A stretch of 64,000 nt of DNA from Escherichia coli. Lineage in GTDB: Bacteria > Pseudomonadota > Gammaproteobacteria > Enterobacterales > Enterobacteriaceae. Of the stretch, positions 1 to 64,000 are shown piece by piece; within the stretch, counting starts at the first letter, position 1; the number at the start of each line of letters is the position of its first letter. The notes beneath the pieces are model-generated. The model worked only from the letters and a program-made list of their open reading frames with translations. It was not told the DNA's origin and searched no databases. The translations under genes were made by a program, and so were the position numbers. The stretch is taken from the NCBI RefSeq assembly GCF_045037415.1, contig NZ_CP173438.1; one strand, written 5' to 3'.

Positions 1-1319
<1,319 letters not shown>

Positions 1320-1434
1320 TCACTTCACTGTGGAAAATGAGGAAATATTATTTTTTTTGCGCTTCGTAATTAATGGTTATAAGGTCGGCCAGAAACCTTT
1401 CTAATGCAAGCGATGACGTTTTTTTATGTGTCTG

Positions 1435-1456
1435 AATTTGCACTGTGTCACAATTC
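1435..1456 (-). promoter_or_regulatory. Candidate CRP site of the malT promoter
   Basis: aatttgcactgtgtcacaatt; reverse complement AATTGTGACACAGTGCAAAT is a TGTGA-N6-CACA-like palindrome about 120 bp upstream of malT start. Confidence 0.45.
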
Positions 1457-1820
1457 CAAATGTTTATTAACAACTCACCTAAAACGACGCTGATCCAGCG
1501 TGAATACTGGGTTGTACGGTATTTTCCTTATGTTCATCAGTTTCATTTAAGCAAGGGTTTCTTCTTCATTTCTGATGAAAGTGCCATCTAAAAAGATGAT
1601 CTTAATAAATCTATTAAGAATGAGATGGAGCACACGTGATATTTTACTTGTGAAACTGTTTCACTCCTTTACTTAATTTATAGAGTTACCTTCCGCTTTT
1701 TGAAAATACGCAACGGCCATTTTTTGCACTTAGATACAGATTTTCTGCGCGGTATGGCATTGATTTGCTGCTAATCCTGTGGATTGCACTAGCTTTAAGT
1801 GGTCGAGATCACATTTCCTT

Positions 1821-1866
1821 GCTCATCCCCGCAACTCCTCCCTGCCTAATCCCCCGCAGGATGAGG
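1821..1866 (+). promoter_or_regulatory. MalT boxes of the malPQ promoter
   Basis: gctcatcccc (reverse complement GGGGATGAGC) at 1821-1830 and GGATGAGG at 1859-1866 match the MalT box consensus GGGGA(T/G)GAGG, 70-115 bp upstream of malP ATG. Confidence 0.55.
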
Positions 1867-1911
1867 AAGGTCAACATCGAGCCTGGCAAACTAGCGATAA
1901 CGTTGTGTTGA

Positions 1912-4329
<2,418 letters not shown>

Positions 4330-4338
4330 GGAAGTTCG

Positions 4339-6423
4339 ATGGAAAGCAAACGTCTGGATAATGCCGCGCTGGCGGCGGGGATTAGCCCCAATTACATCAA
4401 TGCCCACGGTAAACCGCAGTCGATTAGCGCCGAAACCAAACGGCGTTTGCTTGACGCGATGCATCAACGTACCGCCACGAAAGTGGCGGTAACGCCAGTC
4501 CCGAATGTCATAGTTTATACCAGCGGCAAAAAAATGCCGATGGTGGTGGAGGGCAGCGGCGAATATAGCTGGCTGCTGACCACCGAAGAAGGAAAGCAGT
4601 ACAAAGGCCATGTGACGGGGGGCAAAGCGTTCAATCTACCGACGAAGCTGCCGGAAGGTTATCACACGCTGACGCTTACCCAGGACGACCAGCGCGCGCA
4701 TTGCCGGGTGATTGTCGCCCCGAAACGCTGTTACGAACCGCAGGCGTTGCTGAATAAACAAAAGCTGTGGGGTGCCTGCGTTCAGCTTTATACGCTGCGA
4801 TCGGAAAAAAACTGGGGTATTGGGGATTTTGGCGATCTCAAAGCGATGCTGGTGGATGTGGCAAAACGTGGCGGGTCGTTTATTGGTCTGAACCCGATTC
4901 ATGCGCTCTATCTGGCAAATCCGGAAAGTGCCAGCCCGTACAGCCCGTCTTCTCGCCGTTGGCTGAATGTGATTTATATCGACGTTAACGCAGTTGAAGA
5001 TTTCCATCTTAGCGAAGAGGCTCAGGCCTGGTGGCAGTTGCCGACCACGCAACAGACGCTGCAACAGGCGCGGGATGCCGACTGGGTTGATTACTCCACG
5101 GTTACCGCCCTAAAAATGACAGCATTACGAATGGCGTGGAAAGGTTTCGCGCAACGTGATGATGAGCAGATGACCGCGTTTCGCCAGTTTGTTGCAGAGC
5201 AGGGCGACAGCCTGTTCTGGCAGGCAGCCTTTGATGCGCTACATGCCCAGCAAGTGAAAGAGGACGAAATGCGCTGGGGCTGGCCAGCATGGCCAGAGAT
5301 GTATCAGAACGTGGATTCGCCAGAAGTGCGCCAGTTCTGCGAAGAACATCGTGATGACGTCGATTTTTATCTCTGGTTGCAGTGGCTGGCTTACAGCCAG
5401 TTTGCCGCCTGCTGGGAGATAAGCCAGGGCTATGAAATGCCGATTGGCTTGTATCGTGATCTGGCCGTTGGTGTAGCAGAAGGTGGGGCAGAAACCTGGT
5501 GCGACCGTGAACTGTATTGCCTGAAAGCGTCGGTTGGCGCGCCGCCGGATATCCTCGGCCCGTTGGGGCAGAACTGGGGATTGCCGCCAATGGACCCGCA
5601 TATCATCACCGCGCGTGCCTATGAACCGTTTATCGAGCTGTTGCGTGCCAATATGCAAAACTGCGGCGCATTACGAATTGATCACGTGATGTCGATGCTG
5701 CGTTTGTGGTGGATACCGTATGGCGAGACGGCAGATCAGGGCGCGTATGTTCACTATCCGGTGGATGATCTGCTCTCGATTCTGGCACTCGAAAGTAAAC
5801 GTCATCGCTGTATGGTGATTGGTGAAGATCTCGGTACCGTACCGGTAGAGATTGTCGGTAAGCTGCGCAGCAGCGGTGTGTACTCCTACAAAGTGCTCTA
5901 TTTCGAAAACGACCACGAGAAGACATTCCGCGCACCGAAAGCGTACCCAGAGCAGTCGATGGCGGTTGCGGCGACACACGACCTGCCTACGCTACGCGGC
6001 TACTGGGAGAGTGGGGATTTAACGCTGGGCAAAACGCTGGGGCTGTATCCGGATGAAGTGGTACTGCGCGGTCTGTATCAGGATCGCGAACTGGCGAAGC
6101 AAGGGCTGCTGGATGCTCTGCATAAATATGGTTGCCTGCCAAAACGTGCCGGGCATAAGGCATCGTTGATGTCGATGACACCGACGCTGAATCGTGGCTT
6201 ACAGCGCTACATCGCCGATAGCAACAGCGCCCTGTTAGGGCTCCAGCCGGAAGACTGGCTGGATATGGCAGATCCGGTAAATATTCCCGGCACCAGTTAC
6301 CAGTATAAAAACTGGCGACGTAAACTTTCCGCAACGCTTGAGTCGATGTTTGCCGATGATGGTGTGAACAAGTTGCTGAAGGATTTGGACAGACGGCGCA
6401 GAGCGGCAGCGAAGAAGAAGTAG
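4339..6423 (+). CDS. malQ: 4-alpha-glucanotransferase (amylomaltase)
   Basis: 694 aa ORF immediately downstream of malP, same strand; matches recalled MalQ length and sequence. Confidence 0.95.
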   Translation: MESKRLDNAALAAGISPNYINAHGKPQSISAETKRRLLDAMHQRTATKVAVTPVPNVIVYTSGKKMPMVVEGSGEYSWLLTTEEGKQYKGHVTGGKAFNLPTKLPEGYHTLTLTQDDQRAHCRVIVAPKRCYEPQALLNKQKLWGACVQLYTLRSEKNWGIGDFGDLKAMLVDVAKRGGSFIGLNPIHALYLANPESASPYSPSSRRWLNVIYIDVNAVEDFHLSEEAQAWWQLPTTQQTLQQARDADWVDYSTVTALKMTALRMAWKGFAQRDDEQMTAFRQFVAEQGDSLFWQAAFDALHAQQVKEDEMRWGWPAWPEMYQNVDSPEVRQFCEEHRDDVDFYLWLQWLAYSQFAACWEISQGYEMPIGLYRDLAVGVAEGGAETWCDRELYCLKASVGAPPDILGPLGQNWGLPPMDPHIITARAYEPFIELLRANMQNCGALRIDHVMSMLRLWWIPYGETADQGAYVHYPVDDLLSILALESKRHRCMVIGEDLGTVPVEIVGKLRSSGVYSYKVLYFENDHEKTFRAPKAYPEQSMAVAATHDLPTLRGYWESGDLTLGKTLGLYPDEVVLRGLYQDRELAKQGLLDALHKYGCLPKRAGHKASLMSMTPTLNRGLQRYIADSNSALLGLQPEDWLDMADPVNIPGTSYQYKNWRRKLSATLESMFADDGVNKLLKDLDRRRRAAAKKK

Positions 6424-6426
6424 AGT

Positions 6427-6530
6427 GCGGTTGATGCCGGATGCGACGCTTGACGCGTCTTACCGGCCTACTAATTAATGCCGAATCGTAGGCCGGATAA
6501 GGCGTTCACGCCGCATCCGGCCATCAGTAT
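6427..6530. repeat. REP/BIME palindromic elements between convergent malQ and gntT
   Basis: gccggatgcg...cgtcttaccggcctac and gtaggccggataaggcgttcacgccgcatccggcc are typical enterobacterial REP units in opposite orientation. Confidence 0.7.
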
Positions 6531-6532
6531 TA

Positions 6533-7849
6533 TCAAATCACCATATTCAGCAGCAGACAGCCTACCAGACCGCACACCGAGATAATGGTTTCCAGCATCG
6601 ACCAGGATTTGATGGTCTCGCCGATAGTCAGGTTAAAGTACTCTTTGAACAGCCAGAAGCCCGGATCGTTCACGTGAGAGAAAATCACACTACCGGAACC
6701 AACCGCAATAACCATCAGCTCCGGGCTAACACCCGTCGTTGCAATCAGCGGTGCCGCGATACCACCCGCAGTGATTGCCGCGACGGTTGCGGAACCCAGC
6801 GCGATACGCAGTACGGCAGCAATCGACCAGGCCATCAGCAGCGGAGAAATGTTGGTTTCGTGCATCATGGAAGCAATGTATTTGTCCACGCCGCTGTCTA
6901 CCAGCACCTGCTTGAACGCACCGCCACCACCGATAATCAACAGCATCATCGCAATGATTTTGATGGAAGAAACCAGCGTGTCGTTAATCTGATCCATTGA
7001 ACGGCCACGGTTCAGACCAAAGGTGAACATCGCGATCAGCACGGCAATCAGCGTAGCCATTACCGGGTCACCGAGGAACTCCGCTACCGGCAGGAAAGCG
7101 TGACCTTTCGGCAGGATCATTTCGGCAATCGCACGCATCGCCATCAGAACCACCGGCACCAGAGAGGTCCAGACGCTGACGCCAAAGCTCGGCATCTCTT
7201 CTTCGCTGAAGGTTTTCGCGCTGTACAGACCTTCCGGGATCGGCTTATCGATACCTTTCAACACGCGAGCGTAAACCGGACCGGCGAGAATCACGGTCGG
7301 GATTGCCAGAATAGTACCGTACAGCAGAGTTTTACCCATATCGGCATTGAAAATGGTGGCAATCGCAGTCGGACCCGGATGCGGTGGCAGGAAGCCGTGG
7401 GTCACAGACAGTGCAGCCGCCATTGGTACACCAACATACAGCAGTGGAATATTCGCGGAAGCCGCGATGGTAAACACCAGCGGCAGCATCAGCACGAAAC
7501 CCACTTCATAGAACAGGGCAAAACCAACGGTAAAACCGGTCAGTACCACCGCCCACTGGATGTGTTTTTTACCAAATTTGGCAATCAGCGTGGTAGCGAT
7601 ACGTTGTGCACCACCGCAGTCTGCCAGCATTTTGCCCAGCATCGCACCAAAACCCATGATCAGGGCAAGGCTACCGAGCGTTCCGCCGACACCAGCTTTG
7701 ATGGAGCCAATAACTTTATCCAGCGGCATCCCTTGCATTAATCCAACAGCAAGCGCCACGAGGACGAGAGCGATGAAGCCGTTCATTTTGAAGCGGATCA
7801 TCAGGAGTAATAACAAGATTACACCGATAGCAACAATGACTAATGGCAT
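6533..7849 (-). CDS. gntT: High-affinity gluconate:H+ symporter
   Basis: 438 aa very hydrophobic ORF (GntP family) adjacent to malQ as in E. coli. Confidence 0.92.
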   Translation of the reverse strand: MPLVIVAIGVILLLLLMIRFKMNGFIALVLVALAVGLMQGMPLDKVIGSIKAGVGGTLGSLALIMGFGAMLGKMLADCGGAQRIATTLIAKFGKKHIQWAVVLTGFTVGFALFYEVGFVLMLPLVFTIAASANIPLLYVGVPMAAALSVTHGFLPPHPGPTAIATIFNADMGKTLLYGTILAIPTVILAGPVYARVLKGIDKPIPEGLYSAKTFSEEEMPSFGVSVWTSLVPVVLMAMRAIAEMILPKGHAFLPVAEFLGDPVMATLIAVLIAMFTFGLNRGRSMDQINDTLVSSIKIIAMMLLIIGGGGAFKQVLVDSGVDKYIASMMHETNISPLLMAWSIAAVLRIALGSATVAAITAGGIAAPLIATTGVSPELMVIAVGSGSVIFSHVNDPGFWLFKEYFNLTIGETIKSWSMLETIISVCGLVGCLLLNMVI

Positions 7850-8007
7850 GATTTACCTGGCCTTTAATTTGTTATGGGTAACGTCAGGTTTCTGACGGAA
7901 AATCCTGGTTGTCCCAACTGGGAACAGAGATGTTACGGCACCACGGCTGATGACCCCTAAAACGAGTTAGTGTAGTCAGATGTTATGAGTGTGTTTGGTG
8001 CCCATGA

Positions 8008-8026
8008 GAATGATACGGGTAACATT
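8008..8026 (-). promoter_or_regulatory. Candidate GntR operator in gntT upstream region
   Basis: Reverse complement of gaatgatacgggtaacatt gives AATGTTACCCGTATCATTC, matching the recalled gntT operator; related half-site motifs ATGTTA at about 7871-7886 and 7929-7941. Confidence 0.5.
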
Positions 8027-8212
8027 ACGTGCTTGAGAATCACCAGAGCGGGGTAAATTTAAATTATGAGAGGTTGGTCATATTATCGTGGGGAAACGAA
8101 GAGATTGGATTTGCTGAGATAATTCTGCGCTAACGTCAGACTCTCGTGCAACGTACAGGCCCGATAAGACGCTTTAGCGTCACATCGGGCAATCGACAAA
8201 AGGGGAGAGAAC

Positions 8213-8788
8213 TTAGTAGTAAGAGTGCTCGCCGCGCTGGTGTTCGGTGAGATCGCGTACACCTTTCAGCTCCGGGAATTCGTTCAGCAACTGCTTCTCG
8301 ATCCCCTCTTTCAGGGTGACGTCGACCATGGAACAACCGTTACAGCCACCGCCAAATTGCAAAATGGCGTAACCGTCTTCGGTGATTTCCATCAGCGAAA
8401 CGCGACCACCGTGACCAGCAAGCTGTGGGTTGATCTGTGATTGCAGCATATACTCCACGCGCTCCATCAGCGGCGCATCGTCAGCCACTTTACGCATTTT
8501 GGCGTTAGGCGCTTTCAGCGTCAGCTGCGAACCCAACTGGTCGGTAACAAAATCGATCTCTGCATCTTCCAGGTAAGGAGCGCTTAACTCATCAACATAC
8601 GCGGTCAGCAGGTCAAATTTCAGGGCAGTGTCGGTGGCTTCCACAGCGTCCGGCGGACAATAAGAAACGCCACATTCAGCGTTAGGCGTGCCAGGGTTAA
8701 TCACAAATACGCGGATTTGTGTCCCTTCTTCCTGGTTTGCCAGCAGTTTGGCAAAGTGCGCTTGTGCAGCATCGGAAATACGGATCAT
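8213..8788 (-). CDS. nfuA: Fe-S cluster carrier protein NfuA
   Basis: 191 aa ORF with C-terminal Nfu domain CxxC ([11 protein letters not shown]); position between gntT and gntX. Confidence 0.93.
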
Positions 8789-8846
8789 AGTAATGGCCTA
8801 ATAGTTGACTATTTTAGTTGGTTATAATACGCCCATCATCGAGGCT

Positions 8847-9548
<702 letters not shown>

Positions 9549-9549
9549 A

Positions 9550-10338
<789 letters not shown>

Positions 10339-10366
10339 GTGGCTTTCGAAATGGCGGGACAGAACT

Positions 10367-10777
10367 TTACTGGCTCGCCGCAGCCAACTCTTCTTCTGAC
10401 ACCCCGGTAAAGCGCATGATGTCTGCAAGAGGGACTCCGGATTCAAGCATTATTTTTGCTATATGCAAGGCTTTGGATTGTTCCCCTTCCTGCCGCAATC
10501 TTTCCGCAATAGTCATTAAACTCTCCTTGTGTTTTGGTGAACGTTCGGCCACACCATCGATAAAATCGTTAAAACGTACCGCGTCGCCGGTTTGCAGTAT
10601 GTAATTAAACAGCCCTTTGATTTGTCTGTCATTTGCGTATCCACTACTTAATAAGCAGGCCATTTGCTCTACCAGTCCTATCAGATCGCGTTGACGAATA
10701 TGTTTTTGAATTAACTCCAGCAGCGCCATGCTCGCGTGCCGTCTCCGGTTGGCGTAAAAAGAGTTTGAACAGCGCAT
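10367..10777 (-). pseudogene. rpnA: 5'-truncated remnant of rpnA (yhgA), Rpn/YhgA-like recombination-promoting nuclease
   Basis: 136 aa frame resembling only the C-terminal part of Rpn/YhgA-like proteins (...LRQEGEQSKALHIAKIMLESGVPLADIMRFTGVSEEEL...); the bioH-feoC interval is only about 660 bp, too short for the recalled ~292 aa gene. Confidence 0.55.
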
Positions 10778-10940
10778 CGTGTGGGGTGGAACTCTGCTTT
10801 TTGCTCATGGCGTTCCTTCACCTGTTATTTGAATGCCGCGACTCTACGCGCCACTCCACACCTGTGCATTAGCGAGTTTTCATCCCAGCGAGACGCTTTC
10901 AGAGGAACTTACGTCGCGCTGCTATGGAAAGCCGCACGCA

Positions 10941-10974
10941 AAAAAGCCCGGATGCAAACGCATACCGGGCTTTC
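10941..10974 (-). terminator. Rho-independent terminator downstream of feoC
   Basis: aagcccgg-atgcaaacgcat-accgggctt hairpin preceded on the plus strand by an A-run (T-run on the minus strand). Confidence 0.6.
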
Positions 10975-10995
10975 AAAACAGGCAGTGAAACAAGG

Positions 10996-11232
10996 TTAAC
11001 GCAACGCCCACCATTCGTGCAGACAGGCTTTTCCTTCCGGGCAGCTTTTACAACTGCCGGAAAGACAGCCGTCAGGTTCTTCCTGAATCCGCACTGCTTT
11101 TCCCATACTTTCTAGCTGTTTCAGCATGGCGTTAATCATTGGCTGCGGAGTGTTCAGTGTCTGGCTAATCTGGGCCGCTTCCATACGGCCCCGTAATGCC
11201 AGTAAATCACGCACTTGAATGAGCGAAGCCAT
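10996..11232 (-). CDS. feoC: Ferrous iron transport protein FeoC
   Basis: 78 aa product starting [15 protein letters not shown] within the listed 92 aa frame; winged-helix protein with Cys cluster; directly downstream of feoB. Confidence 0.85.
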
Positions 11233-11242
11233 TGTCGTGTCC

Positions 11243-13564
11243 TTAGTGGCAATCGCCAGTGGTACTGGCCGCACAGCAACTGCTTACCGATTTGCGCGTT
11301 GCCAGCAGTTCGATATCCACCCGGCTACGCGCGCGACGCAGCAAACCGATAACCACGATGTTAAACAGAATAACCGCCAGAATGCATACCAGGCTGTAGG
11401 TTGGATGCTGGCTGTAGCTGGCGATCTGATAGAACAATGTTGCCAGCGAGTAAGCGATATTCAGCCCCCACAGAATGGAGAAGCCCATCCAGCCACGGCT
11501 TGATTCACGGGCGATGGCTCCCATCACCGAGATACATGGTACATACAGCAGGACGAAAATCAGGTAGCTGTATGCGGCAGCTGCGCTACCGAATTTCTGA
11601 TCCATCACGCCCATCGCTCCGGTACCCATTTCGCCGTCGCCTTTGCTTGCTTCAATGGGGTTCATCAGTACGCTAAGGCTGAAGGTGTCTTTCAGGCTCT
11701 GCCAGGTTTCATCTACCGCACTGAACAGCTCTTCACCGAGGTTAAATTCCGCCGGATTGAACTCTTCGTCCTGAATATTTTCTGCGGTGTAGAGGGTGTT
11801 GAGCGTACCCACCACCACTTCTTTCGCCATGGCACCTGTAAACAGGCCAACCGTTGCCTGCCAGTTATCTTCATGTACGCCAATCGGCTTGAAGACCGGG
11901 GTGATCACCCGGCTGACGGAAGCCAGCGCCGAGTCGTTGATGTTATCGACGATTTTCCCGCTCAATGAGAAGCTGTTGAAGGCGCTCAGGAAAATGCTGA
12001 CGATGATAATCACTTTACCAGCACGCAGAACGAAGCCTTTCAGACGCTGCCAGGTCTGGATAATCAGGCTTTTAACGTGGGGTACATGGTAGACCGGCAG
12101 CTCCATGACAAACGGCGTCGCTTCACCGCGCATGATGGTGTACTTGAGCATCAGGCCAGTCAGCACCGCCATTACGATACCCAGCATATACAGCGAGAAG
12201 ACCGCCAGCGCACCGTTCTGCCCGAAGAAGGCAGCCGCGAATACTGCGAAGATAGCCAGACGCGCGCCGCAGGACATAAACGGTGCCATCATGATGGTCA
12301 TCAGACGTTCACGCGGTGCATCAAGCGTACGTGCGCCCATTACCGACGGTACGTTACAACCGAAACCAACGATCAGCGGTACAAAGGATTTCCCCGGCAA
12401 GCCCAGCGCCTGCATCAGACGGTCCATCACAAACGCCGCACGCGCCATATAGCCGGAGTCCTCAAGGAAGGAGAGGAACAGGTACATCATGCCGATCTGC
12501 GGCACCAGTGGCAGCACGGTGTTAATACCGCCGCCCAGGCCTTGGGCGAGGAAGATAGTCAGCCAGTCCGGGAAGTGGAGCGTGTAGCCAATCCACTGAA
12601 TACCATGCACAAAGAGTGCTACGGAGCCGACGTCAAACAGCGGCTGTAACGCCCCGCCGATGTTGATAGCCAGCAAGAACATCAGGTACATCACAAAGAG
12701 GAAAATCGGCAGACCGAGGAAACGGTTGAGCACGATTTTATCTACCGCAGTGGTGAAACGGCTGGGTTCTGCCGTCAGGGTGTTGCTTACCACATCACAG
12801 ATGGCAGCAATGCACTGGTAACGCGCATCGGCAATGTGCAGCGCCGGATCGTCCATCTCATTACGCAGACGGGCGAGGGCGGCATCCAGATGCTGCGACG
12901 CTTCACCGGCGTAGGCGCGGCTGTAGATATCGCCTTCCAGCATTTGCAGGCCCAGCCAGCGACGTTGTTTCAGCGGGATGTCGGAAGGCATCACTTTTGC
13001 CAGTGAATCTGCTTCGTTGAGCAGCGGCTGAGCGTAATGCACCAGTTCCACATTCTCGTTAGCTTTATAGCGATCAATCGCCAGCTTGAGCGCTTCAATA
13101 CCGCGACCACGGGTTGAAACCAGCGGGATCACCGGGCAGCCAAGACGCGCCGACAGAGCATCAATTTCAATACGAATATTTTGCTTCTCGGCAATGTCGA
13201 GCATGTTCAGCGCCACGATGCAGGGAATGCCGAGTTCCAACAGTTGCAGCGTCAGGTACAGGTTACGCTCAAGGTTAGACGCATCCACCACGTTAATCAG
13301 CAGGTCTGCGTCGCCACTCAAAATGTAGTGACAGGCGATTTGCTCATCGAGCGAGGTCTGCGATGAGATGGTGGTCAGAGAATAGGTGCCGGGCAGGTCC
13401 ACCAGCGTGACCTGATGATCGGTGGTGGAGAATTGCCCTTCTTTACGTTCGACGGTAACGCCAGCCCAGTTACCTACACGCTGACGTGAGCCAGTAAGCT
13501 GGTTAAATAACGTTGTCTTGCCAGAATTTGGATTACCAATTAAGCCAATGGTTAATTTTTTCAT
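11243..13564 (-). CDS. feoB: Ferrous iron transporter FeoB (GTPase plus permease)
   Basis: Start trimmed to [18 protein letters not shown] (G1 P-loop); 773 aa; polytopic C-terminal domain. Confidence 0.95.
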
Positions 13565-13580
13565 TGTTGTTATCACCGTA

Positions 13581-13808
13581 TTAACAGGAAACCGCTTCCA
13601 CTTCTAATAAGGCCAGATCTTTTTTGCGTAATACCAGGCTCACACGACGGGTTTCGATATGAATGGGGTCGCCGAGTGGAGCGACGCGCACCACATTAAA
13701 AGAGGAGCCAGGTAACATGCCAAGAGAAAGCAGTTTTTGGCGATATGCCGGGCTGATTTCACGGGAAAAGCCAGTAATTTTCCACGCAGTATCTGGAGTG
13801 TATTGCAT
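13581..13808 (-). CDS. feoA: Ferrous iron transport protein FeoA
   Basis: 75 aa SH3-like small protein immediately upstream of feoB. Confidence 0.93.
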
Positions 13809-13914
13809 AGGTGCCTACTTGTTTCTCATTAACTGGATAACTACCTCATGGGGCGTTTGACAGCGACATGAGACCAGATGATTTGCCAACGAAGGAGAGA
13901 TTAAATAATCAACA

Positions 13915-13937
13915 GTACAATGATAATGAGAATGGTT
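13915..13937 (-). promoter_or_regulatory. Candidate Fur box upstream of feoA
   Basis: acaatgataatgagaatgg matches 13 of 19 positions of the Fur consensus GATAATGATAATCATTATC, about 110 bp upstream of feoA start. Confidence 0.4.
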
Positions 13938-14140
13938 TCTATCAGCAATACTTAAAATGTGTGTGAATGTTGGTTTGAATAATAATCTGACTCAATGTTG
14001 ATATGGCTCAAGCTTATATCGCAGCGAAAATATAATTCGCATGACGAATTATTAGGGCTGGTTAATGTTTAATTAAGGTTTCAGTTGTTAATGAAGTGAT
14101 AAATATTAACGGGATATATTATGCGTTTGCTTGTGGAATA

Positions 14141-14180
14141 AAAAGGCCGGAGATATTCTCCGGCACTTTTATGTCAGGCA
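14141..14180 (-). terminator. Rho-independent terminator downstream of tex (yhgF)
   Basis: gccggaga-tatt-tctccggc hairpin flanked by A-run and T-run (bidirectional in appearance). Confidence 0.55.
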
Positions 14181-14245
14181 AGGCGTTCGTTGCCAGATGT
14201 GGCGTGAACGCCTAATCGCGCAGGTTTAGGGGCCAGTCCGGGCGT

Positions 14246-16567
14246 TTAACGTTTTTTGCCCATTGCCGCCGCCAGCGCATCCATCATCGCGCTGTTACCG
14301 GCAGGCTGCACTTCACGCCCACGCGGTTTGGCTGCCGGGCGGTTGTTTTGCGGGCGTTCATTACCGCCGCCGCGACGGGCGTTGGTTTCGCCAGGCTGCT
14401 CGTCCAGACGCATGGTCAGGGCGATACGTTTACGCTGAAGATCCACTTCCAGCACTTTCACCTTCACAATGTCGCCCGCTTTCACCACGGTATGCGGATC
14501 TTCCACAAACTTGTTCGACAATGAAGAGATGTGAACCAGGCCGTCCTGATGCACGCCAATATCGACAAACGCGCCAAAGTTGGTGACGTTGGTCACCGCA
14601 CCTTCGAGGATCATACCCGGTTGCAGGTCGTTCATTGTCTCGACACCATCGGCAAACTGAGCGGTTTTAAATTCCGGACGCGGATCGCGACCCGGTTTTT
14701 CCAGCTCTTTGATGATGTCGGTTACCGTCGGCACACCGAATTTCTCATCAGTAAAGTCAGACGCTTTCAGGTTACGCAGTTCGCTGCTGTTACCCATCAG
14801 ATCTTTCAGTGCCTGCTGTGTTGCTGCCAGAATGCGTTCCACCACCGGATAGGCTTCCGGGTGAACGGTAGAAGCGTCCAGTGGGTTATCACCGTGGTTA
14901 ATGCGCAAGAAGCCCGCGCACTGCTCGAAGGCTTTCGGCCCCAGACGGCTCACTTTTAACAGTTGCTGACGGTTCTGGAACTGACCGTTCTCATCGCGCC
15001 AGGCTACGATGTTTTGCGCCATCATGCGCGTCAGGCCCGCCACGCGGGTTAACAGAGGAACAGAAGCGGTGTTGAGATCGACGCCAACGGCGTTTACGCA
15101 GTCTTCTACTACTGCATCCAGTTTGCGTGCCAGCTGCGTCTGGCTGACGTCATGCTGATACTGACCTACGCCGATAGATTTCGGATCGATTTTCACCAGC
15201 TCCGCCAGCGGATCCTGCAAACGACGGGCGATAGACACCGCGCCACGCAGCGAAACGTCGAGATCCGGGAATTCCTGTGCTGCCAGCTCGGAAGCCGAGT
15301 AAACCGACGCGCCAGCTTCGCTGACGATCACTTTCTGCGCGGTCACTTTCGGGAACTGCTTCTGCACGTCGAGATAGAAACGTTCGGTTTCGCGGGAAGC
15401 TGTACCGTTGCCGATCGCCACCAGTTCAACGTTATGCTTTTCACACAGCGCAGCAACGGTCATCGCTGCTTTTGCGGCCTGCCCGGTATGCGGATAAATG
15501 GTATCGGTCGCCACCAGTTTACCAGTTGCATCGACTACCGCCACTTTTACCCCGGTACGCAGACCCGGATCGAGGCCCATCGTTGCACGCAGTCCGGCAG
15601 GGGCCGCCATCAGCAGATCGTGCAGGTTACGGGCAAAGACGTTGATTGCTTCATCTTCCGCGCGTTCGCGCACGGTGCCCATCAGTTCAGTTTCCAGATG
15701 CATCAACACCTTGATGCGCCACGTCCAGCTCACCACACCTTTGCGCCAGCTATCCGCCGGGGCATTGTTCAGGCGCAGGCCAAGGTGTTCCATGATGATT
15801 TGCTCGCAATAGCTCTCTTTCGGCGGCTCTTCGAACTGCGGATCGGCATTCAGCGAAAGCTGAAGTATGCCTTCGTTACGACCACGGAACATCGCCAGTG
15901 CGCGGTGAGAAGGCACCGTTGACAGTGGTTCGTGATGATCGAAATAGTCGCGGAATTTTGCCCCTTCCTCTTCTTTACCGCTCACCACGGTTGAGACCAG
16001 ATGCGCGTTCTTCCACAGATAATCACGCACTTTCGCCAGCAGCGCGGCATCTTCGGCAAACCGTTCCATCAGGATATAGCGCGCGCCGTCCAGCGCGGCT
16101 TTGGTATCTGCCACGCCTTTATCGGCATCAATATATTGTGCAGCGGCGACTTCTGGCGTGTGTGACGGATCGCTCCACAGCAGATCGGCCAACGGCTCAA
16201 GCCCTGCTTCAATGGCGATTTGCCCACGGGTGCGGCGTTTAGGTTTGTAGGGCAGGTAGAGGTCTTCGAGTTCGGTTTTGCTTAGGGTGGCGTTGATGGC
16301 ATTCGCCAGATCATCGGTGAGTTTGCCTTGCTCGGAAATAGACTTGAGGATCGCCTGACGTCTCTCTTCCAGCTCGCGCAGATAGCTCAGACGCGTTTCC
16401 AGATTACGCAGCTGCGTGTCATCCAGACCGCCGGTGATTTCCTTACGATAACGTGCGATAAACGGCACGGTATTCCCTTCGTCAAGCAGGCGAACGGCAG
16501 CGTCAACCTGTTCCGGGCGCGCCTGAATTTCACCCGCAATAATGCGGCAGAACGAATCATTCATCAT
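14246..16567 (-). CDS. yhgF: Transcription accessory protein Tex (YhgF), S1 domain RNA-binding protein
   Basis: 773 aa ORF with Tex architecture and C-terminal S1 domain; position between feoA and greB. Confidence 0.92.
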
Positions 16568-16663
16568 GGTTTGAGTTCATCTTTTCGGATCAAAAATCAG
16601 GGGATAGTTATACGGACTGGCTGGCAAAAATGCCAGCCATCGGCAGGAGGTTAAGACTCTTCC

Positions 16664-17140
16664 TTACGGTTTCACGTACTCGATAGCATTAACATACCAG
16701 CTCGCTTCCCCGGCAGGGGTATTCACCACCGCCAGATCGCCGACTTCTTTTTTCAGCAATGCGCGGGCCATCGGGGAATCGATAGAGATGTAATCTTTAC
16801 GGCCAAAAATTTCATCGTAGCCGACAATACGGAAACGGTGAGTCACACCATCGTCGTTTTCAATCTCCACCCACGCACCAAAAAAGACTTTGCCTTCCTG
16901 CTGCGGGGAGTAATCGACGATTTTGAGATTTTCCATGCATTTAGTGAGATAGCGCACGCGACGGTCGATTTCACGCAGGCGCTTTTTATTATACTGATAG
17001 TCAGCATTTTCGCTGCGGTCGCCCAGACTTGCGGCCCAGGTCACTTTCTTTGTGACCTCCGGGCGTTCTTCACGCCAGAGATAATTAAGCTCTTGTTTGA
17101 GTTTTTCATACCCTTCCCGGGTAACCAGGGGCGTTTTCAT
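16664..17140 (-). CDS. greB: Transcription elongation factor GreB
   Basis: Start trimmed to MKTPLVTREGYEKLKQEL (158 aa) inside the listed 170 aa frame. Confidence 0.93.
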   Translation of the reverse strand: MKTPLVTREGYEKLKQELNYLWREERPEVTKKVTWAASLGDRSENADYQYNKKRLREIDRRVRYLTKCMENLKIVDYSPQQEGKVFFGAWVEIENDDGVTHRFRIVGYDEIFGRKDYISIDSPMARALLKKEVGDLAVVNTPAGEASWYVNAIEYVKP

Positions 17141-17367
17141 CTCGTTGATTCCCTTTGTCTGTTTGATAATGCGCACATTGGGTATAACGTGATCATATCA
17201 ACAGAATCAATAATGTTTCGCCGAATAAATTGTATACTTAAGCTGCTGTTTAATATGCTTTGTAACAATTTAGGCTGAAATTCATACCAGATTTAGCTGG
17301 TGACGAACGTGAGCTTTTTTAAGAATACACGCTTACAAATTGTTGCGAACCTTTGGGAGTACAAACA

Positions 17368-19436
<2,069 letters not shown>

Positions 19437-19440
19437 ATAA

Positions 19441-19470
19441 AACGGGAGGCGAAGGTGCCTCCCGTTTTGC
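19441..19470. terminator. Bidirectional rho-independent terminator between envZ and pck
   Basis: aacgggaggc-gaaggt-gcctcccgtt hairpin with flanking A and T runs. Confidence 0.65.
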
Positions 19471-19512
19471 TTTCTATAAGATACTGGATAGATATTCTCC
19501 AGCTTCAAATCA

Positions 19513-21135
19513 TTACAGCTTCGGACCAGCCGCTACCAGCGCGGCACCCGCAGGGGTGTCGGTGTATTTATCGAAGTTGTCGATAAACAGTTTCGCCAGC
19601 GTTTCGGCTTTTTCCTGCCACTGTTCCGGAGAAGCGTAGGTGTTACGCGGATCGAGGATCTTCGTGTCTACGCCCGGCAGTTCGGTTGGGATCGCCAGGT
19701 TAAACATCGGCAGAGTGAAGGTTTCTGCGTTATCCAGCGAACCGTTGAGGATGGCGTCGATAATAGCGCGGGTATCTTTAATGGAGATACGTTTGCCAGT
19801 GCCGTTCCAGCCGGTGTTAACCAGATACGCCTGCGCACCCGCTGCCTGCATACGTTTCACCAGCACTTCTGCGTATTGGGTCGGGTGCAGCGACAGGAAC
19901 GCCGCGCCGAAGCAAGCGGAGAAGGTTGGCGTCGGTTCGGTGATGCCGCGCTCTGTACCAGCCAGTTTGGCGGTGAAGCCAGAGAGGAAGTGGTACTGGG
20001 TTTGATCGGCAGTCAGACGAGAAACCGGCGGCAGCACACCAAAGGCGTCTGCTGTCAGGAAAATAACTTTAGTTGCGTGGCCCGCTTTGGAAACCGGCTT
20101 AACGATGTTATCGATGTGATAGATCGGATAAGAAACGCGGGTGTTCTCGGTTTTTGAACCATCATCAAAGTCGATTGTGCCATCTTCACGCACGGTGACG
20201 TTTTCCAGCAGCGCATCGCGACGGATAGCGTTGTAGATTTCAGGTTCCGCTTCTTTCGACAGCTTGATAGTTTTCGCGTAGCAGCCGCCTTCGAAGTTAA
20301 ACACACCGTCATCATCCCAGCCGTGCTCGTCATCGCCAATCAGGCGGCGTTTCGGGTCGGTGGAAAGGGTGGTTTTACCGGTGCCGGAAAGGCCGAAGAA
20401 CACCGCAACATCGCCTTTCTCGCCAACGTTGGCGGAGCAGTGCATAGAAGCGATACCTTTCAGCGGCAGCAGGTAGTTCATCATCGAGAACATCCCTTTC
20501 TTCATTTCGCCGCCGTACCAGGTGCCGCCAATCAGCTGCATGCGCTCGGTCAGGTTAAACGCCACGAAGTTTTCGGAGTTCAGACCCTGTTCTTTCCACT
20601 GCGGGTTAGTGCACTTCGCGCCGTTCATAACGATAAAGTCTGGTTTGAAACCTGCCAGCTCTTCATCGCTCGGGCGAATAAACATGTTTTTGACAAAATG
20701 CGCCTGCCAGGCCACTTCGGTGATGAAACGGACGGAAAGACGAGTATCCGGGTTCGCACCACAGAAGGCGTCGACAACGAACAGACGTTTGCCGGAAAGC
20801 TGCCTGGTCACCAGGCCTTTCAGATGCTGCCAGGTTTCCGGAGAGAGAGGTTTGTTGTCGTTCTTACCTTTGCCTTTGTCTGCCCACCAGAAAGTATCGC
20901 GAGTGGTATCGTCACGAACGATATACTTATCTTTCGGTGAACGACCGGTGAAGATCCCGGTATCGACGGCAACGGCACCCAGATTAGTTAACACCCCGCG
21001 CTCATAACCGGTCAGGCTCGGGTCCAGCTCTTCCTGATACAGCAGATCGTAGCTTGGGTTGTAAACGATATCATGTACGTCACTGATACCATAAGCCTCG
21101 AGTTCTTGCGGGGTCAAACCATTGTTAACGCGCAT
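19513..21135 (-). CDS. pck: Phosphoenolpyruvate carboxykinase (ATP)
   Basis: Start trimmed to [16 protein letters not shown] (540 aa) inside the listed 563 aa frame; GLSGTGKTT kinase-1a motif. Confidence 0.95.
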
Positions 21136-21512
21136 TTCACTGCTCCTTAGCCAATATGTATTGCCTGAATAGTAAAGTCTTTTTGGGGGTGTTAACCGCG
21201 ACAAGGCTCATAGATTTACGTATCTGGAGAAATTCATATTTGACAAAAAACTCCGTGATTCCTGTCACGAAACGGTTGCTATTATCGCAGAAATAGCATT
21301 TTAGGTGTGGAAAATGTTCTCAAAAGGTTAAATCTTGGTTTATATGGCGGGAATATTGTGAGTGGAACCGCATTCATGAATGAAATTGATGCAAATTCAA
21401 TCGGTAAAGTATCGATTCACCACGCTAACTTTTTTTGATTATTTTCTGAAAAAAGCAAAATACTACTGCCCGATGCGATAATTAACCCACCTTTTGATTC
21501 TGGATAACCAAC

Positions 21513-23237
21513 ATGGATAACGTTGAACTTTCACCGGCAACACGCTGGGGGATGATTGCTACCGGATTACTTCAGGGGCTGGTTTGCTACCTGCTGATCG
21601 CCTGGCTTGCCGGAAAAAATCTCAGTTGGATTGTTTATGGCGTGCCTGCGACCGTCGCGTTTTCATCCGTTTTACTCTTCTCCGTGATCTCCTTTAAACA
21701 GAATCGCCTTTGGGGATGGCTGGCGCTGGTGTTTATTGCCACGCTGGGAATGAGCGGCTTGCTGAAGTGGCAAACTGATGGCATGACCCCCTGGAGAGCT
21801 GAAAAGGCGCTTTGGGATTTTGGCTGCTATCTGCTGCTGATGGCAATGTTGTTGCTACCGTGGATACAACAAAGCCTTCGCATCCGCAATGACAGTAGCC
21901 GCTATCGCTACTTTTACCAGTCAGTATGGCATAACGTACTTATATTACTGGTGATTTTTCTCGCCAATGGCCTAACGTGGCTGGTACTTTTACTGTGGAG
22001 TGAGTTGTTTAAACTTGTTGGCATCACGTTTTTCAAAACGCTCTTTTTTGCAACCGACTGGTTTATTTATCTCACGTTAGGTCTGGTTACCGCGCTGGCG
22101 GTGATCCTCGCGCGAACACAGTCACGTTTAATCGACTCTATTCAAAAGTTGTTCACGTTAATCGCCACGGGGTTGCTGCCGTTAGTATCATTGCTAACCC
22201 TGATGTTTATTATCACCCTGCCGTTTACGGGCCTGAGCGCGATTTCTCGCCACATCTCCGCCGCCGGGTTGCTGTTGACGCTGGCCTTTTTGCAATTGAT
22301 CTTAATGGCTATTGTCCGCGATCCGCAAAAAGCGTCACTTCCCTGGACGGGGCCATTGCGTTGCCTGATTAAAACCGCTTTGCTGGTTGCTCCGCTGTAT
22401 GTGTTCGTCGCCGCCTGGGCGTTATGGCTGCGGGTCGCTCAGTACGGCTGGACTGTCGACCGCTTGCAGGGCGCGCTGGCGGTGCTGGTGTTACTGGTAT
22501 GGTCGCTGGGGTATTTTGTCAGTATCGTCTGGCGTAAAGGGCAAAATCCCCTTGATCTTCAGGGCAAAGTGAACCTTGCGGTTTCGTTATTGGTGTTGGT
22601 AATACTGGTGCTTCTTAATTCGCCGGTGCTGGACAGTATGCGCATTAGCGTGAACAGTCATATGGCGCGTTATCAGAGCGGTAAAAACACGCCAGACCAG
22701 GTAACTATCTACATGCTCGAACAGAGCGGTCGCTATGGACGTGCGGCGCTTGAGTCGCTGAAAAGCGATGCCGAGTATATGAAAGACCCGAAACGCGCGC
22801 GGGATCTGCTGATGGCGTTAGATGGAGAGCAACATCTTCAGGAACAGGTATCGGAAAAAGTATTAGCCGATAATGTGTTAATTGCCCCAGGTTCTGGTAA
22901 ACCGGATGCGACATTCTGGTCGGCCTTAATCCAGGATCGCTATAACGTGATGACCTGTATTGAAAAAGACGCCTGCGTACTGGTCGAGCAAGATCTGAAT
23001 AGTGATGGTCAGGCGGAGCGGATCCTGTTTGCTTTTAATGATGACAGAGTCATTGTCTATGGCTTTGACTCAGCCAGAAAAGAATGGGACGCGCTTGATA
23101 TGAGTTTACTTCCGCGCAAAATAACGAAAGAAAAATTACTCACAGCTGCGAAGGATGGAAAACTGGGGACGAGGCCGAAAGCGTGGCGCGATCTGACGGT
23201 AGATGGTGAAACGCTGGAAATAAACTTAAGTAAGTGA
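21513..23237 (+). CDS. yhgE: Inner membrane protein YhgE (function unknown)
   Basis: 574 aa polytopic membrane ORF divergent from pck, matching recalled K-12 yhgE size and position. Confidence 0.85.
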
Positions 23238-23316
23238 CAACGCTTTTAACGGATACGACGCTGTATCTGACCAAAATAACTTGCGATTTATCCGGTGCGC
23301 GGTAAAACCCCGTCCT

Positions 23317-23517
23317 TCAGGGCGGGGATATAAGTTCGCCATCCATTTCAACCCGTTCAGCTTCAAAATCAGCACATACATTTGAAAAGTAAGTGCGTAG
23401 TTTTTCTGTCGCGTCATGGTCAAAAATCTGGCGTTGGTATTTGGCGACAAAGACCAGGTGAACATGCATCAGGAAAACACAATGCCTTCCACGCCGGATA
23501 TCGGTTTCTTTTTTCAT
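23317..23517 (-). pseudogene. tnpA: Truncated IS200/IS605 TnpA (HuH Y1 transposase), N-terminal fragment only
   Basis: 66 aa frame with HVHLVFVAKYQRQIF resembling the TnpA N-terminal motif (YHIVFAPKYRRQ-like); stops before the HuH and catalytic Tyr region; stop codon lies inside the left-end hairpin. Confidence 0.6.
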
Positions 23518-23539
23518 AGACCAAAATATAATTTGACCT

Positions 23540-24748
23540 GTGAAACGACTACAGGCATTTAAATTCCAGTTAAGACCCGGTGGTCAACAGGAGCGTGAAA
23601 TGAGGCGCTTCGCAGGCGCATGTCGTTTCGTTTTCAATCGTGCTCTGGCGCTTCAGAATGAGAATCATGAGGCCGGTAATAAATACATCCCTTACGGGAA
23701 AATGGCTTCCTGGCTGGTTGAGTGGAAAAATGCCACTGAAACGCAATGGCTTAAAGATTCTCCCTCACAGCCATTGCAACAGTCACTGAAAGACCTTGAG
23801 CGGGCTTACAAAAACTTCTTCCAGAAGCGGGCTGCTTTTCCCCGATTCAAAAAGCGGGGACAGAATGATGCATTCCGCTACCCGCAGGGCGTTAAGCTCG
23901 ATCAGGAAAACAGCCGTATTTTTCTGCCGAAACTTGGTTGGATGCGCTACCGGAATAGCCGTCAGGTCACGGGAGTTGTGAAAAATGTCACTGTCAGCCA
24001 GTCCTGCGGTAAGTGGTACATCAGTATTCAGACAGAAAGTGAAGTATCAACTCCGGTTCACCCTTCAGCATCAATGGTCGGGCTGGATGCTGGCGTGGCT
24101 AAACTCGCCACGCTGTCAGATGGCACAGTCTTTGAGCCTGTAAACAGTTTTCAGAAAAACCAGAAGACGCTGGCGAGACTTCAGCGACAGTTAAGCCGCA
24201 AGGTCAAATTCAGCAACAACTGGCAGAAGCAGAAACGCAAAATACAGCGGCTGCATTCCTGTATCGCAAATATCCGCAGGGACTACCTTCACAAAGTCAC
24301 AACGACCGTCAGCAAAAACCACGCAATGATAGTCATTGAGGATTTGAAGGTCAGCAACATGTCAAAGTCAGCAGCGGGTACGGTCAGCCAGCCGGGGCGC
24401 AATGTCCGGGCAAAATCAGGTTTAAACCGTTCGATACTGGATCAGGGCTGGTATGAAATGCGCCGCCAGCTTGAGCACAAGCAGCTCTGGAGTGGCGGTC
24501 AGGTGCTTGCTGTTCCGCCAGCGTACACAAGCCAGCGTTGCGCGTGCTGTGGTCATACAGCGAAAGAAAACCGCCTGTCACAAAGTAAATTCAGATGCCA
24601 GGTATGTGGATATACAGCGAACGCCGATGTAAATGGCGCTCGTAACATTTTAGCGGCGGGGCACGCCGTTCTTGCCTGTGGAGAGATGGTGCAGTCAGGC
24701 CGCCCGTTGAAGCAGGAACCCACCGAAATGATTCAGGCGACAGCCTGA
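23540..24748 (+). CDS. tnpB: TnpB (IS605 OrfB family; RuvC-like RNA-guided endonuclease family), InsQ-like
   Basis: 402 aa, GTG start; RuvC-I (VGLDAGV), RuvC-II (IVIEDLKV), zinc finger (CACCGH...CQVCG), RuvC-III ([10 protein letters not shown]); sequence recalled as IS609 InsQ-like. Confidence 0.88.
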
Positions 24749-24790
24749 ACGTAGCAGGGATCCACGTCCTTCAGGGCGTGGAGGATGTCA

Positions 24791-24830
24791 ATTCATAGGC
24801 CTGGTAAGCGCAGCGCATCAGGCCATTACG
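24791..24830. repeat. REP-like palindromic element next to the IS right end
   Basis: aggcctggtaagcgcagcgcatcaggcc resembles the REP consensus (GCCTGATGCGCT...CAGGCC). Confidence 0.5.
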
Positions 24831-24839
24831 TCGTAAAAT

Positions 24840-24861
24840 CCGGCAGAGTCCTCTCTGCCGG
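24840..24861 (-). terminator. Putative terminator downstream of hslO
   Basis: ccggcagag-tcctct-ctgccgg hairpin immediately after the hslO stop on the minus strand. Confidence 0.45.
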
Positions 24862-24870
24862 ACATACTCA

Positions 24871-25749
24871 TTAATGAACTTGCGGATCTGCCGGAGACGC
24901 GTTGTTGCGGATCTCGGCAATATCCATCGCATTGAACAGATAGTGGTTACCGCAGTAATCACAATGCATGTCAATTTCGCCATCTTCCGCCAGGATGCTA
25001 TCGACTTCTTCATCAGGCAGCGTTTTCAGCGCATCGGCGCAACGTTCACGCGAGCAGGTGCATTTGAACTCCACATCCTGCGGATCGTAAACCGTCACCT
25101 CTTCTTCGTGATACAAACGCCACAACACTTCGTTTGCCGGTAAAGTCAGCAGTTCTTCGGTTTTGATGGTTTCGGTTAGCGTCGCCAGGTGGTCAAAGTC
25201 GTCCTGCTGGGCATTTTGCGCAGGCATTACCTGCAACAACATACCGCCTGCAGCCGGTTTGCCGTCTACGTCGCCGGTGCGAATAAACAGGCGCGTCGGC
25301 AGCTGTTCAGAACGCATAAAGTAATCTTCCAGGCAGGCCGCCAGGGTATCACCTTCCAGACCAACCACGCCCTGATAGCGTTCGCCTTCGCTCGGGGTGA
25401 TGGTGATCACCACGTAACCATTGCCGACCAGCGTTTTCAGGTCGGCATTTTCTGGAATTTCGCCCTGCACGCGCGCCACACCGCGCATCTGCTGGTTGTT
25501 GTTACCGTTAATAACCGCCAGATTCATCGGACCGTCGCCTTGCAGCTGTACGGTGATATCACCATCAAACTTCAACGTAGCGGTTAACAGGCTGGTCGCA
25601 ACCAGCAGTTCTGCCAGCACGTTTTTAACGGGCTGCGGATAATCGTGATTCTCAAGGATCTGTTGCAGGGTTTCCGAAACGGTTACCAGTTCGCCGCGAA
25701 CGGCAAAGTTTTCAAACAGATAGCGATGTAATTGGTCATGTTGCGGCAT
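24871..25749 (-). CDS. hslO: Redox-regulated chaperone Hsp33
   Basis: Start trimmed to [15 protein letters not shown] (292 aa); C-terminal zinc centre CxC...CxxC. Confidence 0.94.
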
Positions 25750-25773
25750 AATCATCTCTCTTGCAGGTGACAG

Positions 25774-26175
25774 TTATTCACTGTCGCCGTGTTTAAATCG
25801 TAACAGGTCGCGGCGCTCTTTTTTGTCCGGGCGTCGGTCCGGATGCGGCATGGTTAAGGCATTAAGTTTACGTGCCAGCGCCATTTTTTCGCGTTTCTCT
25901 ACACTTTCCGCAGTCTCTTCATACAGCAAGACTGCCTCGCTGGCGGGGCGACGCTGTTCAGTAATCGCCTTTACAATCACCGTGCGTTCGTCATTTCCCT
26001 GGCGCAGAGTGAGCGTGGCATTCAGCTCGACGATTTTGCTCGGCTTGCTGCGCTGCCCGTTGTAATGCACCTTACCACCTTCGATCATTTCGCGGGCCAG
26101 CGCGCGGGTTTTATAAAAACGGGCGGCCCATAGCCATTTATCCAGTCGAACCTCAACAGCAGGTTTTTCTTTCAT
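25774..26175 (-). CDS. hslR: Ribosome-associated heat shock protein Hsp15
   Basis: 133 aa S4-domain protein directly upstream of hslO. Confidence 0.92.
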   Translation of the reverse strand: MKEKPAVEVRLDKWLWAARFYKTRALAREMIEGGKVHYNGQRSKPSKIVELNATLTLRQGNDERTVIVKAITEQRRPASEAVLLYEETAESVEKREKMALARKLNALTMPHPDRRPDKKERRDLLRFKHGDSE

Positions 26176-26185
26176 GGCGTCTCCT

Positions 26186-26854
26186 TCACATTAGCGAGGG
26201 GATCAGGCGGCGGTAGTCATTCAGTGACGGATGGCGCTGATACTGTTTCTCGGCAATCCCGGAGTCAGGATTAGTCACACCGAGGCAGTAACGAATACCA
26301 AATTGCGCGGCAGCATCGAGAATCGCTTCGCTGTCATCAATAAACAGCGTTCTTTCAGCTTTAAGACCCGTAGCTTCGGCCACCGCATGCCATAACCGCT
26401 GATCCTCTTTCGGATAACCAAATGTGTGGGTGGAAAGTAATAAATCAAGGTGTGCGTCCAGACCGGTATGCTCAAGTTTTACCGCCAGGTTGTGCGGATG
26501 CGCATTGGTGAGCAAAATTCGCTGTTTACCGCTGGCTTTCAGTGCCTCAAGAAACGGAATGGTATCTTCACGCAGTACGGCACGCGGTCCCATCTCGGTG
26601 GTCATCGCACAGATATCCAGACCCAGTTGCTCACTCCAGTAATCAAGACAGTACCAGTTTAGCGTATGCTGTACGTCGTGATATTGCTGGCGCATATATT
26701 CCATCGCTTCCTGTGGCGTAACTCCGTTTTTCGCGCCCCATGTTTCAGGCACCAGCTTTTGCCAGAAATAGTTATCGAAGGCGAGGTCGAGCAACGTGCC
26801 GTCCATATCCAGCAGAACGGTATCTACGTCCTGCCAGGCAATGTTGATATGCAT
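26186..26854 (-). CDS. yrfG: HAD-family GMP/IMP nucleotidase YrfG
   Basis: Start trimmed to MHINIAWQDVDTVLLDMDGTLLDL (222 aa); HAD motif I DMDGT. Confidence 0.88.
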   Translation of the reverse strand: MHINIAWQDVDTVLLDMDGTLLDLAFDNYFWQKLVPETWGAKNGVTPQEAMEYMRQQYHDVQHTLNWYCLDYWSEQLGLDICAMTTEMGPRAVLREDTIPFLEALKASGKQRILLTNAHPHNLAVKLEHTGLDAHLDLLLSTHTFGYPKEDQRLWHAVAEATGLKAERTLFIDDSEAILDAAAQFGIRYCLGVTNPDSGIAEKQYQRHPSLNDYRRLIPSLM

Positions 26855-26918
26855 GAGGGAAATCTCCAGAGTGAAGCAATTTGCGCGACAGGGTAGCATA
26901 ACCTGCCGCGCAAACGTG

Positions 26919-29054
26919 TTATTCGATAAGGCTTTCGGAAGGGGTGATCAGTTGCGGGTTCAGGCAGCTTTCATAATAGGCCTGAATCTTCATCATGCGA
27001 GTACGATGACGCTGGTAACGACGCCAGGCCTGTACGCCATTATAAATGGCGCTACCCAGCATCGTCAGTAGCAGCAGCGTGGTGCTGAGATAGCGCCACA
27101 GACCGGAACGATCCGGGATCGGATGAAGGCCAATATGCTGCGTACCATTGGCGTCAGTGAAGATTTTTGTGACGATACCTTCGGCGTTAAACGGCGTATG
27201 CATCAGCATTTGTGCCAGTTTCTGGAAAGCGTTCCACTGTTCTTGCGGCGGATAGTCGTAAAGTGATGCCGAAGGCCAGGGCTGATCAACAAAATCGCTG
27301 CCTTCGTCGCTGACAATCAGGAACCCGCCGGGGGCCGGACTGTTTAGTGATTGTGCCGCTCGCGCCGTTTCATGCGTGATAAACGGCGCGGTAGAGGTGG
27401 CCACCAGGTTATCCAGCGATTCCGCACTCACCGGGCGTAATAACACATTCACGCCATCGAGTTTCCCGGCGTTGGCGCGTTTTACCAGCGCGTCCCAGTC
27501 TTTACTGTTGCCGAGATTGACCAGCGCATTTTTCAGTCGCACACAGTCATCTTTGGCAGAACACAGATCCGCTGTCTTCAGTACTATGTCGCCAAAATCA
27601 TCAAGCAATACCATGCCGGATTTTTGAATTGCTGAACGTAATGAGGCGCTGACGCGAGATTCATCTTCCGGTTTAGGGTGCAGCTGGCGATTAACTGCTT
27701 CGGTCAATGCCGTCGCTTTGTTGACCAATTCAGATTCTGGTAATGGCAATGAGCGGGCGTCGTTCCAGATGATCTGCGAGCAGTCAAACGGTAAAAAAGG
27801 TGAGTTGGTTTTCGCGCTCCAGGTACCGGAAGTGCGAATATTACACATTCCCGTACCGCTAATACGCAATGTATCGCCAACCCGCACGCCAGCGTCAGCC
27901 AGTTGTTTCACGCTGGTGGCTTCAATGGTCTGCGCGCCTTTCATCCACGAGAGGGTGAATTTCAGCGGCATATCCAGCGGGATCCAGAATAACAGCATAA
28001 ACAGCACCAGTAGCGAGCCCGCAGCGATAATCGTACTGCGCAGCCAGTGCTGTAACGGAAAGTTTTTTACTTCATCATGGAGCGAAAGATATCGCCCCTG
28101 ACGCACTACGTGGCGGTCGAGATAGATATCGATATCGGTTTGTTGGCCGAGATCCTGAGCAATGTAGGGCTGCCAGTGTGCGGGATAGACCAGGTCGATA
28201 ATACCGAGTGAAATATTGTTGATCTGTTCCTGATCGTTTTCGCCAAACAATCCCCAACGACGGGGTGTACCGCGCAGACAATGAATTTCCCGCAGGGAGG
28301 ATTTTGCCGGGGGCGCGAATAGCCCCCACAGACCTGCGCCCAGCAGCAGTAACGCGCCGCCTGCCAGCCACGGAACAAAGACATCCGGGGTAATCAGGCA
28401 GAAAAAGAGCATCAGGAAGGAGGCGACAATCAGCAACGCTTCGCGCAGCCCGCGCGGACGACTCAGCGCATATTCTTCATGCGTTTCTTTGCGAATATTG
28501 AGCAGCTCTATTTGCTCGCTCTCTTCCCCGCGAATCGACGCCTGCGTTGACGGAACAGGTTGCAAGGCATAGCCGCGAATTTCCTGCATGTACTCCTGCA
28601 GCGTATGACCGTTGAGTGAAATAACCAGCGGCAGCGAATCGGTATGAATCAGTTCAACGGTATTCTCATCGTTGATGTACTGTTCCCAGAAAGGGGGCAG
28701 GTGGACTTCTACCGAATCGAGGTAGTAACGCCATTTATTCGGATCGTCGGTAGAGATGCCATAACGCGTGATAGCGTGTGTCAGCATCATGACGTTGTTG
28801 CTTTCGGCATTCAGCGCCAGAGAGATCGGTGCCGCGCTGGCTCCCGTTGGGCCAGGCACCTGTAATACCTGCGTCAGGCTCTCAAGATAATTTTCAACGG
28901 CGCTACGTTCTTCAGATGTGAGTTTACGCGTTTGCGCATCCGCGAAGGCGTTGGTCCAGGGCAGCTGACGCCGTCTGGATCGCACTTTTATCAGCCATCC
29001 CGCAAGTAGTGAGCAGGCCAGCAAAGCAGCTAAAAAAATCACAATGGTGCTCAT
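26919..29054 (-). CDS. igaA: Intracellular growth attenuator IgaA (YrfF), inner membrane regulator of the Rcs system
   Basis: 711 aa membrane ORF; position upstream of yrfG-hslR-hslO. Confidence 0.9.
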   Translation of the reverse strand: MSTIVIFLAALLACSLLAGWLIKVRSRRRQLPWTNAFADAQTRKLTSEERSAVENYLESLTQVLQVPGPTGASAAPISLALNAESNNVMMLTHAITRYGISTDDPNKWRYYLDSVEVHLPPFWEQYINDENTVELIHTDSLPLVISLNGHTLQEYMQEIRGYALQPVPSTQASIRGEESEQIELLNIRKETHEEYALSRPRGLREALLIVASFLMLFFCLITPDVFVPWLAGGALLLLGAGLWGLFAPPAKSSLREIHCLRGTPRRWGLFGENDQEQINNISLGIIDLVYPAHWQPYIAQDLGQQTDIDIYLDRHVVRQGRYLSLHDEVKNFPLQHWLRSTIIAAGSLLVLFMLLFWIPLDMPLKFTLSWMKGAQTIEATSVKQLADAGVRVGDTLRISGTGMCNIRTSGTWSAKTNSPFLPFDCSQIIWNDARSLPLPESELVNKATALTEAVNRQLHPKPEDESRVSASLRSAIQKSGMVLLDDFGDIVLKTADLCSAKDDCVRLKNALVNLGNSKDWDALVKRANAGKLDGVNVLLRPVSAESLDNLVATSTAPFITHETARAAQSLNSPAPGGFLIVSDEGSDFVDQPWPSASLYDYPPQEQWNAFQKLAQMLMHTPFNAEGIVTKIFTDANGTQHIGLHPIPDRSGLWRYLSTTLLLLTMLGSAIYNGVQAWRRYQRHRTRMMKIQAYYESCLNPQLITPSESLIE

Positions 29055-29373
29055 GCTTTCCCCATCTTACTTAGTCTGTCAGGCGTGGTCAGTCGCACCG
29101 GACACAATACATGATTCTGCGGTTGGCTATCGGCAAGCGTGGAGTTTAACTTGAGCATCATTAAGCACATCACAGTAACCGCTGATCATAGCAAACCCTC
29201 TGAAGGCGGAATATCAGCAAATTCCTGGAGTTATTTCAACCTATTGACTTTTAATTTGATTTGAGGACGATTATTTATTAAGTTACATAAATGTAAATAA
29301 CGCGCAATTCACATTGCCGAAAGCGTGTCCGATATCGCACAATAACCGCTGATTTCACAGCATAGATCCCACG

Positions 29374-29934
29374 ATGAGCAAATCATTACAAAAACCCACC
29401 ATTCTGAATGTTGAAACTGTAGCCCGTTCCCGACTGTTTACCGTCGAAAGCGTGGATCTGGAGTTCAGCAATGGCGTGCGGCGTGTTTATGAACGAATGC
29501 GTCCAACCAACCGGGAAGCAGTGATGATTGTGCCGATTGTGGACGATCACCTGATCCTGATTCGCGAATACGCAGTGGGAACTGAATCCTACGAATTAGG
29601 TTTTTCGAAAGGATTAATTGATCCGGGTGAAAGCGTCTTTGAAGCCGCTAACCGCGAGCTAAAAGAAGAGGTTGGATTTGGTGCGAACGATCTGACTTTT
29701 TTGAAGAAGCTCAGCATGGCACCGTCTTACTTTTCCAGCAAAATGAATATCGTGGTAGCGCAAGATCTCTACCCGGAATCACTGGAAGGCGATGAGCCAG
29801 AGCCGTTACCACAGGTGCGCTGGCCGCTGGCGCATATGATGGATTTGCTGGAAGCCCCTGACTTCAACGAAGCGCGTAATGTCAGCGCGCTGTTCCTCGT
29901 GCGCGAATGGTTGAAAGGGCAGGGGCGAGTGTAA
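29374..29934 (+). CDS. nudE: ADP compounds hydrolase NudE (Nudix)
   Basis: 186 aa ORF with Nudix box (GLIDPGESVFEAANRELKEEVG). Confidence 0.92.
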   Translation: MSKSLQKPTILNVETVARSRLFTVESVDLEFSNGVRRVYERMRPTNREAVMIVPIVDDHLILIREYAVGTESYELGFSKGLIDPGESVFEAANRELKEEVGFGANDLTFLKKLSMAPSYFSSKMNIVVAQDLYPESLEGDEPEPLPQVRWPLAHMMDLLEAPDFNEARNVSALFLVREWLKGQGRV

Positions 29935-29935
29935 A

Positions 29936-30060
29936 TGCGTGAAGTTTACCTGATGCATAATGCTTATCAGGCTTACGAAGTTCCTGCAATTTATTGAATT
30001 TTCAATTTTTTGTTGGCCGGATAACGCGTTCACCCGCATCCGGCATAAACAAGTGCACTT
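29936..30060. repeat. REP/BIME elements between nudE and mrcA
   Basis: gccggataacgcgttcacccgcatccggc and gcataatgcttatcaggc palindromic units. Confidence 0.65.
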
Positions 30061-30074
30061 TGTCAGCAAACTGA

Positions 30075-30098
30075 AAAAGGCGCCGAAGCGCCTTTTTA
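30075..30098. terminator. Bidirectional rho-independent terminator (nudE / mrcA)
   Basis: aaaaaggcgc-cgaa-gcgccttttt. Confidence 0.7.
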
Positions 30099-30099
30099 A

Positions 30100-32652
30100 T
30101 CAGAACAATTCCTGTGCCTCGCCATTATCGATAATGGTCGTTCCCACCTCGTGCACCGCCTGTTGTGTCGGCTGCGTACCTTCGATGAAATACTCTTCGC
30201 GGCTGTTGCCACCATTAGCTAATTGCCCGGTGCTGCGATCGATATTCACCGTCACAATACCCGGTGGCGGCGTCAGCGGCTGTTCCGGTACACCTTCAAG
30301 AACGGCTTTCATATAAGCGTCCCATGCAGGCTGGGCACTCTTGGCACCGCCTTCGTAACCTGAGATCTGATCTTTAATCGCTCCGGAAGCCGTTGTATGA
30401 CCGAGATTACGACGGTGATCATCAAAGCCAATCCAGACCGAGGTCACAACGCCCGGACCGTAACCCGAGAACCACGCATCTTTCGAACTGTTAGTGGTAC
30501 CCGTTTTTCCGCCTATATCATGCCGTTGTAAATCACGACCTGCTCGCCAGCCAGTACCCTGCCAGCCTGGTTCACCAAAAATATTGGTGTTCAAGGCACT
30601 CTTAATCAGGAATGCCAGCGGAGTGTTGATGACGTGCGGTGCGTACTCCTGCGCGCCGGTCTTCGCCACTAACGCCTGATTTGCCTGCTCCAGCTGCGGC
30701 ATTGGTACAGAAACATTCTGCTGCTCGCGGGAGATAGCGACATCTTCAACATCGTTATTTTCCAGCACGTTCGATTTCTGCGTATCACCGTAAATCACCG
30801 GAATATCGCATTCCGGGCAGGCTACTTTCGGTTTCGCTTCGAAAATTACGCCGCCCTGATCGTTTTCAATTTTGCTGATAAACCACGGGTCCACCAGGAA
30901 GCCGCCGTTCGCCATGACCGCGTAGCCGCGCGCCACCTGCATTGGGGTGAAGGAAGCTGAACCCAGCGCCAGCGATTCGGTGTGGACAATGTTTTGTGCC
31001 GGGAAGCCGAAGCGTTGCAGATATTCTGCAGCGTAGTCGACGCCCATCGCCCGCATTGCGCGTACCATCACCACGTTTTTCGACTGACCCAGCCCCTGAC
31101 GTAAGCGAATTGGACCGGCATATTGCGGTGGTGAGTTCTTCGGCTGCCAGTCAGAACCGGCACCTGCATCCCAGCGGGAAATTGGCACATCGTTCAACAT
31201 ACTTGCCAGCGTCAGACCTTTATCCATCGCCGCGGTGTAGAGGAACGGTTTGATGTTGGAACCCACCTGACGCAGTGCCTGAGTGGCTCGGTTAAACTTG
31301 CTCTGATTGAAATCAAAGCCACCGACCAGCGCCATAACGGCACCGTTTTGCGGATTGATCGACACCAGCGCCGAGTTCACTTCCGGCACTTGCGCCAGCC
31401 ACCATGCATCGTCAACTTGACGAACCCAGATTTGCTGACCCGTTTGCAGAACATCGGTCACTTTACGCGGCGTCGGTCCCTGCTGAGTATCCGAACGGTA
31501 AGGACGCGCCCAGCGAACACCTTCCATACTCAATACGACGGTCGACCCGTCTGCCAGCATCGCCGTTGCTTCCTGAGGATTGGCGCTGGTGACTGCGGCA
31601 GGCAGCAGCGGACCATAGGTCGGCAGCGCCTTCAGCGTATCGGTAATCTTGTTGTTATCCCACGCCGATTCGCCCACTTTCCACAGCACATTTGCCGGGC
31701 CGCGATAGCCGTGGCGCATGTCGTAGTCCAGCACGTTATTACGTACCGCCTGCTGTGCGGCCTGCTGCACTTTGCGGGTGATGGTGGTGTAAATGCGATA
31801 ACCGTCTTCATAGGCACTTTCGCCATAACGGTTATACATCTCCTGGCGCACCATTTCGCTCAGGTATGGCGCAGAGAAAGCAATCTCCGGCGCGTGATAG
31901 TTAGCGTTAATCGCCTCAGTGCGTGTCTGATCGAACTGTTGTTGGGTGATATACCCTTCATCCAGCATCCGCGACAGCACGACGTTACGCCGCGCGACGG
32001 CACGATCCATTGAGTAGAGCGGGTTGAAGGTGGAAGGCGCTTTCGGCAGCCCGGCTATCACCGCCATTTCGTTCAACGTCAGTTGGTCGACAGTTTTACC
32101 GAAATAGACTTGTGCCGCAGCACCGACACCATAGGCGCGGTAACCGAGGTAAATCTTGTTCAGATAAAGCTCGAGGATCTCGTCTTTCGTTAGCAACTGT
32201 TCAATGCGAATCGCGAGGAAGACTTCCTTAATCTTGCGCATCAGCGTGCGTTCTGGACTGAGGAAGAAGTTTCTCGCCAGCTGCTGGGTAATGGTACTCG
32301 CCCCTTGTGACGCGTGACCGGAGAACAGCGCCACGCTTGCCGCACGGAAGATCCCCACCGGGTCAACGCCGTGATGCTCGTAGAAGCGGCTGTCTTCCGT
32401 CGCGATAAAGGCTTTCACCATCTCCGGCGGGATTTGATCCAACGTAACCGGAATACGACGTTTCTCACCGTATTGAGCAATCAGCTCGCCATCGGCGCTG
32501 TAAATCTGCATCGGAATTTGCAGGCGAACATCTTTTAATGTCGCCACATCCGGCAGTTGTGGCTCGATGTAGCGGTATAGGCCATAAATCGAGCCTGCTC
32601 CCAGCAGAATGCAACAGACTGCAAGGATCAAAAAATACTTTACGAACTTCAC
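30100..32652 (-). CDS. mrcA: Penicillin-binding protein 1A (bifunctional transglycosylase/transpeptidase)
   Basis: Listed 858 aa frame; 850 aa product inferred with GTG start at (M)KFVKYFLILAVCC; glycosyltransferase and SxxK transpeptidase motifs. Confidence 0.92.
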   Translation of the reverse strand: MKFVKYFLILAVCCILLGAGSIYGLYRYIEPQLPDVATLKDVRLQIPMQIYSADGELIAQYGEKRRIPVTLDQIPPEMVKAFIATEDSRFYEHHGVDPVGIFRAASVALFSGHASQGASTITQQLARNFFLSPERTLMRKIKEVFLAIRIEQLLTKDEILELYLNKIYLGYRAYGVGAAAQVYFGKTVDQLTLNEMAVIAGLPKAPSTFNPLYSMDRAVARRNVVLSRMLDEGYITQQQFDQTRTEAINANYHAPEIAFSAPYLSEMVRQEMYNRYGESAYEDGYRIYTTITRKVQQAAQQAVRNNVLDYDMRHGYRGPANVLWKVGESAWDNNKITDTLKALPTYGPLLPAAVTSANPQEATAMLADGSTVVLSMEGVRWARPYRSDTQQGPTPRKVTDVLQTGQQIWVRQVDDAWWLAQVPEVNSALVSINPQNGAVMALVGGFDFNQSKFNRATQALRQVGSNIKPFLYTAAMDKGLTLASMLNDVPISRWDAGAGSDWQPKNSPPQYAGPIRLRQGLGQSKNVVMVRAMRAMGVDYAAEYLQRFGFPAQNIVHTESLALGSASFTPMQVARGYAVMANGGFLVDPWFISKIENDQGGVIFEAKPKVACPECDIPVIYGDTQKSNVLENNDVEDVAISREQQNVSVPMPQLEQANQALVAKTGAQEYAPHVINTPLAFLIKSALNTNIFGEPGWQGTGWRAGRDLQRHDIGGKTGTTNSSKDAWFSGYGPGVVTSVWIGFDDHRRNLGHTTASGAIKDQISGYEGGAKSAQPAWDAYMKAVLEGVPEQPLTPPPGIVTVNIDRSTGQLANGGNSREEYFIEGTQPTQQAVHEVGTTIIDNGEAQELF

Positions 32653-32771
32653 TGGAAATTTCCCATTTAGTTTCATTTGGGCAGTTTATAAACAAACGCG
32701 CGGTAGTATAAAGGCAAGCCAGACGCATTGATATACCCGTCAGAGTGACGGGTGATAAGGAGATCATCACA

Positions 32772-33551
32772 ATGGCATTTAAGAACTGGCAAATTGGTTT
32801 GCATTTACAACAGCAAGAAGCGGTAGCGGTTGCTATCGTGCGGAGCGCAAAAGAATGCTTATTGCACCGCTGGTGGCGGTTGCCACTGGAGAACGACATT
32901 ATCAAAGATGGGCGGATTGTTGATGTGCAGCGGCTGGCTAACACGTTGTTACCGTGGAGTCGCGAACTGCCGCAGCGTCATCACATTATGTTGGCGTTTC
33001 CCGCCAGTCGCACATTACAGCGGTCATTTCCACGCCCGTCGATGTCCCTCGGTGAGCGGGAGCAAATGGCCTGGCTGTCCGGGACGATGGCCCGTGAACT
33101 GGATATGGATCCGGACTCCCTGCGCTTCGATTACAGCGAAGACTCACTCAGTCCCGCCTATAACGTGACTGCCGCGCAAAGCAAAGAGCTGGCAACGCTG
33201 CTTACTCTGGCAGAAAGGTTGCGTGTTCATGTTAGCGCGATCACTCCGGATGCCAGTGCATTACAGCGATTCCTGCCTTTTTTACCTTCTCATCAGCAAT
33301 GTCTGGCCTGGCGTGATAACGAACAGTGGCTGTGGGCGACGCGCTATAGCTGGGGGCGCAAACTGGCGGTGGGGATGACTAGCGCGAAGGAGCTGGCGGC
33401 AGCGTTATCTGTTGATCCCGAAAGCGTCGCGCTATGTGGCGAAGGCGGATTTGACCCCTGGGAGGCGGTTTCTGTTCGTCAGCCGCCGCTACCGCCACCA
33501 GGTGGAGACTTTGCCATCGCGCTGGGGCTGGCGCTTGGGAAGGTGTACTGA
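32772..33551 (+). CDS. hofM: HofM (PilM-like type IV pilus / DNA-uptake assembly protein)
   Basis: Start trimmed to MAFKNWQIGLHLQQ (259 aa); divergent from mrcA; first gene of hofMNOPQ. Confidence 0.85.
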   Translation: MAFKNWQIGLHLQQQEAVAVAIVRSAKECLLHRWWRLPLENDIIKDGRIVDVQRLANTLLPWSRELPQRHHIMLAFPASRTLQRSFPRPSMSLGEREQMAWLSGTMARELDMDPDSLRFDYSEDSLSPAYNVTAAQSKELATLLTLAERLRVHVSAITPDASALQRFLPFLPSHQQCLAWRDNEQWLWATRYSWGRKLAVGMTSAKELAAALSVDPESVALCGEGGFDPWEAVSVRQPPLPPPGGDFAIALGLALGKVY

Positions 33552-34090
33552 TGAACCCGCCAATTAATTTTTTGCCCTGGCGACAGCAACGCCGGACCGC
33601 TTTTCTTCGTTTCTGGTTGCTGATGTTCGTTGCGCCTTTGCTGCTGGCCGTCGGGATAACGCTAATACTGCGTCTGACAAGCAATGCCGAAGCACGCGTA
33701 AACGCCGTTTTGCTTCAGGCGGAACAACAACTCACCCGCAGCTTACAGATAACGAAACCACGTTTGCTGGAACGCCAGCAGTTACGCGAACAGCGTTTGC
33801 AACGTCAGCGCCAGCGACAATTTACCCGCGACTGGCAATCTGCGCTGGAAGCACTAGCGGCGCTTTTACCCGAACATGCCTGGCTGACAACGATAAGCTG
33901 GCAGCAGGGAACGCTGGAGATCAAGGGGCTTACAACAAGCATTACCGCGTTAAACGCGCTGGAAACGTCACTCCGCCAGGATGCTTCTTTTCATCTCAAT
34001 CAGCGGGGGGCCACGCAGCAGGATGCGCAGGGACGCTGGCAATTTGAGTATCAGTTAACAAGGAAGGTTAGCGATGAACATGTTCTTTGA
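33551..34090 (+). CDS. hofN: HofN (PilN-like)
   Basis: 179 aa, one N-terminal TM segment; start overlaps hofM stop. Confidence 0.85.
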   Translation: MNPPINFLPWRQQRRTAFLRFWLLMFVAPLLLAVGITLILRLTSNAEARVNAVLLQAEQQLTRSLQITKPRLLERQQLREQRLQRQRQRQFTRDWQSALEALAALLPEHAWLTTISWQQGTLEIKGLTTSITALNALETSLRQDASFHLNQRGATQQDAQGRWQFEYQLTRKVSDEHVL

Positions 34091-34514
34091 CTGGTGGTTC
34101 GCCACATCACTCCGCCTCCGCCAGCTTTGCTGGGCAGTCTGGTTGCTGGTGTTAGTTACGCTCATTTTTCTGTCATCGACACACCAGGAAGAGCGCGACG
34201 CATTAATTCGACTACGGGCGAGTCATCACCAGCAGTGGGCTGCACTGTATCGCCTGGTAGACGCCACTCCCTTCAGCGAAGAAAAAACGCTGCCCTTTTC
34301 GCCACTGGATTTTCAGTTATCCGGCGCGCAACTGGTTTCCTGGCATCCATCCGCGCAGGGTGGTGAGTTGGCGTTGAAAACGCTGTGGGAAGCAGTGCCG
34401 TCGGCATTTACACGGCTGGCAGAGCGCAACGTCAGCGTGAGCCGTTTTTCGTTAAGCGTGGAAGGTGATGACCTTTTGTTCACGCTACAACTGGAGACGC
34501 CGCATGAGGGTTAA
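34074..34514 (+). CDS. hofO: HofO (PilO-like)
   Basis: 146 aa, overlaps hofN by 17 bp. Confidence 0.82.
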   Translation: MNMFFDWWFATSLRLRQLCWAVWLLVLVTLIFLSSTHQEERDALIRLRASHHQQWAALYRLVDATPFSEEKTLPFSPLDFQLSGAQLVSWHPSAQGGELALKTLWEAVPSAFTRLAERNVSVSRFSLSVEGDDLLFTLQLETPHEG

Positions 34515-34908
34515 ACGCTGGTTGTTGGCAGGTATTGCATTGTGCCTTTTAACCGGTATGCGTGACCCTTTTAAACCGCCGGAAGATCTATGCCGGATTA
34601 GCGAACTTAGCCAGTGGCGCTATCAGGGGATGGTAGGGCGAGGCGAGCGCATCATCGGTGTAATAAAAGATGGGCAAAAAAAATGGCGACGGGTGCAGCA
34701 AAACGATGTGCTGGAAAACGGCTGGACGATCTTACAGCTGACGCCAGACGCACTAACGCTGGGAACCGGGACAAACTGCGAACCGCCACACTGGTTGTGG
34801 CAACGGCAAGGAGATACAAATGAAGCAATGGATAGCCGCACTACTGTTGATGCTGATACCCGGCGTACAGGCGGCAAAGCCGCAAAAAGTGACGCTGATG
34901 GTGGATGA
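34504..34908 (+). CDS. hofP: HofP (PilP-like lipoprotein)
   Basis: Start trimmed to MRVKRWLLAGIALCLLTG (signal peptide with lipobox-like Cys); 134 aa. Confidence 0.8.
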   Translation: MRVKRWLLAGIALCLLTGMRDPFKPPEDLCRISELSQWRYQGMVGRGERIIGVIKDGQKKWRRVQQNDVLENGWTILQLTPDALTLGTGTNCEPPHWLWQRQGDTNEAMDSRTTVDADTRRTGGKAAKSDADGG

Positions 34909-36058
34909 CGTTCCGGTAGCTCAGGTGTTGCAGGCGCTGGCTGAACAGGAGAAGTTGAACCTGGTGGTTTCGCCAGACGTCAGCGGTACGGTGTCGTTAC
35001 ATTTAACTGACGTTCCCTGGAAGCAGGCACTACAAACTGTAGTGAAAAGCGCCGGATTGATAACGCGCCAGGAGGGCAACATTCTCTCGGTGCATTCCGT
35101 TGCCTGGCAGAATGACAATATCGCCCGCCAGGAGGCGGAGCAGACGCGGGCGCAGGCAAATCTGCCGCTGGAAAATCGCAATATTACTCTGCAATACGCC
35201 GACGCCGGAGAGCTGGCGAAAGCGGGGGAGAAGCTACTGAGTGCCAAAGGGAGTATGACCGTCGATAAACGCACCAATCGCCTTTTGCTGCGAGATAACA
35301 AAACGGCGTTAAGCACGCTTGAACAGTGGGTATCGCAAATGGATCTGCCGGTCGGGCAGGTTGAGCTGTCGGCGCATATTGTCACCATTAATGAAAAAAG
35401 TTTGCGTGAGTTAGGTGTGAAATGGACGCTGGCCGATGCGCAACAAGCTGGTGGCGTTGGGCAAGTCACCACGCTTGGCAGCGACCTCTCCGTAGCGACG
35501 GCGACAACGCATATCGGTTTTAACATTGGACGCATCAACGGACGTTTACTGGATCTTGAGCTTTCCGCGCTCGAACAAAAACAGCAGCTGGATATTATCG
35601 CCAGTCCGCGTCTGCTGGCCTCACATCTTCAGCCTGCCAGCATTAAACAGGGGAGCGAAATTCCATATCAGGTTTCCAGCGGGGAAAGTGGCGCGACGTC
35701 GGTGGAATTTAAAGAGGCCGTCCTGGGGATGGAAGTCACGCCCACGGTGTTACAAAAAGGTCGCATCCGGCTGAAATTACACATCAGCCAGAACGTTCCG
35801 GGGCAGGTGCTACAGCAGGCAGATGGCGAAGTGCTGGCGATTGATAAGCAGGAGATCGAAACGCAGGTCGAGGTCAAAAGCGGAGAAACGTTGGCGCTGG
35901 GCGGCATTTTTACCCGTAAAAATAAATCGGGTCAGGATAGCGTACCGTTGCTTGGCGACATTCCCTGGTTCGGGCAATTATTTCGTCATGACGGAAAAGA
36001 AGATGAACGACGCGAGTTAGTGGTGTTTATCACGCCACGACTGGTTTCCAGTGAGTAA
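34820..36058 (+). CDS. hofQ: HofQ secretin (PilQ/ComE-like outer membrane DNA-uptake channel)
   Basis: 412 aa with signal peptide and C-terminal secretin domain; overlaps hofP. Confidence 0.9.
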   Translation: MKQWIAALLLMLIPGVQAAKPQKVTLMVDDVPVAQVLQALAEQEKLNLVVSPDVSGTVSLHLTDVPWKQALQTVVKSAGLITRQEGNILSVHSVAWQNDNIARQEAEQTRAQANLPLENRNITLQYADAGELAKAGEKLLSAKGSMTVDKRTNRLLLRDNKTALSTLEQWVSQMDLPVGQVELSAHIVTINEKSLRELGVKWTLADAQQAGGVGQVTTLGSDLSVATATTHIGFNIGRINGRLLDLELSALEQKQQLDIIASPRLLASHLQPASIKQGSEIPYQVSSGESGATSVEFKEAVLGMEVTPTVLQKGRIRLKLHISQNVPGQVLQQADGEVLAIDKQEIETQVEVKSGETLALGGIFTRKNKSGQDSVPLLGDIPWFGQLFRHDGKEDERRELVVFITPRLVSSE

Positions 36059-36458
36059 ACAGCCGTAAAAGCGGTAATGTTTTTACGCTGAACGTGTTTC
36101 ATCTATTTGACGCGCGCAGGTATTTAGCATACAAGGAGTACCGATTTGAGAGTTGGTGCTCTTCGCTGCCTGCGTTCCATGATGATGATTTATCATTCAG
36201 GCGGCATTTTGCTGTCTTTTTTACGCTAATCTTACCCGGTGATTTATCGCCAGAGCGGTGGTAGCAAGGCAGCGCGCTTGCAGCGACCAGATATGCAGAG
36301 GGATGGGTGATTTATTCAGTTGCCAAACCCGCTGGAGTATTGAGATAATTTTCAGTCTGACTCTCGCAATATCTTATGAGGTTTCAGTTCATGTCCTGCG
36401 GCGCTCTCTGAGCGAAGCGGGTTTATCATTAACGAATAGTCTTAGTAGTACCGAAAAA

Positions 36459-36980
36459 ATGGCAGAGAAACGCAATATCTTTCTGGTTGGGCCTATGGGT
36501 GCCGGAAAAAGCACTATTGGGCGCCAGTTAGCTCAACAACTCAATATGGAATTTTACGATTCCGATCAAGAGATTGAGAAACGAACCGGAGCTGATGTGG
36601 GCTGGGTTTTCGATTTAGAAGGCGAAGAAGGCTTCCGCGATCGCGAAGAAAAGGTCATCAATGAGTTGACCGAGAAACAGGGTATTGTGCTGGCTACTGG
36701 CGGCGGCTCTGTGAAATCCCGTGAAACGCGTAACCGTCTTTCCGCTCGTGGCGTTGTCGTTTATCTTGAAACGACCATCGAAAAGCAACTTGCACGCACG
36801 CAGCGTGATAAAAAACGCCCGTTGCTGCACGTTGAAACACCGCCGCGTGAAGTTCTGGAAGCGTTGGCCAATGAACGCAATCCGCTGTATGAAGAGATTG
36901 CCGACGTGACCATTCGTACTGATGATCAAAGCGCTAAAGTGGTTGCAAACCAGATTATTCACATGCTGGAAAGCAACTAA
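36459..36980 (+). CDS. aroK: Shikimate kinase I
   Basis: 173 aa product starting [19 protein letters not shown] (Walker A); the listed 240 aa frame is an upstream in-frame extension. Confidence 0.94.
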
Positions 36981-37036
36981 TTCTGGCTTTATATACACTC
37001 GTCTGCGGGTACAGTAATTAAGGTGGATGTCGCGTT

Positions 37037-38125
37037 ATGGAGAGGATTGTCGTTACTCTCGGGGAACGTAGTTACCCAATTACCATCGCATCTGGTTTGT
37101 TTAATGAACCAGCTTCATTCTTACCGCTGAAATCGGGCGAGCAGGTCATGTTGGTCACCAACGAAACCCTGGCTCCTCTGTATCTCGATAAGGTCCGCGG
37201 CGTACTTGAACAGGCGGGTGTTAACGTCGATAGCGTTATCCTCCCTGACGGCGAGCAGTATAAAAGCCTGGCTGTACTCGATACCGTCTTTACGGCATTG
37301 TTACAAAAGCCGCATGGTCGCGATACTACTCTGGTGGCGCTTGGCGGCGGCGTAGTGGGTGATCTGACCGGCTTCGCGGCGGCGAGTTATCAGCGCGGTG
37401 TACGTTTCATTCAAGTCCCGACGACGTTACTGTCGCAGGTCGATTCCTCCGTTGGCGGCAAAACTGCGGTCAACCATCCCCTCGGTAAAAACATGATTGG
37501 CGCGTTCTACCAGCCCGCTTCAGTGGTGGTGGATCTCGACTGTCTGAAAACGCTTCCCCCGCGTGAGTTAGCGTCGGGGCTGGCAGAAGTCATCAAATAC
37601 GGCATTATTCTTGACGGTGCGTTTTTTAACTGGCTGGAAGAGAATCTGGATGCGTTGTTGCGTCTGGACGGTCCGGCAATGGCGTACTGTATTCGCCGTT
37701 GTTGTGAGCTGAAAGCAGAAGTTGTCGCCGCCGACGAGCGCGAAACCGGGTTACGTGCTTTACTGAATCTGGGACACACCTTTGGTCATTCCATTGAAGC
37801 TGAAATGGGGTATGGCAATTGGTTACATGGTGAAGCGGTCGCTGCGGGTATGGTGATGGCGGCGCGGACGTCGGAACGTCTCGGGCGGTTTAGTTCTGCC
37901 GAAACGCAGCGTATTATAACCCTGCTCACGCGGGCTGGGTTACCGGTCAATGGGCCGCGCGAAATGTCCGCGCAGGCGTATTTACCGCATATGCTGCGTG
38001 ACAAGAAAGTCCTTGCGGGAGAGATGCGCTTAATTCTTCCGTTGGCAATTGGTAAGAGTGAAGTTCGCAGCGGCGTTTCGCACGAGCTTGTTCTTAACGC
38101 CATTGCCGATTGTCAATCAGCGTAA
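37037..38125 (+). CDS. aroB: 3-dehydroquinate synthase
   Basis: 362 aa; NAD-binding [13 protein letters not shown] motif. Confidence 0.95.
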
Positions 38126-38216
38126 CAACAAGAAAGGTCAGGCCGCTTATCAAGCGGTCTATTAGCTTCAGGTTAATTGCAACGTGGTAAGCATTAACCT
38201 TTTAGTGGGGTGTTAA

Positions 38217-39503
38217 ATGGATGAATTCAAACCAGAAGACGAGCTGAAACCCGATCCCAGCGATCGTCGTACTGGTCGTTCTCGTCAATCTTCTGAACGT
38301 TCTGAGCGTACTGAACGTGGCGAACCGCAGATCAATTTTGATGATATTGAACTTGATGACACTGACGATCGCCGTCCGACTCGTGCGCAAAAAGCGCGTA
38401 ATGAGGAACCGGAAATCGAAGAAGAAATTGACGAATCCGAAGATGAAACCGTGGATGAAGAGCGCGTAGAGCGTCGTCCGCGTAAGCGTAAAAAAGCAGC
38501 CAGTAAACCCGCTTCTCGTCAGTATATGATGATGGGTGTCGGCATTCTGGTTCTACTGCTGTTGATCATCGGTATCGGTTCTGCGCTAAAAGCCCCCTCG
38601 ACCTCTTCCAGCGATCAAACTGCGTCTGGCGAGAAGAGTATTGATCTTGCAGGCAATGCGACCGATCAGGCCAATGGCGTGCAGCCAGCGCCGGGAACCA
38701 CGTCTGCGGAAAATACTCAGCAGGATGTTTCTCTGCCGCCGATCTCTTCTACGCCGACTCAAGGGCAAACCCCGGCGGCAACGGATGGTCAACAACGTGT
38801 TGAAGTGCAGGGTGACCTGAACAATGCGCTGACCCAGCCACAAAATCAGCAACAGTTGAACAATGTGGCGGTCAATTCTACATTGCCGACCGAACCCGCA
38901 ACGGTTGCGCCTGTTCGCAATGGCAATGCATCGCGTGACACGGCGAAAACGCAAACCGCTGAACGTCCGGCCACTACGCGCCCAGCTCGTCAGCAGGCGG
39001 TGATTGAACCGAAAAAACCGCAAGCAACCGTGAAAACGGAACCGAAGCCAGTCGCACAGACGCCGAAGCGAACTGAACCAGCTGCCCCTGTGGCGAGCAC
39101 AAAGGCACCGGCTGCGACTTCTACGCCAGCACCAAAAGAGACGGCGACTACGGCTCCAGTACAGACGGCATCCCCGGCGCAAACCACGGCAACACCAGCC
39201 GCTGGAGGGAAGACCGCAGGTAATGTTGGTTCGTTGAAATCGGCACCGTCCAGCCATTACACTCTGCAGCTGAGCAGTTCCTCTAACTACGACAACCTGA
39301 ACGGTTGGGCGAAGAAAGAGAATCTGAAAAACTACGTTGTCTATGAAACGACGCGTAATGGTCAGCCGTGGTATGTCCTGGTTTCTGGCGTGTATGCTTC
39401 GAAAGAAGAGGCGAAAAAAGCGGTATCTACATTGCCAGCAGATGTCCAGGCCAAAAACCCGTGGGCGAAACCGCTGCGTCAGGTACAGGCCGATCTGAAG
39501 TAA
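38217..39503 (+). CDS. damX: Cell division protein DamX (SPOR domain)
   Basis: 428 aa; acidic N-terminus, TM segment, Pro/Thr/Ala/Gln-rich linker, C-terminal SPOR domain. Confidence 0.92.
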
Positions 39504-39609
39504 TCAAGGTTATCTCCCGCAATGGTTTATCATTGCGGGAGTTGCCTGAAGCGCTGGATGCTGTCGGAGCTTTCTCCACAGCCGGAGAAGGTGTAATTAG
39601 TTAGTCAGC

Positions 39610-40446
39610 ATGAAGAAAAATCGCGCTTTTTTGAAGTGGGCAGGGGGCAAGTATCCCCTGCTTGATGATATTAAACGGCATTTGCCCAAGGGCGAATGTC
39701 TGGTTGAGCCTTTTGTAGGTGCCGGGTCGGTGTTTCTCAACACCGACTTTTCTCGTTATATCCTTGCCGATATCAATAGCGACCTGATCAGTCTCTATAA
39801 CATTGTGAAGATGCGTACTGATGAGTACGTACAGGCCGCACGCGAGCTATTTGTTCCCGAAACAAATTGCGCCGAGGTTTACTATCAGTTCCGCGAAGAG
39901 TTCAACAAAAGCCAGGATCCGTTCCGTCGGGCGGTACTGTTTTTATATTTGAACCGCTACGGTTACAACGGCCTGTGTCGTTACAATCTGCGCGGTGAGT
40001 TTAACGTGCCGTTTGGCCGCTACAAAAAACCCTATTTCCCGGAAGCAGAGTTGTATCACTTCGCTGAAAAAGCGCAGAATGCCTTTTTCTATTGTGAGTC
40101 TTACGCCGATAGCATGGCGCGCGCAGATGATGCATCTGTCGTCTATTGCGATCCGCCTTATGCGCCGCTGTCTGCGACTGCCAACTTTACGGCGTATCAC
40201 ACAAACAGTTTTACGCTTGAACAACAAGCGCATCTGGCGGAGATCGCTGAAGGTCTGGTTGATCGCCATATTCCAGTGCTGATCTCCAATCACGATACGA
40301 TGTTAACGCGTGAGTGGTATCAGCGCGCAAAATTGCATGTCGTCAAAGTTCGACGCAGTATAAGCAGCAACGGCGGCACACGTAAAAAGGTGGACGAACT
40401 GCTGGCTTTGTACAAACCAGGAGTCGTTTCACCCGCGAAAAAATAA
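39610..40446 (+). CDS. dam: DNA adenine methyltransferase (GATC)
   Basis: 278 aa; AdoMet motif FVGAGSVF and catalytic DPPY. Confidence 0.96.
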
Positions 40447-40463
40447 TTCTCAAGGAGAAGCGG

Positions 40464-41141
40464 ATGAAACAGTATTTGATTGCCCCCTCAATTCTGTCGG
40501 CTGATTTTGCCCGCCTGGGTGAAGATACCGCAAAAGCCCTGGCAGCGGGTGCAGATGTCGTGCATTTTGACGTCATGGATAACCACTATGTTCCCAATCT
40601 GACGATTGGGCCAATGGTGCTGAAATCCTTGCGTAACTACGGCATTACCGCCCCTATCGACGTACATCTGATGGTGAAACCCGTCGATCGCATTGTGCCT
40701 GATTTCGCTGCCGCTGGTGCCAGCATCATTACCTTTCATCCAGAAGCCTCCGAGCATGTTGACCGCACGCTGCAACTGATTAAAGAAAATGGCTGTAAAG
40801 CGGGTCTGGTATTTAACCCGGCGACACCATTGAGCTATCTGGATTATGTAATGGACAAGCTGGATGTGATCCTGCTGATGTCTGTTAACCCTGGTTTCGG
40901 CGGTCAGTCTTTCATTCCTCAAACACTGGATAAACTGCGCGAAGTACGTCGTCGTATCGACGAGTCTGGCTTTGACATTCGACTGGAAGTGGACGGTGGC
41001 GTGAAGGTGAACAACATTGGCGAAATCGCTGCGGCGGGCGCGGATATGTTTGTTGCTGGTTCGGCAATCTTCGACCAGCCAGACTACAAAAAAGTCATTG
41101 ATGAAATGCGCAGTGAACTGGCAAAGGTAAGTCATGAATAA
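40464..41141 (+). CDS. rpe: Ribulose-phosphate 3-epimerase
   Basis: 225 aa TIM-barrel epimerase. Confidence 0.95.
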
Positions 41142-41892
41142 GTTTGAAGATATTCGCGGCGTCGCTTTTGATCTCGACGGTACGCTGGTTGACAGTGCAC
41201 CCGGTCTTGCTGCTGCGGTAGATATGGCGCTGTATGCGCTGGAGTTGCCTGTCGCAGGTGAAGAACGCGTTATTACCTGGATTGGTAACGGCGCAGATAT
41301 TCTGATGGAGCGCGCATTGACCTGGGCGCGTCAGGAACGTGCGACTCTGCGTAAAACAATGGGTAAACCGCCCGTTGATGACGACATTCCGGCAGAAGAA
41401 CAGGTACGTATTCTGCGTAAACTGTTCGATCGCTACTATGGCGAGGTTGCCGAAGAGGGGACGTTTTTGTTCCCGCATGTTGCCGATACGTTGGGCGCGT
41501 TGCAGGCTAAAGGCCTGCCGCTAGGCCTGGTCACCAACAAACCGACGCCGTTCGTCGCGCCGCTGCTCGAAGCCTTAGATATCGCCAAATACTTCAGCGT
41601 GGTGATTGGTGGTGATGATGTGCAAAACAAAAAACCGCATCCGGACCCGCTGTTACTGGTGGCTGAACGGATGGGCATTGCTCCACAACAGATGCTGTTT
41701 GTTGGCGACTCACGCAATGATATTCAGGCAGCAAAAGCGGCAGGTTGCCCATCAGTTGGCTTAACCTACGGATATAACTACGGCGAGGCTATCGATCTCA
41801 GCCAGCCTGATGTAATTTATCAGTCTATAAATGACCTTCTGCCCGCATTAGGGCTTCCGCATAGCGAAAATCAGGAATCGAAAAATGACTAA
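41134..41892 (+). CDS. gph: Phosphoglycolate phosphatase
   Basis: 252 aa HAD hydrolase ([10 protein letters not shown]); overlaps rpe stop. Confidence 0.94.
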
Positions 41893-42889
41893 GCCCATCG
41901 TTTTTAGTGGCGCACAGCCCTCAGGTGAATTGACCATTGGTAACTACATGGGTGCGCTGCGTCAGTGGGTAAACATGCAGGATGACTACCATTGCATTTA
42001 CTGTATCGTTGACCAACATGCGATCACCGTGCGCCAGGATGCACAGAAGCTGCGTAAAGCGACGCTGGATACGCTGGCGTTGTATCTGGCTTGTGGTATC
42101 GATCCTGAGAAAAGCACCATTTTTGTTCAGTCCCACGTGCCGGAACATGCGCAGTTAGGCTGGGCATTGAACTGCTATACCTACTTCGGCGAACTGAGCC
42201 GCATGACGCAGTTTAAAGATAAATCTGCGCGTTATGCCGAGAACATCAACGCTGGTCTGTTTGACTATCCGGTGCTGATGGCAGCGGACATCCTGCTGTA
42301 TCAAACAAATCTGGTACCGGTGGGTGAAGACCAGAAACAGCACCTGGAACTGAGCCGCGATATCGCCCAGCGTTTCAACGCGCTGTACGGCGATATCTTT
42401 AAGGTGCCAGAGCCGTTTATTCCGAAATCTGGCGCGCGCGTAATGTCGCTGCTGGAGCCGACCAAGAAAATGTCCAAGTCTGACGATAACCGCAATAACG
42501 TTATCGGCCTGCTGGAAGATCCGAAATCGGTAGTGAAGAAAATCAAACGCGCGGTCACTGACTCCGACGAGCCGCCAGTAGTTCGCTACGATGTGCAGAA
42601 CAAAGCGGGCGTTTCCAACCTGCTGGATATCCTTTCTGCGGTAACGGGCCAGAGCATCCCGGAACTGGAAAAACAGTTCGAAGGCAAGATGTATGGTCAT
42701 CTGAAAGGTGAAGTGGCTGATGCCGTTTCCGGTATGCTGACTGAATTGCAGGAACGTTACCACCGTTTCCGCAACGATGAAGCCTTCCTGCAACAGGTGA
42801 TGAAAGACGGCGCAGAAAAAGCCAGCGCACACGCTTCCCGTACGCTAAAAGCGGTGTACGAAGCGATTGGTTTTGTGGCGAAGCCGTAA
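41885..42889 (+). CDS. trpS: Tryptophan--tRNA ligase
   Basis: 334 aa class I aaRS with KMSKS; overlaps gph stop. Confidence 0.96.
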
Positions 42890-42904
42890 TTTAACATTAA
42901 TGCC

Positions 42905-42932
42905 AAAAAAACCGGGGAAACCCGGTTTTTTT
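42905..42932 (+). terminator. Rho-independent terminator of the aroK...trpS transcription unit
   Basis: aaccggg-gaaa-cccggtt followed by tttttt. Confidence 0.75.
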
Positions 42933-43050
42933 ATCCTCATTTGCAATAATCCGAAAAAATGTGAAGCGCCTCGCCGTTTCCACATCTCGCTGTTGCGCCT
43001 TATCTTCAAATTCATGAAGATATAAACATTCATTTTATTGAAAATATATT

Positions 43051-43956
43051 ATGCGTCGAACGTTTATCAAAAAAGAAGGCGTCGTTATCACGACACTGGC
43101 CCGTTATTTGTTGGGTGAAAAGTGCGGTAATCGACTGAAAACCATAGATGAGCTGGCAACTGAATGCCGTTCATCGGTTGGCCTGACGCAGGCCGCGTTG
43201 AAAACGCTGGAATCAAGCGGAGCGATACGGATTGAACGCCGTGGGCGCAATGGCAGTTATCTGGTTGAGATGGATAACAAAGCATTGCTGACTCATGTGG
43301 ATATCAACAACGTGGTATGTGCGATGCCCTTGCCCTATACCCGTTTGTACGAAGGCCTGGCGAGCGGATTGAAAGCCCAGTTTGATGGCATTCCTTTTTA
43401 CTATGCGCATATGCGCGGCGCGGATATTCGCGTGGAGTGTTTACTTAACGGCGTGTATGACATGGCGGTGGTTTCGCGACTGGCGGCGGAAAGTTATCTC
43501 ACGCAAAAAGGATTATGCCTCGCGCTGGAGTTGGGACCGCATACCTACGTTGGCGAGCACCAGTTGATTTGCCGTAAAGGCGAGTCCGCAAACGTGAAGC
43601 GCGTGGGGCTGGATAACCGTTCGGCGGATCAGAAAATCATGACCGATGTCTTTTTTGGCGATAGTGATGTGGAACGAGTCGATCTCTCTTATCACGAGAG
43701 TTTACAACGCATTGTTAAAGGCGATGTTGACGCGGTTATCTGGAACGTAGTGGCGGAAAACGAACTGACCATGCTGGGATTAGAAGCGACGCCGCTCACA
43801 GACGATCCGCGATTTTTACAGGCCACCGAAGCCGTGGTCCTGACGCGAGTCGATGATTACCCAATGCAACAACTGCTGCGTGCAGTTGTTGATAAACATG
43901 CCCTGCTTGCTCATCAACAGCGAGTAGTCAGTGGGGAACAGGAACCCAGTTATTAA
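43051..43956 (+). CDS. yhfZ: Putative transcriptional regulator YhfZ
   Basis: 301 aa; N-terminal HTH-like region followed by a periplasmic-binding-protein-like fold; first gene of the yhf cluster. Confidence 0.8.
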   Translation: MRRTFIKKEGVVITTLARYLLGEKCGNRLKTIDELATECRSSVGLTQAALKTLESSGAIRIERRGRNGSYLVEMDNKALLTHVDINNVVCAMPLPYTRLYEGLASGLKAQFDGIPFYYAHMRGADIRVECLLNGVYDMAVVSRLAAESYLTQKGLCLALELGPHTYVGEHQLICRKGESANVKRVGLDNRSADQKIMTDVFFGDSDVERVDLSYHESLQRIVKGDVDAVIWNVVAENELTMLGLEATPLTDDPRFLQATEAVVLTRVDDYPMQQLLRAVVDKHALLAHQQRVVSGEQEPSY

Positions 43957-43972
43957 ACGAAAGGCATCTGAT

Positions 43973-44335
43973 ATGGAAACCAGACTCAACCTGCTTTGCG
44001 ATGCAGGCGTTATTGATAAGGACATCTGCAAAGGCATGATGCAGGTCGTCAATGTACTGGAAACAGAGTGCCATCTACCGGTGCGCAGTGAGCAAGGAAC
44101 GATGGCGATGACACATATGGCGAGTGCACTGATGCGCAGTCGCCGTGGTGAAGAAATAGAGCCGCTGGATGACGAATTGCTGGCGGAACTGGCGCAATCC
44201 AGCCACTGGCAAGCCGTTGTGCAATTGCATCAGGTATTGTTGAAGGAATTTGCACTGGAAGTTAACCCGTGTGAAGAAGGCTATTTGCTGGCCAACCTTT
44301 ATGGATTATGGATGGCTGCTAACGAAGAGGTTTGA
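43973..44335 (+). CDS. yhfY: YhfY, uncharacterized (PRD-like) protein
   Basis: 120 aa product starting METRLNLLCDAG inside the listed 134 aa frame. Confidence 0.75.
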   Translation: METRLNLLCDAGVIDKDICKGMMQVVNVLETECHLPVRSEQGTMAMTHMASALMRSRRGEEIEPLDDELLAELAQSSHWQAVVQLHQVLLKEFALEVNPCEEGYLLANLYGLWMAANEEV

Positions 44336-44418
44336 AGCTCCCGATAAATCCACGTCGTACAACCTAAATATTCAAAAAAATGAATATTTAATTCAAGGAA
44401 CAGAAACGAGGCAACAAG

Positions 44419-45582
44419 ATGTTTGTAGAAGCATTGAAACGCCAGAACCCGGCGCTGATTTCCGCCGCACTAAGTTTGTGGCAGCAGGGCAAGATCGCCC
44501 CGGACAGTTGGGTGATCGACGTGGATCAAGTTCTGGAAAACGGCAAGCGGCTGATTGAGACGGCGCGGCTTTACGGCATTGAACTGTATCTGATGACCAA
44601 ACAATTCGGTCGTAATCCGTGGCTGGCAGAAAAACTGCTGGCTCTGGGCTACAGCGGCATTGTGGCGGTGGATTACAAAGAGGCGCGAGTCATGCGCCGC
44701 GCCGGTTTGCCGGTAGCGCATCAGGGGCATCTGGTACAAATCCCTTGTCATCAGGTTTCTGACGCCGTTGAACAGGGAACCGACGTCATCACTGTGTTTA
44801 CCCTCGACAAAGCGCGGGAAATTTCTGCGGCAGCGGTGAAGGCCGGACGTGTGCAGTCTGTGCTGCTCAAAGTTTATAGCGACGATGATTTTCTTTATCC
44901 GGGGCAGGAGAGCGGTTTTGTACAGCATTCGCTGCACGAGGTGGTTGCTGAAATCCAGAATCTGCCGGGGCTACATTTGGCGGGACTTACCCATTTCCCT
45001 TGCCTGCTTTGGGATGAGGCTGCCGGGAAAGTTTTGCCGACACCGAATCTTCACACGCTGGTACAAGCACGGGATCAACTGGCGAAATCTGGTATTGCGA
45101 TTGAGCAACTGAACGCGCCTTCAGCGACCAGCTGCACGTCGCTGCCATTGCTGGTGGAATACGGTGTGACTCATACCGAACCCGGTCATGCGCTGACGGG
45201 CACTATTCCGGCAAACCAGCGGGGCGATCAGCCTGAACGTATCGCGATGCTCTGGTTAAGTGAAATCTCCCATCATTTCCGTGGCGACAGCTACTGCTAC
45301 GGCGGCGGTTACTACCGTCGTGGTCACGCGCAACATGCGCTGGTGTTTACGCCAGAAAATCAAAGAATTACTGAAACATATCTCAACGCCGTGGATGACA
45401 GCAGTATCGACTACACCCTGCCGCTGGCAGGCGAGCATCCGGTAAGCAGTGCAGTGGTGCTCTGTTTTCGCACGCAGATTTTTATCACCCGTAGCGATGT
45501 GGTGTTGGTGTCCGGTATTCACCATGGCGAACCAGAAATAGTTGGTCGTTATGACAGCCTCGGCAACCCTCTGGAGGCGTAA
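44419..45582 (+). CDS. yhfX: YhfX, fold-type III PLP enzyme (alanine racemase-like)
   Basis: 387 aa; matches recalled K-12 YhfX. Confidence 0.85.
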   Translation: MFVEALKRQNPALISAALSLWQQGKIAPDSWVIDVDQVLENGKRLIETARLYGIELYLMTKQFGRNPWLAEKLLALGYSGIVAVDYKEARVMRRAGLPVAHQGHLVQIPCHQVSDAVEQGTDVITVFTLDKAREISAAAVKAGRVQSVLLKVYSDDDFLYPGQESGFVQHSLHEVVAEIQNLPGLHLAGLTHFPCLLWDEAAGKVLPTPNLHTLVQARDQLAKSGIAIEQLNAPSATSCTSLPLLVEYGVTHTEPGHALTGTIPANQRGDQPERIAMLWLSEISHHFRGDSYCYGGGYYRRGHAQHALVFTPENQRITETYLNAVDDSSIDYTLPLAGEHPVSSAVVLCFRTQIFITRSDVVLVSGIHHGEPEIVGRYDSLGNPLEA

Positions 45583-46809
45583 ATGGCGCGATTTGTGGTG
45601 TTAGTGATTGATAGCTTTGGCGTAGGGGCAATGAAAGATGTCACGTTGGTGCGTCCGCAGGATGCCGGGGCGAATACCTGTGGTCACATCCTGAGCCAGT
45701 TGCCGCATTTGCAGCTACCAACGCTGGAGACGCTGGGGCTAATCAACGCATTGGGTTATGCGCCTGGCGATATGCAGCCGTCAGACTCCGCAACCTGGGG
45801 CGTGGCAGAGCTGCAACATGAAGGTGGCGATACCTTTATGGGGCATCAGGAAATTTTAGGTACGCGCCCATTACCGCCGCTGCGGATGCCCTTTCGTGAT
45901 GTGATTGACCGTGTTGAGCAGGCATTAGTTTCCGCTGGCTGGCAGGTTGAGCGTCGTGGCGATGATCTGCAATTTCTGTGGGTCAATCAGGCGGTTGCGA
46001 TTGGCGATAATCTCGAGGCGGATTTAGGTCAGGTCTATAACATCACCGCCAATCTCTCTGTGATCTCTTTTGACGACGCAATCAAAATGGGTCGTATCGT
46101 GCGTGAGCAGGTACAGGTCGGTCGGGTCATTACATTTGGTGGCCTGTTAACCGACAGCCAGTGCATCCTCGATGCCGCAGAAAGCAAAGAAGGGCGCTTT
46201 ATTGGTATCAATGCGCCGCGTTCTGGCGCCTATGACAACGGTTTCCAGGTCGTACATATGGGCTACGGTGTCGATGAAAAAGTGCAGGTGCCGCAAAAAC
46301 TGTATGAAGCGGGCGTGCCAACCGTGCTGGTGGGTAAGGTGGCAGATATCGTCAGCAATCCTTATGGCGTGAGCTGGCAAAACCTGGTGGATAGCCAGCG
46401 GATTATGGATATCACCCTCAACGAATTTAACACCTATCCGACGGCGTTTATTTGTACCAATATCCAGGAAACCGACCTCGCTGGTCATGCAGAAGACGTC
46501 GCACGTTATGCCGAACGTTTGCAGGTCGTTGACCGTAACCTTGCCCGGCTTGTTGAGGCGATGCAGCCAGATGATTGCCTGGTCGTGATGGCGGATCACG
46601 GTAACGATCCGACCATCGGTCACAGCCACCATACCCGCGAAGTGGTGCCAGTGCTGGTTTATCAGCAAGGACTGGTCGCTACGCAGCTCGGTGTGCGCAC
46701 CACGCTTTCTGATGTGGGGGCTACCGTGTGTGAATTTTTCCGTGCGCCACCGCCACAAAATGGTCGCTCTTTTCTTTCCTCCTTCCGGTTTGCAGGAGAC
46801 ACCCTATGA
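45583..46809 (+). CDS. yhfW: YhfW, phosphopentomutase-like metalloenzyme
   Basis: 408 aa; start 1 bp after yhfX stop. Confidence 0.85.
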
Positions 46810-47684
46810 GTTTTGATCCGACGGGCTACACCCTCGCCCATGAGCATCTGCATATTGATCTTTCCGGCTTTAAAAACAACGTGGACTGCCGCCTTGATCA
46901 GTATGCGTTCATTTGCCAGGAGATGAACGACCTGATGGCCCGGGGCGTGCGTAATGTGATTGAGATGACCAACCGTTACATGGGGCGCAATGCGCAATTT
47001 ATGCTCGATGTAATGCGCGAAACCGGGATCAACGTGGTGGGCTGTACCGGTTATTACCAGGACGCGTTTTTCCCGGAACATGTGGCGACCCGCAGCGTGC
47101 AGGAACTGGCGCAGGAGATGGTCGATGAAATTGAGCAGGGTATCGATGGCACTGACCTGAAAGCCGGAATTATCGCGGAGATCGGCTCCAGCGAAGGGAA
47201 GATTACGTCGCTGGAAGAGAAGGTGTTTATTGCCGCCGCGCTGGCGCATAACCAGACCGGACGCCCGATCTCCACGCATACGTCGTTCAGCACGATGGGG
47301 CTGGAGCAACTGGCTCTGTTGCAAGCCCACGGAGTTGATCTTTCGCGCGTCACCGTCGGCCACTGCGATCTGAAAGACAATCTCGACAACATTTTGAAGA
47401 TGATCGATCTCGGCGCGTATGTGCAGTTCGACACCATCGGCAAGAACAGTTACTACCCGGACGAAAAGCGCATTGCGATGCTCCATGCGCTACGTGACCG
47501 TGGGTTGCTGAACCGCGTCATGCTGTCGATGGATATTACGCGGCGCTCTCATTTAAAAGCCAACGGTGGTTATGGCTATGACTTTTTATTGACCACCTTT
47601 ATTCCGCAATTGCGCCAGTCAGGATTCAGTCAGGCCGATGTGGATGTGATGTTACGTGAAAATCCCTCTCAATTTTTCCAATAA
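46806..47684 (+). CDS. php: Phosphotriesterase homology protein (amidohydrolase superfamily)
   Basis: 292 aa; N-terminal HxH metal ligands ([10 protein letters not shown]); overlaps yhfW stop. Confidence 0.9.
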
Positions 47685-47694
47685 GGACAGACTC

Positions 47695-48048
47695 ATGAAA
47701 AAGATTGGCGTTGCAGGCTTACAGCGTGAGCAGATTAAAAAAACCATTGAAGCGACGGCTCCTGGCTGTTTTGAAGTTTTCATTCACAACGACATGGAAG
47801 CGGCAATGAAAGTGAAATCCGGACAACTGGATTACTACATCGGCGCGTGTAATACCGGTGCGGGCGCAGCCTTGTCGATTGCTATCGCGGTGATTGGCTA
47901 TAACAAAAGTTGCACCATTGCCAAGCCGGGCATTAAAGCGAAAGACGAACATATCGCCAAAATGATCGCTGAAGGAAAAGTGGCGTTTGGCCTTTCCGTT
48001 GAGCACGTTGAACACGCGATTCCGATGCTGATTAACCATCTAAAATAA
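47695..48048 (+). CDS. yhfU: YhfU, small uncharacterized protein (DUF2620-like)
   Basis: 117 aa product starting MKKIGVAGLQ inside the listed 130 aa frame. Confidence 0.8.
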   Translation: MKKIGVAGLQREQIKKTIEATAPGCFEVFIHNDMEAAMKVKSGQLDYYIGACNTGAGAALSIAIAVIGYNKSCTIAKPGIKAKDEHIAKMIAEGKVAFGLSVEHVEHAIPMLINHLK

Positions 48049-48059
48049 AAGGCACGACT

Positions 48060-49364
48060 ATGGATCTGTATATTCAGATTATCGTGGTGGCGTGCCTGAC
48101 GGGTATGACATCGCTTCTGGCGCATCGCTCGGCGGCCGTTTTTCATGACGGTATCCGCCCGATCCTGCCACAACTGATTGAAGGCTATATGAACCGTCGC
48201 GAGGCGGGGAGCATCGCTTTTGGTCTGAGCATTGGTTTTGTGGCCTCGGTGGGGATCTCTTTTACCCTGAAAACCGGGCTGCTCAACGCATGGTTACTCT
48301 TTCTTCCTACCGATATCCTCGGCGTACTGGCGATAAACAGCCTGATGGCGTTTGGTCTTGGTGCTATCTGGGGAATATTGATCCTCACCTGTCTGTTGCC
48401 AGTAAACCAGCTGCTGACCGCGCTACCGGTGGATGTATTAGGTAGCCTGGGGGAATTAAGCTCGCCGGTGGTTTCAGCTTTTGCACTGTTCCCGTTGGTG
48501 GCGATTTTCTACCAGTTTGGCTGGAAGCAAAGTCTGATCGCCGCCGTGGTGGTACTGATGACTCGTGTGGTGGTAGTACGCTATTTCCCACATCTTAACC
48601 CTGAATCCATCGAAATCTTTATTGGCATGGTGATGCTGCTGGGGATCGCAATAACTCATGACCTGCGTCATCGTGATGAAAATGATATCGATGCCAGCGG
48701 TATGTCGGTGTTTGAAGAGCGTACATCACGGATTATCAAAAACTTACCGTATATCGCCATCGTGGGTGCATTGATTGCTGCCGTTGCCAGCATGAAGATT
48801 TTCGCCGGTAGTGAAGTGTCGATCTTCACACTGGAGAAAGCGTACTCCGCAGGCGTAACGCCGGAACAATCGCAAACACTAATCAACCAGGCGGCACTGG
48901 CAGAATTTATGCGCGGGCTGGGTTTTGTGCCGTTGATTGCCACCACGGCGTTAGCCACCGGCGTGTATGCAGTTGCGGGCTTTACCTTTGTTTATGCGGT
49001 GGGCTATCTCTCGCCGAATCCGATGGTTGCAGCGGTATTAGGCGCAGTGGTTATTTCGGCGGAAGTCTTGCTGCTTCGTTCTATCGGCAAATGGTTGGGG
49101 CGCTACCCGTCGGTACGTAATGCGTCGGATAACATCCGTAACGCCATGAATATGCTGATGGAAGTGGCGTTGCTGGTCGGTTCGATCTTTGCAGCAATCA
49201 AAATGGCGGGCTATACCGGATTCTCTATCGCGGTTGCCATTTACTTCCTCAACGAATCCCTGGGCCGTCCGGTACAGAAAATGGCGGCACCGGTCGTGGC
49301 AGTAATGATCACCGGCATCCTGCTGAATGTTCTTTACTGGCTTGGCCTGTTCGTTCCGGCTTAA
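48060..49364 (+). CDS. yhfT: YhfT, inner membrane permease-like protein
   Basis: 434 aa strongly hydrophobic polytopic ORF. Confidence 0.85.
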   Translation: MDLYIQIIVVACLTGMTSLLAHRSAAVFHDGIRPILPQLIEGYMNRREAGSIAFGLSIGFVASVGISFTLKTGLLNAWLLFLPTDILGVLAINSLMAFGLGAIWGILILTCLLPVNQLLTALPVDVLGSLGELSSPVVSAFALFPLVAIFYQFGWKQSLIAAVVVLMTRVVVVRYFPHLNPESIEIFIGMVMLLGIAITHDLRHRDENDIDASGMSVFEERTSRIIKNLPYIAIVGALIAAVASMKIFAGSEVSIFTLEKAYSAGVTPEQSQTLINQAALAEFMRGLGFVPLIATTALATGVYAVAGFTFVYAVGYLSPNPMVAAVLGAVVISAEVLLLRSIGKWLGRYPSVRNASDNIRNAMNMLMEVALLVGSIFAAIKMAGYTGFSIAVAIYFLNESLGRPVQKMAAPVVAVMITGILLNVLYWLGLFVPA

Positions 49365-49375
49365 GGAAGGCACCT

Positions 49376-50461
49376 ATGAAGACGTTTCCTCTGCAAAGCC
49401 TGACGCTTATTGAGGCGCAGCAAAAGCAGTTTGCGCTGGTGGACACGATTTGCCGTCATTTTCCTGGCAGCGAGTTTCTTACCTGCGGTGATTTGGGCTT
49501 AACGCCGGGGCTAAATCAGCCCCGCATTACCCAGCGTGTGGAACAGGTGCTGGCTGACGCGTTTCACGCACAGGCCGCGGCGCTGGTACAGGGCGCGGGT
49601 ACTGGCGCGATCCGTGCGGCGCTGGCAGCTTTGCTCAAATCGGGGCAGCGTCTTCTGGTGCATGACGCGCCGGTTTATCCAACGACGCGCGTCATTATTG
49701 AGCAGATGGGGCTAACGCTCATTACGGCTGATTTCAATGATCTGTCGGCACTGAAGCAGGTTGTTGACGAGCAACAACCTGATGCCGCGCTGGTGCAGCA
49801 TACGCGCCAGCAGCCGCAGGACCGCTATGTGCTGGCAGACGTGCTGGCAACGTTGCGCGCGGCAGGTGTTCCAGCGTTAACCGATGACAACTATGCGGTG
49901 ATGAAGGTAGCGCGAATCGGCTGCGAATGCGGGGCGAATGTGTCGACATTTTCCTGCTTCAAGCTATTTGGGCCAGAGGGCGTTGGTGCGGTGGTAGGCG
50001 ATGCCGATGTTATTAGCCGGATTCGCGCCACGCTCTATTCCGGCGGCAGTCAGATTCAGGGGGCGCAGGCATTAGAGGTGTTGCGTGGTCTGGTGCTCGC
50101 GCCAGTGATGCACGCGGTGCAGGCGGGGGTATCTGAACGGTTGCTGGCTTTGCTTAACGGCGGCGCGGTGGCGGAAGTGAAAAGCGCCGTCATTGCCAAT
50201 GCACAGTCGAAGGTATTGATTGTGGAGTTTCATCAGCCGATTGCCGCCAGAGTGCTGGAAGAGGCGCAGAAACTCGGTGCCTTGCCTTACCCGGTTGGTG
50301 CAGAGTCGAAATATGAAATCCCGCCGCTCTTTTATCGACTTTCCGGAACGTTTCGCCAGGCGAATCCGCAGTTAGAACATTGCGCGATTCGCATTAACCC
50401 AAATCGCGGCGGTGAAGAGACGATATTGCGGATCTTGCGTGAAAGTATTGCCAGCATTTAA
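49376..50461 (+). CDS. yhfS: YhfS, PLP-dependent aminotransferase-like protein
   Basis: 361 aa; last gene of the yhf cluster. Confidence 0.85.
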   Translation: MKTFPLQSLTLIEAQQKQFALVDTICRHFPGSEFLTCGDLGLTPGLNQPRITQRVEQVLADAFHAQAAALVQGAGTGAIRAALAALLKSGQRLLVHDAPVYPTTRVIIEQMGLTLITADFNDLSALKQVVDEQQPDAALVQHTRQQPQDRYVLADVLATLRAAGVPALTDDNYAVMKVARIGCECGANVSTFSCFKLFGPEGVGAVVGDADVISRIRATLYSGGSQIQGAQALEVLRGLVLAPVMHAVQAGVSERLLALLNGGAVAEVKSAVIANAQSKVLIVEFHQPIAARVLEEAQKLGALPYPVGAESKYEIPPLFYRLSGTFRQANPQLEHCAIRINPNRGGEETILRILRESIASI

Positions 50462-50568
50462 TCGTTGTAAACGATATTTTCGAAAAGAATGCAGAAACAA
50501 ATACGCCCTCGGATAACTCCGAGGGCGTCAGGCAATTAAACCGGCGTTAGCCGATTTCTGTCAGAGAC

Positions 50569-50736
50569 TTACTGTGCAGTCGGACCGCAACCGCCAATGA
50601 TTTTAGAAATAGAAATTGCCGGGTGCAGCAGGTAGTCGTAAGAGCAGTTCTTATCACGGTTTTCAATATGACCAGTACATGCAGTTAACGTAGCCAGTAC
50701 TGCGCCTACCAGTGCAACTTTAATAAATTTGTTCAT
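50569..50736 (-). CDS. yhfL: Small lipoprotein YhfL
   Basis: Not in ORF track (55 aa): minus-strand translation MNKFIKVALVGAVLATLTACTGHIENRDKNCSYDYLLHPAISISKIIGGCGPTAQ with lipobox LTAC. Confidence 0.85.
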   Translation of the reverse strand: MNKFIKVALVGAVLATLTACTGHIENRDKNCSYDYLLHPAISISKIIGGCGPTAQ

Positions 50737-50957
50737 TTACATTCCCTATGTATTATATATTAATTAATATTCATTGATTATATGAATATAAGCAGACTGC
50801 TCATTAAGAACGATACAGGAATATTCAATTAGCGTCAGTGAGCGATTGGCTTAATTTTGTAAGTTGCTGTAACGGTGAATATAACCCATTAGCAGACAAT
50901 ATTTATTAAGGGGTTATATTTTTATCTGCTGAATATATAAAGAGAGTTGTAAACGAA

Positions 50958-50985
50958 AAAGGCCAGACTTCTCTGGCCCTGGTTA
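50958..50985 (-). terminator. Rho-independent terminator downstream of cysG
   Basis: ggccagag-aagt-ctggcc hairpin followed by a T-run on the minus strand. Confidence 0.6.
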
Positions 50986-50987
50986 AA

Positions 50988-52361
50988 TTAATGGTTAGAG
51001 AACCAGTTCAATTTATCGCGCAGGCCAACAACCCGACCAATAATAATTAGCGATGGACTGTTCATTTGCTGCGCCAGTTCGCCCAGCTGCGTGAGCGTAC
51101 CGTCAATCACGCGCTGCGTGACTGCCGTTCCGTTTTCGACAATTGCTACCGGCATTTCACCAGGCATACCGTATTCAATCAGCTTTTGCTGAATAGTTGC
51201 AGCCTGATTCAGCCCCATATAAAACACCAGCGTCTGTTTTTCTGCCGCCAGGTTTTCCCAGTCCAGCTCGCCACCGGTTTTTAAGTGTCCAGTAATTAAG
51301 CGTACGCTCTGGGCATAATCGCGATGCGTGAGCGGAATACCCGAATAGGCAGAGCAACCAGAGGCTGCGGTAATACCCGGAACCACCGAGAATGGAATAC
51401 CCGCGTTGCACAGTGTTTCCAGCTCTTCGCCACCACGGCCAAAAATAAACGGATCGCCGCCTTTCAGCCGCACCACGCGTTTGCCTTTTTGCGCTTCCCG
51501 CAGCAGGATCTGGTTAATCTCTTCCTGCGGTACGCAGTGGTATCCCGCGCGTTTGCCGACGAAAACGCGATCAGCATCGCGGCGTACCAGATTCATAATA
51601 TCGTCAGAAACCAGACGGTCGTAGACCACCACATCTGCCTGCTGAATTTGTTGCAGACCTTTCAGTGTCAGCAGCCCGGCATCGCCCGGACCTGCACCAA
51701 CCAGCACCACTTCACCGCGATGATCGAGCGGTTCATTGATTAACTGTTCGGTGGTTTCAGTAATGGCTTTCTGATCGTTGTTGGCCAGCGACTGCGCCAG
51801 GCGGTCATTAACGAACAATTTCTCCCAGAAACGGCGACGCTCACCCATCGTGGCGAACTGTTGTTTCACTCGCCCGCGTAATTGCCCGGCGTATTTCGCT
51901 ACCTGGCCCAGATGTAACGGCAGCAGTGATTCGAGTTTTTCGCGCAACAGGCGCGCCAGAACCGGAGAGGTGCCGCCAGAGGAAACCGCTACCATGAGCG
52001 GCGAGCGGTCAATAATCGACGGCATAATAAAGCTGGCGGCTTTCGGCGCATCGACCACGTTACAGAAGATGCGACGAGCTTCAGCGGCTTCGCTGACGCG
52101 CTGGTTAAGCGCGTCATCATCCGTCGCTGCAATCGCCAGCCAGCAGGTGTCGAGAAGGCTTTCATCAAATGGCCCTTCGACGAGGGTTAACATGCCTGCA
52201 TCTGCCCATGCGGTGAACTGTGGAATAAACGCTAATGCATTCACCGTTAAGCGAGCGCCTGCGTCTAACAGCAACCTTGCTTTGCGTTCCGCGACATCAC
52301 CACCGCCGACAATCAGACAGTCGCGATCGCGTAATTGGCAAAATATAGGCAAATGATCCAC
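50988..52361 (-). CDS. cysG: Siroheme synthase (uroporphyrinogen-III methyltransferase / dehydrogenase / ferrochelatase)
   Basis: 457 aa; N-terminal Rossmann plus C-terminal SUMT domain. Confidence 0.95.
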
Positions 52362-52379
52362 GTAAAAACCCCTTAATAA

Positions 52380-53186
52380 TTAACCGGCAGCCGTTTCAGT
52401 TTGATTAAATTTGTCCGCAACCGGACGATTCGCTTTCGGCGTAGCATACCAATAACCCAATCCCATGAATACGGCACCCGATAAAGTATTACCCAGCGTC
52501 ACCCACAGCAGGTTATGACCAATACCCGCCAGCGTGTAGGCTTCGCTGTGGTTGCCGAACCAGGAGAGGGCGAACAGCGTCATGTTAGCGATGGAGTGCT
52601 CGTAGCCGGACGCGATAAATGCCAGCAAACACCACCAGATAGCGATAAATTTCGCCGCCCCTTCAGTGCGCAGCGCCATCCAGATTGCCAGGCAAACCAG
52701 CCAGTTACACAATGCACCTTTGAAGAACAGTACCATTGCCGGTGCAGTGGTTTTAGCCAGCGCGACGGAGTGAACGATGCTGGTATCGACCGGCAGCAGG
52801 CTACCGCCACCCCAGCTATAGAGCATGGCAACAAAGACGGAACCGACCAGGTTACCCAGCCAGGTTTGCGGCAGGATTGCCCACATTTGCCCGTGGCTGA
52901 TAGTGCCCGCTTTCACTCCAAAGGTGAGGAACATGGTGTGTCCGGTGAACAGTTCAGAACCGGCGATAATCACCAGCGTTAAGGCGATACCAAAGGTCGC
53001 ACCCATCACCAGAGGACGTACGGACGGGTCGAGCAAATTACCGAGCGTGAAAATCAGGATGATCCCAAGACCCACATACGCGCCCGCCATGGCGGAGCTG
53101 ACCCAAAAGCCGAGCGGGTTATTTGCCGACAGGCGTGCAATGCGCGCAGCGTTAGCCGCACACTTAGTAATAGTGTCTGTAAACAT
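52380..53186 (-). CDS. nirC: Nitrite transporter NirC (FNT family)
   Basis: 268 aa formate/nitrite transporter fold. Confidence 0.94.
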   Translation of the reverse strand: MFTDTITKCAANAARIARLSANNPLGFWVSSAMAGAYVGLGIILIFTLGNLLDPSVRPLVMGATFGIALTLVIIAGSELFTGHTMFLTFGVKAGTISHGQMWAILPQTWLGNLVGSVFVAMLYSWGGGSLLPVDTSIVHSVALAKTTAPAMVLFFKGALCNWLVCLAIWMALRTEGAAKFIAIWWCLLAFIASGYEHSIANMTLFALSWFGNHSEAYTLAGIGHNLLWVTLGNTLSGAVFMGLGYWYATPKANRPVADKFNQTETAAG

Positions 53187-53312
53187 TTGATTATCCTTTA
53201 AAAAATAAAAACAAAAAATAAAACAAAAAGTTTAAAAAATGTCCTGCAATATACCGAAGGTTATTACAGGACCATGCAAAAAGGGGGAGGCATTGCGCCT
53301 CCCGTTAAAATA

Positions 53313-53639
53313 TTAACCGCGCAGCTGCACCACGCCGTCTTTCACTCGCGCGTCGTAATGCTTGACGGAAAACTGTTCGTCTTCCATGCACAAGCCGTCG
53401 CTTAAGCGAAAACGCTGCTTTTTCAGCGGGCTGGCGACCCACAGCTCGCCCTGGTGTTCCGCAATCAGCCCGCGTGACAGCACGCTGGACTCGAAGAACG
53501 GATCGATGTTGCTGATCGCAAACACCTGGTCGCTGTGATACGGGCGGAAAATTGCTACTTGTTCGTCACCTAACAGCGCGCAGACGCCGGTTTCAGGCAG
53601 GATGTCATCGATTTTGCAGATGTCTTTCCACTGGCTCAT
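53313..53639 (-). CDS. nirD: Nitrite reductase small subunit (Rieske-like)
   Basis: 108 aa; overlaps nirB stop by 4 bp. Confidence 0.94.
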   Translation of the reverse strand: MSQWKDICKIDDILPETGVCALLGDEQVAIFRPYHSDQVFAISNIDPFFESSVLSRGLIAEHQGELWVASPLKKQRFRLSDGLCMEDEQFSVKHYDARVKDGVVQLRG

Positions 53640-56179
53640 GCGTTGTCCTCCACCAGAGTTACCGGGATACGTTCATACGGCGTTGCCGGACGGTGCTGTT
53701 CGCGCTCTGGCACCATCTGCACGTTCGGGTCACGCTTGTCGCTGTTGATGAAGTGTTTGAAGCGAGTCTGCGCAGACGGGGTATTGACCGTTTCAGTCCA
53801 CTCACACACTACCGCTTCACGCAGGCGCGCCATCTCTTCTTCCAGATGTGCGTTCAGCCCCAGTTTGTCGTCAATGATCACCGCTTTCAGGTAATCGATG
53901 CCACCTTCGAGGTTTTCTAACCACGGCGCGGTACGCGTCAGTTTGTCGGCAGTACGGATGTAGAACATCATGAAGCGGTCAAGATATTTAATCAGCGTTT
54001 CGCGATCGATATCCGCTGCCAGCAGATCCGCATGACGCGGTTTCATGCCGCCGTTACCGCAAACATACAGGTTCCAGCCTTTTTCAGTGGCGATAATACC
54101 CACGTCTTTACCCTGAGCTTCTGAACATTCACGGGTACAGCCGGAGACACCGAACTTCATTTTGTGCGGCGTACGGATGCCTTTGTAGCGATTTTCCAGT
54201 TCCACGCCGAGGCCGACGCTGTCGCCAACGCCATAGCGGCACCAGGTGCTACCCACGCAGGTTTTCGCCATACGCAGTGCTTTCGCATAGGCATGACCGG
54301 TTTCGAAACCTGCTTCAATCAGCTGACGCCAGATCTCCGGCAGATCGTCTTTCTGTGCGCCAAACATCGCCAGGCGCTGGGAGCCGGTGATTTTGGTGTA
54401 GAGATTAAATTCACGCGCGATACGACCCACTGCCATCAGCCCTTCCGGGGTGATTTCACCACCCGGAGAACGCGGGATCACCGAGTAGGTGCCGTCTTTT
54501 TGGATGTTAGCGAGGAAGTTGTCGTTAGAATCCTGCAGCGGAGTATGTTCCGGCTTCAGAATGTATTCGTTCCAGCAGGAGGCCAGCAGCGAACCGACGG
54601 TCGGTTTACAAACTTCACAACCGTAACCTTTGCCGTGTTTCGCCAGCAGTTCTTCGAAGGTTTTAATGCCTTCAACGCGGATCAAATGGAACAGTTCCTG
54701 ACGCGAATAAGCAAAGTGTTCACACAGGTTGTTGTTAACTTCGATACCCTGTTTCGCCAGTTCCGCGTTCAGTACCTGAGTGACCAGCGGAATACAACCG
54801 CCGCAGCCCGTACCGGCTTTGGTTTCGGCTTTCAGCGCCGCAACGGTGTGGCAGCCTTTGTTGATAGCAGCAATCAGGTCGCCTTTGGTGACGTCGAAGC
54901 AGGAGCAGATTTGCGCGCTGTCCGGCAGTTTATCAACACCGATAGACGGCTTACCGCTACCCGAGTGCGCCGGCAGAATCAGAGAATCCGGGTTTTCCGG
55001 CAGTTCGATAGCGTTCAGCACCAGTTGCAGCAGGTTGCCGTAGTCGCTGGTATCGCCCACCAGTACCGCACCGAGCAGGGTTTTGTTGTCTTCGCTGACA
55101 ATCAGGCGTTTGTAGATCTCTTTGCTTTCGTCGAGGTAAACGTAGCTACGTGCGCCAGGCGTGCGACCGTGCGCATCACCAATACCGCCTACGTCTACGC
55201 CCAGCAGTTTCAGCTTGGCGCTAAGGTCTGCACCTTCAAAGGCGTTTTCGCTACCAAGAATATGGTCAACGGCGACCTGCGCCATTTTGTAGCCTGGTGC
55301 TACCAGACCAAATACACGGTTGTTCCAGCTTGCGCATTCACCGATGGCGTAGATATCCGGATCGGAAGTCTGGCAGGAATCATTTATGACGATACCCCCA
55401 CGCGGAGCAACGTCCAGACCACACTGGGTTGCCAGCTTATCGCGCGGACGGATACCGGTAGAGAAGACGATAAAGTCGACTTCCAGTTCGCTGCCGTCGG
55501 CAAAACGCATGGTTTTACGCGCTTCAACACCTTCCTGCACAATCTCAAGAGTGTTTTTGCTGGTGTGAACGCGCACGCCCATACTTTCGATTTTGCGACG
55601 CAGCTGCTCGCCGCCCATCTGATCAAGCTGTTCCGCCATCAGCATAGGGGCAAATTCGATAACGTGGGTTTCAATGCCTAAGTTTTTCAGCGCGCCAGCG
55701 GCTTCCAGACCTAACAGGCCGCCACCAACAACGGCACCGCGTTTGCTGCGACGGGCGCAGGATTCAATGGCGTTGAGGTCTTCAATAGTGCGATAGACAA
55801 AGCAGTCCTGAGTATCAGAACCTTTGATTGGCGGGATCCACGGGTAGGAACCGGTCGCCATGATCAGCTTGTCATAAAAAACGGTACGTCCGGCGCTGGA
55901 GTGAATCACCTTCTCCTGACGGTTGATGGTGATAGCGCGTTCGCCGACCAGAACTTTGATGCCGTGTTTCTCGTAGAAGCCTTCGCGCACCAGCGACAGC
56001 TCTTCGGCGGTGTGGTGAGAGAAGTAAGACGAGAGGTGTACGCGGTCATAAGCGATGCGCGGTTCTTCACAGAAAACGGTAATATCAAAGTTGGCCGCAT
56101 CAGATTTATCAAGAAGATCTTCGATAAAGCGATGGCCGACCATACCGTTACCGATAATTGCGAGTCTGACTTTGCTCAT
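53636..56179 (-). CDS. nirB: NADH-dependent nitrite reductase large subunit
   Basis: 847 aa; FAD/NAD Rossmann folds, Fe-S and siroheme-binding Cys motifs. Confidence 0.96.
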   Translation of the reverse strand: MSKVRLAIIGNGMVGHRFIEDLLDKSDAANFDITVFCEEPRIAYDRVHLSSYFSHHTAEELSLVREGFYEKHGIKVLVGERAITINRQEKVIHSSAGRTVFYDKLIMATGSYPWIPPIKGSDTQDCFVYRTIEDLNAIESCARRSKRGAVVGGGLLGLEAAGALKNLGIETHVIEFAPMLMAEQLDQMGGEQLRRKIESMGVRVHTSKNTLEIVQEGVEARKTMRFADGSELEVDFIVFSTGIRPRDKLATQCGLDVAPRGGIVINDSCQTSDPDIYAIGECASWNNRVFGLVAPGYKMAQVAVDHILGSENAFEGADLSAKLKLLGVDVGGIGDAHGRTPGARSYVYLDESKEIYKRLIVSEDNKTLLGAVLVGDTSDYGNLLQLVLNAIELPENPDSLILPAHSGSGKPSIGVDKLPDSAQICSCFDVTKGDLIAAINKGCHTVAALKAETKAGTGCGGCIPLVTQVLNAELAKQGIEVNNNLCEHFAYSRQELFHLIRVEGIKTFEELLAKHGKGYGCEVCKPTVGSLLASCWNEYILKPEHTPLQDSNDNFLANIQKDGTYSVIPRSPGGEITPEGLMAVGRIAREFNLYTKITGSQRLAMFGAQKDDLPEIWRQLIEAGFETGHAYAKALRMAKTCVGSTWCRYGVGDSVGLGVELENRYKGIRTPHKMKFGVSGCTRECSEAQGKDVGIIATEKGWNLYVCGNGGMKPRHADLLAADIDRETLIKYLDRFMMFYIRTADKLTRTAPWLENLEGGIDYLKAVIIDDKLGLNAHLEEEMARLREAVVCEWTETVNTPSAQTRFKHFINSDKRDPNVQMVPEREQHRPATPYERIPVTLVEDNA

Positions 56180-56237
56180 TTTTGCCTCGATTTCTTTTCT
56201 ATTACCGCCTACCTTAACGATTCAGCAACCCCGCTTA

Positions 56238-56251
56238 TTGATGTAAATCAA
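56238..56251 (-). promoter_or_regulatory. FNR site of the nirB promoter
   Basis: ttgatgtaaatcaa (TTGAT-N4-ATCAA) about 60 bp upstream of nirB ATG; adjacent taccccttaaggagta inverted heptamers (56262-56281) fit a NarL/NarP 7-2-7 site. Confidence 0.7.
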
Positions 56252-56440
56252 ATTCACCTTTATATACTCCTTAAGGGGTATATTGCTGATTTGTATAAAT
56301 TTTCTTAAGTCACGGAATTGTCTGATATTTCATGTTTGTGCAAAAAACAGACAAATTGAACGGGTTTATAGAAATAGATGCACGTAGCAGGGTAAGAGAG
56401 GAAAAGGCCGGACGACGATAGTGCCGCCCGGCATGAACAA

Positions 56441-57622
56441 TTAATGAGAGGTCAGGGTGTTATGCTGACGGTGACGGCTGACGAAACCTAACAGGAAGCA
56501 CATCACAAAGACGACAGCGTACAGACCGTTTGCCGTCAGCAGCGCCGCCTGCGGACCACTATGTTCAACAATCGGGCCGGTAACCACAAAGGTCAACATA
56601 GTACCGATGGTCCCGCAGGTCAGGACAAAGTTAACCAGTTTTGGCGACGGTACTTTGGTCTGCTGTGAACCCAGGGTGATGATGGTGGTATAGATCGCGC
56701 TGGAGAAGAAGCCCAGGGCGAGAATTGACCACGCCATATGTGCCGGTGTTCCGGTGTTAAAGACGTACATCAGAATCGCAGCCAGACCAGCCAGTACGGT
56801 CAGGATACGTTGCAAATCAAAGAAGCGAAGAATAAAGCTGAATGCCCACATGCCGACCATGTACGACATCCAGAAGTTACTTACCAGCGTGCCTGCGTCG
56901 TTCAGGCTCATGCCCAGGCCTTTGGCATATTCCGGCACCCAGGAGATAAAACCTAACTGACCGAGGATGTAGCACAGCGCCGCAACAGAGAGAAACAGTA
57001 CGCCGATCCCCCACTTTTCTTTCTCTACCGGAGCATCCGTTTTGGGCGCATGTTTGCCCAGCGCCGGGAACTCACAGCCGAAGGTCAGAATAAAAATAGC
57101 GACATACACCAGCCCGATGCAGGCATAAACCCAGTACCACTCAATGCTACGCGCCAGCAGAAATGCGGCGATCATTGGGAAAATCATCCCGGCCATACTG
57201 AAGAAGGAGTCGGTAAATAACAGGCGTGAACCGCGCTGACGTCCTTCATACATTTGTGTTACCAGGAATGTACCAATCGACATGGTGATGCCGCTGACCA
57301 CCCCGAGAATGAACATCGCCGCCGAGAACAGCGCCAGGCTGTGGCTGAACATCAAACCGGCAACCGCCAGCACCATCAGGAGAAAGCCAAAACGTAACTG
57401 CGTTTTCAACGGGACGATTTCCATCAGCCAGGCGTTGAGGAAGATAGAGATTAAAATGCCGGCATTGAGGAAGGTGAAGGTGTTACTCATGCTGGAAACA
57501 GGCAGATTGAAATAATCGGCGATATTTCCCATCACCATCCCGGTGACAATAACCAACGCACCGGTCAGTGCGTAGGAAAGAAAGCTAATCCATGTGAGCT
57601 TGATGCGATTGCTGTTAGTCAT
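56441..57622 (-). CDS. tsgA: MFS transporter TsgA
   Basis: 393 aa polytopic MFS-like ORF divergent from nirB. Confidence 0.9.
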
Positions 57623-57883
57623 GATTGGCCTGCGTTCAAAAATAAAATGGCATAGCGGGCTATGCCGCGAGCGGGCGATTTTAGGCGATTTTGTGATCTG
57701 ATTAAATGTTTTATTGCAATCGGTTGCTAAATTGCATTTTAAGAGGTGATTTTGATCACGGAATAAAAAGTTATCCTCAGGTTACATATATTTCAGATAC
57801 GTAAAATTAGGTAAAGGGATGGCCTTGTTCTTGAAGGCTATTTAGAATCTCTTCACTTGCTTTTTTTCTGCTCTGTTTGTTAA

Positions 57884-58465
<582 letters not shown>

Positions 58466-58569
58466 TGATTTCTCGCGCGGGCAATCTTGCCCGCGCTTCT
58501 GCTCTCCCGGCGTAACCCGGATTTGCCGCTTATACTTGTGGCAAATGGACACGTTCAGGGAGGCATCAA

Positions 58570-58737
58570 GTGAAGAAACTCACCGATAAGCAAAAGTCCC
58601 GTCTCTGGGAGCTTCAGCGTAATCGTAATTTCCAGGCCAGTCGCCGTCTTGAAGGCGTCGAGATGCCTTTAGTCACTCTTACTGCCGCAGAGGCTTTAGC
58701 GCGCCTTGAAGCGCTGAGGAGGCACTATGAGCGATAA
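58570..58737 (+). CDS. yhfG: YhfG, small protein (FicA-type antitoxin-like partner of Fic)
   Basis: Not in ORF track (55 aa, GTG start): (M)[54 protein letters not shown]; overlaps fic start by 11 bp. Confidence 0.75.
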
Positions 58738-59329
58738 ATTCGGCGAAGGGCGCGATCCATATCTCTACCCGGGTCTCGATATCATGCGTAACAAGCTCAA
58801 CATCCGCCAGCAGCAGCGGCTGGAACAGGCCGCTTACGAAATGACGGCGCTGCGTGCTGCGACCATTGAGCTTGGTCCGCTGGTGCGCGGTTTACCGCAT
58901 TTGCGCACTATCCATCGCCAGCTGTATCAGGATATTTTCGACTGGGCAGGGCAACTGCGTGAAGTTGATATTTATCAGGGAGATACGCCGTTCTGCCACT
59001 TTGCCTATCTCGAAAAAGAGGGCAATGCCCTGATGCAGGATTTGGAGGAAGAGAAGTATCTGACTAGCCTTGAGAAAGATAAATTCGTCGAGCGGTTGGC
59101 GCATTACTATTGTGAAATCAACGTGCTGCATCCCTTCCGGGTGGGAAGTGGTTTGGCACAGCGGATCTTCTTCGAGCAACTGGCGATTCATGCCGGATAT
59201 CAACTGAGCTGGCAGGGTATCGAAAAAGAGGCCTGGAATCAGGCAAATCAGAATGGGGCAATGGGGGATCTCACCGCGCTGCAGATGATATTTAGCAAAG
59301 TGGTAAGCGAAGTCGGGGAATCTGAGTAA
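58727..59329 (+). CDS. fic: Fic-family protein (filamentation induced by cAMP)
   Basis: 200 aa; Fic fold with motif region reading [12 protein letters not shown]. Confidence 0.9.
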
Positions 59330-59360
59330 AATAGCGCGGTTCTTTCGTACCGGAGCCGCC

Positions 59361-59924
59361 ATGATCCTGCTTATTGATAACTACGATTCTTTTACCTGGA
59401 ACCTCTACCAGTACTTTTGTGAACTGGGGGCGGATGTGTTGGTTAAGCGCAACGATGCGTTGACGTTGGCGGATATCGACGCCCTTAAACCACAAAAAAT
59501 TGTCATCTCACCCGGCCCCTGTACGCCAGATGAAGCCGGGATCTCCCTTGACGTTATTCGTCACTATGCCGGGCGTTTGCCGATTCTTGGCGTCTGCCTC
59601 GGTCACCAGGCAATGGCACAGGCATTTGGCGGCAAAGTTGTGCGCGCCGCAAAGGTCATGCACGGCAAAACCTCGCCGATTACACATAATGGTGTGGGCG
59701 TATTTAAGGGGCTGGCAAATCCACTCACCGTGACACGCTACCATTCGCTGGTGGTGGAACCTGACTCATTACCGGAGTGCTTTGAAGTGACGGCCTGGAG
59801 CGAAACCCGCGAGATTATGGGGATTCGCCATCGCCAGTGGGATCTGGAAGGTGTGCAATTCCATCCAGAAAGTATTCTTAGCGAACAAGGACATCAACTG
59901 CTGGCTAATTTCCTGCATCGCTGA
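59361..59924 (+). CDS. pabA: Aminodeoxychorismate synthase component II (glutamine amidotransferase)
   Basis: 187 aa class I GATase (GVCLGHQ catalytic Cys). Confidence 0.95.
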
Positions 59925-59940
59925 TTTCTGATTGCTATTA

Positions 59941-59979
59941 AGTGATTTTTTATGCATATTTTGTGATTATAATTTCACA
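59941..59979 (+). promoter_or_regulatory. Candidate ARG boxes (ArgR operator) upstream of argD
   Basis: tgtgattataatttcaca fits the ARG box consensus TNTGAATWWWWATTCANW with about 2 mismatches; a weaker adjacent box at 59941-59958. Confidence 0.5.
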
Positions 59980-59994
59980 TTGGTTTATGCGTAA

Positions 59995-61230
<1,236 letters not shown>

Positions 61231-61296
61231 ATAAGACGCATCAGGCAAAAGATGTCGGATGCGGCGTGAACACCTCATCCGATGGTTTAGCCTGTA

Positions 61297-63399
61297 TTAC
61301 GCCTTCGAATCCCGCAACTTGCGACTCAGCCAAATCCCGTGATGCGGTCGCTGCCGCCATGCCATCGACGAAATGGTGTGCATGGTGTTCAGATGGCCAA
61401 TAACCCGTTGTAAATGCTGCTCCAGCGTACCTGCCGCGCCTTCGTGCGGCTGCATCTCCGGCGCATCCATGATATTGGCATCGCCAGAACTACCCGGTTC
61501 GTCATACTCCAGTCGCTGCTGACAACGCTGAATGGCGATTTCACAAGACTGTAAATACTCTTGTGCCAGTTCCGGTGGCAATGCCCGGTGTTCCCGCGCC
61601 AGCGTGGTCATGGCATTAATATGCTCAACAATAAACTGGCTGTGCGTTACCCACAGTTTCATATCTGCCAGATAATGGCTGTTAAACGCCGGTTCCTGCA
61701 TCGCCTGATTCAATGAGTTATACAGAGTATTATGCGCCTGATTTACCCGCATTCGCTGCCAGGCCAGTGGAGTAGGTTGCGGGTCCTCGCTCAGAATCAA
61801 GCGAATCGCGTCCTGATAGGCTTCTAAAGCGTCATGGGCGTTCTTACGCAATAACCCGCTCTGCCACTGCGGCCACAGCCAGACAGTACCGCCGAAAGCA
61901 ATTAAACAACCAATAATGGTATCGATAAGACGCGGAAGGATGTACTGCTCACCGTTCAGCCACAACAGTTGCAGGGTATACACTGCGGTAATAGTAAAAC
62001 CGACCGTCGCCCAGCCGTAGTTTTTGCGCAATATCAGGTAGCTGGCGAGGGTGGTAATCAGCATCAAGGTCAGGGTGTAACCTTCGGGAATTTTAAAGTG
62101 TAGCGCCACGCCTGCAATGATTAACCCGACCACGGTTCCTACGGAGCGATTTACAATCCTCAGACGGGTTGCGCCATAGCCATTTTGCGTCACCAGCAAT
62201 ACTGTCATCAGGATCCAGTACGACTTCGGCAGATGCAGCGCGGTGCCCATCAGGCTGGCAACGCTTAACATCACACTGAGTCGTCCGGCATTGCGTAGCG
62301 CTGGAGACTTTAGTGACAGATAACTTTTCAGCGCCGGAAGTAATGGCATTCGCCGCTGTTTATCGGCCAGTAAGTCACGGGCATAGAGCGGTTTTTGGGT
62401 GCGCAGCACACGAGCAATGCGGCTGAAATGCCAGTAGCAGAATTGCCCAACCGGATTATCCGGGTGTTGGCGGGCGATTTTTTCCAGTGCGCCAATTTGC
62501 TTTTCCATCGTAAAACGCGTTGGCAGGCGATGGTAAAGAATGTCATCAGCCAGCACGCGCAGGCGAGCGGCGACGGTTTGCGCATTCCAGCGGATAACTT
62601 CTTCCGCATGGCTACGCTCGACCAGCTTTTGCACCTCTTCCGGCTGATGCAAACTGACCGAAATATGTTCCTGCAAATCCAGCGCCTCCTGGAAAATACG
62701 CAGCATCCGCTTGTAATCGGTATTATTTTGCGCGGAAAGCATATGCATTTGCTGATAGCACTGGGTAATTAGATCGACCGCTTTTTGCTGGCGCACCAGC
62801 AGCGGCGGCAGCGCTTTTTCAGGGTCGGTGTGCTGGGTAAGCAGGCTGTATTTGGCTTCACAGTAATCTGCCAGTTCACGGTACAGCAGACTTAGTGACT
62901 CGCGTAGCGGTTGTTCGCGCCAGATCCAGAACCAAAACCAGTTAAACAATCCGTACCACAAAGTGCCCAGCGCATAGATGAGCAACGGTTCCCAGACCGG
63001 CATGTATCCCGCCAGACTGAGGGTAAAAATGGCGGCGAGCAGCGATGCGGGAAGCAATTTTGCGTGCAATGGCCCCAGCTCAGCAGTGACGCCAAGTACC
63101 AGCGTTAATCCGGTCAGCAAAAAGGGCAGGGGAACATCTTTTGCCAGTAGCACCTGTGTCAGCAAGCTACAGGTGGCAAACAGCGACGCACCAATGATTA
63201 AGCGTTTGAAAAAACGTTTATGAGGCGTATCAAGGCCCGCAATATTGCAACAGGCAGGAACGAGGGAGAAGAGCAGGCCGAATCGTAATTCGCCAAGCAT
63301 TAACCCAACGGCCACGGGCAAACATAGCACCAGCGTTTGTCGAAGTGCATAGTTGATATCGGGGTGATAAATCAGTCTGCGCCACATCGGGGGAAACAA
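61297..63399 (-). CDS. yhfK: YhfK, FUSC-like inner membrane protein
   Basis: 700 aa; two hydrophobic blocks separated by a soluble region. Confidence 0.85.
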   Translation of the reverse strand: MFPPMWRRLIYHPDINYALRQTLVLCLPVAVGLMLGELRFGLLFSLVPACCNIAGLDTPHKRFFKRLIIGASLFATCSLLTQVLLAKDVPLPFLLTGLTLVLGVTAELGPLHAKLLPASLLAAIFTLSLAGYMPVWEPLLIYALGTLWYGLFNWFWFWIWREQPLRESLSLLYRELADYCEAKYSLLTQHTDPEKALPPLLVRQQKAVDLITQCYQQMHMLSAQNNTDYKRMLRIFQEALDLQEHISVSLHQPEEVQKLVERSHAEEVIRWNAQTVAARLRVLADDILYHRLPTRFTMEKQIGALEKIARQHPDNPVGQFCYWHFSRIARVLRTQKPLYARDLLADKQRRMPLLPALKSYLSLKSPALRNAGRLSVMLSVASLMGTALHLPKSYWILMTVLLVTQNGYGATRLRIVNRSVGTVVGLIIAGVALHFKIPEGYTLTLMLITTLASYLILRKNYGWATVGFTITAVYTLQLLWLNGEQYILPRLIDTIIGCLIAFGGTVWLWPQWQSGLLRKNAHDALEAYQDAIRLILSEDPQPTPLAWQRMRVNQAHNTLYNSLNQAMQEPAFNSHYLADMKLWVTHSQFIVEHINAMTTLAREHRALPPELAQEYLQSCEIAIQRCQQRLEYDEPGSSGDANIMDAPEMQPHEGAAGTLEQHLQRVIGHLNTMHTISSMAWRQRPHHGIWLSRKLRDSKA

Positions 63400-63437
63400 A
63401 ATGGCGCGCTACCAGGTAACGCGCCACTCTGACGGGA

Positions 63438-64000
63438 TTAACGAGTGCCGTAAACGACGATGGTTTTACCGTGTGCGGAGATCAGGTTCTGATCTTCCAG
63501 CATCTTCAGAATGCGTCCCACGGTTTCACGAGAACAGCCGACAATCTGACCGATTTCCTGACGGGTAATTTTGATTTGCATACCGTCCGGGTGAGTCATA
63601 GCATCCGGTTGTTTTGCCAGATTCAGCAGAGTCTGTGCAATGCGGCCCGTCACGTCGAGGAACGCCAGGTTGCCCACTTTCTCTGAAGTGACTTGCAGAC
63701 GACGCGCCATCTGTGCAGACAGACGCATCAGAATGTCCGGGTTTACCTGAATCAATTGGCGAAATTTTTTGTACGAAATTTCAGCCACTTCACAGGCGGT
63801 TTTCGCACGTACCCATGCGCTACGTTCCTGGCCCTCTTCAAACAGGCCCAGTTCGCCAATAAAATCACCCTGATTCAGATAGGAGAGGATCATTTCTTTA
63901 CCCTCTTCGTCTTTGATCAGCACTGCCACAGAGCCTTTAACGATGTAGTACAGCGTTTCCGCTTTTTCACCCTGGTGAATAAGCGTGCTCTTGGATGGGT
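63438..64000 (-). CDS. crp: cAMP receptor protein CRP (5' end lies beyond window end)
   Basis: Minus-strand frame reads ...[54 protein letters not shown]...[30 protein letters not shown]; about the first 20 codons are outside the window. Confidence 0.96.

Follow-up and report, generated by a model that had tools for sequence, protein, structure and literature searches.

The window analyzed here is a stretch of 64,000 nucleotides of Escherichia coli DNA (RefSeq assembly GCF_045037415.1, contig NZ_CP173438.1). Within it, bioH (9568-10338, plus strand) and feoC (10996-11232, minus strand), the latter adjoined by feoB from 11243 on the minus strand, border an interval that holds a remnant of rpnA (yhgA). 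The gene order nfuA-gntX-bioH-rpnA-feoC-feoB is the same in the K-12 strain J53, where rpnA encodes a protein of 292 amino acids, and the remnant, lying between bioH and feoC, occupies a position orthologous to that of the intact gene. The bioH-feoC interval (10339-10995) measured 657 bp in the window and 1109 bp in K-12 (J53). Using a multiple alignment that comprised the alleles of K-12, NC101, cS91a, SK1144 and NCTC11151, the difference of 452 bp was resolved into a 437-bp gap in rpnA, a 14-bp gap upstream of the gene and one extra base in K-12. The first-pass annotation of this DNA had estimated the interval at about 660 bp, had placed an Rpn-family gene of about 292 codons between bioH and feoC of K-12 and had postulated a deletion of roughly 0.4-0.5 kb. 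All three estimates agree with these measurements, and the length of the K-12 interval rules out a reference that is equally short.

The same annotation had described rpnA as a 5'-truncated remnant, a description that the alignments contradict. The SD-like sequence of the full-length gene, GAAGGAA (10813-10819, minus strand), is invariant across the alignments, and the retained 5' end of rpnA (10733-10808, minus strand) consists of the ATG at 10808-10806 and codons 1-26, as seen in the ORF list, by tblastn and by translation. The missing DNA is internal and corresponds to nucleotides 78-514 of the K-12 coding sequence, an out-of-frame deletion of 437 bp by which codons 27-172 were lost. Its joint lies between 10732 and 10731 on the minus strand, which reads GACGGCACGCGA up to the joint and GCATGGCG beyond it. 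On the far side of the joint, codons 173-243, which encode the tail of the Transposase_31 domain and a linker, are retained at 10517-10729 (minus strand), as indicated by alignment, Pfam and tblastn. In tblastn searches of the window with K-12 RpnA, residues 1-29 matched 10808-10722 and residues 169-292 matched 10741-10370 with 96% identity; beyond these two remnant pieces no further Rpn copy was detected in the window.

Two open reading frames cross the joint on the minus strand. A 54-aa ORF (10644-10808) has the authentic rpnA ATG as its start codon, and its residues 1-25 are MSKKQSSTPHDALFKLFLRQPETAR; codon 26 is a hybrid formed at the joint, GAT (Asp) in K-12 being GAG (Glu) in the window, after which the native frame shifts and terminates at 10646-10644, after 54 codons in all. 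The longer ORF, of 136 aa (10367-10777), begins with 16 residues, MRCSNSFYANRRRHAS, that are translated from frame-shifted N-terminal DNA, and contains genuine RpnA sequence only from M173 (10729) on. The claim that only a C-terminal-like frame of 136 aa was left thus holds for the existence of that frame and fails for its first 16 residues, which are not RpnA. Likewise, it was correct that no upstream frame encodes the nuclease domain, which is gone, although an upstream frame is present in the form of the ORF at 10644-10808.

The nearest intact alleles found were those of strains NCTC11151 and FDAARGOS_1257, which have feoC and an insertion between feoB and feoC (described below) in common with the window. 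The left flank of the 437-bp joint is the same as in these two strains up to CGCGA, and the right flank reads GCATGG in the window and GTATGG in the intact form, a T to C change two bases from the joint. Comparison of the flanks in K-12, VTB96959v and NCTC11151 revealed no usable microhomology at the joint, for which a check had been proposed with the first-pass annotation. Placements of the joint in a CGA repeat or in a GCAC repeat were considered and rejected because a blunt joint accompanied by the single T to C substitution explains the sequence with fewer changes than either.

RpnA_L, the full-length product of rpnA, is a toxic DNA endonuclease of the PD-(D/E)XK type (PMC5350276, PMC10400941). 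The RpnA mutants D11A, D63A, E82A and Q84K lose all activity (PMC5350276, Kingston 2017), R94A abolishes recombination, and D165 sits in a conserved PDDEI motif (PMC5350276). Residues D63, E82, Q84, R94 and D165 all fall within the deleted block, and only D11 is left, in the 54-aa peptide. In agreement with this, Pfam PF04754 (Transposase_31) covered residues 8-209 of K-12 RpnA and only profile positions 161-202 of 203 were matched in the remnant; the RpnA equivalog model NF007361 of NCBIfam scored K-12 RpnA at 695 bits over its full length and the 136-aa frame at 258 bits over model positions 169-292 only, against a cut-off of 583. An uninterrupted ORF from the native rpnA ATG is absent, the frame being broken by the 437-bp deletion. 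With the catalytic residues lying within the deleted codons and the reading frame disrupted, the window allele cannot give rise to a nuclease, and rpnA in the window is a pseudogene whose toxin-nuclease has lost its catalytic core. The earlier statement that the nuclease is inactivated is thus correct for the toxin part of the gene; it does not extend to the whole locus, where 49 codons at the 3' end form an intact gene.

This gene is rpnA_S. The rpn genes are toxin-antitoxin genes-within-genes, in which an internal promoter gives a short transcript with an internal start (PMC10400941, Zhong 2023). In K-12, the internal start of RpnA_S at M244 was shown experimentally and its RBS lies in codons K240/E241; the substitutions K240R, E241D and M244L together abolish RpnA_S (PMC10400941). 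The product is a three-helix protein of 49 aa that binds and blocks the toxic RpnA_L (PMC10400941). In the window the rpnA_S ORF, of 49 codons plus stop and corresponding to M244-Q292 of RpnA, is intact at 10367-10516 (minus strand) and translates as MTIAERLRQEGEQSKALHIAKIMLESGVPLADIMRFTGVSEEELAAASQ. It is preceded by the SD sequence AAGGAG in codons K240/E241 (10523-10528, minus strand), which lies in CACAAGGAGAGTTTAATG at 10514-10531, and the native sequence further upstream is preserved for 215 nt, as far as the deletion joint. The predicted product was identical at 48 of 49 positions to the crystallised RpnA_S, chain A of PDB 7TH0, deposited as 'Recombination-promoting nuclease RpnA' (E 7e-24). 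Pfam PF14261 (DUF4351) gave no match at E <= 0.01 with either the 49-aa or the 136-aa protein. As to whether the 136-aa frame is a complete independent gene, it is not, but its last 49 codons are the intact rpnA_S, which in K-12 is transcribed and translated on its own (PMC10400941). The cognate RpnA_L is gone from the locus and each genome holds a single rpnA-type copy, leaving RpnA_S with no partner to act on. We consider it very probable, and hold this with high confidence, that the rpnA remnant of this ST131-type allele is a dead toxin joined to an intact, partnerless antitoxin minigene.

The expression signals of rpnA_S were inspected in the sequence. A candidate sigma-70 promoter, consisting of ATGACA and TTTAAT separated by a 17-nt spacer, was recognized by inspection at 10604-10632 (minus strand) and is kept in all alleles examined except those with the 254-bp deletion described below. 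A stringent promoter scan of 10300-11050 returned no sigma-70 site; the scan misses the ATGACA-TTTAAT candidate because it accepts only -10 hexamers whose second base is A. The region upstream of rpnA_S (10517-10729) may hold its internal promoter. A literature search for a published coordinate of the internal transcription start of rpnA_S found none, and rpnA/yhgA is absent from the supplements of Adams et al. In K-12, rpnD is a pseudogene with an internal stop and RpnD_S is still detected (preprint SI). By analogy, RpnA_S is probably still made from the window allele.

The 14-bp deletion, by which AAAATGCAACCCTT was lost, lies in the feoC-rpnA spacer, 115-128 nt before the rpnA ATG, and its joint falls between 10923 and 10922 on the minus strand. 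Further upstream, the terminator-like hairpin and T-run of the feoABC operon (10939-10973, minus strand; AAAGCCCGGTATGCGTTTGCATCCGGGCTTTTTTG) was kept in all alleles aligned. An 11-bp insertion was observed between feoB and feoC at 11233-11243, where the window reads CAC TAA GGACACGACA ATG and K-12 and NC101 show the overlap TAATG. The feoB stop is at 11243-11245 and the feoC ATG at 11232-11230; the insertion places a new AAGGA shortly before feoC and would abolish the coupling of stop and start codon by overlap. Of the 5426 genomes, 813 have this insertion allele, which is thus commoner than the 437-bp deletion; it occurs also in the intact-rpnA strains NCTC11151 and FDAARGOS_1257 and in strain A20, which has the 254-bp deletion. 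At the opposite end of the interval, a hairpin formed by GGCGGGAC and CTGGCTCGCC and followed by a T-rich tail (10352-10396, plus strand) extends across the 28-bp bioH-rpnA spacer and the last rpnA codons; it could be a weak bioH terminator placed inside the coding end of rpnA_S, with a fold z-score of -1.87 relative to shuffled sequence.

The distribution of the alleles was determined in 5426 complete E. coli genomes. The segment absent in both deletion types was found in 4664 of these (86%) and the segment absent only in the window type in 4858, so that about 567 genomes, in which both segments are gone, carry the 437-bp deletion and about 194 the 254-bp type. At >=99% identity, the exact window allele with its 437-bp and 14-bp deletions was present in 427 genomes, and the 437-bp deletion without the 14-bp one in 140 others; within the rpnA remnant, a single difference separates these two sub-alleles. 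An exact copy of the 136-aa ORF is found on at least 1000 contigs. The 164-bp segment containing rpnA_S was found in 5424 of the 5426 genomes, at one place per genome; about 760 genomes are without the toxin core, and loss of the rpnA_S DNA was not seen among them.

The window allele was found in EC958, JJ1886, JJ1887 and strains named O25b:H4-ST131; in EC958 and JJ1886 it is identical to that of the window. The form with the 437-bp deletion and without the 14-bp deletion was found in SE15 and in further strains labelled ST131. The 437-bp deletion is typical of the E. coli ST131 lineage. EC958 and JJ1886, which belong to ST131 clade C, share it with SE15, of clade A; on this assignment the 437-bp deletion would predate the diversification of ST131, and the 14-bp deletion would have arisen afterwards inside the lineage.

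A second deletion allele was observed in CFT073, Nissle 1917, ABU 83972, ATCC 25922, LF82, NRG 857C and NC101. It lacks 254 bp, nucleotides 39-292 of the coding sequence, and keeps the ATG, rpnA_S and the PDDEI region; it is likewise out of frame and annotated as a pseudogene. In NCTC11151 the deleted segment lies between two copies of the 8-bp direct repeat GATGCGCT, which is a signature of slippage or microhomology. Because each allele keeps DNA that the other lacks, the 437-bp and 254-bp deletions are independent events with different boundaries. The alleles with the 254-bp deletion that were examined have ATGGCA in place of the candidate -35 hexamer ATGACA, and NC101 has AAGGTG in place of the rpnA_S RBS AAGGAG, which A20 keeps; in NC101 the two sites are at alignment columns 939 and 834. 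From these substitutions, the expression signals of rpnA_S may be decaying in the 254-bp lineage.

A further variant of the locus was observed in about 850 genomes that fell in the 90-95% identity band of the survey. In these, VTB96959v and NCTC11151 included, a 206-bp cassette (1640-1860 in the locus sequence of VTB96959v; 292-510 in that of NCTC11151) lies in the rpnA_S region, near the position that corresponds to 10470 of the window. It gives an RpnA of 297 aa with a different C-terminal domain and strands the 3' end of the old rpnA_S, with a 32-codon ORF (MTDAEREYLI...), downstream. The arrangement resembles the C-terminal swapping and the RpnSs pattern described by Zhong et al. at rpnC and rpnE, here at rpnA.

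In the window allele, a 437-bp internal deletion, out of frame, has taken codons 27-172 and left the native start to yield only the 54-aa scrap peptide; a separate deletion of 14 bp has taken intergenic sequence upstream; and complete rpnA_S, its RBS and the 215 nt upstream of it remain as an orphan antitoxin. If the antitoxin went first, the toxin would be left unchecked, so the toxin-first pattern fits toxin-antitoxin logic, and the antitoxin end may have survived as decay of the toxin first is the only safe order. The verdict that rpnA is a pseudogene depends neither on this nor on the probable expression of RpnA_S.

Other accounts of the locus were weighed against this one. That the remnant is truncated at its 5' end with only a C-terminal frame left would agree with the RefSeq description of the locus as 'missing N-terminus' and with the fact that the longest ORF, that of 136 aa, begins only after the native ATG. 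However, the native SD, the ATG and 26 codons at 10733-10819 align base for base with intact alleles and the missing nucleotides 78-514 of the coding sequence are internal, which makes such a truncation very improbable. There is next to no probability that the short form is ancestral, K-12 having gained 437 bp, or that it is an assembly artefact, since the two ends of a single domain are found in the remnant in separate reading frames, intact rpnA occurs across lineages and in 86% of genomes, the nearest intact allele has the same left flank, and the exact sequence recurs in 427 independent complete assemblies with the 136-aa ORF on at least 1000 contigs. Retention of the 3' part for the sake of the neighbor bioH, which is convergent and ends 28 bp away, so that an overlapping 3' end, terminator or transcript would select against deletions, appears distinctly unlikely. 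In MG1655, rpnA and bioH have been catalogued as a convergent excludon (PMC12288877), and a weak hairpin with a T-rich tail is present at 10352-10396; against this, the fold is only marginally better than that of shuffled sequence (z = -1.87), and the explanation would account for about 30-60 bp of what was kept, not for 363 bp.

The alternative that selection maintains the remnant as a stand-alone antitoxin, acting for example against incoming RpnA_L or as an HTH regulator, which would make it a streamlined gene and no relic, is unlikely on present evidence, though it stands ahead of the other alternatives. The rpnA_S ORF, its RBS and upstream sequence are intact, 5424 of the 5426 genomes have the S segment, the toxin core was lost and rpnA_S left untouched in each of two independent deletions (437 bp in ST131 and 254 bp in the CFT073/Nissle type), and stand-alone RpnS genes are known elsewhere (PMC10400941). 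However, each RpnS acts on its cognate RpnL only (PMC10400941) and no second rpnA-type copy exists, there being one place per genome; only two events lie behind the pattern; no match to Pfam DUF4351 was obtained; and the RBS AAGGTG of NC101 and the -35 sequence ATGGCA of the 254-bp alleles suggest decay in that lineage. Although the core is lost in about 760 genomes and the S segment in none, this contrast has no statistical weight as evidence of selection, since it reflects essentially two inherited deletions, and the conservation of rpnA_S within ST131 says nothing about constraint because ST131 is a young clone. Truncated Rpn ORFs in a protein cluster were also considered as a sign of recurrent toxin loss and set aside, since membership of the cluster is itself based on the C-terminal part, so that retention of this part is built in.

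The dead toxin with its partnerless antitoxin, which remains our reading of the locus, can be compared with known members of the family. The window allele shares with K-12 rpnA the locus, the start codon and the first 25 codons, with 96% identity over codons 173-292; L282V is the only difference from K-12 in the rpnA_S ORF and RBS. In contrast to K-12 rpnA, the window allele is without codons 27-172 and the 14 bp upstream, its frame is broken, and it has no PD-(D/E)XK core and no RpnA_L. In K-12 rpnD, as in the window, the toxin frame is dead and the small-protein gene is kept; there, however, a stop codon interrupts the gene and all the DNA remains, whereas in the window the DNA of the core is physically deleted. 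The 254-bp allele is similar in that an out-of-frame deletion of the core left the ATG and rpnA_S in a gene annotated as a pseudogene, but its boundaries differ and mark an independent event. Stand-alone RpnSs or DUF4351 (PF14261) genes, such as ypaA (rpnE_Ss), also represent a small RpnS outside an intact rpn gene, but these originated when a copy was duplicated or inserted behind an rpn gene that stayed intact, whereas rpnA_S of the window became separate by decay of its host gene and has no PF14261 match.

In RefSeq (PGAP) this exact sequence already has the status of a pseudogene and the label 'Rpn family recombination-promoting nuclease/putative transposase; incomplete; missing N-terminus'. 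Elsewhere the 136-aa ORF is named 'transposase' or, in some genomes, 'Rpn/YhgA-type helix-turn-helix domain-containing protein', and the 49-aa rpnA_S is annotated in none of these sources. The public annotation is thus misleading, missing both the anatomy of the internal deletion and the intact rpnA_S. A literature search for a paper on the ST131 rpnA allele found none and returned only an unrelated SNP mention linking rpnA and ST131. The locus is an ordinary lineage pseudogene that was already annotated as such, in RefSeq for hundreds of ST131 genomes, and the point of mild interest is the intact orphan antitoxin.

As lineage markers, the deletion of 437 bp cleanly identifies ST131 and that of 14 bp a sub-lineage of it, and the 254-bp deletion marks the CFT073/Nissle group. 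The Rpn family has been linked to anti-phage defence, and two major extraintestinal pathogenic lineages are without the RpnA_L nuclease and retain its antitoxin, providing a natural test case for an orphan RpnS. It is quite unlikely, in our estimation, that rpnA_S is an expressed stand-alone gene under selection in ST131 and, independently, in the CFT073/Nissle group, as an anti-addiction or immunity factor against incoming RpnA_L or as an HTH regulator. If this were true, orphan small-protein genes would have one of their origins in intragenic toxin-antitoxin genes whose toxin part decays first.

Follow-up and report, generated by a model that had tools for sequence, protein, structure and literature searches.

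What does the stretch of DNA between tex (yhgF) and feoA do in Escherichia coli, and could a small RNA or a small peptide be hidden within it? The tex-feoA intergenic region lies on the minus strand at positions 13809-14245 of the window (the whole 64-kb stretch of DNA analysed here). A sequence-only reading had described it as about 440 bp of AT-rich DNA separating feoA from the tex terminator, large enough to hold multiple regulator sites or a small RNA or peptide. The gap measures 437 bp between the tex stop codon (14246-14248) and the feoA ATG (13808), both on the minus strand, close to that estimate, and we hold with high confidence that it is the multi-input control region of the feoABC ferrous-iron transport operon. 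The region is already known and ordinary, and nothing in it points to a concealed gene for a small RNA or peptide. The anatomy, coordinates, conservation and fixed spacing reported below come from this analysis, and protein occupancy and the direction of regulation are taken from published papers. Binding and expression evidence was obtained in K-12 rather than in the strain of the window, in which the ArcA site, the FNR box and the segment from the -10 to the start site are each one or two bases off.

Position and base composition of the region

Gene order is greB-tex-feoABC according to the annotation of K-12 and of E. coli SK1144, the latter matching the locus at 100%, and the locus was found in 5425 of 5426 complete genomes. 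The K-12 counterpart is an intergenic region of 456 bp (NC_000913.3 3539707-3540162) that carries no annotated feature. Two codons delimit the region in the window:

14246-14248, minus strand: stop codon TAA of tex (yhgF), upstream border (ORF 14246-16567; yhgF/Tex annotated in SK1144)
13806-13808, minus strand: start codon of feoA, downstream border (ORF list and annotation)

Overall GC content is 40.3%, against 52.4% for the window. The description as AT-rich holds for the core (13915-14136), at 32.0% GC, a value as low in just 0.2% of 222-bp windows and at three places in the 64 kb, and fails for the 109 bp next to tex (14137-14245), which reach 55%. The longest open reading frame overlapping the region has 39 codons for amino acids, in agreement with the claim that none exceeds the cut-off of the ORF track.

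The tex 3' end

The sequence-only reading had also taken the tex terminator as the border of the region, which is wrong, as both the terminator and a repetitive element sit inside it, and only 328 bp extend from the terminator to the feoA ATG:

14174-14217, minus strand: REP (repetitive extragenic palindrome) element in the tex 3' UTR, with its core GATGTGGCGTGAACGCCTAATC at 14196-14217
14137-14164, minus strand: tex intrinsic terminator, GCCGGAGAATATCTCCGGC then CTTTTTATT (terminator scan and inverted repeat)

The REP core occurs in three copies in the window, with 0 expected by chance, and the element, placed between the tex stop codon and the terminator, has the properties of a REP. This stretch is the most variable part of the region among strains and carries a 19-nt indel relative to K-12. 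A weak Rfam match to naRNA4, which we read as a REP-derived family, falls at 14145-22. The terminator starts 82 nt past the tex stop codon and is made of an 8-bp stem with 6 GC pairs, a 3-nt loop and the CTTTTTATT tract; its shape is two-way, the plus strand showing the hairpin and then ACTTTTATGT. Transcription of tex would end at the REP element and this intrinsic terminator (14217-14137).

Core promoter, start site and Fur array

At the other end of the region, the parts of the feoA promoter overlap closely:

13943-13948, minus strand: -35 hexamer TTGCTG, 17 bp upstream of TATCAT, conserved
13920-13925, minus strand: -10 hexamer TATCAT, 5/6 to TATAAT, 5 nt upstream of the start site
13914, minus strand: feoA transcription start, within 1-2 nt, derived from the ArcA-site offset, 106 nt upstream of the ATG
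13918-13943, minus strand: main Fur box array GATAGAAACCATTCTCATTATCATTG, over the spacer and the -10 (-29 to -4), from overlapping consensus matches in a 6-bp register
13978-13996, minus strand: weaker upstream Fur cluster abutting the FNR box, a published 10.5-bit site
13900-13926, minus strand: candidate overlapping second promoter TTATCA-15-TTTAAT, a literature prediction

The start site is second-hand, obtained from a supplementary table that puts the ArcA site (K-12 version 2, 3537888-3537908) at -191 to -171 relative to the mapped start. Upstream sites would feed a weak sigma-70 promoter made of TTGCTG, 17 bp and TATCAT, with its start at 13914; the -35 reads TTGATG in most genera. A sigma-70 promoter scan found nothing at threshold on either strand and missed the known feoA promoter too, because its -35 matches the consensus at only 3 of 6 positions. 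The TTATCA and TTTAAT hexamers of the candidate second promoter are listed for the yhgF-feoA spacer in an RNA-polymerase genomic SELEX study, and the block GTTGATTATTTAATCT found there is conserved across genera.

A Fur-box-like element had been noted at 13915-13937, and it is indeed present. With the 19-bp consensus used here (GATAATGATAATCATTATC-like, an array of NATWAT hexamers), two overlapping 13/19 matches to GATAATGATAATCATTATC start at 13916 and 13922, accompanied by 12/19 matches on both strands in a 6-bp register over 13916-13946. Since matches of at least 12/19 number about 100 in the 64-kb window, the element is not rare by count alone, and support was taken from conservation and published data instead. 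The Fur/promoter array is the most invariant block of the 25-genus alignment. Two Fur sites that Chen et al. reported in K-12, of 10.9 and 13.4 bits, fall at 13934 and 13928 in the window, and their 10.5-bit site at K-12 (version 2) 3538006 falls at 13987 (1978-bp offset).

With hexamers lying over the spacer and the -10, Fe2+-Fur would shut the promoter by occlusion, overriding the activators, and the second, weaker Fur cluster would abut the FNR box. Fur boxes that overlap the -35 or the -10 are a general rule (PMC7315122), and the same layout is seen in other iron-uptake promoters repressed by Fur, among them those of fhuA, fepA and the aerobactin operon. The feoA promoter differs from these in matching the 19-bp consensus at only 13 positions, and in having a second, distal Fur cluster beside an activator site.

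Upstream regulator sites

Between the promoter and the tex terminator, the following elements were placed, the first and fourth of which account for the further palindromes that the sequence-only reading had mentioned (FNR box, 14011-13998; dyad, 14051-14033):

13998-14011, minus strand: FNR box TTGAGCCATATCAA, centred at -90.5, 9/10 to TTGAT-N4-ATCAA
14085-14105, minus strand: ArcA site TATTTATCAcTTCATTAACAA, also an OmpR/RstA-candidate motif, -191 to -171 (K-12 site mapped onto the window)
14061-14083, minus strand: conserved AT-rich block TGAAACCTTAATTAAACATTAAC beside the ArcA site, kept across many genera in the alignment
14033-14051, minus strand: dyad TAATTCGtcatGCGAATTA, candidate NagC operator by likeness to the nagE-nagB dyad
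13958-13973, minus strand: RstA/OmpR-like motif CCAACAttcaCACACA, -59 to -44, the second candidate of Gerken et al., at -165 to -150 from the ATG

Nine matches of at least 9/10 to the FNR consensus occur in the 64-kb window, so the FNR box is not statistically rare. The box is found in almost all of 80 Enterobacteriaceae loci, and its distance to the promoter (the -10/Fur block) is 79-80 bp in 75 of them. Class I sites lie near -61.5, -71.5, -82.5 and -92.5. The feoA box is not at the class II position of -41.5, and its centre at -90.5, a value that depends on the second-hand start site, is compatible only with a class-I-type upstream position. A class II promoter was considered and rejected, there being no -10 at the right distance and the best candidates putting the centres at -32 to -36. 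We infer that FNR would act from a class-I-like upstream position: as in class I FNR/CRP promoters, there is a single FNR box far upstream of the -35, kept at a constant distance, unlike in most characterised FNR promoters, which are class II (-41.5). The fixed distance suggests a dependence on the helical face. In K-12, the corresponding version of the box, TTGAGCCACATCAA, is a scored site (14.6 with the FNR weight matrix) under a ChIP-seq peak at K-12 (version 2) 3538050, and Fur was proposed to mask FNR activation of feo in the K-12 FNR study. ChIP data for Fur and FNR at this locus, named earlier as a check, have been published in part as this K-12 FNR peak, and are complemented by the information-theory Fur clusters that map onto the window.

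Further upstream, the K-12 ArcA site TTGTTAATGAAATGATAAATA is a direct-repeat site of 17.6 bits at -191 to -171, under ChIP-chip and ChIP-seq peaks, and feoABC expression is down 3.7-fold in an arcA mutant; the site of the window is one base off that of K-12. The same segment may also bind OmpR: Gerken et al. (PMC7315122) obtained a gel shift (EMSA) by OmpR with a K-12 fragment that includes TTATCAtttcaTTAACA (-294 to -278 from the ATG). This was the larger fragment, and a smaller one with one motif was left unshifted (PMC7315122). Degenerate GTTACAnnnnGTTACA-like or TACA-N6-TACA motifs are found at 14103-14087 and 13973-13958; the latter, RstA-like box has the sequence TACAttccgTCACA in Salmonella and Citrobacter, in keeping with the RstA motif that PMC7315122 gives. 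As far as the description in PMC7315122 of the work of Jeon et al. 2008 goes, activation of feoA by RstA was shown in Salmonella only. The ArcA/OmpR block is conserved in Escherichia, Salmonella, Citrobacter, Klebsiella and Enterobacter, and the neighbouring block at 14061-14083 could possibly consist of further ArcA repeats.

The dyad TAATTCGtcatGCGAATTA is identical at 15 of 19 positions to TAATTCGTATCGCAAATTA in the K-12 nagE-nagB intergenic region, which we take to be the NagC operator of nagB. Its arms are kept and its centre is variable within Escherichia, and conservation does not extend to other genera. Listed regulators of feoA include NagC, and from the likeness we infer a candidate NagC operator at 14033-14051. 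In K-12, an NsrR ChIP peak has also been placed in the region, 95 bp upstream of the feoA ATG, and an H-NS flag and an RNA-polymerase SELEX signal are recorded for the yhgF-feoA spacer.

Read from tex to feoA, the end of tex would be followed by oxygen- and envelope-responsive activator sites, namely ArcA (-191 to -171, in the OmpR-shifted fragment) and, next toward the promoter, the NagC-like dyad, the FNR box at -90.5 and the RstA/OmpR-like box at -59 to -44. The expectation of room for multiple regulator sites is borne out, as recognisable parts occupy most of the length and K-12 binding data exist for several regulators.

Conservation among Enterobacteriaceae and comparison with K-12 and Salmonella

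Synteny of tex and feoA is kept in the 80 Enterobacteriaceae loci, with intergenic regions of 256-553 bp, and the conserved islands of the alignment are the Fur/promoter block, the FNR box and the ArcA/OmpR block. Conserved segments without an assigned factor are the block 14061-14083, the first 20 nt of the feoA leader and the leader hairpin.

The Fur boxes and the FNR site of feo were first marked by Kammler et al. 1993, according to the citations of that work in PMC2189734 and PMC3688515. The K-12 feoABC promoter region occupies the same locus with the same gene order; its Fur array, -35 and -10 are identical to those of the window, the ArcA/OmpR, FNR and RstA-like motifs and the terminator are shared, and all but one of the 106 leader bases agree. 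In all, 31 substitutions and the 19-base REP indel separate the two regions, and the differences cluster in spacers (11/90, 5/30) and in the REP, not in sites. Relative to K-12, one base of the window is changed at the ArcA site (T to C), one in the FNR box (C to T) and one in the RstA-like box (G to A); two more changes fall between the -10 and the start, the centre of the NagC-like dyad is different and the REP region is 19 nt shorter. In Salmonella enterica, tex and feoA are arranged in the same way, and 80 bp again separate the FNR box from the Fur/promoter block; a block resembling the ArcA/OmpR one and a long, hairpin-bearing leader are also present. In contrast, the 3' region of tex in Salmonella contains REPs without an equivalent of the E. 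coli terminator hairpin.

The feoA leader

The first 106 nt of the transcript would form a leader, at the end of which lies the ribosome-binding site AAGTAGG:

13809-13914, minus strand: feoA leader (5' UTR), 106 nt, from the derived start site to the ATG
13833-13877, minus strand: leader hairpin, inner stem TCTCATG (13873-13867) with CATGAGG (13850-13844), from pairing and compensatory changes
13877-13874 with 13836-13833, minus strand: possible outer stem of the leader hairpin, CTGG with CCAG
13814-13820, minus strand: Shine-Dalgarno AAGTAGG, near-invariant in 59 leaders, 5-6 nt before the ATG

Why should a leader be so strongly conserved? It shows 0-1 substitutions when compared with E. albertii, E. 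whittamii and K-12, for which third codon positions of feoB differ by 5-27%; against E. albertii alone there are 0 substitutions, compared with 26.5% at feoB third positions and 22.7% in the ArcA-FNR spacer. It is at least 99% identical in 5309 of the 5425 E. coli records, whereas 3100 records stand at only 80-90% identity over an equally long upstream spacer. Such constraint, far above that of neutral sites, is one argument for the leader itself acting in cis as an RNA element, on top of the promoter control. A structured module of some 70 nt (13833-13890) would then govern how well feoA is translated or how stable its mRNA is, perhaps through a small RNA or a protein bound to it. The hairpin is a second argument: its inner stem has 84% of cells paired (34-46% with slid partners) and three pairs changed on both sides, and hairpins of unrelated sequence occupy the same leader position in Klebsiella, Raoultella and Kluyvera. 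The fold z-score of the hairpin segment is negative on average (mean -1.25 over 21 lineages, p 0.0006) and close to zero inside feoB (-0.01), and the module is all-or-none across genera: Enterobacter, Lelliottia, Leclercia, Silvania and Huaxiibacter have a leader of about 34 nt from which it has been lost as a unit.

The same data hold several points against an RNA element. The whole E. coli leader folds no better than shuffled sequences (z +0.38), RNAalifold returned no pairs on the 59-sequence all-genus leader alignment, and a long-range stem (GUUGGC with AGUUAGC) that it proposed in two families was rejected, showing no covariation on the full alignment. An intergenic control segment upstream of the FNR box is also negative (z -1.02), a value confounded by dyads and terminators. 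No Rfam family matches the leader, and the whole Enterobacter clade does without the module. The invariance could moreover reflect sites acting at the DNA level past the start, either those behind the NsrR ChIP peak or the TTATCA-15-TTTAAT promoter.

Particular partners fared no better. RyhB was rejected as a leader regulator, its by-eye pairing with GUUGGCUAA involving only the RyhB terminator stem and not being kept in E. coli; CsrA was set aside as well, its effects on feoABC looking indirect in the literature, and no sRNA appears among the feoABC regulators compiled in 2022. Binding of the leader dyad as DNA by FeoC is unlikely because the length of the hairpin loop varies between about 5 and 22 nt and the segment is missing in Enterobacter. 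Leader invariance and the compensatory hairpin are undescribed in the literature searched. On balance, an RNA control element in the leader is a tentative proposal, somewhat doubtful in our eyes.

Could the region encode a small RNA or a peptide?

An independent small RNA could in principle be produced from the plus strand, ending at the two-way terminator (14146-14164), or be derived from the tex 3' UTR. The symmetry of the terminator, which is also called on the plus strand, speaks for it, as does a sub-threshold Rfam match to the Salmonella sRNA STnc390 (14112-14178, plus strand; 29.4 bits) in which the flanks agree and the stem carries compensatory changes. This score is, however, well below the gathering score of 50, and STnc390 was not found in the tex-feoA loci of Salmonella subspecies arizonae and diarizonae (E 0.1); read directly, the arizonae region has REPs in place of an STnc390-like hairpin, and the pattern of the terminator hairpin was found only in E. 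coli loci. Rfam scans of the region and four related loci gave sub-threshold matches only, STnc390 over the terminator and naRNA4 in REP-bearing stretches, and both were rejected as a general resemblance to terminators or REPs, given that the hairpin is missing from the Salmonella locus. In addition, the plus-strand tail ACTTTTATGT is a poor T-run, the scan yielded no promoter-like site on either strand, and RefSeq K-12 annotates no RNA in the region, yet lists asompR 3 kb away. With no promoter-like site, no family at threshold and no K-12 annotation, the sequence makes a small RNA gene very improbable.

A small peptide is, if anything, less probable still. It could be a leader peptide (a 24-codon ORF with a TTG start, 13889-13815, or an ATG mini-ORF, MRNK) or one of the plus-strand ORFs of 25-39 aa. 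E. coli, K-12 and E. albertii all have the 24-codon ORF intact, with its end 6 nt ahead of feoA, near the ribosome-binding site, but the leader is near-invariant in Escherichia, so an intact frame there gives no evidence on coding. Outside Escherichia, every small ORF loses its start or gains stops or frameshifts (including in Salmonella, most Citrobacter and Klebsiella), C. amalonaticus being the only species there with an intact 24-codon frame. The TTG start is preceded by a pyrimidine run, CTCTCCTTCG, and no Shine-Dalgarno, and the plus-strand ORFs cross the promoter and the Fur box in antisense orientation. A frame broken across species and devoid of a Shine-Dalgarno would hardly be that of a leader peptide or small protein. 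The suggestion that the gap might hold a small RNA or peptide is consequently not upheld: the small ORFs do not stay intact beyond Escherichia, every Rfam match scores below the gathering threshold of its family and K-12 has no RNA annotated there.

Implications for ferrous-iron uptake

FeoABC is the main anaerobic ferrous-iron importer of enterobacteria, with a role in gut colonisation and virulence, and its promoter integrates signals for iron (Fur), oxygen (FNR, ArcA), envelope and osmolarity (OmpR, RstA), nitric oxide (NsrR) and amino sugars (NagC). This multi-signal control is already established for K-12, so the multi-input control region described here adds no new biology in that respect. 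What the analysis adds is a base-level map of the parts for this strain, a family-wide fixed spacing between FNR box and promoter, and a constraint on the leader much stronger than in the adjoining coding sequence. The leader with its hairpin module (13833-13890) may, at modest odds judging from the sequence comparisons, be an undescribed post-transcriptional control element of ferrous-iron uptake; if its constraint acts at the RNA level, it would represent an unstudied and easily tested layer of feo control.

The tex–feoA interval

All relevant genes (greB, tex, also named yhgF, feoA, feoB and feoC) are carried by the minus strand, and their positions therefore define 13809-14245 as the tex-feoA intergenic region. 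This region is matched at 100% by E. coli SK1144 in a sequence search. Of 5426 complete E. coli genomes, 5425 contain it, nearly always in a single copy. The gap is real and measures 437 bp (about 440 bp in the sequence-only reading), and holds no open reading frame above 39 aa. Its AT-richness is equally clear, with a GC content of 40.3% (52.4% for the window) that reaches 32.0% in the 13915-14136 core, a level seen at just three places in the 64 kb, and 55% in the tex-proximal 109 bp. The tex terminator, taken in the same reading as the border of the gap, sits within the region. A FeoA-based scan provided 80 Enterobacteriaceae loci, in which tex-feoA synteny is kept almost throughout and spacers range from 256 to 553 bp, so that long spacers are typical of the family.

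The main proposal, a feoA regulatory region, is correct: the interval matches the control region of feoABC in E. coli K-12 and is an already known, multi-input regulatory region. The K-12 counterpart spans 456 bp (NC_000913.3 3539707-3540162), and its record bears no annotated feature there, while the asompR antisense RNA, 3 kb off, is annotated. The parts listed here occupy most of the interval.

Features of the tex-feoA interval (all on the minus strand unless stated; positions relative to the feoA start in brackets)
16567-14246: tex (yhgF), ORF and annotation
14248-14246: tex stop
14217-14174: REP, core 14196-14217, between tex stop and terminator
14164-14137: tex terminator, hairpin 14164-14146, T-run to 14137
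14105-14085: ArcA site TATTTATCAcTTCATTAACAA (-191 to -171)
14083-14061: conserved AT-rich block
14051-14033: dyad TAATTCGtcatGCGAATTA
14011-13998: FNR box TTGAGCCATATCAA (centre -90.5)
around 13987: weak Fur cluster
13973-13958: CCAACAttcaCACACA, RstA-like box (-59 to -44)
13948-13918: -35, main Fur array (-29 to -4) and -10
13914: start site (+1)
13914-13809: leader (+1 to +106)
13889-13815: small ORF, 24 codons, TTG start
13820-13814: Shine-Dalgarno sequence AAGTAGG
13808-13581: feoA, ORF and annotation
Other small ORFs: an ATG mini-ORF, and plus-strand ORFs of 25-39 aa

As a side observation, in the urinary isolate E. coli EC488 (NZ_CP109874.1, locus L083) the match ends after the first 121 bp of the region, and an IS1 transposase gene lies about 60 bp past that point, followed by rtcB (L083 3501-4400), indicating that feoABC and the genes beyond are deleted.

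Promoter and regulator sites

The supplementary table of an ArcA study places the feoABC ArcA site at 3537888-3537908 of K-12 version 2, that is, at -191 to -171 relative to the mapped start. Once the 1978-bp offset between K-12 genome versions was worked out and the position transferred to the window, this published offset gives a feoA start at 13914, 106 nt 5' of the ATG, in agreement with promoter hexamers recognisable there (TTGCTG at 13948-13943, 17 bp, TATCAT at 13925-13920). Genomic SELEX with RNA polymerase lists the hexamers TTATCA-15-TTTAAT for the yhgF-feoA spacer, located here at 13926-13921 and 13905-13900. TTTAAT belongs to the conserved 20 nt that open the transcript (GTTGATTATTTAATCT), TTATCA lying 15 bp before it (13900-13926, minus strand), and the pair may mark a second start about 20 nt 3' of the mapped one.

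The Fur-box-like element is real, as it matches 13/19 positions twice, in overlap, with neighbours phased at 6 bp. Since about 100 Fur matches of this grade (by consensus counting) and nine FNR matches as good as the 9/10 box seen here occur in the window, neither is rare by count, and weight is placed on conservation and published binding data. Chen et al. report two Fur boxes marked by Kammler et al.; their own information-theory model gives two K-12 clusters, one of 10.5 bits at 3538006 and one with sites at 3538059 (10.9 bits) and 3538065 (13.4 bits), corresponding to 13987, 13934 and 13928, the latter two inside the element flagged from sequence. In the uropathogen CFT073, feoABC belongs to the direct Fur regulon.

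The suggestion that the region has room for multiple regulators is borne out by published Fur, FNR, ArcA, OmpR, NsrR and H-NS data at the K-12 or CFT073 locus. FNR gives a ChIP-seq peak in K-12 with a scored site (TTGAGCCACATCAA), and the authors propose that FNR activation is masked by Fur repression. ArcA gives ChIP peaks and a 17.6-bit site, expression being down 3.7-fold in an arcA mutant. OmpR shifts a K-12 fragment bearing TTATCAtttcaTTAACA, which is also the ArcA site sequence, and does not shift a smaller fragment with the proximal motif (Gerken et al., PMC7315122); that paper also reports RstA binding to the Salmonella feoA promoter. NsrR has a ChIP peak 95 bp 5' of the ATG in CFT073, K-12 feoA being a target location as well; H-NS was flagged at this spacer in a genomic SELEX study, and NagC is listed among feoA regulators.

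The dyad at 14051-14033 is identical at 15 of 19 positions to the K-12 nagE-nagB intergenic dyad (TAATTCGTATCGCAAATTA), which we take to be the nagB NagC operator, and may be the NagC site recorded for feoA in databases. Among Escherichia, its arms (TAATTCG-N4-GCGAATTA, 14033-14051, minus strand) are conserved and its centre varies.

An alignment of 25 genera is conserved most strongly over ATTGATGATAGAAACCATTCTCATTATCATTG, the stretch that holds -35, Fur array and -10. Further conserved islands cover the ArcA/OmpR block together with the AT-rich block beside it, the FNR and RstA-like boxes, nucleotides +1 to +20 of the transcript and the Shine-Dalgarno sequence. The FNR box lies 79 or 80 bp from the -10/Fur block in 75 of 80 loci, a fixed spacing that points to a phase-dependent interaction. 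A centre at -90.5 rules out a class II FNR promoter. Class I upstream activation has textbook positions near -92.5, which the FNR site would resemble.

Compared with K-12, substitutions gather in the REP (nine, plus a 19-nt indel) and in the spacers (11/90 between ArcA and FNR sites, 5/30 between ArcA site and terminator), with 2/39 in the core promoter and 1/106 in the leader. The ArcA-FNR spacer diverges by about 12%, roughly 2.5 times feoB third positions. Within E. coli, this spacer (14012-14117, minus strand) forms deeply split haplotype groups (1099 records at least 99% identical, 925 at 90-95%, 3100 at 80-90%), probably through neutral drift along phylogroups. Downstream, feoC (10996-11274, minus strand) has 20 mismatches to K-12 in 237 nt (91.6% identity), far below feoA (99.6%) and feoB (97.4%), and is annotated 10 nt past the feoB stop in SK1144, overlapping feoB in K-12.

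Small RNA and peptide readings

Could the region also hold a small RNA or a peptide, as had been suggested? Rfam matches in the region all stay below the gathering scores of their families. The best one, the Salmonella small RNA STnc390 (29.4 bits where 50 are required), covers the two-way tex terminator at 14112-14178 on the plus strand, with matching flanks. At tex-feoA, two Salmonella subspecies give no STnc390 match; read directly, the locus of subsp. arizonae carries REPs in place of the E. coli hairpin, and the terminator-hairpin pattern is confined to E. coli loci. Being sub-threshold and without a Salmonella tex-feoA counterpart, STnc390 was rejected as a terminator likeness. With no K-12 annotation either, and no sRNA regulator given for feoABC in a 2022 compilation, the small RNA option finds no support. 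Nor does the peptide: in Salmonella, most Citrobacter, Klebsiella and others, every alignable small ORF is disrupted by loss of its start, by stops or by frameshifts, and no Shine-Dalgarno sequence precedes the TTG of the 24-codon ORF. The REP core itself occurs three times in the window (none expected), the other copies being at 6496-6517 and 61258-61279.

The feoA leader

Relative to E. albertii, E. whittamii, another Escherichia species and K-12, the leader carries 0-1 substitutions in its 106 nt. For these pairs, divergence is 5-27% at feoB third codon positions and 12-23% in the ArcA-FNR spacer. The leader is at least 99% identical in 5309 of 5425 E. coli records, against 3100 records only 80-90% identical for an upstream spacer of equal length. 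A hairpin pairing TCTCATG (13873-13867) with CATGAGG (13850-13844) is conserved across 26 different sequences, drawn from Escherichia, Salmonella, Citrobacter, Phytobacter, Kosakonia, Pluralibacter and others; 84% of cells pair, compared with 34-46% when the partners are slid, and at three pairs both sides have changed. In Klebsiella, Raoultella and Kluyvera the corresponding position is taken by hairpins whose sequences are unrelated. Over 21 lineages the hairpin segment has an average fold z-score of -1.25 (p 0.0006), against -0.01 inside feoB, an intergenic control being confounded. Taken as a whole, the E. coli leader shows no unusual stability, no all-genus consensus fold was found, and a long-range leader stem shows no covariation.

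Enterobacter, Lelliottia, Leclercia, Silvania and Huaxiibacter have leaders of about 34 nt and lack the entire module of some 70 nt, which is deleted as a unit in this clade. In most genera the hairpin module (13833-13890, minus strand) is preserved through compensatory changes or swapped for a different hairpin.

Part of the leader constraint could come from DNA-level sites, namely the NsrR peak and the possible second promoter, and a real RNA-level function is somewhat doubtful. The searchable literature contains no description of the leader constraint or its hairpin. In an otherwise known feoABC control region, the constrained leader module is the only lead deserving bench work.

Follow-up and report, generated by a model that had tools for sequence, protein, structure and literature searches.

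The systems closest to the locus reported here are IS608 of Helicobacter pylori, the mechanistic model of single-strand transposition, the TnpB-ωRNA complex of ISDra2 from Deinococcus radiodurans (PDB 8EXA, 8H1J, and 8BF8), the tnpB-only derivatives of the IS200/IS605 family (IS1341-type and other non-autonomous elements), and IS609 of Escherichia coli, with a K-12 copy located by ydcO and carrying insQ, and an O157:H7 copy in the ytfA region. In IS608, the transposase TnpA, with Y127 as its nucleophile, cleaves the left end 3' of a TTAC positioned 19 nt upstream of the left hairpin, and the right end at TCAA, 10 nt 3' of the right hairpin; the cleavage sites are read by tetranucleotides located 5' of the hairpin feet, the left one (G_L) being AAAG (PMC3201880). 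Work by Meers et al. has shown that one and the same transposon-adjacent motif (TAM) serves both TnpA and TnpB, and that the element is retained through cutting of the donor joint by TnpB (PMC10055086). A TTAT-prefixed target sequence for an 'IS609' TnpB is given by a 2026 study (PMC12781874 supplement), and the RNA family RAGATH-18 has been linked to TnpB guide RNAs (PMC11061315).

Here, we report on a related element in a 64,000-nt stretch of E. coli DNA (GCF_045037415.1, NZ_CP173438.1; called the window hereafter, with all coordinates counted from its first letter). An earlier note, based on the sequence of the window, had described an IS609-like insertion between the genes yhgE and hslO; our analysis confirmed this observation and supports its interpretation. 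The best explanation for the locus as a whole, to which we assign a probability of roughly 0.9, is a non-autonomous IS609 copy of the IS200/IS605 family, with IS608-like ends and a TnpB-ωRNA system.

Results

Insertion site and exact boundaries

The insertion lies between two convergent genes, yhgE on its left (21513-23237, plus strand; preceded in the window by pck, minus strand) and hslO on its right (24871-25755, minus strand; followed by hslR, yrfG, and igaA). The yhgE-hslO spacer is 1,633 nt long in the window vs. 62 nt in K-12 MG1655, and the ~1.5 kb block that the earlier note saw interrupting the gene order is real; its statement that K-12 MG1655 carries no IS at this junction is borne out by the IS-less K-12 spacer. 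To define the ends, both flanks were joined into a synthetic empty site and run against 5,426 complete E. coli genomes, and the empty alleles found in this way were 4 nt longer than the joined-flank construct. Precise empty-site alleles, which had been recommended as the means to obtain the exact ends and the target motif, were recovered from AR_0013, IMT16316, and GZEC065, revealing TTAT as the motif. These alleles read ...AACTTGCGATTTAT/TTCATAGGCCTGG... (the slash marks the insertion point); written around the insertion point, the junction is ...GCGATTTAT/TTCATAGG..., and the occupied allele of the window is ...GCGATTTAT[CCGGTGCG...GGAGGATGTCAA]TTCATAGG..., with the inserted DNA in the outer brackets.

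Comparison of the window with the empty sites L006-L008 placed the insert exactly between TTAT and TTCATAGG, with no target duplication. That is, TTAT is present once in the empty sites L006 and L007 (...GATTTAT/TTCATAGG...) and is found directly 5' of the insert in the window (23288-23291, plus strand), outside the inserted DNA, where it represents the target tetranucleotide, the left cleavage site (C_L), and the predicted TAM. The same tetranucleotide precedes the O157, yeaR, and K-12-type IS609 copies. Since the empty and occupied alleles differ by positions 23292-24791 only, the inserted DNA is 23292-24791 (plus strand), and other placements of the boundaries do not fit. Together with the comparison against the O157 copy (L003), this identifies the insert as an internally deleted IS609 that has lost 248 bp and measures 1,500 bp, against 1,748 bp for the full-length element. 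Boundaries were set by script and by eye because the deletion scrambled the MAFFT alignment of the left ends. The bounds suggested earlier (23289-24792) were therefore right about the block and slightly off at its ends, by 3 bases on the left, where part of the TTAT target had been counted in, and by 1 base on the right.

The spacer itself occurs as two empty alleles, of which the K-12-type one lacks ~70 nt of spacer, including TTAT (window 23241-23287 and 24792-24814, compared with L002:4654-4715 of K-12), a segment that is present in ST131-type and several other genomes. This segment includes half of a REP-like palindrome, GGCCTGgtaagcgcagcgcaTCAGGCC (24798-24825), and thus, the IS landed directly beside a REP-like hairpin.

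IS609 identity and terminal cis sites

Copies annotated as 'IS200/IS605-like element IS609 family transposase' match window positions 23287-24791 with 97-98% identity; the match is always split in two around the 248-bp gap and takes up about 1,753 bp of the matching record, and the O157:H7 copy (L003) measures 1,748 bp plus TTAT. The IS609-like identity therefore stands on full-length, annotated copies of the element. Both ends carry a subterminal hairpin on the same strand. The left one, CCCCGTCC-TTCA-GGGCGGGG (23308-23327, plus strand), forms 8 pairs, including one T·G, in the DNA fold, is kept in relatives, and begins 16 nt past the cleavage point; the right one, CCACGTCC-TTCA-GGGCGTGG (24762-24781, plus strand), was likewise recovered by DNA folding, shows compensatory changes in relatives, and doubles as the last stem of the predicted ωRNA scaffold described below. 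The two hairpins make up a 21-nt same-strand direct repeat (23308-23328 and 24762-24782; 90% identical), and there are no inverted repeats of at least 12 nt within 23200-24900, consistent with the earlier description of same-strand hairpins without terminal inverted repeats (the coordinates of the left hairpin hold, whereas those given for the right hairpin, 24763-24782, are one base off). The last 4 nt of the element, TCAA (24788-24791, plus strand), constitute the right cleavage site (C_R) and end 10 nt 3' of the hairpin foot, while AAAA (23304-23307, plus strand), which directly precedes the foot of the left hairpin, is the predicted left guide (G_L) that would pair with TTAT, based on co-variation with the target. 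The subterminal hairpins, the insertion 3' of a tetranucleotide, and the lack of duplication together make up the IS200/IS605 signature that had been recognized at this locus.

A scan of one genome per species provided 66 related loci for comparison. All 29 complete related right ends, from many genera, finish at ...GGAGGATGTCAA and diverge thereafter; this recurrence of the hairpins and the invariant end in 29 related loci shows that they are not due to chance. Target and guide tetranucleotides co-vary in 15 of 18 related left ends, window included: TTAT is combined with AAAA in the window and eight relatives, and TTAC with AAAG in six relatives. The exceptions are a mismatch in L010 and a 1-nt deletion in the guide tetranucleotide of L047 and L026. 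By comparison among relatives, this co-variation speaks directly for peel-and-paste transposition of a single strand, and the cis sites of the window follow the guide-tetranucleotide rule of IS608. The left ends of L010-L075 (e.g., L021:1001, L018:1000, and L012:1001), when set against window 23288-23307, represent natural reprogramming of the IS608-type target rule.

Three other identities were considered for the block and ruled out: an IS with terminal inverted repeats, given that no inverted repeats were found; a second, tandem element of which the left hairpin would be the right end, since this end carries the canonical left-end sequence of IS609; and a REP-associated tyrosine transposase (RAYT/REPtron), for which the full-length IS609 TnpA showed only a weak, 25-bit match.

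A 248-bp deletion has removed the catalytic part of TnpA

A script-based comparison with the O157 copy (L003) showed that the window copy lacks positions 42-289 of the full IS, i.e., 248 bp. The deletion junction (23333-23335; established by script and alignment) has a 1-nt G microhomology and fuses the left end, that is, the hairpin plus 6-7 nt, to tnpA codon 61. Accordingly, the tnpA remnant comprises codons 1-61 of 138 (23335-23517, minus strand) and is without H64-x-H66 and Tyr130; in the full-length IS609 TnpA, these residues belong to the motifs PDHVHLL (H64 and H66) and RQYIEQ (Y130), both past residue 61, with motif positions taken from the alignment to solved IS200/IS605 transposase structures. 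An intact Y1 HUH transposase is thus not encoded, with only residues 1-61 left and H64/H66 and Y130 deleted, and with neither the metal-binding HUH motif nor the catalytic tyrosine left, the remnant is catalytically dead and the copy is non-autonomous. The open reading frame that remains (23317-23517, minus strand) is divergent from tnpB and encodes 66 aa, the final 5 of which are unrelated to TnpA; its match to the NCBIfam model transpos_IS200 covers profile positions 2-54 of 126 only (44 bits vs. a cut-off of 55). The divergent tnpA fragment reported previously is therefore present, and it owes its origin to the 248-bp internal deletion that killed the transposase.

TnpB is intact

The tnpB gene (insQ; 23540-24748, plus strand) is intact and encodes 402 aa, as the earlier note had read it, with matches to the Pfam families HTH_OrfB_IS605, OrfB_IS605, and Cas12f1-like TNB, and a score of 381.5 bits against the NCBIfam model guided_TnpB (cut-off, 100). 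The protein aligns to the ISDra2 TnpB (8EXA and 8BF8) with E = 1.6e-53, its D183, E267, and D363 falling on the RuvC catalytic residues of ISDra2 (which we take to be D191, E278, and D361), and both CxxC pairs of the zinc finger (C334, C337, C353, and C356) being present. It differs from the TnpB of the O157 IS609 at 9 of 402 residues, and the dN/dS ratio against five other copies ranged between 0.10 and 0.28 (the copy of strain JKHS006 was left out of this calculation due to an indel shifting its N-terminal frame). Judging from these features, TnpB is apparently functional. A 17-nt direct repeat is found within tnpB (24548-24564, TGTGGTCATACAGCGAA, and 24605-24621, TGTGGATATACAGCGAA) with its two units falling on the CxxC halves of the zinc ribbon (CCGHTAK and VCGYTAN).

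A predicted ωRNA and its guide

The predicted ωRNA scaffold (24622-24791, plus strand, with the left coordinate being provisional) overlaps the 3' end of tnpB and the right end of the element. RNAalifold, applied to an alignment of the last 200 nt of 30 elements, returned 46 consensus pairs, 10 of which show compensatory changes; 97.1% of the cells were paired, compared to 36-49% when the partners were slid. In 500 shuffles, no covariation score as high as the observed one was obtained, although the latter is partly confounded in that the pairs lie within coding sequence of related elements, and thus, codon constraints and shared ancestry contribute to it. The single-sequence fold of the window was modestly better than its shuffles (z = -2.1). 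Searching Rfam (E ≤ 1) gave three matches only, all located in window 24621-24801 (plus strand) and all below the gathering thresholds, i.e., RAGATH-18 (25.4 vs. 44.9 bits), HgcC (23.6 vs. 50 bits), and sot0042 (17.0 vs. 88 bits), which we read as resemblance and did not use as evidence of membership. The terminal hairpin, CC(C/A)CG(T/C)CCTTCAGGGCG(G/T)GGA, is closely similar to the consensus hairpins of HgcC and sot0042, which are presumably TnpB guide RNAs as well. Collectively, we predict that the 3' ~170 nt of the element form a TnpB guide RNA (ωRNA). A promoter scan of the plus strand gave nothing convincing.

The guide predicted for this ωRNA, TTCATAGGCCTGGTAAGCGC (24792-24811, plus strand), is host flank on the hslO side, its position following from the TnpB/ωRNA architecture (PMC10055086). 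It is unique within the window, even with 3 mismatches allowed, and its match in the empty alleles comes directly after TTAT (TTAT+TTCATAGGCCTGG). Based on the target site and the published TTAT-prefixed 'IS609' target, we infer that TTAT is the TAM of TnpB; by analogy, the TnpB copy of the window would be expected to have nuclease activity.

Distribution and mobility

The block is present between yhgE and hslO in 549 of the 5,426 complete E. coli genomes, with at least 99% identity, and the insertion previously thought to be strain-specific is in fact lineage-specific. The best matches, including JJ1887, are 100% identical over 2.7 kb; we take JJ1887, as well as an O25b:H4 strain in the match list of the second remnant (see below), to be ST131-type. 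In RefSeq, the block is already listed as insQ (RNA-guided endonuclease InsQ/TnpB) along with an incomplete transposase or pseudogene.

Records identical to the window (SK1144 and others) contain exactly two IS609-like places each. The second place, located between ybcM and yedK, has the same sequence (100% identity) in SK1144 and the others of these records. Its TnpA, of 174 aa, ends in unrelated sequence instead of the C-terminus with the tyrosine helix, and its tnpB is reduced to a stub encoding the helix-turn-helix (HTH). The coordinates of this second remnant are L076:2833-3670 (Esc24), equivalent to 2021539-2022739 of NZ_AP018784.2 (SK1144), yedK is truncated there, and PGAP calls the tnpA an intact gene. 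An intact IS609 TnpA was not found on the host chromosomes examined, and thus, the element is probably immobile. Furthermore, in the sampled ST131-type rows, the deletion junction was matched in one uninterrupted piece and only once per record; its absence from other loci in these rows gives no sign that the deletion derivative has been spreading. Only such single-piece rows are informative: the 60-nt junction query also matched full-length copies, as two 30-nt pieces, and the 673 records obtained at ≥80% coverage over-count the derivative. Immobility is in agreement with both the absence of the junction elsewhere in the sampled rows and previous mutation-accumulation lines, in which the K-12 IS609 did not transpose (PMC5009759).

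Related elements in Citrobacter amalonaticus, Buttiauxella, and others have their left end only about 90-290 nt upstream of tnpB (L011:1413-1501, L040:1213-1501, L044:1339, and L065:1412), and seem to have arisen independently, by deletion of tnpA, within the same group of elements.

Discussion

Under the favored explanation, that is, a non-autonomous IS609 copy, the insertion 3' of TTAT without duplication is the signature of peel-and-paste transposition by an HUH-type tyrosine transposase, and the 248-bp internal deletion has removed TnpA residues 62 to the end and, with them, self-mobility. The copy has kept both hairpins, AAAA as the guide tetranucleotide, TTAT, TCAA, and an apparently functional TnpB. 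As in the family at large, transcription of a structured ωRNA would begin in the 3' part of tnpB and run across the right end, with the 3' extension (TTCATAGGCCTGG...) serving as its guide. The TnpB-ωRNA complex would cleave yhgE-hslO alleles without the element, in which TTAT is followed by the guide match, and this would favor the retention or copying of the occupied allele via recombination.

How the occupied allele reached the ST131-type genomes is a related issue. Strain JKHS006 (L009) has different YhgE and HslO proteins, yet it shares with the window the same insertion, the same 248-bp deletion junction, and identical flanks. Fifteen of its 21 differences cluster at 23445-23568, around the starts of tnpA and tnpB, and include a 3-nt and a 1-nt deletion that come with a shifted TnpB N-terminus in this patch; the pattern suggests gene conversion of the patch from another IS609 copy, and transfer of the allele by recombination. 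Accordingly, it is possible, albeit on balance unlikely, that another lineage donated a yhgE-hslO segment carrying the block to ST131 by homologous recombination, rather than transposition having taken place in the ST131 ancestor. Such a scenario concerns the spread of the allele and not the nature of the block, since the original event retains the signature of an IS200/IS605 insertion.

A more speculative extension would have the transposase-less copy act in ST131 as an active, RNA-guided homing nuclease that biases recombination toward the occupied allele, which we consider rather improbable. In this scheme, incoming yhgE-hslO alleles without the element (TTAT + TTCATAGGCCTGG...) would be cut by TnpB and its ωRNA. 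Should homing be true, it would help account for the fixation of the element and its presence in the unrelated lineage of JKHS006.

Considerably less probable still is that TnpB has been domesticated for a host function (e.g., as a TldR-like, RNA-guided regulator) and the element is kept for this reason. The intact TnpB in 549 genomes without the transposase, the dN/dS values below 0.3 between copies, and the independent origin of tnpA-less derivatives in other species are what one might expect from domestication. However, the RuvC D/E/D residues and the zinc finger are intact, unlike in nuclease-dead, domesticated forms; the guide position holds ordinary flanking DNA that is different at every locus; and the dN/dS values come from comparing mobile copies and are no measure of selection at yhgE-hslO. 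Further, the ST131 copies are 100% identical, which reflects recent ancestry rather than selection. Finally, an autonomous, currently mobile IS609 copy, able to excise and transpose itself, can essentially be dismissed: the ends, TTAT, and TCAA are intact, and the family is widespread, at up to 10 places per genome, but autonomy is refuted by a TnpA of 61 homologous residues with neither HUH motif nor catalytic tyrosine, and the junction occupies one place per record in the sampled ST131-type rows.

The non-autonomous IS609 copy is, as a feature, already known in terms of its IS, family, and mechanism, and is particular only in combining a dead transposase with an intact TnpB/ωRNA. Its importance past annotation is limited, given that both IS609 and the mechanism of TnpB/ωRNA are well known and that the insertion is annotated by RefSeq in hundreds of ST131-type genomes. 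Nonetheless, the insertion provides a clean presence/absence marker for the ST131-type lineage, and represents a natural cassette of tnpB plus guide RNA that has outlived its transposase, with defined ends, a TTAT target, and a predicted guide, which offers a way to ask if the TnpB native to E. coli is active.

Among the known systems, IS609 itself is the nearest, sharing 97-98% nucleotide identity over its full length with the window copy, the same ends, the TTAT flank, the divergent tnpA/tnpB layout, and all but 9 of the 402 TnpB residues; the window copy differs in being 248 bp shorter, in its dead, 61-residue TnpA stub, and in its yhgE-hslO locus. The similarities to IS608 include subterminal hairpins on one strand, insertion 3' of a tetranucleotide, the lack of duplication, TCAA at 10 nt 3' of the right hairpin, and a left guide that matches the target (TTAC/AAAG in IS608 and TTAT/AAAA in the window). 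In contrast to IS608, the target in the window is TTAT, not TTAC, the left hairpin is 16 nt away from the cleavage point instead of 19 nt, the tnpA and tnpB genes diverge, and the TnpA similarity is distant (E = 6e-19). With the ISDra2 TnpB-ωRNA, the window system shares the domain order, the RuvC D/E/D residues, the CxxC...CxxC arrangement, and a guide RNA whose template is the 3' end of tnpB together with the right end, although the proteins, while aligning over nearly their full length, are clearly diverged, and the TAM expected for the window copy is TTAT as opposed to TTGAT. Finally, the window copy resembles the tnpB-only derivatives of the IS200/IS605 family in having intact ends, tnpB, and an ωRNA with no working TnpA, and the relatives L011 and L040 carry similar, independent deletions. 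It differs from those derivatives in that it is a recent deletion derivative whose parent can be identified and whose tnpA stub has been kept.

Follow-up and report, generated by a model that had tools for sequence, protein, structure and literature searches.

A decayed IS609 copy between yhgE and hslO of ST131-type Escherichia coli: loss of the catalytic part of tnpA by a 248-bp deletion beside an intact tnpB

Within the IS200/IS605 family, the genes of IS605 are divergent, as they are in the element described here, while those of IS608 (H. pylori) and ISDra2 (D. radiodurans) are co-directional. The targets also differ, being TTAC for IS608 and TTGAT for ISDra2 versus TTTAT for the present element, and the right end of IS608 terminates in TCAA, as does the right end found here. 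IS609 is present in E. coli K-12 MG1655 (1503161-1504908, the yncK pseudogene plus insQ), and our literature search for IS609 or insQ returned inventory mentions only and no functional study. A nearby tnpA accompanies about 25% of tnpB genes while most have none, and mobilisation in trans of tnpB-only elements is the accepted model (Meers et al., 10.1101/2023.03.14.532601). According to the TnpB model published in the same work, the guide comes from the flank and the target is the empty allele next to the TAM; the wild-type TAM reported there for one G. stearothermophilus TnpB is TTTAT.

The window analysed here is a stretch of 64,000 nucleotides of E. coli contig NZ_CP173438.1. The region that concerns us is 100% identical to ST131-type chromosomes, e.g. 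SK1144, in which the gene order is pckA, yhgE, element, hslO, hslR, yrfG. As judged from its sequence, the element between yhgE and hslO is a decayed IS609 copy of the IS200/IS605 family, ordinary and already annotated: in RefSeq, PGAP labels the 66-aa ORF a pseudogene ('transposase; incomplete; missing C-terminus') and the 402-aa ORF insQ. Its features, in window coordinates, are as follows.

23287..23291, + strand: TTTAT target motif directly 5' of the left end; in the flank, outside the element; insertion-site motif and presumed TnpB TAM
23292..24791, + strand: whole IS609 derivative, 1,500 bp; flanks joined without the element are contiguous in ~1,820 genomes; 98% DNA identity to K-12 IS609
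23292..23334, + strand: retained left end, 43 nt, aligning to IS609 nt 1-42; linker containing TAAAA (presumed cleavage-site guide), imperfect hairpin 23308-23327 with TTCA loop, and 7 further nt
23317..23517, - strand: tnpA remnant, 66 aa; the first 61 codons native, the next 5 frameshifted, then TGA; without HUH H64/H66 and Tyr130
23334..23335: junction of the 248-bp internal deletion, ATATAAG followed by TTCGCC, 1 bp (G) of microhomology; from the alignment with the K-12, EC17GD31 and 1000C-3 copies
23518..23539: 22-bp spacer between the divergent tnpA start (CAT 23515-23517) and tnpB start (GTG 23540)
23540..24748, + strand: intact tnpB/insQ, 402 aa; RuvC D183/E267/D363 and zinc-finger C334/C337/C353/C356
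24621..24791 (approximate), + strand: presumed omega-RNA scaffold, which overlaps both the 3' end of tnpB and the right end; placed after the ISDra2/Gst paradigm
24749..24791, + strand: right end; hairpin 24761-24782 with TTCA loop, terminating in GGAGGATGTCAA; terminal sequence identical to the annotated K-12 IS609 end
24792..24811, + strand: 3' flank TTCATAGGCCTGGTAAGCGC, present in the empty site; presumed omega-RNA guide segment, a role assigned after Meers et al., 10.1101/2023.03.14.532601

The boundaries follow from the empty site, which was searched for with the two flanks joined in silico. In AR_0013 it reads GCGATTTAT joined to TTCATAGG, that is, TTTAT and then TTCATAGG (the sequence after the junction is also written TTCATAGGCC), and this uninterrupted site places the element at 23292-24791, inserted 3' of TTTAT with no target-site duplication. 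The same motif lies 5' of every IS609 copy examined, including those of K-12, L003 and L005, and the matches of other copies start at TTTAT. Members of the family characteristically insert 3' of a short, specific motif and leave no target-site duplication; they also have subterminal imperfect palindromes in place of terminal inverted repeats, and both ends of the present element are of this kind. K-12 was rejected as the empty-site reference, its yhgE-hslO spacer being a different haplotype: comparison of window positions 23238-23291 and 24792-24870 with L004 2654-2715 showed that both this spacer and the yhgE C-terminus of K-12 differ in haplotype from those of ST131-type and AR_0013-type strains. 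At least three haplotypes of the spacer occur in the genome collection. A REP-like palindrome, GGCCTGGTAAGCGCAGCGCATCAGGCC, occupies window positions 24798-24824, starting 7 nt right of the insertion point and lying partly inside the presumed guide/target region.

In DNA folds of the + strand, both ends form hairpins of 8-9 bp, each closed by a TTCA loop and containing a G-T pair; the corresponding hairpins of the - strand are weaker. For the left end, the 8-bp stem with its G-T pair is obtained on the + strand only. The flanking TTTA pairs in the fold with TAAA just 5' of the left-end hairpin, which resembles the cleavage-site/guide pairing of IS608. A single C-to-G change, at 23301 in the linker, distinguishes the left end from that of other copies.

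An earlier note on this sequence had described the minus-strand frame as a 66-aa N-terminal TnpA fragment, cut before the HUH motif and the catalytic tyrosine, with its stop inside the left-end hairpin and both element ends retained. This description stands. The ORF at 23317-23517 encodes the residues given there and matches only the N-terminal part of the relevant profiles (positions 1-49 of 121 of Pfam Y1_Tnp, E 1.7e-8; positions 2-54 of 126 of NCBIfam IS200), its C-terminal five residues, LISPP, are frameshifted, and its TGA stop (the complement of 23317-23319) falls inside the TTCA loop of the hairpin at 23308-23327. Full-length IS609 TnpA can be aligned with the IS608 and ISDra2 transposases, whose structures are solved; mapped on IS608 TnpA, its H64/H66 (PDHVHLL) correspond to H64/H66 and its Y130 (RQYIEQ) to Y127. 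All of these lie beyond the breakpoint, the protein being cut off three residues ahead of the HUH histidines and far ahead of Tyr130, so that residues 1-61 are all that is left and no catalytic residue remains. The complete Y1 HUH transposase of an autonomous member is thus missing, and the element reads as a defective derivative, not as an autonomous IS609.

The earlier note had also proposed mapping an internal deletion against full-length IS609, and the comparison with three such copies (K-12, EC17GD31 and 1000C-3) revealed one structural difference: 248 bp, IS609 nt about 44-291, are missing, so that the window copy measures 1,500 bp versus 1,748 bp in K-12. On either side of the gap both ends of IS609 align at high identity (nt 1-42 at 97.6%, nt 292-1749 at 98.0%). 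The breakpoint, at 23334/23335, was placed by eye and with blastn, as a MAFFT alignment put the left end of the short copies wrongly. Mis-cleavage by TnpA was considered as the cause of the deletion and rejected, since neither breakpoint adjoins a TTAT- or TCAA-like site.

The two divergent starts had been remarked upon as lying only 22 bp apart. The spacing is correct, and the same divergent geometry occurs in all full-length IS609 copies; the tight layout is a property of IS609, not of the deletion, and is not special to this locus. A sigma-70 consensus scan near the spacer found no promoter match of at least 9 of 12 positions. By eye, a perfect TATAAT is seen at 23527-23532, 7 nt upstream of the tnpB GTG and without a good -35, where K-12 has TATCAT; if it were used, the tnpB transcript would be nearly leaderless.

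The 402-aa product of the second gene has the sequence hallmarks of a TnpB: a full-length match to NCBIfam guided_TnpB NF040570 (381.5 bits versus a cutoff of 100, residues 7-372), a RuvC D-E-D triad and a zinc finger, with D183/E267/D363 aligning with D191/E278/D361 of ISDra2 TnpB. The gene is intact in all five compared copies that have both element ends, with pairwise dN/dS of 0.16-0.41 based on few substitutions. The same deletion allele at the same locus in strain AH21B066 (L006) carries 15 differences within ~125 bp equivalent to window positions 23445-23568, running from the tnpA start across the spacer to the tnpB start and including 3-bp and 1-bp deletions that alter the TnpB N-terminus, while the remaining 6.2 kb has 26 differences; this cluster may reflect a patch of gene conversion, local decay or clustered read errors.

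Downstream, sub-threshold matches to Rfam HgcC, sot0042 and RAGATH-18, all on the + strand, fall within 24621-24801 (HgcC at 23.6 bits versus a gathering score of 50), and the RNA fold of this region is better than that of shuffled sequence (z = -3.5). These three Rfam families may describe omega-RNA-like transcripts of TnpB elements, and with these matches and by analogy we presume an omega-RNA here. By the published TnpB model we infer a presumed guide, TTCATAGGCC, and as its presumed target the empty allele, TTTAT followed by TTCATAGGCCTGGTAA (also given as TTCATAGGCCTGGTAAGC). TnpB and its omega-RNA may still cut this empty-site allele (TTTAT plus TTCATAGGCC and onwards).

The flank, left end and junction occur together in 549 of 5,426 complete E. 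coli genomes, once in each. Between 424 and 485 records are at least 99% identical to the window element, and the 30 listed are all 100% identical. Other IS609 copies in E. coli lie at ydcL/ydcO, yoaG/yeaQ, ytfA, yajI and yfaY and on plasmids. At no locus other than yhgE-hslO was the deletion allele seen among the sampled matches (about one per 55-90 records, a density at which rare copies at other loci could be missed), and the remaining sampled matches all extend no further than the left end. Among these matches there is no sign of movement after the deletion.

An intact tnpA elsewhere in the genome, which the earlier note had suggested looking for, was sought on ST131-type chromosomes with a chimeric query (the deleted segment joined to a unique stretch of yhgE) and a count of places per record, followed by a spread search with the deleted segment. 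In records of this type the deleted segment has a match at exactly one other place. This match lies between ybcM and yedK (L017 3501-4162, strain 5392) and corresponds to IS609 nt 119-780, without either end; its TnpA keeps the HUH motif and breaks after PGYFVSSC, before Y130, and its tnpB is cut after ~95 codons. This fragment and its flanks are 100% identical among the ST131-type genomes listed. PGAP calls it an intact 179-aa 'IS200/IS605 family transposase', despite the missing catalytic tyrosine and the fusion to unrelated sequence, and a query spanning the fragment and its flanks was covered to at least 80% in 2,086 genomes. In SK1144 the four known IS609 sites at ydcL-ydcO, yoaG-yeaQ, yajI and ytfA are all empty, and no second IS609 copy was found within the window. 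On ST131-type chromosomes, megablast (sensitive to identities of about 85% or more) found no catalytically complete IS609 tnpA; across the collection, ~50 plasmid places match the deleted segment, and a plasmid of the source strain could carry an intact IS609. That the ST131-type lineage has no chromosomal IS609 helper is a new detail of this analysis. It also modifies what had been proposed for the element, namely that it cannot mobilise itself and needs TnpA in trans: the catalytic part is indeed gone, but with no chromosomal helper the copy is probably stuck, not merely dependent.

Full-length copies offer a side observation on the length of tnpA. In L005 (2711-3184) and L011 (2491-2964) the tnpA frame stays open for exactly 158 codons within the element, with no stop there, and reads through the left-end hairpin into the flank, where PGAP flags it 'missing C-terminus'; the C-terminal tail thus depends on the insertion site.

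The explanation that we find very probable is an ancestral insertion that carries the 248-bp deletion and is a tnpB-only, non-autonomous and most likely immobile fossil. In this account, an ancestor of the ST131-type lineage received an IS609 copy between yhgE and hslO, on the 3' side of TTTAT. The copy has a single deletion that takes away TnpA from residue 62 on, including the HUH motif and Tyr130, the frameshift running into a stop in the loop of the left-end hairpin. With these residues removed, self-excision and transposition would be lost, while the two ends with their cleavage-site and guide sequences are retained, as are tnpB and the presumed omega-RNA region. Since the catalytic tyrosine is also missing from the other chromosomal IS609 tnpA, vertical inheritance without mobility is the most likely state of the copy, as far as sequence can tell. 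A sequencing or assembly error, or a naturally short IS609 TnpA, would also account for the short frame, yet either is hardly conceivable: the identical junction and flank recur in 549 independent complete genomes from many laboratories, which means that the deletion is not an assembly artefact, and the canonical protein has ~136 conserved residues in a 158-codon frame in full-length copies and covers the whole IS200 profile (positions 2-126 of 126), with tnpA sequence spanning at least 80% of the deleted segment in 4,328 genomes.

Some mobility could nevertheless persist if TnpA supplied in trans by a plasmid or an incoming element excised and re-inserted the copy, with TnpB and its omega-RNA restoring the donor site by homing. 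In favour of this, the copy still has its two hairpin ends together with TTTAT as cleavage context and TAAA as presumed guide; IS609 has evidently been mobile in E. coli, with copies at several loci and on plasmids; and the trans model for tnpB-only elements is accepted. We consider it unlikely, however, because ST131-type chromosomes hold no catalytically complete IS609 tnpA and the deletion allele has been seen only at yhgE-hslO, once per genome, in 549 genomes. It is still less probable that the yhgE-hslO copy, one of two transposase-dead IS609 remnants in the ST131-type lineage, is a fixed, still active TnpB/omega-RNA module that cuts the common empty allele and so acts as a small recombination drive or locus guard without transposition. 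A related idea would account for tnpB having stayed intact next to a dead tnpA: the host may have co-opted TnpB and its omega-RNA, or the pair may persist as a selfish guard of the locus, and they would cut empty-site alleles that arrive there, perhaps along with further matches flanked by TTTAT. Indeed, tnpB is intact with its catalytic residues, while the IS609 copies examined show four independent disruptions of tnpA (a stop in K-12, a frameshift in EC17GD31, and one in each of the two ST131 copies), and an empty allele matching the guide is common (~1,820 genomes). Against such a role, which we regard as very improbable, the allele is clonal (the 424-485 records at least 99% identical), so the intactness of tnpB says little about selection; a dN/dS below 1 is equally expected for a recently active element; and an intact tnpB with a decayed tnpA is the general pattern in the IS200/IS605 family.

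Read as a fossil, the window copy is a clean, datable example of tnpA loss with tnpB kept, the common state of the IS200/IS605 family, and is of little importance outside annotation. For the ST131-type lineage, the deletion allele serves as a stable marker. Should TnpB and its omega-RNA prove active, this locus would offer a natural example of an RNA-guided nuclease outlasting its transposase in a major human pathogen clone, although the sequence requires none of it.

The element can be compared with three sets of known systems. IS608 and ISDra2 encode transposases homologous to IS609 TnpA (E about 1e-20 and 1e-18, respectively), with the HUH motif and tyrosine at equivalent positions, and share with the window copy ends made of subterminal imperfect hairpins, but the transposase of the window copy is truncated; ISDra2 TnpB is likewise homologous to the window TnpB (E 1.6e-53) and has the same RuvC triad. 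K-12 IS609 has ~98% DNA identity to the window copy, the same ends, the same divergent layout with a very short spacer, the TTTAT flank and a 402-aa InsQ/TnpB. It is, however, full length and located at ydcL-ydcO, its tnpA being inactivated by an in-frame stop, whereas the window copy is located at yhgE-hslO and lacks 248 bp. Finally, the tnpB-only, non-autonomous IS200/IS605 elements (IS1341-type, e.g. ISGst; Meers et al. 2023) resemble the window copy, with its presumed omega-RNA region, in having both ends, tnpB and such a region and no working tnpA. G. stearothermophilus keeps an autonomous copy, whereas no chromosomal helper accompanies the window copy, and in contrast to the ISGst elements the latter keeps a recognisable tnpA stub, from which it follows that the loss is recent and that its cause, one deletion, is still visible.

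Follow-up and report, generated by a model that had tools for sequence, protein, structure and literature searches.

An IS609 insQ gene with an open frame, stranded in ST131-type Escherichia coli and probably drifting

The open reading frame at 23540..24748 (+) of the window (the whole stretch of 64,000 nucleotides analysed here, from Escherichia coli contig NZ_CP173438.1, assembly GCF_045037415.1) is insQ, the tnpB of a non-autonomous IS609 copy of the IS200/IS605 family. We consider it probable that this copy is immobilised and stranded, and that its intact-frame insQ sits idle as a drifting relic. Gene, family, mechanism and annotation were all established beforehand. On the function of IS609 or insQ in E. 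coli, our literature search returned only genome surveys, one ortholog purification and one mutation-accumulation study. The first-pass annotation of this DNA had proposed that an intact tnpB beside a crippled tnpA may be maintained for a function other than transposition. The element, the protein, its RNA and its population history are considered in turn.

The IS609 copy between yhgE and hslO

Over about 2.1 kb around the frame the window matches ST131-type E. coli chromosomes at 100% identity, and in these chromosomes the insertion lies between yhgE and hslO. PGAP labels the frame WP_000826444.1, 'RNA-guided endonuclease InsQ/TnpB family protein' (insQ). Copies at other loci carry the label IS609, and the O157:H7 copy has both an intact 143-aa tnpA and a 402-aa tnpB. 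The window tnpB is 98.0-99.0% identical in nucleotides to K-12 insQ (ydcL-ydcO) and to O157:H7 IS609. It shares with them the 402-aa length, the GTG start, the left and right ends (LE and RE), the TTAT target and the RefSeq annotation. What sets it apart from other E. coli IS609 copies is the yhgE-hslO site and two substitutions, Y313H and R318S.

The boundaries were set by comparison with an insertion-free strain. The empty site reads ...GCGATTTAT joined directly to TTCATAGGCC..., and the copy spans 23292-24791 (1500 bp), with the insertion point between ...GATTTAT and TTCATAGG.... The target site or TAM, TTTAT with the core TTAT (23287..23291, +), stands directly 5' of the left end. TTAT occupies this place at each of the 10 separate E. 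coli insertion sites examined; in other species the relatives show TTAT or TTAC there. The LE (23292..23334, +) has a subterminal hairpin at 23308-23328 and is 93-100% identical to other IS609 left ends. Its hairpin recurs in the RE in direct orientation (repeat family D2). The RE (24761..24791, +) consists of a hairpin at 24761-24782 followed by GGATGTCAA, and ends at 24791. Across 29 related loci conservation runs to ...GGAGGATGTCAA (GTCAA) and the sequences are unrelated from the next base on. Since conservation stops at GTCAA and the empty site agrees, the RE boundary is confirmed. The LE is 97.6% and the tnpB-RE segment 97.9% identical to O157 IS609, against a reference-element threshold of at least 95%.

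The adjoining tnpA is crippled, just as the first-pass annotation had it. The remnant (23335..23517, -) is divergent from tnpB and keeps roughly the first 60 codons of a Y1/HUH transposase. BLAST against a full IS609 places a 247-bp internal deletion at the junction 23334/23335, and both the HUH motif and the catalytic Tyr are gone. The NCBIfam model transpos_IS200 matches the remnant at model positions 2-54 of 126 with 44 bits, below its cut-off of 55, and in PGAP it is marked as a pseudogene, an incomplete transposase. An autonomous IS609 has an intact 143-aa Y1/HUH TnpA. The window copy has none, so it is a non-autonomous derivative. Its damage is a deletion, whereas some IS609 copies elsewhere have point nonsense mutations in tnpA. 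Several tnpA genes are flagged by PGAP as 'missing C-terminus'; these have only lost the stop codon (TAG to CAG) and may still function.

One can imagine that a TnpA encoded elsewhere in the genome moves this copy. In the two ST131-type genomes examined, one for each tnpB allele described below, the only other IS609 locus is ybcM-yedK. Its TnpA diverges after ...GYFVSSC and is without the RQYIEQQ tyrosine helix, and its tnpB ends after about 95 aa. The 3' half of tnpB is single copy in window-type genomes (one place per record). No functional IS609 TnpA was found in the sampled ST131-type genomes, the second locus having been read in two of them. In K-12 mutation-accumulation lines IS609 never transposed (PMC5009759).

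The TnpB protein

The frame runs uninterrupted for 402 aa from a GTG start with zero internal stops, so the earlier description of a full-length gene free of frameshifts was correct. All five motifs that had been read from the letters are present: VGLDAGV (RuvC-I, residues 180-186), IVIEDLKV (RuvC-II, 264-271), CACCGH (334-339) and CQVCG (353-357) of the zinc finger, and the ten-residue RuvC-III motif at 361-370. Pfam finds HTH_OrfB_IS605 (3.9e-14), OrfB_IS605 (the RuvC domain; 1.8e-34) and a Cas12f1-like TNB zinc ribbon (1.2e-22). With the NCBIfam model guided_TnpB (NF040570) the protein reaches 381.5 bits, the cut-off being 100. In a phmmer search of the PDB the protein matches ISDra2 TnpB of D. 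radiodurans (8exa/8h1j) at 1.6e-53, with 37.7% identity across 355 aligned positions. ISDra2 TnpB is the best natural solved relative in that search; an AI-designed nuclease ranks above it.

The alignment with ISDra2, which had been suggested as a check, leaves the active site unsubstituted. D183, E267 and D363 (codons 24086-24088, 24338-24340 and 24626-24628, +) align with the catalytic D191, E278 and D361, and the triad is intact. C334 and C337 align with C331 and C334 of ISDra2 as the first CxxC. C353 and C356 form the second, which completes a CCCC zinc finger. The two proteins have the same domain order, and W317 corresponds to W313 of ISDra2. A homologous-protein search gave only near-identical E. 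coli sequences. Divergence was instead taken from a 50%-cluster search and a collection scan that yielded 66 related loci (Citrobacter, Serratia, Xenorhabdus, Morganella, Klebsiella, Yersinia, Photorhabdus and others). The catalytic triad and zinc-finger positions are kept in 121-127 of the 129 representatives of the cluster search. Judged by its domains, its NCBIfam score, its D-E-D triad and its CCCC finger, the frame encodes a TnpB, and the family assignment made at first pass (an OMEGA-type RNA-guided nuclease, ancestral to Cas12) was right.

The GTG is the true N-terminus, because the alignment with ISDra2 takes in residues 3-20 and the corresponding codon is ATG in relatives from other genera. 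M21 was considered as the native start, as an AGGAG Shine-Dalgarno-like sequence is present, and was rejected: residues 1-20 are conserved, and in ISDra2 this part belongs to the WED domain.

A protein with this fold could also be imagined as a miniature CRISPR-Cas12f-type effector that is not a transposon gene at all. PADLOC profiles for Cas12f/Cas12u do match at 6e-88, and Cas12f has a homologous RuvC/TNB core in common with the window TnpB, but such a match is expected from shared ancestry. NCBIfam models for Cas12f2 and C2c8 fall far below their cut-offs, whereas guided_TnpB clears its own by a wide margin. The ends of the element are of the IS200/IS605 type, and it retains a tnpA remnant. 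There is no repeat array within ±3.5 kb (20000-28500), where the only short repeats are the LE and RE hairpins; a Cas12f system would differ in having a CRISPR array, and here the guide would come from the transposon end. Cas12f acts as a dimer. TnpB is monomeric in its solved structure (PMC10097598). With the adjacent CRISPR array absent we reject the type V effector, a reading that is barely credible.

One IS609-type TnpB ortholog was purified to test trans-cleavage and assayed with TTAT as its TAM (Nucleic Acids Res 2026, PMC12781874). It clearly belongs to the same subfamily, with near-identical motifs (one of them 20 residues long), and its TAM agrees with the TTAT of the insertion sites. 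It is metagenomic and has many differences, for example QLEYKQLWRGG against the corresponding 11 residues of the window, and no report of its activity was found in the text consulted.

The predicted ωRNA, its guide and its target

In ISDra2 the ωRNA comes from the tnpB 3' end and the RE, and the same appears to hold here. The last 190 nt of 24 loci from different genera were aligned. The consensus fold comprises 48 pairs, which make up 8 helices, and 97.3% of cells form standard pairs; when partners are slid by 1-3 columns only 40-51% do. Compensatory changes occur in 15 pairs against 4.6 ± 1.3 in shuffles, and 0 of 500 shuffles reach 15. Covariation is seen in helices 3, 5 and 7, inside or just past the coding region (for example G-C in 13 and A-U in 10), which argues for an RNA structure beyond the ssDNA hairpin recognised by TnpA. 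This covariation points to a structured ωRNA at the tnpB 3' end and RE that would end at the element boundary. The predicted scaffold lies at about 24645..24791 (+), with a possible extra 5' hairpin at 24622-24638 (+). The window's own sequence has an MFE of -60.6 kcal/mol (z = -2.69). Rfam yielded no match at the gathering threshold; the three below it, HgcC, sot0042 and RAGATH-18, all fall within 24621-24801 and served as pointers to the ωRNA region. Helix 2 joins 24645-24650 to the six bases 24783-24788, which stand at -9 to -4 relative to the guide. The arrangement resembles the closing pseudoknot of the ISDra2 ωRNA, in which a guide-adjacent segment pairs with a distant upstream one (PMC10097598).

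Other features differ from ISDra2. The predicted scaffold is about 147 nt here against 116 nt, and tnpA is divergent from tnpB, whereas the two are co-oriented in ISDra2. The TAM of ISDra2 is TTGAT, not TTAT. The TAM-contact residues S56, K76, F77, T123 and N124 of ISDra2 are A56, S76, Q77, Q116 and G117 in the window protein.

By homology the window protein would be a single-RuvC, ωRNA-guided dsDNA endonuclease. The ISDra2 complex of TnpB and ωRNA cleaves dsDNA that bears the TAM followed by a guide-complementary sequence (PMC10097598). If the layout is the same, the ωRNA would be read from the tnpB 3' end through the RE into the flank, and flanking DNA from 24792 on would serve as guide. On that analogy (PMC10097598) the predicted guide is the first 16 nt of the flank, TTCATAGGCCTGGTAA (24792..24807, +), which enters a REP-like palindrome. 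Scanning the + strand found no σ70-like promoter for tnpB or the ωRNA, so the scan lends no support to their expression.

TTAT plus this guide would specify only the uninterrupted yhgE-hslO site. TTAT+TTCATAGGCCTGGTAA is that site, and it is found in 565 of 5426 complete genomes; the insertion is carried by 549 of the 5426. The guide matches nothing in the window except its own site. There it is preceded by TCAA, not TTAT, so the resident copy is not a target. The occasions for the nuclease to act would be an empty site re-created through excision or one arriving on incoming DNA. Cleavage would then favour repair from the element-bearing copy, that is, retention or homing. The non-transposase function at which the first-pass annotation hinted would be this known ωRNA-guided cleavage of the TAM-flanked empty site, and the parts it needs (TAM, ωRNA and guide) seem to be present.

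We argue that in the window genome the system would be idle. Its tnpA is without the catalytic half, and no TAM-flanked target lies in the window. Even where a target did arrive, RNA-guided, TAM-dependent dsDNA cleavage by this TnpB would be expected by analogy, with full activity uncertain given Y313H.

TnpB relatives have been exapted as repressors (TldR), and the guide lies in the hslO-proximal intergenic region. It might thus be proposed that this TnpB is a domesticated RNA-guided transcriptional regulator of hslO/hslR or yhgE. The comparisons speak against it. TldR is nuclease-dead, whereas the D/E/D triad and the zinc finger are intact here. Mobile IS609 copies at 9 further loci encode a protein with 98% identity to this one, and each of these copies has a different flank and therefore a different guide. 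The guide's genomic match is also without a TAM. A TldR-like repressor is rejected with the RuvC active site intact, and we regard regulation of these genes as very improbable.

Selection on tnpB and tnpA across E. coli

A case for a maintained copy comes from the species as a whole. A full-length tnpB is found in 4867 of 5426 complete genomes (about 90%), the median genome having 2 places; tnpB places number 10,967 over the 5426 genomes. Segregating changes among 16 E. coli IS609 copies number 39 synonymous and 42 nonsynonymous, which gives ω≈0.31 (P=3e-7), and the differences between copies partly predate each insertion. At ydcL-ydcO, where tnpA is dead, tnpB has ω≈0.41 (P=0.04). In 18 sampled copies at 10 loci, tnpA was disrupted independently at least 6 times and tnpB once (binomial P≈0.002), with the caveat that copies at the same locus are not independent. 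The tnpA disruptions are stop mutations at L96 (several loci) and at Y76, two different frameshifts, the 247-bp deletion and a C-terminal truncation. The sole tnpB disruption counted is a frameshift allele, and tnpB is 2.8 times longer than tnpA. Since tnpB is disrupted far less than the shorter tnpA, some selective force keeps it open in E. coli.

The maintained reading holds that TnpB and its ωRNA are functional and selected in the window copy itself. At the element level this would mean retention or homing, with TnpA supplied in trans or with an empty allele arriving by conjugation or transduction. At the host level it could mean, for example, that incoming DNA with the empty allele is kept out. 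It accords with the counts above and with LE, RE, TAM, ωRNA scaffold and catalytic residues that are all intact, and the 565 genomes with an empty site imply that targets circulate within the species. However, the asymmetry between the two genes could equally stem from selection against an active transposase, and the ω between copies is mostly pre-insertion history. Given also the history of this locus, described next, we find active maintenance of the window copy rather unlikely.

Two alleles of one insertion

The same insertion exists as two alleles. The sister allele shares its flanks and its tnpA deletion junction with the window allele, and has a 1-bp deletion in codon 5 of tnpB. It also has K8T, Q10R, S298T and K350Q, and PGAP restarts its protein at M21. 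It occurs at 100% identity in 135 records (about 135 complete genomes), strain SE15 among them, with no obvious cost. In ISDra2, residues 1-12 are in the WED domain and N4 stacks on the first heteroduplex base pair (PMC10097598), and by that analogy the frameshifted allele is probably dead. The first-pass annotation had named frameshifts in close relatives as the mark of a decaying copy, and the sister allele has such a frameshift.

The window allele keeps its frame but has changes of its own. Codon 313 (24476-24478, +) reads CAC (His), the lineage-specific Y313H, and codon 318 (24491-24493, +) has R318S. Both are derived on the window-allele branch, and 419 records contain an exact 90-mer with the two together. 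Each of the 15 other E. coli copies has Tyr at position 313, as do 27 of 28 related loci and 119 of the 129 cluster representatives (92%; 39-62% identity); D183 is kept in 121 of these 129. By these alignments Tyr313 is as conserved as the catalytic residues. It aligns with Y309 of ISDra2, which together with W313 stacks on the first guide-target base pair and aids unwinding (PMC10097598). The window has His in place of this stacking Tyr. We argue that Y313H probably weakens the window TnpB. It must be noted that His may still stack on the base pair, in which case the change may be tolerated. On the effect of Y to H, a TnpB mutational-scanning preprint makes no mention of Y309. The copy is thus intact in frame, triad and zinc finger, but not at a position where its diverse relatives nearly all have Tyr.

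Since the alleles split, tnpB has gained 1 frameshift along with 6 nonsynonymous and 3 synonymous changes. These fit neutrality, and the counts are too small to exclude moderate constraint. The dN/dS comparison that had been proposed as a check therefore has two answers: purifying selection across the family, but neutral-like counts at the window locus. The suggestion of another function divides in the same way. It agrees with the family-wide signal, but it is not supported at this locus, given the frameshifted sister, Y313H and the lack of a partner TnpA in the sampled genomes. We argue that the window copy is best read as a stranded relic that would be evolving under little or no constraint, its frame still open from youth and not from a new host function.

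What the copy means for E. coli and IS609

The window copy matters little as a discovery; it is an ordinary and probably drifting transposon relic. What the analysis does provide is a full map of an E. coli IS609 TnpB/ωRNA unit, with TAM, RE boundary, predicted ωRNA helices and guide. It is also a caution that an intact frame and catalytic triad do not make a functional protein, as Y313H and the frameshifted sister allele illustrate.

A broader idea is that IS609 tnpB and its ωRNA are kept by selection after tnpA has died, as homing or exclusion nucleases that cut empty-site DNA, whether incoming or recombinant. We hold this to be distinctly improbable. If it were true, modules fixed at chromosomal sites in about 90% of E. 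coli would form a species-wide set of RNA-guided 'allele guards' and not be decaying transposon genes, with the ST131 copy as one that has recently been weakened. There is also a small population signal. In E. coli the IS609 tnpB is conserved and its tnpA is repeatedly destroyed, which could make the species a natural test of what sustains an orphan tnpB.

Changes in tnpA across IS609 copies

An identical nonsense mutation in tnpA is found in IS609 copies at five distinct chromosomal loci. It changes codon 96 from TTA to TGA (L96*) and is carried by the compared loci L002 (a full-length IS609), L004, L008, L009, L081, L082 and L083. It reached these loci either by mobilisation of tnpA-null elements in trans or through gene conversion. 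At the ydcL-ydcO locus, tnpA of other strains has Y76* or a frameshift, without L96* (L086, L087).

Many IS609 copies have also lost the tnpA stop codon by a TAG to CAG change (L002, L004, L007-L009, L080, L081 and L083-L087). The reading frame then runs on through the hairpin of the left end, and PGAP labels tnpA in such cases as "missing C-terminus". The catalytic core of tnpA may be intact in L007, L080, L084 and L085 despite this flag.

The two genomes represented by L078 and L079 have the window's insertion and a second IS609 locus, ybcM-yedK (2333-3170 in L078 and L079). There PGAP calls an intact CDS, an "IS200/IS605 family transposase" of 174-179 aa. Its C-terminus is unrelated sequence and the helix with the catalytic tyrosine is absent. 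The tnpB beside it keeps only about its first 95 aa and directly adjoins a yedK pseudogene.

State of tnpB

Some derivatives have tnpB without any tnpA. These are L010 (1416-2714) and L013 (Citrobacter amalonaticus), in which a tnpB with an ATG start lies about 40 bp downstream of the left end. The L010 derivative is on the phage-like plasmid pE148-2, flanked by lysozyme and head-processing genes. Four tnpB matches from the E. coli genome scan (H153, H177, H193, H195) have lesions, in the form of a 1-bp difference in length, an IS1 inserted into the gene, or deletions of 11 bp and 75 bp. Decayed E. coli copies therefore exist, but they are rare when the best copy per record is taken in a spread sample of 60 records.

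The GTG start of the window's tnpB has no Shine-Dalgarno-like sequence. However, codon M21 has a good one, AGGAG, ahead of it (AGGAGCG at 23596-23602, then ATG at 23600). PGAP starts the protein of the frameshifted allele at M21, giving 382 aa. Initiation at this codon could produce an N-terminally truncated TnpB.

The window and L011, the sister allele of the yhgE-hslO insertion, differ at 15 positions in 125 bp (23445-23568). This patch covers the tnpA 5' remnant, the intergenic spacer and the first 29 nt of tnpB. The other roughly 1220 bp have just 6 differences, and the flank has 1 in 600 bp. The patch looks like local conversion or hypermutation.

The predicted ωRNA and its guide

A REP-like palindrome lies directly past the right end at 24797-24850 (GGCCTGGTAAGCGCAGCGCATCAGGCC...CCGGCAGAG...CTCTGCCGG), so the predicted guide enters repeated extragenic sequence. 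Genomes vary in the yhgE-hslO spacer; a 71-nt empty-site probe matches at all in only 1114 of 5426 genomes. On the plus strand, 24621-24801 has sub-threshold Rfam similarity to HgcC, sot0042 and RAGATH-18, coinciding with the predicted ωRNA. This suggests that these three families are ωRNA relatives. It also suggests that the enterobacterial IS609 ωRNA is captured by no Rfam model.

Follow-up and report, generated by a model that had tools for sequence, protein, structure and literature searches.

The Escherichia coli chromosome analyzed here very probably encodes, on the + strand at positions 24653-24791, the omega RNA (right-end RNA) scaffold of an IS609-type TnpB. Positions are those of the window, by which we mean the whole 64,000-nucleotide stretch of DNA that was analyzed. 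The assignment of this core draws on a covariance-model match at 24642-24791, on covariation of proposed base pairs among relatives and on suppressed synonymous change at the 3' end of tnpB. This adds an RNA gene, so far unannotated, to a very common E. coli element whose RefSeq records list protein only, and that RNA now has exact coordinates together with a predicted structure model, TAM and natural target. The finding is real but ordinary, as it is what the transposon family predicts. The literature already contains a close relative from this class of omega RNA; the window copy is a further member, and knowledge of TnpB systems is unchanged by it.

An IS609-type insertion between yhgE and hslO

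Gene order in this part of the chromosome is pckA, yhgE, the insertion, hslO, hslR and yrfG, with the yhgE-hslO interval holding an IS200/IS605-family element of the IS609 type. RefSeq annotation of identical genomes labels its genes "transposase" and "insQ: RNA-guided endonuclease InsQ/TnpB family protein", and contains no RNA feature at the insertion. The element occupies 23292-24791 (1500 bp) and its final motif is GGAGGATGTCAA. Both ends are set exactly by the empty allele present in other E. coli, which was located by querying complete E. coli genomes with the two flanks joined. Approximately 1820 complete genomes carry this uninterrupted allele. For example, in strain AR_0013 it reads ...GCGATTTAT|TTCATAGGCCTGG..., or with a longer left flank ...AACTTGCGATTTAT|TTCATAGGCCTGGTAAGCGC..., and comparison with the occupied site places the insertion 3' of TTTAT without target duplication. 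Strains K-12 and A22 are without an 81-bp segment that holds the TTTAT target. This target site (23287-23291, + strand; empty allele GCGATTTAT|TTCATAGG) adjoins the left end on its 5' side and is the presumed TAM. A set of 23 genuine left-end junctions was assembled, one from the window and 22 from relatives, the genera being Escherichia, Citrobacter, Serratia, Yersinia, Morganella, Pantoea and others; TTAY (TTAT or TTAC) precedes every one of them and TTTAY precedes 19. The target site, and hence the expected TAM, is TTTAY.

The left end (23292-23335, + strand) contains the hairpin CCCCGTCC-TTCA-GGGCGGGG at 23308-23327, and its sequence aligns with that of the corresponding end in full IS609 copies. 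Both ends are common to the window element, a full IS609 located inside a TetR gene (locus L001) and the insQ copy of K-12 (L002), with the flanks of the latter two diverging directly after GTCAA. Past GTCAA the flanks are unrelated in these three independent insertions of E. coli and at more than 40 loci. The element is 1748 bp long in L001 versus 1500 bp in the window, the difference being an internal deletion of about 248 bp that runs from the left-end hairpin to the middle of tnpA. What is left of tnpA (23317-23517, - strand) amounts to 66 codons, includes the HUH region and is fused by the deletion to the left end. Because tnpA is truncated, the window copy is unable to move alone, and excision from this site would need transposase in trans. 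The element is a non-autonomous IS609 derivative, with the ends, target and tnpB of the autonomous transposon and no full tnpA.

The tnpB gene (insQ; 23540-24748, + strand) is intact and encodes 402 amino acids from a GTG start to a TGA stop at 24746-24748. Its product contains the Pfam domains HTH_OrfB_IS605, OrfB_IS605 and TNB and aligns with ISDra2 TnpB (8EXA) at an E value of 1.6e-53, with D183, E267 and D363 opposite D191, E278 and D361. The RuvC D-E-D triad and the zinc-finger cysteines (both CxxC pairs) are intact, and relative to ISDra2 there is a 15-amino-acid insertion after E267. A promoter scan detected no sigma-70-like promoter on the + strand in the 3' half of tnpB, so an RNA from this region must derive from the tnpB mRNA.

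Structure of the predicted scaffold

The proposed fold consists of five helices and a pseudoknot, all on the + strand. Helices A, B and C lie wholly within the tnpB reading frame and helix D holds the stop codon, such that four of the five helices are located upstream of helix E, the right-end hairpin, at distances of 10-130 nt. Helix A is a hairpin (24653-24658 with 24664-24669; 96% of alignment cells paired) whose loop, GGGCA, carries the pseudoknot 5' strand. Its closing pair, 24658/24664, is G-C in 20 sequences and A-U in 24, and both changes are synonymous (GCG/GCA and CAC/CAU). Helix B (24675-24679 with 24712-24716; 97% paired) encloses helix C and shows compensatory changes in two related loci, L034 and L041. 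Helix C (24684-24690 with 24699-24704) contains pairs that alternate between G-C and A-U, for example 24684/24704 (G-C in 31, A-U in 12) and 24685/24703 (G-C in 37, A-U in 8). The window copy itself has one A.C mismatch in this helix, A24684 with C24704. Helix D is a hairpin that spans 24728-24752 (24728-24730 with 24750-24752, and 24733-24738 with 24743-24748). Its pair 24728/24752 is A-U in 17 sequences, G-C in 16 and G-U in 10, while other pairs of this helix vary as C-G 31/U-A 9 and as G-C 21/A-U 9/G-U 12.

Helix E (24762-24769 with 24774-24781) has a UUCA loop and as RNA reads CCACGTCC-UUCA-GGGCGUGG over 24762-24781; it is also the DNA hairpin of the transposon end, CCACGTCC-TTCA-GGGCGTGG. 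An inverted-repeat search returned it with arms at 24761-24770 and 24773-24782 that are 90% complementary, and two-sided changes occur in six of its eight pairs. The invariant terminal motif GGAGGATGTCAA follows at 24780-24791, with 24791 the last base of the element. Within this motif GUC (24787-24789) forms the pseudoknot 3' strand, pairing with 24660-24662 in the loop of helix A. This pairing is compatible with 99.3% of cells; changes within the IS609 clade are one-sided only, and it is the comparison across transposon families described below that argues for the pseudoknot.

Several other pairings were considered and rejected. A long-range helix proposed by RNAalifold between 24645-24651 (ACAUUUU) and 24782-24788 (AGGAUGU) is compatible with 98.8% of cells and has no two-sided change; it overlaps the pseudoknot strand, and the published scaffold of ISAba30-3, which has the same 3' end, breaks two of its seven pairs. 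The CCUGU strand could also pair with the proximal GCAGG at 24754-24758, an arrangement that fits most sequences, but L034 and L041 compensate only with the distal 24712-24716. UUGA (24707-24710) with UCAA (24788-24791) is paired in only 63-93% of sequences, and CCC (24719-24721) with GGG (24757-24759) has one position that is paired in just 20 of 46. A TTA leucine codon is invariant in the 24645-24651 stretch.

Conservation of the structure among relatives

An initial protein search returned near-identical E. coli proteins only, which are of no use for covariation. The needed diversity was supplied by scanning one genome per species, which yielded 66 related loci with protein identities ranging from 95% to 30%. 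Loci with protein identities as low as 51-60% still have the motif GGAGGATGTCAA, with unrelated sequence directly after it. We then aligned the 240 nt upstream of the element end from 46 distinct copies against an explicit structure of 37 proposed pairs. Standard pairs fill 93.3% of the cells, versus 38-50% when the 3' partners are slid by one to three columns, and two-sided changes are observed in 20 of the 37 pairs versus 6-15 when slid. Likewise the covariation score is 0.301, compared with at most 0.101 for the slid controls, a value that none of 500 shuffles reached. Additionally, a 251-nt stretch folds more stably than its shuffles (z = -2.85).

A covariance model, R1, was built from the 26 non-Escherichia relatives only and the proposed five-helix structure. 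In the window it gives a single full-length match, at 24642-24791 (167.8 bits, E 2.7e-52), in which A24684/C24704 is the only non-standard pair. Nearly all of its matches in the related loci are located at tnpB 3' ends, as are all but one of the matches that exceed 50 bits. An earlier note on this DNA had suggested an omega RNA that begins at the 3' end of tnpB and extends through the right-end hairpin, and this proposal is supported by the element boundary, the TAM, the nuclease, the covariation and the match to ISDra2. The earlier note had also named a lack of conserved secondary structure relative to other IS609-like copies as an outcome that would refute it; such structure was found, as five covarying helices across 46 relatives. 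In the covariance-model search that it recommended, our own model R1 matches at full length and the tnpB-linked families of Rfam stay below their gathering thresholds. Its placement of the hairpin 15 nt after the stop is right when counted from the first base of the stop codon, and becomes 12-13 nt from the last.

Proposed function and activity of this copy

We infer transcription, processing, TnpB binding, cleavage and any effect in the source strain as follows. The tnpB transcript would read on past the stop codon, cross the right end and enter the flank, and TnpB would bind the folded scaffold, composed of helix A with its pseudoknot to GUC (-5 to -3), helices B and C, helix D and helix E. 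Trimming of the RNA would leave 16-20 nt of flank (TTCATAGGCCTGGTAAGC...) as the guide. The resulting complex would cut DNA in which TTTAT (TTAY) is followed by sequence matching the guide, which is the transposon-free joint of the same site. A cut joint might then be repaired by recombination that restores the lost copy, or an incoming empty allele might be converted. As tnpA is truncated, such a joint would arise only with transposase supplied in trans, or would arrive via gene transfer.

A more modest reading accepts the encoded scaffold and regards this copy as an inert relic, in which the joint never arises without transposase and the complex, if made at all, stands idle in the strain. 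The reduction of tnpA to 66 codons by internal deletion and the single A.C mismatch in helix C are consistent with such decay, and the insertion occupies this one site in 549 of 5426 complete genomes, a pattern that points to vertical inheritance more than to activity. Against this, tnpB has its full length, the catalytic residues are present, and an identical protein is found on at least 1000 contigs. The scaffold also scores much like that of a full IS609 (167.8 versus 171.9 bits with R1), and the empty alleles noted above, with TAM and target, could meet the copy through gene transfer. We consider a relic rather unlikely, though worth keeping in mind. At the other extreme, this transposase-less IS609 derivative, present in about 10% of E. 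coli, might be a pure homing element, an idea that we regard as improbable. If it were true, TnpB and the omega RNA would cut and convert incoming empty yhgE-hslO alleles after gene transfer; the insertion would then act as an allele drive without transposition, with a guide-matching empty allele available in about one third of complete genomes.

Probable constraint on the RNA rather than the DNA

The ends of IS200/IS605 elements act as DNA hairpins. One alternative is that the conservation reflects only the DNA role of the right end in single-strand hairpin and cleavage-site recognition by TnpA, with no RNA involved. The hairpins at the left and right ends are near-identical and GTCAA is the cleavage site at the boundary, both as this explanation predicts. 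Additionally, the role of helix E as DNA for TnpA demands its conservation, and covariation in this helix therefore does not single out an RNA. The same explanation fails to account for helices A to D, which lie within tnpB or across its stop codon, and so would be of no use to a transposase that acts on a DNA hairpin, and which covary through compensatory synonymous changes inside the tnpB reading frame. The left end is without an equivalent of these four helices, and there model R1 gives only a weak, hairpin-only match of 15.5 bits. The overall layout also parallels the RNA structure of ISDra2. A DNA role as the sole source of conservation is accordingly very improbable.

Synonymous divergence is in keeping with constraint on the nucleotide sequence of this region. 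In 17 equal-length orthologues we took codon pairs for the same residue and measured what proportion of them were synonymously different. At 4/6-fold codons this proportion is 0.20 for codons 370 and beyond versus 0.52 for the rest of tnpB. Over the last 20 codons, where amino-acid identity is at its lowest (0.67), the measure taken over all codon classes is 0.129.

Relationship to known omega RNAs

The omega RNA (reRNA) of ISDra2, in which the last ~16 nt are flank-derived (Karvelis 2021, PMC8612924; PMC10097598), has a scaffold that has been solved by cryo-EM as stems 1-4 plus a pseudoknot of -5 to -3 with -103 to -105 (Nakagawa 2023, PMC10097598). Stem 3 lies within stem 2 (-84 to -81 with -35 to -32), and a UUUA loop at -20 to -17 caps stem 4 (PMC10097598). 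The ISDra2 sequence given in Table S3 of PMC12781874 reproduces these positions. Like the ISDra2 RNA, that of the window would lie on the sense strand of tnpB, overlap both the right end and the 3' end of the gene and take the flank as guide, and in both systems the TAM is the transposon target site. Stem 2 corresponds to helix B, CUCAUGGAG...GAAGUGAGAAUCAC in ISDra2 and CCUGUGGAG...GAAGCAGGAACCCAC in the window, and stem 3 corresponds to helix C. Stem 4 corresponds to helix E; the loop is 4 nt long in both and lies roughly 20 nt from the guide, at -22 to -19 in the window. Each also joins -5 to -3 with a distal loop in a pseudoknot, which in the window would pair helix A loop positions 2-4 (GGC) with GUC.

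There are also clear differences between the two. The TAM is TTTAT (TTAY) in the window versus TTGAT in ISDra2, and the pseudoknot pairs G(G/A)C with GUC in IS609 versus GAA with UUC in ISDra2. Helix D, which in the window lies between the stem 2 equivalent and the terminal hairpin, is absent from ISDra2. The tnpB stop codon is at -46 to -44 in the window whereas it is near -10 in ISDra2, and the scaffold is about 139 nt long compared with 116 nt.

In ten published scaffolds the corresponding place is taken by a hairpin whose 5-nt loop is of the GGRNA type, with loop positions 2-4 complementary to -3 to -5. Covariation links the third loop letter to -5: IS609, ISDge10, ISAam1 and ISAba30 combine C with G, whereas ISYmu1, ISBth16 and ISCsa5 combine A with U, as does the equivalent GAA of ISDra2. 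In Table S3 of PMC12781874, the omega RNAs of ISDge10, ISAam1, ISAba30 and ISYmu1 share the GGRNA-type hairpin of the window but differ in primary sequence and, where a TAM is listed, in the TAM. ISAba30 resembles the window further in having helix D and the GGAGGAUGUCAA end. The same table, from a paper in Nucleic Acids Res 2026, lists a 207-nt "IS609 omega RNA scaffold" (PMC12781874). This published scaffold is identical to positions 3046-3252 of our locus L024, a Pantoea agglomerans plasmid. Relative to window positions 24585-24791 it is 83% identical without gaps and has the same GGAGGAUGUCAA end; many of the 35 substitutions are compensatory. According to that paper, the scaffold was taken from a metagenomic relative and given, in vitro, a designed guide starting TTAT; the text consulted neither describes the E. 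coli chromosomal copy or its natural guide nor says whether the IS609 complex was active (PMC12781874). A search of the accessible literature found no paper on the RNA of E. coli IS609 or insQ.

No Rfam family reached its gathering threshold anywhere in the window, and Rfam thus offers no threshold-level cover of IS609-clade omega RNAs. A permissive search of 24500-24900 placed three of the four best matches on the + strand at 24621-24801, all well below membership: HgcC (RF00062; 23.6 bits, E 0.002, gathering score 50), which covers helix E; RAGATH-18 (RF03064; 25.4 bits versus 44.9), on CCUGUGGAG...UGAAGCAGGAA; and sot0042 (RF02656; 17.0 bits versus 88). Like the window scaffold, these three RNA families overlap or follow tnpB-type genes. 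The motifs that the window has in common with them are the terminal hairpin with GGAGGAxGUCA and CCUGUGGAG...UGAAGCAGGAA. RNAs derived from RAGATH-18 are guides of IS607 TnpBs (PMC11061315), and sot RNAs are cited as overlapping tnpB.

That helix D includes the stop codon and helix E follows the open reading frame could alternatively mean that these structures are elements of the tnpB mRNA 3' end, acting as terminator, stabilizer or in translation coupling without any guide RNA. This is highly improbable, as GGAGGAUGUCAAUUCAUAGG follows helix E with no U-run, a terminator scan of the + strand after 23620 returned nothing qualifying as an intrinsic terminator, the transposon boundary is exactly where the conserved block stops, and the pseudoknot and stems match a solved guide-RNA scaffold.

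Guide sequence and its targets

If 24653-24791 is the scaffold of an omega RNA, then the guide would be the first 16-20 nt past the boundary, TTCATAGGCCTGGTAAGCGC at 24792-24811 (+ strand). The sequence at this position is unrelated in other copies of the element. By analogy with ISDra2 we infer that the guide is the flank sequence UUCAUAGGCCUGGUAAGCGC, which from its sixth base is REP-derived. The target of such a guide, TTTAT followed by the flank, would be the empty allele of the yhgE-hslO site. The REP-like imperfect palindrome (24797-24825), formed by GGCCTG (24798-24803) and CAGGCC (24819-24824), belongs to the flank and not to the element, as it is present in the empty allele. The earlier note had expected a REP-derived guide, with which a predicted guide starting at 24792 agrees. 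It had also let the element abut the REP at 24791; the REP does lie in the flank, but the palindrome starts 5-6 nt past that boundary.

The palindrome is a member of a repeat family: partial matches to the REP occur elsewhere at a median of four per E. coli genome, and within the window a relative with three mismatches is located at 29962-29979. A search for off-targets of the REP-derived guide gave partial REP matches only, in which the TAM and the first guide bases are absent or mismatches are present. As judged from these matches, the guide would have no obvious extra targets. That a REP lies at the guide seems to be a coincidence, since neither of the other two E. coli insertions adjoins a REP.

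A host that had taken over TnpB and its RNA, for example as an RNA-guided regulator binding REP-bearing sites, might also keep tnpB intact without tnpA and use a guide that overlaps a REP with relatives across the genome, but such a takeover is barely credible given that the catalytic triad is intact (to our knowledge, the known exapted TnpB regulators, TldR, are without one), that the REP relatives carry mismatches and do not offer the TAM with the first guide bases, and that other copies of the same element have unrelated flanks. The REP stretch additionally gives sub-threshold matches to naRNA4, a REP-derived Rfam family.

Possible alternative pairings in the scaffold region

Two copies of a duplicate-like motif, GAAGCAGGAACCCAC at window 24709-24723 and GTAGCAGGGATCCAC at 24751-24765, lie on either side of helix D, the hairpin at 24728-24752 that carries the tnpB stop, and the CCUGU strand that forms the 5' side of helix B (24675-24679) consequently has two possible partners, one in each motif. 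Covariation favors the distal motif as the predicted partner of CCUGU, but an alternative fold may also form. A further potential pairing involves window 24645-24652, where the Asn-Ile-Leu codons AAYATTTTA, including the rare leucine codon TTA, are nearly invariant in the 46 relatives. These codons are able to pair with AGGAUGU at 24782-24788, which may represent a genuine alternative helix or else a coincidence.

A second constrained stretch inside tnpB is located at window 24278-24337 (codons 247-266, around the catalytic E267), where synonymous change is lowered to 0.20-0.23 versus 0.52 gene-wide and where blocks of nucleotides are almost invariant between genera. A search of this stretch for convincing covariation found none, and a promoter scan of its plus strand gave no match. 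A second, degenerate scaffold-like sequence is present in a relative, the Citrobacter amalonaticus locus L061 (2370-2498, minus strand, 49.5 bits), where it is inverted and situated approximately 20 nt past the right end of a tnpB fragment.

The insertion site and sequences beyond the right end

An 81-bp segment downstream of yhgE, which includes the TTTAT target as well as one half of the REP, is absent in K-12 and strain A22 (window 23238-23291 plus 24792-24811 versus the E. coli loci L003 and L006), and the final yhgE codons of both strains are unlike those of the window. The insertion site is restricted to a subset of E. coli.

In window 24797-24862 a REP-like palindrome (24798-24824) precedes a perfect 10-bp hairpin, whose arms are 24839-24848 and 24853-24862, immediately downstream of the convergent gene hslO; both strands of this interval give sub-threshold matches to naRNA4, a REP-derived Rfam family. 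Another REP-like sequence, at 29962-29979 on the minus strand, matches the predicted guide except at 3 positions; the bases before it are GGAAC instead of TTTAT, which makes it an implausible guide target.

Decay of tnpA and persistence of tnpB

An internal deletion of approximately 248 bp, with a junction that fuses the left-end hairpin region (...GGGGATATAAG) to mid-tnpA (TTCGCCATCC...), leaves the IS609 tnpA with 66 codons (window 23292-23517). This copy is non-autonomous, although its tnpB is intact.

A near-full-length copy of the window's tnpB is present in approximately 4857 of 5426 complete E. coli genomes. The majority of tnpB copies sampled are the ydcO-adjacent copy (K-12 insQ, between ydcL and ydcO), in which tnpB is intact and tnpA is a pseudogene. 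At this locus an intact nuclease gene has been retained beside a decayed transposase gene over much of the species.

Follow-up and report, generated by a model that had tools for sequence, protein, structure and literature searches.

An immobile IS609 copy next to hslO of Escherichia coli is probably an ordinary TTAT insertion within an older, decayed BIME

We found that the IS200/IS605-type element between yhgE and hslO in this E. coli chromosome is a defective IS609 copy located at a TTAT tetranucleotide inside what appears to be a decayed BIME, an event of an already-known kind that gives no sign of a new mechanism. Very probably, this was an ordinary IS609 insertion at TTAT in a decayed BIME that was there beforehand, with no involvement of the neighbouring REP and no change to the cis-elements of hslO. 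All coordinates refer to the window, the whole stretch of 64,000 nucleotides that was analysed, and the features are collected in the table.

The locus has the order pck-yhgE-IS609-hslO-hslR, and 2.1 kb of it (23000-25100) was 100% identical to strain SK1144 and others. The RefSeq annotation of SK1144 lists yhgE, a transposase pseudogene, insQ (RNA-guided endonuclease, InsQ/TnpB family) and hslO. Reading along the + strand, the right-end hairpin is followed by the end of the IS, the trinucleotide TTC, the ATAG tag and the REP palindrome, beyond which come 14 nt, the hslO hairpin, 8 nt and the hslO stop codon. This stacked order was described by the sequence-only reading on which our analysis follows up, and all four parts were found at the claimed place; their identities, as an IS200/IS605-type right-end hairpin, a REP, an hslO hairpin and a stop codon, were also right. 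In the yhgE-hslO spacer the REP is extragenic, lying between two stop codons. The genes tnpB and hslO are convergent, and their stop codons are 122 nt apart.

Table. Features of the yhgE-hslO region in window coordinates
Feature	Position	Strand	Description and basis
yhgE	21513..23237	+	DUF4153 membrane protein; convergent with hslO; ORF list and SK1144 RefSeq annotation
Degenerate y-type inverted REP (iREP)	23250..23272	+	CGGATACGACGCTGTATCTGACC; aligned to GCCGGATGCG...TTATCCGGCC in three genuine BIMEs
TTAT target/cleavage tetranucleotide, putative TnpB TAM	23288..23291	+	Empty versus filled allele; four other IS609 loci
IS609 copy (IS200/IS605 family)	23292..24791	+	1500 bp, no target-site duplication, non-autonomous
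Left-end subterminal hairpin	23308..23327	+	CCCCGTCC-TTCA-GGGCGGGG; direct repeat of the right-end hairpin; fold computed
tnpA remnant	23317..23517	-	66-aa ORF; partial Pfam Y1_Tnp match, alignments with full-length TnpA; pseudogene in SK1144
tnpB / insQ	23540..24748	+	402 aa, intact RNA-guided endonuclease gene; Pfam and structure matches
Putative omega/reRNA scaffold	24621..24791	+	Overlaps the tnpB 3′ end and the right end; sub-threshold Rfam matches
Right-end subterminal hairpin	24761..24782	+	UCCACGUCC-UUCA-GGGCGUGGA; 9-bp stem, UUCA tetraloop; fold computed
Putative 16-nt guide	24792..24807	+	TTCATAGGCCTGGTAA; 3-nt linker, ATAG and REP 5′ stem; by analogy with ISDra2
z1-like REP	24795..24824	+	ATAG tag (24795-24798) and imperfect hairpin GGCCTGGT/ATCAGGCC (24798-24824)
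hslO 3′ hairpin and UUUU, probable intrinsic terminator	24835..24862	-	10-bp GC-rich perfect stem (24839-24862); U4 at 24838-24835
hslO (Hsp33)	24871..25749	-	ORF list and SK1144 annotation; stop codon 24871-24873

The limits of the element were set from the empty allele of strain AR_0013 and from four IS609 copies at unrelated E. coli loci (a TetR-family gene next to ytfB, the yeaR-yeaQ region, a DUF3251 gene near nrdR, and ydcL-ydcO of K-12). The empty allele reads GATTTAT directly joined to TTCATAGG. In the filled allele, GATTTAT is joined to CCGGTGCG at the left, and GGATGTCAA is joined to the same TTCATAGG at the right, with no duplication of the target. All four of the other loci had TTAT followed by CCGGTGCGC at the left junction and GGATGTCAA followed by unrelated flanking DNA at the right junction, and TTAT was found directly 5′ of the left end at five independent E. 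coli IS609 loci. Insertion 3′ of a target tetranucleotide without duplication is a hallmark of the IS200/IS605 'peel and paste' pathway (PMC8612924). The element was 97-98% identical to copies at other loci that are annotated as IS609, IS200/IS605-like.

The left-end hairpin and positions 24762-24781 of the right-end hairpin are direct repeats of each other with 90% identity, and terminal inverted repeats are absent. The right-end hairpin had a computed energy of -15.4 kcal/mol (z -2.85), with 3 of 200 shuffles as stable. GC skew was positive on the + strand of the window in 7 of 8 bins (cumulative +0.28), from which we infer that the top strand of the IS lies on the lagging-strand template, as expected for IS200/IS605 elements (PMC8612924). 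The 22-nt right-end motif TTCAGGGCGTGGAGGATGTCAA was exactly matched in the genomes of four distant species, Desulfopila, Paractinoplanes, Citrobacter amalonaticus and Parasutterella muris, in a motif search of genome contigs; these 4 loci are too small a set to gauge association with REPs. The Parasutterella copy of the motif forms a perfect 15-bp palindrome, and the Citrobacter copy lies 3′ of TTAC rather than TTAT. In the literature, we found survey-type mentions of IS609 that do not cover its mechanism, and a preprint on IS608 TnpB that does not include IS609.

We then compared empty and filled alleles in a set of 5426 E. coli genomes. The undivided 74-nt junction was present in 575 complete genomes at identities from 100% to 94.7%, many of them at 100%, and the filled allele was present in 549 complete genomes (~10%), including an O25b:H4 strain. 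Because the REP is base-for-base identical in the uninterrupted allele of AR_0013 and lies outside the limits of the IS, it is clearly older than the IS609 insertion. Some empty alleles might in principle have arisen by precise excision, in which case the REP would still be outside the IS. The suggested tie between the REP and the IS or a RAYT was thus not borne out by the very comparison that the sequence-only reading had proposed.

We distinguished at least three alleles of the spacer between yhgE and hslO: a K-12 type of 62 bp that retains only AGCGCATCAGG, which is half a REP; a 133/134-bp degenerate BIME; and a 137-bp type that keeps GTAG and has a shortened REP loop. Together, they illustrate on a small scale how a BIME decays and turns over between two convergent genes. 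No REP feature is annotated in this spacer in K-12. Strain 8178 and K-12-type strains were considered as sources of the empty site and rejected, since they carry the different, 62-bp allele with half a REP. That allele alone would wrongly suggest that the REP had arrived with the IS; the true long empty allele was retrieved with a chimeric flank query.

Several lines of evidence identified the palindrome as a REP of the z1 type. Its sequence is GGCCTGGT-AAGCGCAGCGC-ATCAGGCC, an imperfect palindrome whose stem contains a G.T / A.C mismatch. The palindrome as quoted in the sequence-only reading, AGGCCTGGTAAGCGCAGCGCATCAGGCC (24797-24824), had a computed energy of -15.7 kcal/mol (z -4.03), and none of 200 shuffles was as stable. 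On the minus strand it reads GCCTGATGCGCTGCGCTTACCAGGCCTAT and agrees at 26 of 29 positions with the z1 REP consensus of the Bachellier/Gilson nomenclature; no match to this consensus was found in 100 shuffles of the window. A 30-mer comprising TTAT and the first half of the REP was found, at a stringent cut-off, in 5425 of the 5426 genomes at a median of 5 and a maximum of 14 places per genome, and of the two places that were inspected, one was a genuine REP of the deoC-deoA BIME and the other a genuine REP of the pepE-proximal BIME-1.

The REP also appears to have BIME-like surroundings. The spacer aligned across iREP, linker and REP with the BIMEs of deoC-deoA, pepE and window positions ~29950-30060. 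The decayed iREP forms a weak hairpin (z -1.8), and in the alignment AATAACTTGCGATTTAT followed by TTC corresponds to a shortened L-type linker that is interrupted by IS609. Judging from this alignment, the uninterrupted spacer would be a degenerate BIME-1-like unit, with IS609 within its linker. The tetranucleotide tag of the REP varies, being ATAG in the window and in AR_0013, ACAG in RM9131 and GTAG only in the allele of HM670. Elsewhere in the window, we noticed a y/z2-type pair at 6436-6525, a REP pair at ~61237-61280, and a BIME-1 at 29966-30048 with the IHF-site-like L linker AAATTCAATAAATTGCAG.

Next, we examined the state of the transposase gene. About 250 bp of tnpA are deleted at the junction of positions 23334 and 23335, directly inside the left-end hairpin, and both ends and tnpB have been spared. 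The remnant covers only positions 1-49 of the 121 positions of the Pfam Y1_Tnp profile and corresponds to residues 6-66 of the full-length 143-aa TnpA in both protein and DNA alignments, with 88% amino-acid identity to IS609 TnpA. In the alignment to full-length TnpA, the HuH motif (HVH, residues 69-71) and the catalytic tyrosine (SPGYF) are both absent from the remnant. The string MHVHLVF within it was considered as a HuH motif and rejected, the real HVH 69-71 being deleted according to that alignment. The same deletion was common to the top matches among the 549 filled genomes, which aligned in a single piece at 100% identity. Judged from these alignments, tnpA is dead and the copy is a non-autonomous IS609 derivative, the element type still being IS609 by DNA identity.

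The enzymatic kinship raised by the sequence-only reading is correct: the Y1 transposases of the IS200/IS605 family have relatives in the RAYT/TnpA_REP enzymes, which are associated with REPs (PMC3333891, PMC2817692). Given the homology of the HuH Y1 enzymes IS200/IS605 TnpA and TnpA_REP, and the likeness of REPs to the subterminal hairpins of ISs (PMC3333891), the IS transposase or a host RAYT might act on the REP, which would then owe its creation, relocation or processing to the same event as the IS end. We regard this explanation as hardly credible. It is opposed by the identity of the REP in uninterrupted alleles, outside the IS limits, and by a tnpA that has lost the HuH motif and the tyrosine. 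Furthermore, the REP hairpin (GGCCTGGT.../...ATCAGGCC) and the IS hairpins (CCACGTCC-TTCA-GGGCGTGG) have no sequence similarity, and the remnant is of IS609 type and flanked by IS end hairpins rather than by REPs, so it is not a RAYT/REPtron. The tag also argues against it, being ATAG and not GTAG. The GTAG tetranucleotide is required by TnpA_REP, the E. coli RAYT, for binding and cleavage, and both were abolished when GTAG was mutated to ACGA (PMC3333891); that published mutant is not the single G-to-A change seen here. The homology between TnpA and RAYT is real but explains nothing at this locus: no sequence is common to the REP and the IS hairpins, tnpA is inactive and the REP tag is mutated.

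A different question is whether a REP or BIME could have directed the insertion. Extruded REP hairpins or stalled forks might expose a single-stranded TTAT, which would make the adjacency mechanistic. IS200/IS605 elements do require single-stranded targets (PMC8612924, PMC5027513), the insertion lies inside a BIME-like linker only 3 nt from the REP tag, and the BIME-1 linker at pepE also has TTAT at the homologous position. We consider this explanation very unlikely. REPs were absent from the flanks of the four other E. coli IS609 loci and from the right-end flanks of the four related elements in other species, and at two of the other loci, in the TetR-family gene and the DUF3251 gene, the element interrupts a coding sequence. 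Altogether, eight of the nine inspected insertions were not near a REP; the nine were made up of five different IS609 loci of E. coli and one element from each of four other species, a sample that leaves room for a mild preference for BIME linkers. One REP-adjacent insertion in nine is unremarkable and compatible with chance, by our estimate rather than by a computed statistic. Chance adjacency is plausible because hundreds of REPs (584 in K-12; PMC3333891) lie in dispensable intergenic DNA. TTAT alone accounts for the insertion site, and these loci give no support for an event directed by a REP or RAYT.

The effect on hslO was the other suggestion to be weighed. The hslO hairpin, TCCGGCAGAG-TCCT-CTCTGCCGGA, had a computed energy of -22.3 kcal/mol on the hslO strand (z -6.6), and none of 200 shuffles was as stable. 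It begins 8 nt past the stop codon and is followed by a T-run of only 4, and hence was not called by a strict terminator scan. The stem was invariant in all 7 alleles compared, and the loop base at 24849 was T/C polymorphic across strains, including among empty alleles. An hslO transcript would meet, in order, the stop codon, 8 nt, the hairpin, UUUU, 10 nt, the REP, 6 nt and the IS. The 79 nt that separate the hslO stop from the IS match the empty allele at every position but loop base 24849; the cis-elements for the hslO 3′ end are therefore untouched, and only read-through RNA would differ. An effect of the IS on hslO 3′ ends is unlikely, because a transcript from hslO would pass the probable terminator hairpin and the REP, both unchanged, before it reached the element. 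For the same reason, the proposal that the stacked hairpins alter hslO 3′-end formation found no support from the sequence comparison.

The gene that the insertion does separate from these structures is the convergent yhgE: 1.5 kb now lie between its 3′ end and the REP with the hairpin, and its read-through would enter the IS. A weak terminator-like site, GCCGGATATCGGT followed by TTCTTTTTTC, is present on the + strand at 23493-23515, just upstream of the start of tnpB, and could limit read-through from yhgE into tnpB.

The insertion might nevertheless alter its convergent neighbours, if tnpB or omega RNA transcription ran into the REP, the hairpin and the 3′ end of hslO, or if hslO read-through antisense to tnpB occurred, with consequences for the ends or stability of hslO mRNA. 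The short distance between the convergent tnpB and hslO stop codons would allow this, as would the short U-tract of hslO; on the + strand no T-run follows the hairpin, so + transcripts may enter hslO. Against it, an hslO transcript reaches the hairpin, U-tract and REP, all of them unchanged, before the IS, yhgE is already convergent into the same hairpin in the empty allele, and a promoter scan did not find a strong sigma-70 promoter for tnpB. We therefore consider such an effect improbable and retain the reading of an ordinary insertion that left the hslO signals as they were.

In contrast to tnpA, tnpB is intact. TnpB contains the Pfam domains OrfB_IS605, Cas12f1-like TNB (zinc-ribbon) and HTH (E 1.8e-34, 4.2e-23 and 3.9e-14, respectively) and matched the structures of ISDra2 TnpB (8exa/8h1j) with E 1.6e-53. 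On visual inspection, we recognised the acidic residues of RuvC as well as two CxxC pairs. Over 24621-24801, Rfam models matched at scores all far below threshold: HgcC at 23.6 bits (E 0.015; gathering 50), sot0042 at 17 (gathering 88) and RAGATH-18 at 25.4 (gathering 44.9). RAGATH-18 is associated with tnpB 3′ ends. HgcC and sotRNAs are tied to tnpB 3′ ends and are linked by a UUCA-tetraloop hairpin, and a tnpB 3′-end transcript of this sort has been reported in E. coli K-12 (PMC4615843). The right-end hairpin is of the same UUCA-loop type as that of HgcC and sotRNAs.

The RNA of ISDra2 TnpB comprises the tnpB 3′ end, the right end and a guide of ~16 nt from the flank, and the TAM equals the transposon target (PMC8612924). 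By analogy, the intact TnpB would carry an omega/reRNA with a scaffold that runs to 24791 and a guide of ~16 nt, TTCATAGGCCTGGTAA, and TTAT would be the TAM. TTAT followed by TTCATAGGCCTGGTAA is exactly the uninterrupted allele, and a guide that matches the empty site follows the known retention or homing logic of TnpB and is not new (PMC10055086). Ten of the 16 guide bases belong to the REP stem. In the predicted fold, transcripts extending at least 33 nt past the right end would draw guide bases into the REP hairpin. Within the window, no TTAT-flanked match to the guide with five or fewer mismatches was found. Outside it, the BIME-1 upstream of pepE in EDL933 (positions 148-185 of the retrieved locus) contains TTAT followed by CTGGTAGGCCTGGTAA, which matches the guide at 13 of 16 positions; the TTAT in this linker lies three bases before GTAGGCCTGGTAAGCG and is homologous in position to the IS609 target. 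This near-cognate BIME is present in 2688 of 5426 genomes.

These features raise the possibility that a REP-derived guide has unusual consequences, with the REP hairpin modulating TnpB, or near-cognate or allele-specific targeting, or both. If so, the REP hairpin, as a known barrier to 3′ exonucleases, might block trimming or sequester guide nt 7-16, and TnpB would be silenced or modulated. The guide could also have near-cognate TTAT-flanked sites in other BIME-1 linkers such as that of pepE, and it could direct TnpB, as a nuclease specific for one allele, to the uninterrupted yhgE-hslO allele carried by ~10% of E. coli; recombination would then be biased in a lineage to which an O25b:H4 strain belongs. 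We judge this quite improbable.

Together, the observations are consistent with the following course of events under the reading of an ordinary insertion. IS609 would have entered the lagging-strand template by single-strand 'peel and paste', directly 3′ of TTAT and with no target duplication. This tetranucleotide probably belonged to the short linker of an ancient, degenerate repeat of BIME-1-like type, made up of a decayed iREP, the linker and a z1-like REP. As a result, the left end of the IS abuts the decayed iREP and linker, and the right end lies 3 nt from the ATAG tag of the REP. The REP itself lies 14 nt from the hairpin that, with its U4, would end hslO, and the row of hairpins would be an incidental by-product of where TTAT happened to be. 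After insertion, the loss of ~250 bp of tnpA would have left an immobile copy, which would then have been inherited vertically as a marker now found in ~10% of complete E. coli genomes.

The finding carries little weight beyond bookkeeping, namely the exact limits and the TTAT target of one IS609 copy, which serves as a marker of ~10% of complete E. coli genomes. The neighbouring REP appears to be part of an older, decaying BIME that is unlinked to the IS, and the polarity is corrected in that yhgE, not hslO, is separated from its 3′ structures. Of wider interest, by analogy with other TnpB systems, may be a natural TnpB guide taken from repeated REP sequence, which could offer a handle on omega-RNA 3′-end maturation and guide specificity.

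The copy most closely resembles IS609 of E. coli, a member of the IS605 group with divergent tnpA and tnpB/insQ, sharing 97-98% nucleotide identity, the same ends with TTCA-loop hairpins, the TTAT target and a 402-aa tnpB. It differs in having lost the catalytic half of tnpA (~250 bp) and in its position in the yhgE-hslO spacer. In the K-12 copy at ydcL-ydcO, tnpA is also annotated as a pseudogene. With IS608 of H. pylori and ISDra2 of D. radiodurans it shares a target 5′ of the left end, subterminal hairpins and a lagging-strand bias; with ISDra2 it also shares a homologous TnpB (E 1.6e-53) and an expected origin of the guide in the DNA 3′ of the right end. As in IS608, TCAA forms the last bases of the right end. 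Unlike in those elements, the target is TTAT, not TTAC or TTGAT, and the omega RNA and TAM of IS609 are putative.

The REP resembles the z1 REPs and BIME-1 of E. coli, as named by Bachellier-Gilson and Ton-Hoang, in its imperfect palindrome with a stem mismatch, its extragenic position between convergent genes, its multi-copy nature, and its apparent pairing with an inverted y-type unit and an L-linker-like spacer. It differs from them in that the tag is ATAG rather than GTAG, the iREP and linker show strong decay, and the linker lacks most of its IHF-site portion. Elements that target REPs or BIMEs are known, namely IS1397 and ISKpn1 of the IS3 family, and IS621 and other IS110-family elements; these recognise the REP or BIME sequence itself and recur in such sites. 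The copy described here resembles them in being an IS inside a BIME, whereas IS609 recognises TTAT, and eight of the nine inspected insertions lie away from REPs.
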